Origin: an uncultured virus (IMG/VR IMGVR_UViG_3300027896_000030)
Taxonomy: Duplodnaviria; Heunggongvirae; Uroviricota; Caudoviricetes
DNA: 20,000 bases
Strand: one strand, 5' to 3'
IMG/VR virus record: IMGVR_UViG_3300027896_000030
Within the stretch, counting starts at the first letter, position 1. Each line of letters opens with the position of its first letter. The notes under the pieces are model-generated. The model searched no databases. It worked only from the letters and a program-made list of their open reading frames with translations, and was not told the DNA's origin. Below, piece after piece: positions 1 through 20,000 of this stretch. The position numbers and the translations under genes are program-made.

Positions 1-134
1 CCACGAAACAAGAAAGACTATGATTGTCAGCAGGAGGGGGCTCATCAGATTCATTAATAATTCCTCCTATTTTGGCTGTTACTGTTGATATACTGATTTC
101 TTGACTAATTTTGTTTGTGTTCATTCTTATAATC

Positions 135-236
135 TTACTTTATTATATATTGCTGGCCTATACAAATTGCAGCAAGAGTTACACTTGCTGCTGCGATTAT
201 AATAGCCAAAATTAGTGTTTTTTGTTGCTTTGTCAT
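135..236 (-). CDS. 33-aa single-TM micropeptide (MTKQQKTLILAIIIAAASVTLAAICIGQQYIIK)
   Basis: Translated by hand (below the ORF track cutoff). ATG at 236, TAA at 135-137. Basic N-terminus then a hydrophobic helix; co-oriented with neighbours. Confidence 0.45.
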   Translation of the reverse strand: MTKQQKTLILAIIIAAASVTLAAICIGQQYIIK

Positions 237-252
237 AATATTGATTTCTTGT

Positions 253-360
253 TTATTTTTTGTAGACTGCTTTCATTATTGATATTACTATTATTAATAT
301 CGATAATATAGTACAGATGGCTATGAAGAACCAATTCAATATTTTATATTTCTTTGCCAT
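253..360 (-). CDS. 35-aa single-TM micropeptide (MAKKYKILNWFFIAICTILSILIIVISIMKAVYKK)
   Basis: C-terminal part of track ORF 253..444. The internal ATG at 360 avoids overlap with ORF 378..500. Hydrophobic core flanked by Lys. Confidence 0.5.
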   Translation of the reverse strand: MAKKYKILNWFFIAICTILSILIIVISIMKAVYKK

Positions 361-377
361 ATTATTATAAATGATAG

Positions 378-500
378 TTACGCAAATCCTAACCAGCGCA
401 TCACAGCACACTTCGTTAACCAGCGACCTGTCCGTAACCACCATTTAGTCTTTGGTCCTAACTTGTTATCTTTGGATATTGTGTTTGTTTCGTTACTCAT
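378..500 (-). CDS. 40-aa cationic Trp-rich peptide (MSNETNTISKDNKLGPKTKWWLRTGRWLTKCAVMRWLGFA)
   Basis: Translated by hand. ATG at 500 preceded by AAGGA SD-like sequence; TAA at 378-380; fills the gap after ORF 521..1042. Confidence 0.5.
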   Translation of the reverse strand: MSNETNTISKDNKLGPKTKWWLRTGRWLTKCAVMRWLGFA

Positions 501-520
501 AATTTTTCCTTATTCTATTT

Positions 521-1042
521 TTACAAATCACTTTTACAATTCTTCATAAACTCAGAAGCATCACAACCAAGCATTTGTGAAAGAATCGGAAGCATTTCAA
601 GTACCATATCATTATCAGAGTCTAAAACTACAGAAGCGTCCCATAATAATTTACGAATTGAATCTTCATTAAGAAGATTGATAAATGCTGCAAGTGCATC
701 TGGACTAATTGCTTGTAATGCTAATAGTACTTTTATTTTTGAGATTTTAAAAGGTGCAGCTTCTGCAGCAGCCCGAGCTTCCGCCTGCAACTGAATATCA
801 GTAGCAGCTTTAGCTAAAAGATCTGCTTGATATTCTGCAGTAGCAATTTTAATTTTTTCATCGATCTCATGTCGTTCTGTTACTGTCATTGGTCGCAAAC
901 CATTGTCGTCTATAATTGCATAAGTAAGTGGTGTTCCAGAAGATAAAAATTCTGATACACCCTTTCTTGTTGCTCCTTGCGGAAGAGGGTCATCACACTG
1001 AAAAATCTCAATACCTGTATTTAATAATCTTGCTGCCCACAT
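521..1042 (-). CDS. hypothetical phage protein, resembling tail-fibre-associated/assembly proteins
   Basis: 173 aa; GGAGG SD upstream. The LRPMTVTE..EID and ISK.K...AL...W.AS...DSDN.MV...LG patterns recall small helical proteins found downstream of fibre genes (by eye only). Confidence 0.5.
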   Translation of the reverse strand: MWAARLLNTGIEIFQCDDPLPQGATRKGVSEFLSSGTPLTYAIIDDNGLRPMTVTERHEIDEKIKIATAEYQADLLAKAATDIQLQAEARAAAEAAPFKISKIKVLLALQAISPDALAAFINLLNEDSIRKLLWDASVVLDSDNDMVLEMLPILSQMLGCDASEFMKNCKSDL

Positions 1043-1044
1043 AA

Positions 1045-2428
1045 CTAATTTCCTCCCTGACTTTTAATTGCACTATTCTTACGAAAAGAACTGTTCTGAC
1101 GATACAATGACCAGGAACTGGAACTAGAACTCCTGGCAACTAAAGTTAACAGGATTCTCTTTGTAATTGTATCCAAAGCTACACTAGTGGTAGCGCCAGA
1201 CCACGGACTACTAGAAGTGTCAACTGTCCATGTACCCAATACAGGATCAGTTCCACTATAAGACATCACCACAAAAGTACCATTAGGATTACTTAAAAAT
1301 CCTCCGTTCAGTACACGCAGTGTTGTATTTGAATCAAGTGTAAGATTACCTAATACAGAAATCATATCGTTAGTAGATGCGCCAAGTTCCCAATTAATAA
1401 TAGAGTTATTTAACATTACAAGATTTGTGGCAAATGTAATTGTACCAACACTAGAACCTGGGGATATAGTGCCAGCATTAGTGACCACACTATTAAAAGT
1501 ACCAACACCTGCAAGAGTTCCATTAACATCATTTGTAACTGGGCAAAGAAGTGGTAAGCTTCCATCAATTTGAACAGTACCTTGAACAACGATAACACCG
1601 CCTGTAAACGTGTTAACATTATTAGTTATTGTAATCGTCTGCGTGGCATTAGACGCAACAAAACCATAACCAGAAATCAGACCTCCAAACGTTAAGGGGG
1701 CTGCAGTTGTATGCCTACCTACCACAGGATTTACTTCGCTGAAATAAGTTGGACCCACCCACACCAAACCGTAAGACGCGCTCGTACTCCCCCATTATAC
1801 AATTGCCCAAAACACTAAGGCTGTTAGTAATTGTCTTAATCGTCGACCCGGCGTTTACAACCGAACCACTGTATATATTTATAAGACCTGTTCCAAAGGA
1901 TAAGTTATTACCTACAGTAACCTGACCACCCTGTAAATCAAACCCCCCACTAAAATCATTCGAGGTACTCAAAGCCAGGATACCGGCACCCCACTTAGAT
2001 ATCTTACCGGGACCCCGTACCCAGTTAGCACACGTGACGGTGCCGCCAAGATTCGTCCAAATGTTATCGACAGAGTTGGTAATAGTGGCGTTAAACGTCA
2101 CAGTACCATTAGAAGCAACTATACCATCTACACCTATTACAATGTTTGTTCTAAGACTCGTGCTACTGTCAATTACCCAGGTACTACTATCCGTAAACTG
2201 AAAGCCGGACACAGAAACAGAAGCTTGGTCAACGAGAGGGTTAACCTTCGTACCCTTGGCATTAAACTGTGCAATATCTGCAGAAGTAGGTACACCATTA
2301 GACCAGTTGGCTGTGGTTGACCACACCCGGCTAGAAGTTGATGTCCATACACAAACTGTTGCTGTGGCTTGATTAAAACATAGCAACCCCAAAAATATTG
2401 ATAACAATATTGTTAATGTTTTATTCAT
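1045..2428 (-). pseudogene. secreted autotransporter-associated beta-strand-repeat (PATR) beta-helix protein, split by a frameshift (track ORFs 1715..2443 and 1045..1767)
   Basis: Signal-peptide-like MNKTLTILLSIFLGLLCFNQATA. WSTTANWSNGVP motif; repeats GPGKISKWGAGILALSTSNDFSGG and TITITNNVNTFTGGVIVVQGTVQI; GTISPGSSVGTITF motif. Removing one G from G5 at 1789-1793 joins the ORFs into about 460 aa. Confidence 0.7.
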
Positions 2429-2429
2429 A

Positions 2430-3188
2430 TTATAACCTAACATAGACTACACGAATAGTGATACTATTGGTTACGTTTCCAGGAAATGTAACACGAAACC
2501 ACATAGAAGATGATCCAGTTAAATCTTGATAAAAAGGTACAGTAAATCGTTCGACATGACTATATAAAGATCCTATGCCATAGGAATTATAATTTGCACT
2601 TCCTCGGGTAACTACGTTTCCAGTAACACTAACAGCACGAACAAAACCGTTACTACCAGTCAATGCATCTTGTTGATAATACATGTCACCAATAATTATA
2701 CTAGATGCATCAGTGACTGCTGATGTGGTAGCTCCGATACCAGATGCAGAAGTAAATAATGTACTCATCAACGTACCATTTGTGGTTGGTGCTGAACTTG
2801 CAGCAGTGGCGCCAGCATCACTAAACAGCAGATTTTCTGCACGGCGATTAGAATGATCATAAACTTCATAAAGAACTGAAGCAGAGTATGGAGCAGAATT
2901 TGTTTGATCTAAGTACAATCTAATATCATACGCATTAATTGCATTGGCAACAAAACCACTAAACTGAAAATCGGCTGTATTTGTTACTGTTACACGAATG
3001 GAATTTGTATAAAACGTCTTTATTCCTTCAACGCTATATGGTACACCTCTAGCATTAACTAAAGTATCATTCGTTCTTATATTTTCAATAAATCCTCTAG
3101 TATATTCAACTTTTGGAACAACATTGGTTGCTCCAAAAAGAAAGACCGGTACTAGAATACCAAAAATACTGATTAATAACTTATTCAT
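2430..3188 (-). CDS. signal-peptide-bearing Ser/Thr-rich beta-strand protein
   Basis: 252 aa; N-terminus MNKLLISIFGILVPVFLFGA; AAGGA SD; immediately upstream of the PATR gene. Confidence 0.7.
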   Translation of the reverse strand: MNKLLISIFGILVPVFLFGATNVVPKVEYTRGFIENIRTNDTLVNARGVPYSVEGIKTFYTNSIRVTVTNTADFQFSGFVANAINAYDIRLYLDQTNSAPYSASVLYEVYDHSNRRAENLLFSDAGATAASSAPTTNGTLMSTLFTSASGIGATTSAVTDASSIIIGDMYYQQDALTGSNGFVRAVSVTGNVVTRGSANYNSYGIGSLYSHVERFTVPFYQDLTGSSSMWFRVTFPGNVTNSITIRVVYVRL

Positions 3189-3218
3189 ATTATTTCCTTC
3201 TTTAATTGAAAAATTAAA

Positions 3219-3473
3219 TTATATATTGGTTTGTATAATTATTGTCCATACTGCTGCACCCGGAGTGGCATCAGAACATCTATATAATATTCTTGTTGCA
3301 TTATCTTGGACAAAATAACCAACACCAAACTTAAATCCAGTACCTGCAGTATCAGCACTATCCCAATTAACAGTAGGAGTACCAGATAAACTGGAAATTG
3401 TTACTGGTATTGTAAGTGATGCACTTGTATACAATTCATTTATTTGGGTTGTAATATCATCTGATTGGCTCAT
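3219..3473 (-). CDS. small putative virion/tail-fibre-related protein
   Basis: 84 aa; AAGGAG SD. The PTVNWDS...G...G....D......Y.C.DATPGAAVW motif recurs in phage fibre/adhesin proteins (recalled, not searched). Confidence 0.55.
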   Translation of the reverse strand: MSQSDDITTQINELYTSASLTIPVTISSLSGTPTVNWDSADTAGTGFKFGVGYFVQDNATRILYRCSDATPGAAVWTIIIQTNI

Positions 3474-3500
3474 ATCATGTACTCCTTAAATTGTAAAAAC

Positions 3501-3516
3501 CTTTTTATTTTGTTCT
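3501..3516 (-). promoter_or_regulatory. candidate phage late promoter motif AGAACAAAATAAAAAG
   Basis: Exact 16-nt copy at 8728..8743; both lie in intergenic gaps just upstream of minus-strand SD/ATG. Confidence 0.55.
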
Positions 3517-3629
3517 ATAATAGGGTAGAGATGATAGAGGAGATATTGGATAACTTGTGATAATCATATATATTAATATGTGAGAAGTTTTTTATTTTAA
3601 GAAGAACATATTATATAGGAGATTAGGAT

Positions 3630-5366
3630 ATGAACATGCAATGTATGATATGTAACAGAGAGTTTGAGATTGGTCGTTTACAAATACATTTATCTAAAAT
3701 TCATAAAATAAATTTAGAAGAGTATTATATCAAATATATAGATTCATCTGTTTCTAAAATATGTCCGGTGTGTGGAAATCTAAAAAAGTTTATTGGGTTC
3801 AAAAATGGATATAGTATAACCTGTGGCAAAAAAACATGTAGATCAGTATATATAAATGTAATGTATAAAGATAATCAAAGAGCTGGTTGTATAAAAAGAA
3901 ACAAAAAATGGAAAGAAGAAATCATAGATGGTAAAACAAAACAGCAATTAATTATTGAATCTGGTTCAGAATTGAGAAAACTTAAACAAGAAGAAACATC
4001 TATTAAGATTTCTAATGCGCTGAAAGAAAAAGATTCAGATGGTCATACTTGTGTTGCTAGAAGTTTTATAAAAAAATATGGCGAAGAAATAACTAATCCA
4101 ATGCATCTTTCAGAAAATGTTTTGAAAATAAGAAAAACATTTCAAGAGCGTTATGGTGTTGATTGGATTACACAATCAAAAGATGTAAAAGAAACAATTA
4201 GAAATTCTGTATTTAATAAGTATGGTGTTTTCAATTATGCTCAGAGTCAAGAAGCAAAAGATAATATGGCTGTTCGTTATAAAGATATTACAATCATAAA
4301 AATTTTAAAATATTTCGAATCAAATAATTTATCTGTTATAGGTGATATCCAAGATATTTATCGAAATGAGAAAACTTCATTGAAGTACAAATGTAATATA
4401 TGTAATACAGAATATGAAAAATGTTGGAATGATATTCAATCATGGTGGATATGCAGAAGATGTAATCCATATTCAAATTCAAGTTATGAAATTGAATTAG
4501 AAACTTATCTTTCACAATACAACATTCCTTTTCTCAGAAGACAAAATATCATTAAAAATCCTATTAGTGGACGAATGTTAGAATTAGATTTTTATTTTTC
4601 TGATCTGAATATTGCTATAGAATTTGATGGATTATATTGGCATTGTAATGAAAATCAACTAAATGATAATTATCATTTAATGAAAACAGAACTTTGCGAA
4701 AAACAAGGAATTAGACTTATTCATATTTTTGAAGATGAGTGGATACTAAAAAAAAATGTTGTTCTTTCTAGAATTTCTAATCTGTTACATCTACCAAACT
4801 TAAAGAAAATTCATGCAAGAAAATGCATAGTGAAAATTATAGATTTTTCAACAAAAAAGAAATTTCTAATAGAAAATCATATTCAAGGAAACGATGTAGC
4901 GTGTATTAATCTTGGTTTATTTCATGAAAATAAGTTAGTATCAGTAATGACATTTTCAAAAGGAAGTATAGCTAAAGGTCATATTCAAAAAGATGGGTGT
5001 TATGAATTATCTAGATTTTCTAATCTATGTTTTCATACTATTCCGGGCGCAGCATCTAAACTACTATCATATTTTAAGAAAAATTATTCTTGGAAAGAAA
5101 TATTTTCATATGCTGATAGACGATGGAGTAGTGGCAATGTATATCATAAGTTAGAATTTAAACTTGATTCTGTTAGTATTCCAAATTATTGGTATATGAA
5201 TAAATTGAATATGTTAAAACGAATTCATAGATTTGTGTTTAGAAAATCAATGGTAATAAAAATCGACGGTTATAATGATCAATTAAATATTCAAGATAAT
5301 ATGAAGAATATGGGATATTGTTGGATATATGACTGTGGAAATTATAAATTCGTTATGATCAAATAA
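3630..5366 (+). CDS. free-standing Hef-like homing endonuclease: Zn-fingers, KYG repeats, Vsr/DUF559-type nuclease, C-terminal Mom/GNAT-like domain
   Basis: CxxC..HxxxxH, CPVCG, CNIC..CRRC; K/R-YG repeats; ELDFY....IAIEFDGLYWH...KTELCEKQGIRLIHIFEDEW; YELSRF...ASKLL..F...IFSYADRRWS.G.VY. Only substantial plus-strand gene in the window. Confidence 0.8.
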   Translation: MNMQCMICNREFEIGRLQIHLSKIHKINLEEYYIKYIDSSVSKICPVCGNLKKFIGFKNGYSITCGKKTCRSVYINVMYKDNQRAGCIKRNKKWKEEIIDGKTKQQLIIESGSELRKLKQEETSIKISNALKEKDSDGHTCVARSFIKKYGEEITNPMHLSENVLKIRKTFQERYGVDWITQSKDVKETIRNSVFNKYGVFNYAQSQEAKDNMAVRYKDITIIKILKYFESNNLSVIGDIQDIYRNEKTSLKYKCNICNTEYEKCWNDIQSWWICRRCNPYSNSSYEIELETYLSQYNIPFLRRQNIIKNPISGRMLELDFYFSDLNIAIEFDGLYWHCNENQLNDNYHLMKTELCEKQGIRLIHIFEDEWILKKNVVLSRISNLLHLPNLKKIHARKCIVKIIDFSTKKKFLIENHIQGNDVACINLGLFHENKLVSVMTFSKGSIAKGHIQKDGCYELSRFSNLCFHTIPGAASKLLSYFKKNYSWKEIFSYADRRWSSGNVYHKLEFKLDSVSIPNYWYMNKLNMLKRIHRFVFRKSMVIKIDGYNDQLNIQDNMKNMGYCWIYDCGNYKFVMIK

Positions 5367-5378
5367 AACGAGAGGGAA

Positions 5379-5412
5379 TTTCCCTCCTAGAATTTTCATT
5401 CTAGGAGGGAAA
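5379..5412. terminator. perfect 15-bp hairpin between convergent genes, probable terminator
   Basis: TTTCCCTCCTAGAAT-tttc-ATTCTAGGAGGGAAA. The loop reads GAAA (GNRA) on the minus strand, downstream of the capsid gene. Confidence 0.7.
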
Positions 5413-5466
5413 CCGAAACTGTTCTAACACCCAATCATCTGGGGGTTGAACTTATGCGATTTTAAA

Positions 5467-6948
5467 TTATACAGATTGAATGATGTTCAGAACTGAAATA
5501 CCCTGAGGACGAACCAACTGAGTACCATAACGGCTCAGCACGGTTAAGCTAGGAATGTTCCCTAGGGGGTACGGCGTTAAGACAGCAGGCACGTACGGAG
5601 CGAAAATATATACCGCTTTCATTTCCTCTACAGGCTTATAAAGACACAGCGTCTTACCCTGAGGAACTACTGGCGATACCAATACTTTCCACTTCCCATT
5701 TGCCACAGTTGCTGATTCATATCCCATTGTGCCATCTTCATCACTCTTACCGGTGTAACGGAATTCTTGAAGTGATTCAAACACAGTTGCATCCAGAGGA
5801 TTGCATGCCAGCGTGTTAGCTGCTGCAATGTTGGTGTCTGTGTAGACTGAAGCTGATAGAGTGTTCAATACAGGCAGTACGTTCTCTAACCACTGTTTTG
5901 GACCCCATGTATAATTAGCACTATAAGAAGCTGGGTTCTTATCGAATGTCAAATTGTGACTTGTTCCATTTAGTCTTTCGCAAGCATAAATGAGACTGTT
6001 GATGATCTCACGATCGAGATCCAACACAATTTGCTGACCGATTACAGAAACCAACTCAGCTTGTACATCCACATTGAACAGGGCTTTGATGTCCTGCTCC
6101 ATCTGGATTGTCCACTCGGTGCTGATCTGACGATCACGAGCAACCAAGCGTAGCTTGTCAATATTAAATGTAACGCGGGGGTTAATTGTATTCTCTTCAA
6201 GAGAAACAGTTGATGTAAATGCAATTAGAGAAATACCATTTGTTGCACCAAGAACAGATGATGTATTTAGAACACCAGTTAATAGATTAATATTACCAGT
6301 TAATGTATCAGTTACTGTGGAGTTTGAGTTACTGATTGTTGCAGAAATATCACCGTCAACAGTAGGAGTGATTGATACGGCTACTACTTCTGTTCCTGCG
6401 CCCTTCTTAATCGTTACGCCAGTGATCGTGAAATCTTTTTCAATATGAGCAATATCAGAATTTAGACCAGCAAGAGCAAGAATATCTCTTTGACCAACAG
6501 CTACCATCGATGTCAGAGGAACTGTGATATCTGGGCCACGGGAAATATCAGTGTTTGAAGGAGCCTGATAGGTCTTCGAATCACCGAATCTCTTGAACAT
6601 GGCGCGTACGAAACCACGAACGATCTCTGGCTTATCCATAGGAATTACTGTTACCAATTCCTTGGCAATGGTCTTGGGGAAGAACACGCGCAGGAGTGGG
6701 AGAGCAAGTGTTTCGTAGGGGTTAAGCTGATACATTGAATTTTCGAGCAAGCATCTGCGAGTATTCTCAGCCAGTAATCTGAATGATGTAACATCATCAG
6801 AATTCTTAATACCTTCACTCAATGACTTGATGTAGGTATCAAAATGCTCGTCGTTAACCAGAATTTCTCTGATTGCGCCGGGTTTTGACGGATCAATACC
6901 CGTACTTTTCTTTGTAAAACTATAAGCTTCTTTTAGAAGTTTTTTCAT
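5467..6948 (-). CDS. gp23: major capsid protein, T4 gp23-like
   Basis: EWTIQMEQDIKALFNVDVQAELVSVIGQQIVLDLDREII, YIFAPYVP and SRYG match gp23-family motifs; downstream of protease and portal. Confidence 0.92.
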   Translation of the reverse strand: MKKLLKEAYSFTKKSTGIDPSKPGAIREILVNDEHFDTYIKSLSEGIKNSDDVTSFRLLAENTRRCLLENSMYQLNPYETLALPLLRVFFPKTIAKELVTVIPMDKPEIVRGFVRAMFKRFGDSKTYQAPSNTDISRGPDITVPLTSMVAVGQRDILALAGLNSDIAHIEKDFTITGVTIKKGAGTEVVAVSITPTVDGDISATISNSNSTVTDTLTGNINLLTGVLNTSSVLGATNGISLIAFTSTVSLEENTINPRVTFNIDKLRLVARDRQISTEWTIQMEQDIKALFNVDVQAELVSVIGQQIVLDLDREIINSLIYACERLNGTSHNLTFDKNPASYSANYTWGPKQWLENVLPVLNTLSASVYTDTNIAAANTLACNPLDATVFESLQEFRYTGKSDEDGTMGYESATVANGKWKVLVSPVVPQGKTLCLYKPVEEMKAVYIFAPYVPAVLTPYPLGNIPSLTVLSRYGTQLVRPQGISVLNIIQSV

Positions 6949-6952
6949 GATT

Positions 6953-7369
6953 TTACTTATCTTTCTTAGTCTTTATTGTGGTTATTCTCTGAAGAAGAGC
7001 CAATCTCTTCTCCAATTCAACTACCGGCTGTCTATCTAAAGTTATAATAATTTCTGTCACAATTGATTTCACTTTTTCATTTAATGAATTACAATTCAAT
7101 TTTTGAATTTCTTGTAGTATCTTATTCTTTAAAGATTCTGCTACAATATCATTTTTCAATTTAAGAAATTTATTGTGATTTTCAGAAATTACTGTTCTTA
7201 ACTTTTTGATCTCAGCCACGTTGTTTGAGAATTGTCCATGTTTTTTTCTTAAATCTTCATAAAACAGTGGAGCAACATGCTCAAGCAAATTATCAAACAA
7301 AAGAATCTTTGATGCTTGATTGTTGTCAATCATGTTCGAATCTAGGATGTTAGTTTGGGTGATTTTCAT
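6953..7369 (-). CDS. helical hypothetical protein, possible prohead core/scaffold
   Basis: Likely start ATG at 7369 overlaps the upstream TGA (ATGA coupling); coiled-coil-like; between protease and capsid genes. Confidence 0.6.
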   Translation of the reverse strand: MKITQTNILDSNMIDNNQASKILLFDNLLEHVAPLFYEDLRKKHGQFSNNVAEIKKLRTVISENHNKFLKLKNDIVAESLKNKILQEIQKLNCNSLNEKVKSIVTEIIITLDRQPVVELEKRLALLQRITTIKTKKDK

Positions 7370-7680
7370 TTCTTCACCCCCTGATTCAAACACAGCATTA
7401 AAGAATCTTTCAACTTTTTGTTTTCGATTGTTTTTCGTTTTAACGTCTCATCTAAACGAGTAATTACTTTCTCTGATCTTAATTGTAAATCTTTTAATTT
7501 TTCAATTTTAGTTATTGATTCATTTGTTTTAGATTCTAATAATTTTTTCGATTTAGATTTAACGATTTCAAAATTATCTTTTTCAAGAAAAATTTTGAAC
7601 TTTTTACAAATATCGTTCGAAATATTTGTATTATTTTTAATTTGTTCTTTATTTTCTAGATTTCTGACACTATTAGTCAT
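7366..7680 (-). CDS. Lys-rich coiled-coil hypothetical protein, possible prohead core
   Basis: 104 aa; AGGAG SD upstream; position in head module. Confidence 0.6.
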   Translation of the reverse strand: MTNSVRNLENKEQIKNNTNISNDICKKFKIFLEKDNFEIVKSKSKKLLESKTNESITKIEKLKDLQLRSEKVITRLDETLKRKTIENKKLKDSLMLCLNQGVKK

Positions 7681-7721
7681 TTGGTATCTTTAACTCCTAC
7701 AAACGAATAATTTATATGGAT

Positions 7722-8417
7722 TTATACTGATTTGTATCTATTAACTAAATTAATTATTCTGCGTTCAACCAATTCATCAAAGTAGTTAGGAAGATAACAT
7801 TTTCCGTTACTACAACAAATTAGTTGTTTTGATTCCTTGATAATATGAACAACATGTTCGTTACGAATCTCTTGAATTGTTGCTGAGTTGTGACTTGGTT
7901 CAGATACGCTATCATATGTGATAACCATTAATGGAGCCAATACTTCTTGAAATGTTTGTCTATCTTCAACATCAGCTAGGCCACGAAGAGAAAAACCAAC
8001 CGGAACTCTATCCATAATTAAACCAGATAAAGTTTTTCCATTATTTGAATACGGGGTAGTTTCAATAACACCGCGAATGAATGATCCATCCCAACCCCAT
8101 TCACGAATGATATGAGAAACTTCTTTATACATAACAGTTGTCTGTCTAACTTGATCATCTGTAATAGGATGATCTAATTCGCCAACAAAACCACGTTTAT
8201 CGATTTTAGCTTGAATCTTATTCATTGCTTCATCAAGAACCTTTTTAGGATATACTCTCTTATTTTGATTCTTAACATCAGCTTCTTGTAAATAAGCTTC
8301 AAAAATAACTTTACCATCTGTATATCTTTTAACTTTTCCAGGAGCAGCAAAAACAGCAGACTCAACCAACAGATTAGAAAAAACTTTACCCTTTATTTGC
8401 TGTTGTTGTCTGTTCAT
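7722..8417 (-). CDS. gp21: prohead core protein protease, T4 gp21-like
   Basis: QEADVKNQNKRVYP, GELDHP, VSHII, GFSLRG and YDSVSEPS motifs. Confidence 0.93.
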   Translation of the reverse strand: MNRQQQQIKGKVFSNLLVESAVFAAPGKVKRYTDGKVIFEAYLQEADVKNQNKRVYPKKVLDEAMNKIQAKIDKRGFVGELDHPITDDQVRQTTVMYKEVSHIIREWGWDGSFIRGVIETTPYSNNGKTLSGLIMDRVPVGFSLRGLADVEDRQTFQEVLAPLMVITYDSVSEPSHNSATIQEIRNEHVVHIIKESKQLICCSNGKCYLPNYFDELVERRIINLVNRYKSV

Positions 8418-8432
8418 TTTTTATCCTTTAAA

Positions 8433-8714
8433 TTATTCTTTTGATTTAGCTACTTTATATCCTACAGTAGCTCCAATTGGCCCACCAATAACTGATCCAA
8501 AAGGAAGAGCTCCACCAATACCCCCACCAAGAGCCATTATTTTTAATTGCCTAGCTTTATTTAATAATTTTTGTTTTTTAACTGGATCTATTTCTTTTTC
8601 AGCTTCTCTCTTATATAGTAAAGAAGCAGCAAGTGGACCACCACCCCATACAGCAGCACCAGTTAATCCTTCGATAAGAGAAATCGTCTCAGCAATTTTT
8701 GTATATTTCTGCAT
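8433..8714 (-). CDS. small glycine-zipper protein, putative internal head protein
   Basis: 93 aa; GGGIGGALPFGSVIGGPIGATVG; N-terminal SLIE|G; GAGG SD and upstream promoter-like motif. Confidence 0.65.
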   Translation of the reverse strand: MQKYTKIAETISLIEGLTGAAVWGGGPLAASLLYKREAEKEIDPVKKQKLLNKARQLKIMALGGGIGGALPFGSVIGGPIGATVGYKVAKSKE

Positions 8715-8727
8715 ATAAAATTATCCT

Positions 8728-8743
8728 CTTTTTATTTTGTTCT
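8728..8743 (-). promoter_or_regulatory. candidate late promoter motif AGAACAAAATAAAAAG
   Basis: Identical to 3501..3516; intergenic and abutting the SD of 8433..8714. Confidence 0.55.
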
Positions 8744-8759
8744 GATTTTTAAGATAATC

Positions 8760-9926
8760 TTATATTGATTTCATTTTAAAATGTTTTTCAACAAAAGCTG
8801 CAATATCTTTAACTAACATATAATAATCTACAATGATATCATCAATCTGTTCTTTATATGTTTTTAAATTTTGAACAACTGTTCTGTATATACTAAAAGC
8901 TTCAGATGTTATTTTAGCAACTTCTTGTAATTCTACATCTGGAGAATTTGTCAAAATTTTATCTAGTAAAGCTAATTTATAATATATTTTTTTAAGAACA
9001 TACAATCTACCAATTGCAGTTGGTGTTTTTGATGGTCCAGTTTCTATGGGTTGTCCGGTCATTGGATCTATTTGACCCGGCATTCCCATTCCTCCCATTC
9101 CACTAACTCCACCCATCATTCCCATTTGTATTGCTTGTGGATCAGTAGTATCACCGAATCCCTTTAATGGATCTGGTTTTTGTGATTGAGCAATTGGTAT
9201 TCCGGTGTTTGGATCTATTGTCGCAGGCATCCCTGTATTAGGATCTATTGCTCCACTTTGAATATTTGAATCTAGTGTTATTCCAGTATTTGGATCTGTT
9301 GCTACTGGTATTCCTGTATTAGGATCTATTATTCCTTGATCAGAACCTGACGATTTGTACTCGCCTATTCTTGATTGAATTTCTCTTGTCTGTGCTTGTA
9401 ATCTAGCGATTTCAGCTTCTTCTTTTGATTGTGGTTTTTCACCAGCAACTTCAGCGACTGTTTCTTCACCAGCTTTTTGATCATTCTGTTGCTCTTCATC
9501 ATCTTCACCAGGAACTTTAGATAACTCTTCATCATTTTCTTCTTCATTAATCGAATTTTTAGTATCAATTGGTTCTAAAACATCTTCATCAATTGATTCT
9601 GGTTGAACTTGTGTTGGGGGTTGCTGTGGCTGTACTTGTGGTTCATTAATTGGATTACCAGATGATAGATCAACATCTGTGGGTTTTTTTACATCTACAG
9701 TTTTAACTTCTGCTTTATGATCTACTTCTTTTTGTTTTAATTTAGCATTATCTAATTTAGCAGTTTGAATTTGATTTTTTGCTCTTAATAGTTCTGCTTT
9801 AGTTCTAATTATTTCAGCTTTCTTTTTAATAGCTACGATCTTAGGATTATTTCTAAAATCTGCTATCGTTTCAGTCTTAGATGCTTCATTAATTAAAATC
9901 TCGCTCATTAATTTAAAATTATTCAT
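8760..9926 (-). CDS. low-complexity head-module protein with DPNTG repeats and C-terminal helical domain
   Basis: Likely start ATG at 9926 with GGAGG SD, just after the portal stop. Five (I/T)DP(N/M)TG units, a GM-rich tract and an acidic tract. Confidence 0.75.
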   Translation of the reverse strand: MNNFKLMSEILINEASKTETIADFRNNPKIVAIKKKAEIIRTKAELLRAKNQIQTAKLDNAKLKQKEVDHKAEVKTVDVKKPTDVDLSSGNPINEPQVQPQQPPTQVQPESIDEDVLEPIDTKNSINEEENDEELSKVPGEDDEEQQNDQKAGEETVAEVAGEKPQSKEEAEIARLQAQTREIQSRIGEYKSSGSDQGIIDPNTGIPVATDPNTGITLDSNIQSGAIDPNTGMPATIDPNTGIPIAQSQKPDPLKGFGDTTDPQAIQMGMMGGVSGMGGMGMPGQIDPMTGQPIETGPSKTPTAIGRLYVLKKIYYKLALLDKILTNSPDVELQEVAKITSEAFSIYRTVVQNLKTYKEQIDDIIVDYYMLVKDIAAFVEKHFKMKSI

Positions 9927-9927
9927 C

Positions 9928-12009
9928 TTAGAATCCTCCACCCATTCCACCAAGAACACCACCCATTCCACCATTATCAGGTGGCGCTTCTGTTAATTCT
10001 TGCTTAAGTTTTTCCATAGCTGCAAATTTTTCAATCTCATCCCAATCAAGATGTGGCAAGTATTTCTTTTTCATATATTCAACAGGAACACCCAATGCTT
10101 TAAGTGCTTCTATTAATCTTTGCATTTGTTCAACATATTCCATCTGGTGTTCATATGGACTAATTCTTGGTTCTTGGAATGTAATTTTTACTAAATCTAA
10201 CTTTTCATAATCATCAAATACTAATTTATATATTTTTTCAAATAACTCTTTTAATGGAATTGATAGTTCTTTTTGATATGAAATAATCGTTCTTGTGAAA
10301 TTAATATTTTCCGCAGTAAGTAATGATCTATTAGATGTATTTTCTTCTAATCCGAGATATGGAGCAGGCACTCCAAGATTTGCAACGATATTATCTCGCA
10401 TGAATTTCAATGGTTCAATATCATCTTGGGGATTCATTCCCCATTCCATTTTGTCAAATTCTACAAATTTCTTACCATCTCGCATCGGAACATAGATTGT
10501 TTCAAATGTAGGAATTTGAGATGGAATAGTATTAATACTACCCATGGTATCAACTGATACTTTTTTCTTACTAAGACCTTCTTTAATAGATTCGATGATA
10601 TTTTTAGCATCTCTTGGGAGACCAGTTTCAACAGATACTACTCTTTTATCTGTAGCATACGATAATCTTTTAATTGTTGTTGCGGTTTTAAGAGCTATTA
10701 ATAATCTACAATCAAAATTAACACATTCAAAAATAGATTCTCCGTATGGATCATTTGTTTCTGTATTAATTCTAAAGTGAACCATTAATTCTGGAGCTAC
10801 ATATCTTATTTTTAAATCATCATTATTTTTTAATGAATTAAGATAATTTAGAATAGTATCTTTCATATCATCAGAGATTAAAATTTTATCATTTGGATCT
10901 TTTAATTGACTATGAATTTGATTAATGATATTTACACATAGACCATCAACAGTATTTGAAGCTGAGTTCATCATTGATGATGTACTTGCCATTGTTCTAG
11001 GATCTATTTTTGGAAAAATAAGATATCCTAAACAGGTTTTAAATCTTTGAGTCTCAAGTCTAATAACATATCTGCTATCATGTATAGCAATAAATAAATC
11101 TCGAAGTTGTTGTTTATCTTTATCTTCTGTTGATATATCAGATTTTTTCTCAGGATTAGAAAATTCAGAATCGAATTTTGGTTTATCTTCACCGACAGCA
11201 TGCGGATCTTTACTAATATTTGGATTAGTATAATCTTTAGATATAACTGCTCTACCACCGGAAATATTTGCACCAGCAAAATATGGAGCAACACCACTTA
11301 ATACTCCACTAAAATAAGAAGCTTCTAATTGAATTTTATTTTTTCTTGCTTCGGTTTCTTCTTTACCATCTTTCATTATTTGCATATTAAAATCATATTC
11401 AATAGCTGGACCAATATCAAATGATGAATTATTGAGTAGAGTATGCTGTTTTCCTTCATGAAGAATAGTAAGAGCATTTTCACCTTTTGGTGATGCAACA
11501 ATTTCAATAAAATTATCACCTTTTTTAAGCGTAGTTTTAATAATATTTTTAATCTTATTTTCTAAATTTATTTTCTTTTCTATTTTCTTACATCTTGCTA
11601 TAGTAGTTTTAATAGTTGTATTTTCATCTTCAACATCAGCAACATACTGTAAACTTGTTTTGGTGATATCATCTGGTGAAATAATATGATCAACTAAACA
11701 TTCTAATGCTCGTTGACAGTAAGATATTTTTTTAACTATTGCTTCATATTCGCCATATCTAGAGATTCTTCCACCTTGATCAAAAGATTGAATCTGAGCC
11801 ATTCCGGTTTGTAAACCCTTTAAAACGTTTTCTGGAGAAGAATCTCCAACCTTAGAAATTAAATTTTTGATAGTTTCTAAGTATTTATTTCTATCGGAAG
11901 TCAAACTAAATTTTTCGATAGATCTAAATGACCCATCAATTTCTTTATCAATCTCGGATGTTTTAGTACCGAGAATTGTGGTTTTTAATGAGTTAAATAA
12001 ATCATTCAT
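9928..12009 (-). CDS. gp20: portal vertex protein, T4 gp20-like
   Basis: 693 aa; PYGESIFE, RDNIVANLGVPAPYLG, ENINFTRTIISYQKEL; GGMGG tail; position upstream of protease and capsid. Confidence 0.85.
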   Translation of the reverse strand: MNDLFNSLKTTILGTKTSEIDKEIDGSFRSIEKFSLTSDRNKYLETIKNLISKVGDSSPENVLKGLQTGMAQIQSFDQGGRISRYGEYEAIVKKISYCQRALECLVDHIISPDDITKTSLQYVADVEDENTTIKTTIARCKKIEKKINLENKIKNIIKTTLKKGDNFIEIVASPKGENALTILHEGKQHTLLNNSSFDIGPAIEYDFNMQIMKDGKEETEARKNKIQLEASYFSGVLSGVAPYFAGANISGGRAVISKDYTNPNISKDPHAVGEDKPKFDSEFSNPEKKSDISTEDKDKQQLRDLFIAIHDSRYVIRLETQRFKTCLGYLIFPKIDPRTMASTSSMMNSASNTVDGLCVNIINQIHSQLKDPNDKILISDDMKDTILNYLNSLKNNDDLKIRYVAPELMVHFRINTETNDPYGESIFECVNFDCRLLIALKTATTIKRLSYATDKRVVSVETGLPRDAKNIIESIKEGLSKKKVSVDTMGSINTIPSQIPTFETIYVPMRDGKKFVEFDKMEWGMNPQDDIEPLKFMRDNIVANLGVPAPYLGLEENTSNRSLLTAENINFTRTIISYQKELSIPLKELFEKIYKLVFDDYEKLDLVKITFQEPRISPYEHQMEYVEQMQRLIEALKALGVPVEYMKKKYLPHLDWDEIEKFAAMEKLKQELTEAPPDNGGMGGVLGGMGGGF

Positions 12010-12409
12010 GTTGTGTCATTTTCGTTCTTAGGACTTTTGAAATTTCATCCTGCTCTAATCGTTGTCTAAAATAAAAAATAATGTTTTTAATTAAAACGCT
12101 ACGACGACTATAGAATTCAGTAAATAATTTTTCATTTTCAGAACCCATTATTTCTAATGATAATTTAATGAAATTTCGTTCTATTGTTTCTAATTGATCT
12201 TTTTGAACGTTTGTTAATCCCTGCGATGTATATGCAATAAGTTGATCGTTATAAATAACTTGATATGAAGTTTTTAGGAAATGATCCAGAAGTGATAAGA
12301 TTATTTTATATTTGTTCATGAATTGATAACGACGAATCTGTCGAACCATTATCAATAGAATAGTAATTAAAACAACTATAAAAAGTAATTCATATATCAA
12401 AAACCACAT
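12002..12409 (-). CDS. N-terminally membrane-anchored hypothetical protein
   Basis: MWFLIYELLFIVVLITILLIMV then RQIRR; overlaps the portal start by 8 nt. Confidence 0.75.
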   Translation of the reverse strand: MWFLIYELLFIVVLITILLIMVRQIRRYQFMNKYKIILSLLDHFLKTSYQVIYNDQLIAYTSQGLTNVQKDQLETIERNFIKLSLEIMGSENEKLFTEFYSRRSVLIKNIIFYFRQRLEQDEISKVLRTKMTQHE

Positions 12410-12726
12410 TATTTTTTCTCCATAGATAATTTATTTAGATATGGTTTAATTGTTTTTTCATTTGAATCTTTAGATATTCTATCTGTGTTTTCTTGAGAAG
12501 GATCGATTTGAAAATTTTCTAGATTTTTGTTGGTTATTAAAATAGATTGAATTTCTGATGGTCTAATTACTAAAATATCGTTTTGAGTTTCAAGAATAGA
12601 AATTTTATCTGAAGACATAACTTCTAAAATTTGATTTTTAATTTTATCTGGCGTATCAGAAGAATCTGTTAAAATTACAGGTTTAGTTGCATATCGTTGA
12701 TAAACAATAATTTTTCTAATGGACAT
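12409..12726 (-). CDS. hypothetical protein
   Basis: 105 aa; AGGAG SD; TAATG overlap with the next gene. Confidence 0.7.
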   Translation of the reverse strand: MSIRKIIVYQRYATKPVILTDSSDTPDKIKNQILEVMSSDKISILETQNDILVIRPSEIQSILITNKNLENFQIDPSQENTDRISKDSNEKTIKPYLNKLSMEKK

Positions 12727-12793
12727 ATGATCTCCTAGAGTTGTTGATTTTATTTATTAATTATTAGATAAATTAACATTTTATTTTCTATTT

Positions 12794-12842
12794 GAAAGAA
12801 ACAAGGGAATGGCAGTTTCAATCAAGAAACCACCATCCCCTT
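12794..12842 (-). terminator. intrinsic terminator
   Basis: Minus strand AAGGGGATGGTGGTTTC-ttgatt-GAAACTGCCATTCCCTT then GTTTCTTTC. The 17-bp stem uses three G-U pairs that form only on the minus strand. Confidence 0.75.
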
Positions 12843-12864
12843 TAAGTTGTAAATCTAAAAAGAA

Positions 12865-14187
12865 TTAATCTTCAAAAGATTCTTCTATTTCAATTTCATC
12901 TAATTCTGAACTAGTATCTTCTGACAGATTCATTTCTCTGATTAATCTCTCTACGATTGTTTCTTCAGTATTCTCGCGAGCAATAATTGATTCTTTGACT
13001 CGAGCTTTCTTATCTACATCAAGAGTATGTTCTTCTGTTCCAGCTTCTTCTTCAGCAGCTTGGGTTTCAGGAGATTCATCTTTCTCTTCTTCAGGAGTTT
13101 CTTCAGATTCATCATGATCAGGTACTTCTTCTGTTTCTTCTACTTTATTTACTTCATCTTCTTCACCAGGAAGGCGAGAAAGTTCATCATCTTCAGAATT
13201 TTTTCCGACGATGCCTTGTGCTTCGCCTTCTTCTACTTCCTCGGGTTCTTCCTCAGGAGTTTCCTCAGGATTTTCCTCAGGTGTTACTTCAGATTCTTCA
13301 CCGGGAAGTTCATCCATGCCGTCGTCGACTTCTTCGTCTCCGCCAACACTATCAGTCTCTTCTTGCATTTCTTCTTCTAACTTTCCATCGTCGGTTTCTT
13401 CTTCATCTTCACCGGGAACTTTAGACAGTTCTTCATCATCTAATTCTTCGGTTCCGGGTTCTTCAGGAACTTCTTCATTTTCTTCATTTACGTTTGCATT
13501 AGCTGGAAGTCTGTTTTCTTCAGGAAGTCCTTCAGATTCTTTTTCCATGCCATCAATTTCATCATCGCCGAGTGTTTCATCATTAGCAAGAGTTGCGCCG
13601 TCATCACCAATTTTTACAGCTCTACTTTCATCACCAACAGCTTCATGATCGGGTTCATTTTCTAAATTTTCTTCAATCTCTGCTGGTTCATCGCCATCTT
13701 CAAAGATTGTGCTTTCTACACAATCTTCGCACTCATCAGGATCTTTAGCTAACTCTTCTTCATTTTTATCTTCATCATCTTCTTTATCTTCAGAAGATTC
13801 TGTTGCAAGAGTCTTATCATCTGTCTTGGCATCAATAATAGTCTTTTTTAGTTCGTCTTTCTTTTGAGGACTTACATGTGCAACACCGGTTGCTTGCGTT
13901 GCTACATCACCAACGCTTGTTTCTTTAGTATCATTATGAACTTTGGTAACTGGACCAGCACCCTGAGCAACTCTGGTCTCTTCACCTTCTTTTACTACCG
14001 GAAGATCACCATCTTCTTGCTGATACATTCTTTCAAGCACTGATACAACATTGTTTGCTTTCTTGTGTGTAGGAAGCAAACCATTACCTTTATAATTTAG
14101 AATATCATTGACAGTATGTGATGTTTTTGACATTCCATCAAAACTAATTAAGCTCTCTTTTAGAATCTCTGAGTATTTCTTTTTCAT
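12865..14187 (-). CDS. highly acidic low-complexity protein, probable prohead core/internal protein
   Basis: 440 aa, very Glu/Asp-rich; N-terminus MKKKYSEILKE|S; GGAG SD; own terminator. Confidence 0.75.
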   Translation of the reverse strand: MKKKYSEILKESLISFDGMSKTSHTVNDILNYKGNGLLPTHKKANNVVSVLERMYQQEDGDLPVVKEGEETRVAQGAGPVTKVHNDTKETSVGDVATQATGVAHVSPQKKDELKKTIIDAKTDDKTLATESSEDKEDDEDKNEEELAKDPDECEDCVESTIFEDGDEPAEIEENLENEPDHEAVGDESRAVKIGDDGATLANDETLGDDEIDGMEKESEGLPEENRLPANANVNEENEEVPEEPGTEELDDEELSKVPGEDEEETDDGKLEEEMQEETDSVGGDEEVDDGMDELPGEESEVTPEENPEETPEEEPEEVEEGEAQGIVGKNSEDDELSRLPGEEDEVNKVEETEEVPDHDESEETPEEEKDESPETQAAEEEAGTEEHTLDVDKKARVKESIIARENTEETIVERLIREMNLSEDTSSELDEIEIEESFED

Positions 14188-14280
14188 TATTTTTTCTCCA
14201 TTGCTATACTTGTAACTGGTTTACTAAAAACCTTTTTAGTTTAAAAACCTATAATTTATTCAGTTTTAAATGTAAATCGA

Positions 14281-14715
14281 TTAGAAAAAATTATTTGGTG
14301 TTTGATTTTCTTTTGATGTCTTAAAAGGTATTGCATGATCTATAGCATTACTATCAAAAATTTTGAATTTTGAAAAACATGATTTCAGAAGTGCATAAAC
14401 ATTTTTTGGTCCGCTTCTATTTTTTCCGATTGTAACTTTAAATTGACCAAATTCAGAAGAACTTCTAATATCTGATTTTTCATCTTGTTCTTCAACTTTA
14501 TTTTTGATAATAGCTACATGATCTGAGTGTTCAACTTTTTTAATTGATTCACCCATATTTGCTAGAGTCACTTCTTCTTTACCATCATATGCTGAATTAT
14601 GAGTAAGAATATCATTAGCCAAAAATAAATGATTACCTTCAACCTCTATATCCATAGTTTCAAATTCACCGCACTCTTCAATAGATATAATTTCATCTTC
14701 AATTATTGAATTCAT
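14281..14715 (-). CDS. dnaB: helicase C-terminal part: 40-aa IntC of a split intein plus 104-aa DnaB C-extein
   Basis: DIEVEGNHLFLANDILTHN|S (intein blocks F/G, His-Asn, Ser+1), then ESIKKVEHSD and GKNRSGP helicase motifs. Confidence 0.92.
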   Translation of the reverse strand: MNSIIEDEIISIEECGEFETMDIEVEGNHLFLANDILTHNSAYDGKEEVTLANMGESIKKVEHSDHVAIIKNKVEEQDEKSDIRSSSEFGQFKVTIGKNRSGPKNVYALLKSCFSKFKIFDSNAIDHAIPFKTSKENQTPNNFF

Positions 14716-16265
14716 TTTCTCTTTCCTTAATCTTTAAAATACAATCTTGTAATATTAAATCGGGTTCTTTTCTATATTCATCTTCCCATATTTCAAACAA
14801 TTTAAAACCAAAAGATTCTAATTTTTCTTTCTTTTTTGCATCAAAATCCCAAATTTCTTGAGCAGTTAATTCTTTATAAAATGGATTTGGACAATCTGTA
14901 TTTTTATACATTTTTGGGTTTGCATGAAAAATATTACCATTAAATTCAAATGCTAATTTAATTGATGAAATAACAAAATCATAACAATAACAATAACCGG
15001 TATCGGCTTTAATAAATTCCATATTTAATTTTGAAAAATATGTTTTTTCTTTTAAATTATTATTTAGATTATTGTATATATCCCAAAATAATTTTTGTGA
15101 TATAGGAGAACAAAATACAGACACTGTTTTTTCTTTCCATATTGTAAATTTCTTCCTTCCTTCTATATCACCATATTTTGATATCATTCTTTCTAATGTT
15201 ATTCCAACTTTATTACAAAATTCTTTATATTTGATAGTGCCGATATCTTCACCATATCTAGTAATAAAAGATTTTAGTGACGTATGATCTTTTTGAAATT
15301 TCATTATTTCTTGATAATTATCACCGAACCGCTCTTTAAAACTTTCTTCAGAAGAAGAATACCATATTTTATCCATTCTTTTTTTCCAAATATTTGTCCC
15401 ATCTATAATACCGTGCTGTTCTATAAATCCAGCTAATGATTGTACTTTTTTTACATTTTCTTTTATTTTTAAATAATTTTGTTTTCCACCGAGTTCACCA
15501 TACATTTCGATTTGTCGATCTAAAGACCAATTTCCTTTATTTCTATTACAAAAATCTAAATGTTTTTTAGTTCCAAGTTCCGACCCACATCGTTCTATAA
15601 AACCATCTAACGACATCAATTTTTTATTTTGAATTTTATTAAATTTTTCTACACCCTCTGTTTCGCCATATTGTTCGATAAAATATTCTTTTGAACGCAC
15701 ATTGCTCAAAGTCGCACGATATTTATTATATCTGAGTTTACCATCTATTTCACCAAATCTCAAAATAAAAAATTTCAAAGAAATATTTCTTGGATTCTTT
15801 AAAAGTTCTAACAATCTATCTTTATAATTAGATACCTTATATTTAACAAAATTAGCTAATATTTTAATTTTTGAATATGGGTTTGAATCATATACTAAAT
15901 CTATCACAGATGTTATCTCGTTTCGTTCTATCTCAGATAAAATATAATTATCTCCAAGAATATCTTTCCATAACTTTGATTTTTCAATCCACTCGATTGT
16001 TTTTTGCATATAATTTATCTCCAATCTGTAAACCAGAATCAATATTTTTTAAACCAGAAGTAGTTGGAAAAACATGTTTGGAACTGCATATTATTTCTTT
16101 TCCTGATTTTGTTTTAATTTTATAACATTTTTGTTTTTTAATTGGAGATATATATTTTACTCTAACAAATCCAGAATCATTTTCTATTTCATCATTAATT
16201 TTTACATTTTTAAATTCAATATTTCCACCGCCTTTTATATTTATTCTAGATGAAACAGCAAGACA
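14596..16265 (-). mobile_element. split-intein/homing endonuclease cassette (IntN 15984..16265, HEG, IntC 14596..14715)
   Basis: Cys1 codon at 16263-16265 follows TQLNR; terminal Asn codon at 14596-14598; the three ORFs are in three different frames. Confidence 0.9.
14699..16009 (-). CDS. free-standing Vsr-like homing endonuclease with 8 helical repeats
   Basis: Likely ATG at 16009 with GGAG SD. Repeats S-L-x-x-F-I-x-x-(Y/F)-G-x-x-x-G; C-terminal YDF......AFEFNG..FHANP...D..K......GF....IWE nuclease motif. Confidence 0.85.
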   Translation of the reverse strand: MQKTIEWIEKSKLWKDILGDNYILSEIERNEITSVIDLVYDSNPYSKIKILANFVKYKVSNYKDRLLELLKNPRNISLKFFILRFGEIDGKLRYNKYRATLSNVRSKEYFIEQYGETEGVEKFNKIQNKKLMSLDGFIERCGSELGTKKHLDFCNRNKGNWSLDRQIEMYGELGGKQNYLKIKENVKKVQSLAGFIEQHGIIDGTNIWKKRMDKIWYSSSEESFKERFGDNYQEIMKFQKDHTSLKSFITRYGEDIGTIKYKEFCNKVGITLERMISKYGDIEGRKKFTIWKEKTVSVFCSPISQKLFWDIYNNLNNNLKEKTYFSKLNMEFIKADTGYCYCYDFVISSIKLAFEFNGNIFHANPKMYKNTDCPNPFYKELTAQEIWDFDAKKKEKLESFGFKLFEIWEDEYRKEPDLILQDCILKIKERENEFNN

Positions 16266-17429
16266 CCGATTTAGTTGAGTAACAGTAACGTATGGTATTC
16301 CTTGCATAACAGCAGCAACTTTCATATCGATAGTTACTTGACCTAATTCTAATCGATGCAAATCAAAAGTTTGACCTGATTTTAGTAAATCAAGGTAATC
16401 TACATATACTCCTCGTAACTCACTTTTATTACCACTTCTTTGTTTTATTGTTTCACCATATGAAACTAAATCACTTACCGATGTTAAAGTTGGTGGAAAA
16501 TAAGCCATCACAATTTTACTATGATGATCCATTTGCCATTCTTTTAATGTTTTTGCTATAATTTTTTTCTTATCATCAAATTGTTCAATTAAATCAGTAA
16601 CTTTTTCATTCGTCAAATTACAATATAAACGAACCAAAGATTCATCAACTAAATTTTCAAGAGTATAGTAAGCATAAATATTTATTTTACCATCTTCATT
16701 TTTATTTTTTGAAGATTCTACTGCATTCTTTAAATAATTTATTAGCAAAACAGATTTACCATCCCCACTAGTTCCACCATAAATATACAATCGAGTAGGT
16801 TCAAAGCCACCATTCATATACTTATCTAATTCAGCATATCCAGTACTAATTGAATTTTTACCAGAATAACTAATTGCGATTTGATTGATTACATCTTCGT
16901 AATTATCATCCAATAAATCCAATTCTTTAATTGCTGCTCTGGCTTCTTTTCTTTTCTGTTCTAGTACACGAGTATGAAATTTAGAAATTAATCCAGACCA
17001 TGTATTAATAGCTTCTTTAGATGTTGTGAATGCATTTGATTTTAATTTTTTCGAAAATTCTTCTAATACAGGAAGGTCCTGTGATAAAAAAGATGATTGT
17101 TTTCTTTCAGAAATCTGCTCTATTGCAACTGGAATTTTTGAATCTTCAATTCTTCGTTTTTCGATTGTTTTGATAAAAGGTTCTAATTCAATAAAATGAC
17201 CACCACTCAGCAATGAATCGATAATATATTCTGATGTCTTTTTATCCACTCTATACTTTGCAGAAATTTTACACAATTCAAACTTAGATCGAAATTGTAT
17301 TGCCGTATCTTCTTCGTTATATGAATCTAGTATGAAACTAATATCTCGAATTACAGAGTCTGTAAATTTTGGATTATCATCCAAAAGTATAGCACAGCAT
17401 AGATTAATAAATTGTTCTGTTAAAATCAT
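15984..17429 (-). CDS. dnaB: DnaB/gp41-like replicative helicase N-terminal part (388 aa) fused to a 93-aa IntN
   Basis: STGYAELD, Walker A GGTSGDGKS, Walker B VYVDYLDLL, TVTQLNR, then intein block A CLAVSSRI and block B ICSSKHVF. Confidence 0.93.
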   Translation of the reverse strand: MILTEQFINLCCAILLDDNPKFTDSVIRDISFILDSYNEEDTAIQFRSKFELCKISAKYRVDKKTSEYIIDSLLSGGHFIELEPFIKTIEKRRIEDSKIPVAIEQISERKQSSFLSQDLPVLEEFSKKLKSNAFTTSKEAINTWSGLISKFHTRVLEQKRKEARAAIKELDLLDDNYEDVINQIAISYSGKNSISTGYAELDKYMNGGFEPTRLYIYGGTSGDGKSVLLINYLKNAVESSKNKNEDGKINIYAYYTLENLVDESLVRLYCNLTNEKVTDLIEQFDDKKKIIAKTLKEWQMDHHSKIVMAYFPPTLTSVSDLVSYGETIKQRSGNKSELRGVYVDYLDLLKSGQTFDLHRLELGQVTIDMKVAAVMQGIPYVTVTQLNRCLAVSSRINIKGGGNIEFKNVKINDEIENDSGFVRVKYISPIKKQKCYKIKTKSGKEIICSSKHVFPTTSGLKNIDSGLQIGDKLYAKNNRVD

Positions 17430-17450
17430 TGACCAGTCCTTATATTATAT

Positions 17451-17861
17451 CTAGATACCGCATTGTTGCCATGGGAAATATACTCGGTCTTCTGGTATTT
17501 CAACATGAAATGTTGGCATAAATTTTGATCCTTTATCAACAAAAATAGACGCAGTATCAAATGTAGATTTTGTTTCTTCTTCAATTTCTTTAAAAGAATT
17601 ACCAGTTGCAACTATATTAGATACAACTAATACCGATTGATTTGAATCTGTAAACCCAATTAATAATGAAAGAATATTAATATCTGTAATGATGGGTACG
17701 TTTAAACGATGACTTAAGTGGACAGCCACAATCATATCATCAGGATCCATCCCAACAACATATTTATACTTGTTAGTATTTTTTTGAACAGTATTAATTT
17801 TATCAGCAAGTTTATCAATATAAGAATGATACTGATTCCAATCTAATTGTTTAATATTCAT
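17451..17861 (-). CDS. type I phosphoribosyltransferase-fold protein (Gpt-like) with degenerate active-site motifs
   Basis: W...KLADKI, VAVHLSHRL, VLVVSNIVATGNS (PRPP motif position), C-terminal VYFPW. Confidence 0.75.
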   Translation of the reverse strand: MNIKQLDWNQYHSYIDKLADKINTVQKNTNKYKYVVGMDPDDMIVAVHLSHRLNVPIITDINILSLLIGFTDSNQSVLVVSNIVATGNSFKEIEEETKSTFDTASIFVDKGSKFMPTFHVEIPEDRVYFPWQQCGI

Positions 17862-17872
17862 TTTAATTACTC

Positions 17873-19282
17873 CTAGAACTTAATTACCGAATTGTTGTTC
17901 ATTTCTGAAATATCATCACTTGACATAAATTTATGAATAAGATGTTTATTATAATCTCTATCCATTTTCGTTAACACTTCTAGAGATTTAGCTATACTTG
18001 CAATTTTAGCTTTTTGTTTTCTAGTATTTTTTCCCTGATTGAATTTTTGCGCTATCTCATAACACCTTCCATCAAATTCATCTTGTTTATTTTGTTCATA
18101 GAGTGGATAAATCTCTTCTATAAACTTTTCACAAATTGTTTCTAATTGACGATATGTTTGAAGATAATAAAGAATCAAATACATGTGTACACTTCGAGTA
18201 AATGTGTTTCGCTCGAGATCATAGATAGGATCTGTTTCAGGAGTTAATTGCTTGAAATCATAATGACTTGCAATTTCATTTAACAACTGATATACTTTAT
18301 CCTCTTTGGTCATCATATTTTCAAATCTTAAATGCATGCCGTTGCTCTTAAGATCCATTTTAGTCAAGTCGCCGCCATCTTTAAATACCGGAATAAAACG
18401 ACCAATTGCTAATGCTTTAAAAATTGCACTAGAGTCATAAGTAATATTAACTTTAATACCGTGTGTTTTTAGAATGTGATATGAAAACAATTTGTGATAA
18501 AACACATCAATATAGTTAGCACCACCCAAAACATGGAAATTAAATTCAGTCATGTTTTTCGAGATAGCATATTTTAAGATTTCTGACAGCGGGATTGAGT
18601 AAATTATAATGGGTATTAACATATCTGTCGCCATGTTTGCAACTAGGCCCCCAGTCGCAAAATTCTTAAAACCATCTGCGAGGTGTTCATCCCATAAGAA
18701 TTTACTCCAGGTATCATATAGAGATGGGGTTCTAAAATGATGAATATAAATCATCTTATCTTTAACTTCTTGGGGTAGATTTGCAGTTTCTTGATAAGAC
18801 AACCTATTCAAATTTTCAAGTTGTGTATAAGATTCAAATACAGAACTTGCTGGACCCGGCGGTAAATCTAAACCAAAAGCATAGCTAAATTTTTGATGAT
18901 TCTCTCGCAAAAATTTATGATACTTTTCAATATAGATGGGCATATCTTTTGGCTCTACTGCACCCATAGCAACCTGGAATCCACCAGAGTCAATATACAA
19001 TTTAATATCTTTCATCATTGGTCTGTTGTTGATAAAATCAATTACTCTAACAATTTTTTCAGTGTGTTTTGGAGACATTTTCTTCGTCTTATAATTCAAC
19101 CCTGTGCCAAAACTATAAAGATATTTGTTAACATTATGAAGTACAAAATTATTAATTTTAGCATCATCAAAATGATTGATTTTATCATGTTTGGTAATGA
19201 AATTGCCCATCAGGGAGACAAAGCAATCTCCACCCGCGATAACATAATTGCACGGGTTTGAATTCCAGGTATCAGTTTCCAT
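17873..19282 (-). CDS. dpdA: TGT-fold base-exchange enzyme, DpdA-like (7-deazaguanine DNA transglycosylase candidate)
   Basis: YIDSGGFQ, GLDLPP, GGLV, HVLGG and YDSS in TGT barrel order; no CxCxxC Zn motif of tRNA-acting TGTs. Confidence 0.7.
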   Translation of the reverse strand: METDTWNSNPCNYVIAGGDCFVSLMGNFITKHDKINHFDDAKINNFVLHNVNKYLYSFGTGLNYKTKKMSPKHTEKIVRVIDFINNRPMMKDIKLYIDSGGFQVAMGAVEPKDMPIYIEKYHKFLRENHQKFSYAFGLDLPPGPASSVFESYTQLENLNRLSYQETANLPQEVKDKMIYIHHFRTPSLYDTWSKFLWDEHLADGFKNFATGGLVANMATDMLIPIIIYSIPLSEILKYAISKNMTEFNFHVLGGANYIDVFYHKLFSYHILKTHGIKVNITYDSSAIFKALAIGRFIPVFKDGGDLTKMDLKSNGMHLRFENMMTKEDKVYQLLNEIASHYDFKQLTPETDPIYDLERNTFTRSVHMYLILYYLQTYRQLETICEKFIEEIYPLYEQNKQDEFDGRCYEIAQKFNQGKNTRKQKAKIASIAKSLEVLTKMDRDYNKHLIHKFMSSDDISEMNNNSVIKF

Positions 19283-20000
19283 TTGAAAGCTCCTTTACTA
19301 AGATTTTAAATTGTTCAATAACCTGTTCTTTATTCTCATTCCATTGTTTTTTAGAAATTCTGAAAATAATATATCCCAAAGATGCTAATTCAAGTGTGCA
19401 ATTAATATCATCTTCTTTATAAGTAGTCATTTCTTTATTTTCGAAATGCTGCCGTTCATCAAATTGAATAAAAAGTTTTAATTCCGGAATATGACCATCG
19501 GGATATCGTCCAACAATATATTTAAAAGAATTATTATTTCGAATGATATTATATTGTGTATGTTGTTGAAGAATATTCAAACACGGTCGTTCTATATATC
19601 CGATACATGGAAACGCCGGTTCACCATTAGCCAATTGAGTATCTCTTATTTTGATAGAATTAATTCTTGCTGATTGTCTTCCTTGTAATGTTTTTCTCCA
19701 ATTACTAAAACCACAATTTTCAAAACATGTTTGTTTACTTTTTTCTTTAATCTCTTCTGATTGCATTGGCCATTCAACATTATAATTTTTTAATATTGTG
19801 TGTTTAATTTTTTCTTTAATTTCGTTTATTTTTGAAGGATATCTATTTCCATATTTCTTAAAACATGATTTTTTTTGTTTTTCTTGAACTTCTTTTGATT
19901 GATTTGAGCTATAAAATCCATAATTTTCAAAACATGTTTGTTTACTTTTTTCTTTAATCTTTTCTGATTGCATTGGCCATTCAACATTGTGGTTTTTAAA
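19272..20000 (-). CDS. partial Vsr/DUF559-type homing endonuclease with about 23-aa YG repeats (5' end beyond the window)
   Basis: Frame stays open to the edge (FKNHNVEWP-M); repeats K.K.TCF..YG...P.QS; PDGH....IQFDE.QH...GY.IFRI. Confidence 0.8.
   Translation of the reverse strand, partial: FKNHNVEWPMQSEKIKEKSKQTCFENYGFYSSNQSKEVQEKQKKSCFKKYGNRYPSKINEIKEKIKHTILKNYNVEWPMQSEEIKEKSKQTCFENCGFSNWRKTLQGRQSARINSIKIRDTQLANGEPAFPCIGYIERPCLNILQQHTQYNIIRNNNSFKYIVGRYPDGHIPELKLFIQFDERQHFENKEMTTYKEDDINCTLELASLGYIIFRISKKQWNENKEQVIEQFKILVKELSNGN
19715..19988. repeat. 67-bp direct repeat (19715..19781 and 19922..19988), 1 mismatch, 207 nt apart
   Basis: Read directly; encodes NVEWPMQSE(E/K)IKEKSKQTCFEN. Confidence 0.9.

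What the first reader, a model, noticed from the sequence alone, without database searches (positions are those of the whole stretch)
14281..17429. Fractured replicative helicase: natural split intein with a free-standing endonuclease between the halves
Seen: the helicase breaks at TQLNR|C into a 93-aa IntN ending in a stop. A separate gene begins with a 40-aa IntC ending THN|SAYD and supplies the missing C-terminal motifs (ESIKKVEHSD, KNRSG). IntN gene, endonuclease and IntC gene lie in three different frames with short overlaps (about 26 and 17 nt), so one sequencing error cannot explain it. Known: this matches the 'fractured gene' arrangement of phage gp41 split inteins, and the LNR|SA junction resembles the gp41-8 site as I recall it. 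Inference: an essential 492-aa helicase is made only by protein trans-splicing. The arrangement is known; this allele may be a new engineering tool.
Basis: partly seen in the sequence, partly recalled or inferred. Interest (0 to 1): 0.85.

Follow-up and report, generated by a model that had tools for sequence, protein, structure and literature searches.

The report
Phage helicase split by intein
An uncultured freshwater phage encodes its DnaB-type helicase as two genes that each carry half of a self-splicing intein, with a selfish nuclease gene between them; this layout has been known since 2009, so this is a new copy of a known kind.

Summary
On the minus strand lie three genes. The first (17429..15984) is helicase residues 1-388 plus a 93-aa IntN. 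The second (16009..14699) is a 436-aa endonuclease gene. The third (14715..14281) is a 40-aa IntC plus 104 helicase residues. They use three frames and overlap by 26 and 17 nt.

Intein-less alleles at 89-90% identity, in the same gene neighbourhood, lack exactly the 1670 nt from 16265 to 14596. They read TQLNR|GAYDEK across the gap.

The junction (TQLNR|SAYDG) is the published gp41-8 insertion point (SQLNR|SAVEE). The intein itself is only about 42% (IntN) and 58-68% (IntC) identical to gp41-8 and gp41-1. The endonuclease's C-terminal domain has the Vsr / I-Bth0305I fold (Z about 11). Its N-terminal 300 residues are eight uncharacterised ~28-aa helical repeats, DUF7487-like.

Forty-one of the 95 related loci fetched have the same three-part layout. 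Nine carry a contiguous mini-intein, and 14 are split with only a short gap and no endonuclease.

This is a "fractured gene" as described by Dassa et al. 2009: a new member of a known kind. Trans-splicing is inferred, not shown. This scan has noted the same arrangement before on other DNA.

The parts
16266..17429 (-). N-extein: DnaB-like helicase residues 1-388, ending TQLNR. It covers only positions 2-182 of the 255-position DnaB_C profile.
   Evidence: Pfam DnaB_C E 1.7e-13, 51 bits against a cut-off of 27. PHROG 19, DnaB-like replicative helicase, E 2.8e-26. 90% identical to the uninterrupted P0003/L082.
15984..16265 (-). IntN: 93 codons (Cys1 ... GDKLYAKNNRVD) plus stop, in frame with the N-extein. 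Net charge +9.
   Evidence: Best PDB match is the gp41-1 intein 6qaz, E 4.1e-13. The C/S at position 1 and the block-B Cys-x-x-x-His are invariant in 12 relatives. Charge.
14699..16009 (-). Free-standing homing-endonuclease gene, 436 aa. GGAG (16022..16019) lies 9 nt before the ATG at 16009. The start sits inside the last IntN codons.
   Evidence: ORF; DNA. PHROG 22677 E 6.6e-52. 44 proteins at E <= 0.001, the query's own record included. Homologous ORFs lie between IntN and IntC in 41 of 95 loci.
15116..16009 (-). Endonuclease residues 1-298: all-helical, with eight ~28-aa repeats (SLxxFIxxYGxxxGxxKY...). Presumed DNA-binding part.
   Evidence: Repeats listed. AF2 models have pLDDT 84-88. No PDB representative reaches Z >= 5 among 48,161 chains. 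Relatives carry Pfam DUF7487 above cut-off.
14702..15115 (-). Endonuclease residues 299-436: Vsr-like nuclease domain with D344, E355, N357, H362 and D390.
   Evidence: VIA-align gives Z 11.4 for 3hrl, 11.3 for 3r3p (I-Bth0305I, 97 of 97 residues aligned) and 11.1 for 1cw0 (Vsr). D344, E355, G358 and H362 are invariant in 39 sequences. Residues read.
14596..14715 (-). IntC: 40 codons (MNSII...GNHLFLANDILTHN). AGGA lies 8 nt before the ATG at 14715. Net charge -11.
   Evidence: gp41-1 intein 6qaz E 1e-7. NCBIfam TIGR01443 intein_Cterm, 27 bits against a cut-off of 15.6. DNA; charge.
14281..14595 (-). C-extein: helicase residues 389-492, starting with Ser+1 (SAYDGK...), then a stop. It supplies the rest of the DnaB_C domain.
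   Evidence: Aligns end to end with the C-terminus of P0003, P0004 and P0009 and is 87% identical to L082. In P0003, DnaB_C spans profile positions 2-253 of 255.
14596..16265 (-). The whole inserted element (IntN + endonuclease gene + IntC), 1670 nt. It is absent from the intein-less alleles.
   Evidence: blastn against L082 and L085 aligns window 19000->16267 and then resumes at 14592. The loci hold only a Gly codon in between.

Best explanation
This is a genuine 'fractured gene'. A DnaB-like replicative helicase of an uncultured freshwater phage is interrupted after the QLNR motif by a class-1-type intein. That intein is itself broken into IntN and IntC by a free-standing Vsr-like (EDxHD-type) homing-endonuclease gene.

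Shown: the anatomy, the exact boundaries of the insert, the intact splicing residues, the fold of the nuclease domain, and the recurrence of the layout.

Inferred: the three genes are co-transcribed and translationally coupled, because the 26- and 17-nt overlaps each have their own Shine-Dalgarno sequence. The basic IntN (+9) and acidic IntC (-11) then dock, and Cys1, the terminal Asn and Ser+1 carry out protein trans-splicing. The product would be a 492-aa helicase with the junction QLNR-SAYDGK. The endonuclease would cut element-free alleles and spread the element by recombinational repair.
For: 1. The three-ORF layout is real: two identical assemblies, and the same layout in a relative of 73% nucleotide identity.

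2. Intein-less alleles L082/L085 (P0003) are 89-90% identical in the N-extein, 87% in the C-extein, and lie among the same neighbouring genes. They lack exactly 16265..14596 and read TQLNR|GAYDEK. No extein residue is missing or duplicated.

3. The splicing residues are present: Cys1, the block-B His, the IntC ending THN, and Ser+1. Among intein-bearing loci, +1 is Ser in 67 of 68 and Cys in 1. IntC passes TIGR01443. Both halves match the solved gp41-1 intein.

4. Complex prediction for IntN(384-481)+IntC(1-46) scored 0.77 against a best control of 0.00. That mark was reached by 51 of 78 solved complexes and 2 of 108 mismatched pairs. The runs agree in at least 94% of contacts and the partner's pLDDT is at least 77. 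Like complexes are solved, so this pass may come from likeness to them.

5. ORF1 alone covers DnaB_C profile positions 2-182 of 255. The uninterrupted allele covers 2-253.

6. The endonuclease C-domain is among the top 3 of 48,161 PDB representatives, with DUF559, Vsr and I-Bth0305I at Z 11.0-11.4. The spacing of D344, E355, N357, H362 and D390 equals that of Vsr D51, F62, H64, H69 and D97 named.

7. Mobility: presence and absence are interleaved among close helicases. IntN identity is decoupled from extein identity, for example 82% extein with 62% IntN against P0002, while P0007 and P0035 share 47% extein and 82% IntN.
Against: No splicing, expression or cleavage data exist for this locus.

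Only contigs, not raw reads, could be laid, and the identical contigs may come from the source sample.

The 5' end of the endonuclease gene differs from the published pattern. There is no 27-51-nt spacer, no significant hairpin (z -1.0) and no TATAAATA motif in the element.

Sequence-level membership of the nuclease in DUF559 and I-Bth0305I is below threshold: Pfam 17.7 bits against a cut-off of 20.6, and the profile gives E 0.14 against 3r3p. Foldseek E-values were weak.

No whole genome is held, so a second, intact helicase cannot be excluded.
Confidence: 0.88

Rival explanations
1. The intein halves only dock. The two helicase fragments work as a non-covalent complex without splicing, so the intein acts as a protein clasp.
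For: The docking model is strong. Earlier notes of this scan describe dead split-intein stubs in other phage helicases (I did not check them).
Against: Every residue needed for splicing is present, and each is conserved in the relatives examined for it. Position 1 is Cys or Ser and the block-B His is invariant in 12 of 12 N-parts. Ser/Cys+1 occurs in 68 of 68 loci, and IntC passes TIGR01443. The intein-less alleles nearest in sequence carry Gly or Ala at +1 (11 of 12), whereas intein-bearing ones keep a nucleophile, which points to selection for splicing.
Confidence: 0.06
2. Assembly or sequencing frameshifts have broken what is really one contiguous intein with a nested endonuclease domain.
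For: Only contigs, not raw reads, were available. Contiguous relatives of this intein do exist (9 of 95 loci).
Against: Two frame changes, one stop and two start codons with Shine-Dalgarno sequences would all be needed. The same stops and starts recur in L083 at 73% nucleotide identity and in 41 of 95 loci. Two assemblies are identical. The 9 contiguous relatives are mini-inteins with no endonuclease at all.
Confidence: 0.02
3. The locus is a decaying relic. The helicase halves or the endonuclease no longer function, and replication depends on another helicase.
For: No whole genome is held, so another helicase cannot be excluded.
Against: All three ORFs are intact. The nuclease active-site residues D344, E355 and H362 are invariant in 39 sequences, with D390 nearly so. 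The helicase motifs are kept at 87-90% identity to uninterrupted alleles. The element has been kept in helicases that have diverged to 39-82% identity.
Confidence: 0.04

Closest known systems
gp41-8 fractured locus and split intein (Dassa et al. 2009, PMC2677866; used as a fast trans-splicing tool, e.g. PMC11168065, PMC7090010)
   Same: The insertion point is the same: gp41-8's native exteins are SQLNR|SAVEE (supplement), against TQLNR|SAYDG here. Both have Cys1 and Ser+1, a basic IntN with an acidic IntC, similar half sizes, a phage helicase host, and an endonuclease gene between the halves.
   Different: The intein sequence has diverged. By my hand count against the sequences printed in the Dassa supplement, IntN matches at 37 of 89 aligned positions (about 42%) and IntC at 23 of 40 (58%). 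The gp41-8 locus has a DnaG-like primase ORF upstream. Here the upstream genes are a phosphoribosyltransferase-like ORF and one with a weak queuine-tRNA-ribosyltransferase hit. I could not see which endonuclease type gp41-8 carries, because Figure 1 is not held, nor its host protein sequence.
gp41-1 split intein (PDB 6qaz, 6riz)
   Same: It is the best solved-structure match of both halves (E 4.1e-13 and 1e-7). It has the same small size class and also has Ser+1.
   Different: The insertion point is different: gp41-1's native junction is TRSGY|SSS, with Tyr at -1 where this locus has Arg. By hand count from the alignments, identity is 32 of 76 in IntN (42%) and 23 of 34 in IntC (68%). The gp41-1 host is a T4-like cyanophage gp41.
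I-Bth0305I / EDxHD (Vsr-like) homing endonucleases (Taylor et al. 2011, PMC3239194)
   Same: Both are two-part proteins with a C-terminal Vsr-fold nuclease domain (Z 11.3, 97 of 97 residues aligned, rmsd 2.7). The acidic and His active-site residues are conserved. Both are associated with inteins or introns in phage genes.
   Different: The N-terminal part here has no NUMOD or HTH motifs. It is about 300 residues of eight ~28-aa helical repeats, related to DUF7487 in relatives. It has no solved-structure match at Z >= 5, and the held library has no paper naming DUF7487. The His-to-Asp spacing (28) follows Vsr, not I-Bth0305I (9).
Related metagenomic loci found here
   Same: L083/P0006, P0002 with P0122, and 41 of 95 fetched loci share the IntN - repeat/Vsr endonuclease - IntC layout. 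Where the tblastn match of the N-extein runs on directly into IntN, the helicase site is the same.
   Different: The nearest IntN is only 62-67% identical. Eight of 12 N-part proteins use Ser1 instead of Cys1. Most loci (33 of 41) have a 4-167-nt spacer before the endonuclease gene, whereas here the genes overlap.

Membership tests
Fractured gene (Dassa et al. 2009) | The N-part of a conserved enzyme is followed in frame by IntN and a stop. A free-standing endonuclease gene follows on the same strand, then IntC in frame with the enzyme's C-part. | tested here: met
   The definition was read.
Fractured gene (Dassa et al. 2009) | The 3' end of the endonuclease gene overlaps the IntC gene (6-69 bp in 15 published loci). 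| tested here: met
   The overlap is 17 nt. The published range was read.
Fractured gene (Dassa et al. 2009) | Typical, not defining: a 27-51-nt non-coding spacer with a hairpin and/or a TATAAATA motif before the endonuclease gene. | tested here: not met
   The genes overlap by 26 nt instead. The fold z-score is -1.0. TATAAATA does not occur in 14281-17429.
Splicing-competent split intein (HINT) | Cys/Ser1, block-B His, C-terminal His-Asn, and a nucleophile at +1. | tested here: met
   TIGR01443 is above its cut-off. Pfam Intein_splicing is below its cut-off on both halves (18.3 and 18.8 bits against 35.8).
Splicing-competent split intein (HINT) | The halves associate and trans-splice. | not testable with these tools
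   Only a docking prediction is available: 0.77 against a best control of 0.00. That mark was reached by 51 of 78 solved complexes and 2 of 108 mismatched pairs. The pass may rest on likeness to solved inteins.
gp41-8 intein allele (same insertion point) | Inserted at the QLNR|S junction of the helicase. | tested here: met
   SQLNR|SAVEE against TQLNR|SAYDG.
gp41-8 intein allele (same insertion point) | [quoted passage not shown] | tested here: not met
   About 42% identity in IntN and 58% in IntC, by hand count.
EDxHD / Vsr-like homing endonuclease | Vsr-type nuclease fold. | tested here: met
   Z 11.0-11.4 to 3hrl, 1cw0 and 3r3p, the top 3 of 48,161 chains.
EDxHD / Vsr-like homing endonuclease | Conserved Glu/Asp/His/Asp active-site residues. 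| tested here: met
   D344, E355 and H362 are invariant and D390 nearly so in 39 sequences. Their spacing equals Vsr 51/62/69/97. The residue equivalence is inferred from spacing, not from a printed superposition.
EDxHD / Vsr-like homing endonuclease | Sequence-profile membership (DUF559 / I-Bth0305I). | tested here: inconclusive
   Pfam DUF559 scores 17.7 bits against a cut-off of 20.6. The profile of 39 sequences gives E 0.0085 against 3hrl and E 0.14 against 3r3p.
EDxHD / Vsr-like homing endonuclease | Site-specific cleavage of the element-free allele. | not testable with these tools
DnaB-like replicative helicase | A complete DnaB_C ATPase domain. | tested here: met
   ORF1 covers profile positions 2-182 of 255. 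The uninterrupted allele P0003 covers 2-253. The C-extein aligns to the remainder. All NCBIfam DnaB equivalog scores are far below their cut-offs, so this is a distant DnaB-like protein, not a DnaB orthologue.

The most novel reading that the evidence does not exclude
The endonuclease's N-terminal array of eight ~28-aa helical repeats (DUF7487-like) may be an undescribed, repeat-built DNA-recognition module of phage homing endonucleases. In related fractured loci the same repeat array precedes C-terminal parts that do not match this Vsr-like domain; L020, L027 and L030 carry DUF7487, and L030 has a Mom-like hit just under its cut-off. This suggests the array is a portable targeting domain. Separately, this Cys1/Ser+1 intein and its Ser1 relatives could supply new trans-splicing pairs for protein ligation at the gp41-8 type of junction; whether they would be orthogonal to gp41-1 and gp41-8 is untested.
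Probability: 0.2. Interest if true: 0.6.

Novelty: new member of a known kind. Interest (0 to 1): 0.3.

Why it matters
The locus adds nothing new in kind. Fractured genes with split inteins and Vsr-like endonucleases were described in 2009, and the insertion point is that of gp41-8.

Its value lies in what surrounds it.

- It offers an unusually clean natural series. The same syntenic helicase gene is seen without the element (L082, L085) and with the full three-gene element (the window, L083). More distant helicases carry a split intein without the endonuclease, or a contiguous mini-intein. This matches the steps of the published gene-breaking model.
- It provides a diverged intein allele, about 42% identical in IntN to the two engineered gp41 inteins, at a junction already used in protein ligation. 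Close relatives use Ser1.
- Its endonuclease has a targeting domain of unknown type.

Tried and rejected
- No whole genome is held.
- A single-protein scan of IMG/VR found no relative. The alignment query then did.
- Sequence search of ORF2 against the PDB gave nothing meaningful. Foldseek on the whole model gave only weak E-values, so the fold call rests on VIA-align.
- No RNA holder was listed among the sequencing runs. Run X2 holds only small pieces.
- The contig joints 14580->16300 and 14472->16303 in run X1 look like diverged intein-less relatives in the same sample. The letters between the two sides are 'not known', so I use them only as consistent.
- I considered whether the invariant GDKLY at the end of IntN is kept because it also encodes the endonuclease's Shine-Dalgarno sequence and ATG. 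I rejected this, because GDKL is also kept in loci without an endonuclease (L011, L047, L072).
- The start regions of the endonuclease and IntC genes do not fold better than shuffled sequence, and there is no T4-late-type TATAAATA.
- The N-terminal repeat domain was folded alone and searched. The best match is Z 4.7, and 0 of 48,161 chains reach Z >= 5. TAL-effector rows in the earlier list had Z <= 2.8. With pTM 0.44 this does not show that the fold is new.
- A literature search for 'QLNR' with 'intein' found nothing relevant. The Carvajal-Vallejos 2012 JBC paper is not held. The junctions came from another paper's supplement.
- No cultured phage has a helicase above about 30% identity. DNA search of the phage collection found only short endonuclease matches.
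- I did not align P-SSM2 gp41 to place the gp41-1 site. The idea that it lies three residues downstream (TR-SGY| against NR|SAY) is my inference from the printed junctions.
Full report
**What is there**

The window is phage DNA from a freshwater metagenome. It carries major head, head-maturation protease and portal genes.

On the minus strand, one search gives three consecutive ORFs in three frames.

- ORF1 (17429..15984, 481 aa) is a DnaB-like helicase. Pfam DnaB_C scores E 1.7e-13 and 51 bits against a cut-off of 27, and PHROG 19 scores E 2.8e-26. The helicase runs to ...VTVTQLNR, residue 388. It continues with a 93-residue segment starting CLAVSS and ending GDKLYAKNNRVD, then a stop.
- ORF2 (ATG at 16009, to 14699, 436 aa) begins inside the last codons of ORF1. 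GGAG lies 9 nt upstream of its ATG. It ends 17 nt inside ORF3.
- ORF3 (14715..14281, 144 aa) has AGGA 8 nt upstream of its ATG. It starts with 40 residues ending GNHLFLANDILTHN. It goes on as SAYDGKEEV...ESIKKVEHSD...KNRSG..., 104 residues in all.

**Is it real**

- A second metagenome contig, L081, is 100% identical over 4834 nt.
- A Logan contig of run X1 spans 14201-17500 with 0 differences and 0 gaps at depth 25.5. Both may derive from the source sample, and only contigs, not raw reads, could be laid.
- Independent support comes from divergence. L083 (73% nucleotide identity; N-extein 60%, IntN 67%, endonuclease 63-67%) keeps the same three ORFs, with overlaps of 41 and 8 nt.

**Exact boundaries**

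Two contigs, L082 (which encodes P0003, 491 aa) and L085, carry the same neighbouring genes. Their helicase is uninterrupted, 89-90% identical in the N-extein and 87% in the C-extein.

blastn aligns window 19000->16267 to them and resumes at 14592. The loci hold a single Gly codon in between. The element is therefore the 1670 nt from 16265 to 14596.

The protein alignment shows that no helicase residue is missing or duplicated.

In P0003 the DnaB_C profile is covered at positions 2-253 of 255. ORF1 alone stops at 182. Neither gene product holds a complete ATPase domain. From general knowledge of DnaB helicases, which I did not test here, the C-extein motifs ESIKKVEHSD and KNRSG correspond to motif H4 and the arginine-finger region.

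**The intein**

- Both halves match the solved gp41-1 intein best: 6qaz, E 4.1e-13 for IntN and 1e-7 for IntC.
- IntC passes NCBIfam TIGR01443, with 27 bits against a cut-off of 15.6. Pfam Intein_splicing stays under its cut-off on both halves.
- Cys1, the block-B Cys-x-x-x-His, the terminal His-Asn and Ser+1 are all present.
- IntN has net charge +9 and IntC -11. Dassa et al. report the same polarity for gp41-1 and gp41-8.
- A docking prediction of IntN (with 5 extein residues) and IntC (with 6) scored 0.77 against a best control of 0.00. That mark was reached by 51 of 78 solved complexes and 2 of 108 mismatched pairs. The runs agree in at least 94% of contacts and the partner's pLDDT is at least 77. 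Related inteins are solved, so the pass may reflect likeness to them and is not independent proof.

**Comparison with published inteins**

- The supplement of PMC11168065 prints the native exteins: TRSGY for gp41-1 N, and SQLNR with SAVEE for gp41-8.
- PMC7090010 gives SSS as the gp41-1 C-junction (passage seen). PMC11168065 names Tyr at -1 (passage seen).
- This locus therefore sits at the gp41-8 insertion point and not at the gp41-1 point.
- I counted identities by hand against the sequences printed in the Dassa supplement and the alignments. To gp41-8: IntN 37 of 89 and IntC 23 of 40. To gp41-1: IntN 32 of 76 and IntC 23 of 34.
- It belongs to the same broad family of small phage helicase inteins but is a distinct allele.

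**The endonuclease**

Sequence methods are borderline.

- Pfam DUF559 scores 17.7 bits against a cut-off of 20.6.
- A profile of 39 homologues gives E 0.0085 against 3hrl and E 0.14 against 3r3p.

Structure is clearer.

- An AF2 model (pLDDT 87.9) places residues 299-432 on 3hrl (Z 11.4, rmsd 1.5, 92 residues aligned), on the I-Bth0305I catalytic domain 3r3p (Z 11.3, 97 of 97 aligned) and on Vsr 1cw0 (Z 11.1).
- The same three are the top 3 of 48,161 representatives in the search that does not depend on Foldseek.
- D344, E355, G358 and H362 are invariant and D390 is nearly so. The spacings of D344, E355, N357, H362 and D390 equal those of Vsr D51, F62, H64, H69 and D97. These are the positions discussed by Dassa et al. 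(section 13 read) and Taylor et al. (passages seen).

Residues 1-298 are all-helical with eight ~28-aa repeats.

- Pfam (E <= 0.1) gave no NUMOD hit; its only N-terminal rows, SirC_C and HTH_73, were weak and below their cut-offs.
- Relatives carry DUF7487 above its cut-off, and the Atlas look-alike cluster also carries it (score 0.80, a lead only).
- Folded alone (pLDDT 83.6, pTM 0.44), the domain has no PDB representative at Z >= 5.
- No paper in the held library names DUF7487.

**How common it is, and how it evolves**

I examined 95 loci: the best 80 of 99 IMG/VR relatives and 15 metagenome contigs. One search sorts them as follows.

| Class | Loci | Notes |
|---|---|---|
| Split, with a homologue of this endonuclease between the halves | 41 | 9 are exact duplicates of another row; L081 is the window's twin |
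| Split, with no hit to this endonuclease | 18 | 14 have gaps of only 38-376 nt; 4 have inserts of 1.4-1.5 kb |
| Contiguous mini-intein in one open frame | 9 | |
| No IntN | 22 | L084 is in fact an intein gene cut by the contig end |
| IntN only | 5 | |

- The +1 residue is Ser in 67 and Cys in 1 of the 68 loci that hold both halves.
- Of the 12 intein-less alleles at 53% N-extein identity or more, 10 have Gly, 1 Ala and 1 Ser at that position.
- Among 12 N-part proteins, 4 start the intein with Cys and 8 with Ser.
- Extein and IntN identities are decoupled. The window against P0002 is 82% in the extein and 62% in IntN. P0007 against P0035 is 47% and 82%.
- Together with the interleaved presence and absence, this fits a mobile element. 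No congruence-tested tree was built.
- The 5' overlap of the endonuclease gene seen here is the minority form. It occurs in 5 of 41 rows, 33 rows have a 4-167-nt spacer, and 3 have more than 900 nt.
- The 3' overlap with the IntC gene is the majority form, in 31 of 41 rows. Starts were called as the first in-frame ATG, so these figures are rough.

**Regulation**

Neither start region folds better than shuffled sequence: z -1.0 and +0.48. There is no TATAAATA in the element. Promoter-like matches are at the chance level, 28 found against 24.3 expected. Co-transcription with translational coupling is my inference.

**Verdict**

- The arrangement is that of Dassa et al. 2009 (abstract and sections 10-14 and 16 seen in part or in full).
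- The site is that of gp41-8, and the nuclease is of the EDxHD/Vsr-like kind.
- This scan has noted the same arrangement on other DNA at least 8 times (I did not check those notes).
- It is a new, diverged member of a known kind.
- The least understood piece is the repeat domain of the endonuclease.

Noticed in passing
window 3630..5366 (+): A 578-aa homing endonuclease (phrog_3339 E 9.3e-102; phrog_559 HNH). It lies on the opposite strand to all its neighbours, next to the major head gene. It sits in a low-GC island of 0.26-0.28, against about 0.40 on both sides.
   Followed up: no
window 19272..19973 (-): A second, shorter phrog_3339-like homing-endonuclease ORF (233 aa, E 3.8e-11). The window therefore holds three endonuclease genes in 20 kb.
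   Followed up: no
window 12865..14187 (-): A 440-aa extremely acidic, Glu/Asp-rich protein with no PHROG family. It lies in a GC-richer stretch (0.41) directly downstream of the helicase C-part.
   Followed up: no
window 17451..19282 (-): Upstream of the helicase lie a phosphoribosyltransferase-like ORF (136 aa, E 7.4e-6) and a 469-aa ORF with a weak queuine tRNA-ribosyltransferase hit (E 3.9e-7). They may be a base-modification pair.
   Followed up: no
P0002, P0005-P0008, P0012, P0035, P0036; L084: Eight of the 12 related helicase N-parts begin the intein with Ser instead of Cys (NR|SICINS, NR|SIFIKS ...). These are natural split inteins with a Ser1 nucleophile at the same site.
   Followed up: partly
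P0144 (553 aa): A family-B DNA polymerase fragment ends at YGDTDS. It is followed by an intein N-part that runs on, in the same frame and without a stop, into a repeat + Vsr-like endonuclease. This is an IntN-endonuclease fusion.
   Followed up: partly
L042:5203-6381 (-): In one related fractured helicase locus, a radical-SAM/SPASM gene on the opposite strand lies between IntN and the endonuclease gene. This widens the gap to 2.5 kb.
   Followed up: partly
L020:931-2421, L027:4833-6314, L030:4947-6512, L035:4864-6246: These ORFs lie between IntN and IntC. L020, L027 and L030 carry DUF7487 (Pfam) and gave no tblastn hit to this window's endonuclease. L035 matches this endonuclease's N-terminal repeat part by tblastn but not its Vsr-like domain. 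L030 has a Mom-like hit of 26.7 bits against a cut-off of 27.1, and L035 a BRCT hit. The repeat module may pair with different C-terminal domains.
   Followed up: partly
window 14702..15115 (-), model residues 298-436: After Vsr, DUF559 and I-Bth0305I, the next best structural matches are RAP-domain proteins: a Toxoplasma mitoribosome protein (Z 9.8) and human FASTKD4 FAST1-FAST2-RAP (Z 9.5). Helical repeats followed by a Vsr-like fold is, as I recall, also their architecture.
   Followed up: no
window 16309..16419: Contig depth in run X1 rises to 94 here, against about 25-50 elsewhere, and many variant contigs lie on this stretch. It is a conserved helicase segment, shared by several related phages in the sample.
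   Followed up: no
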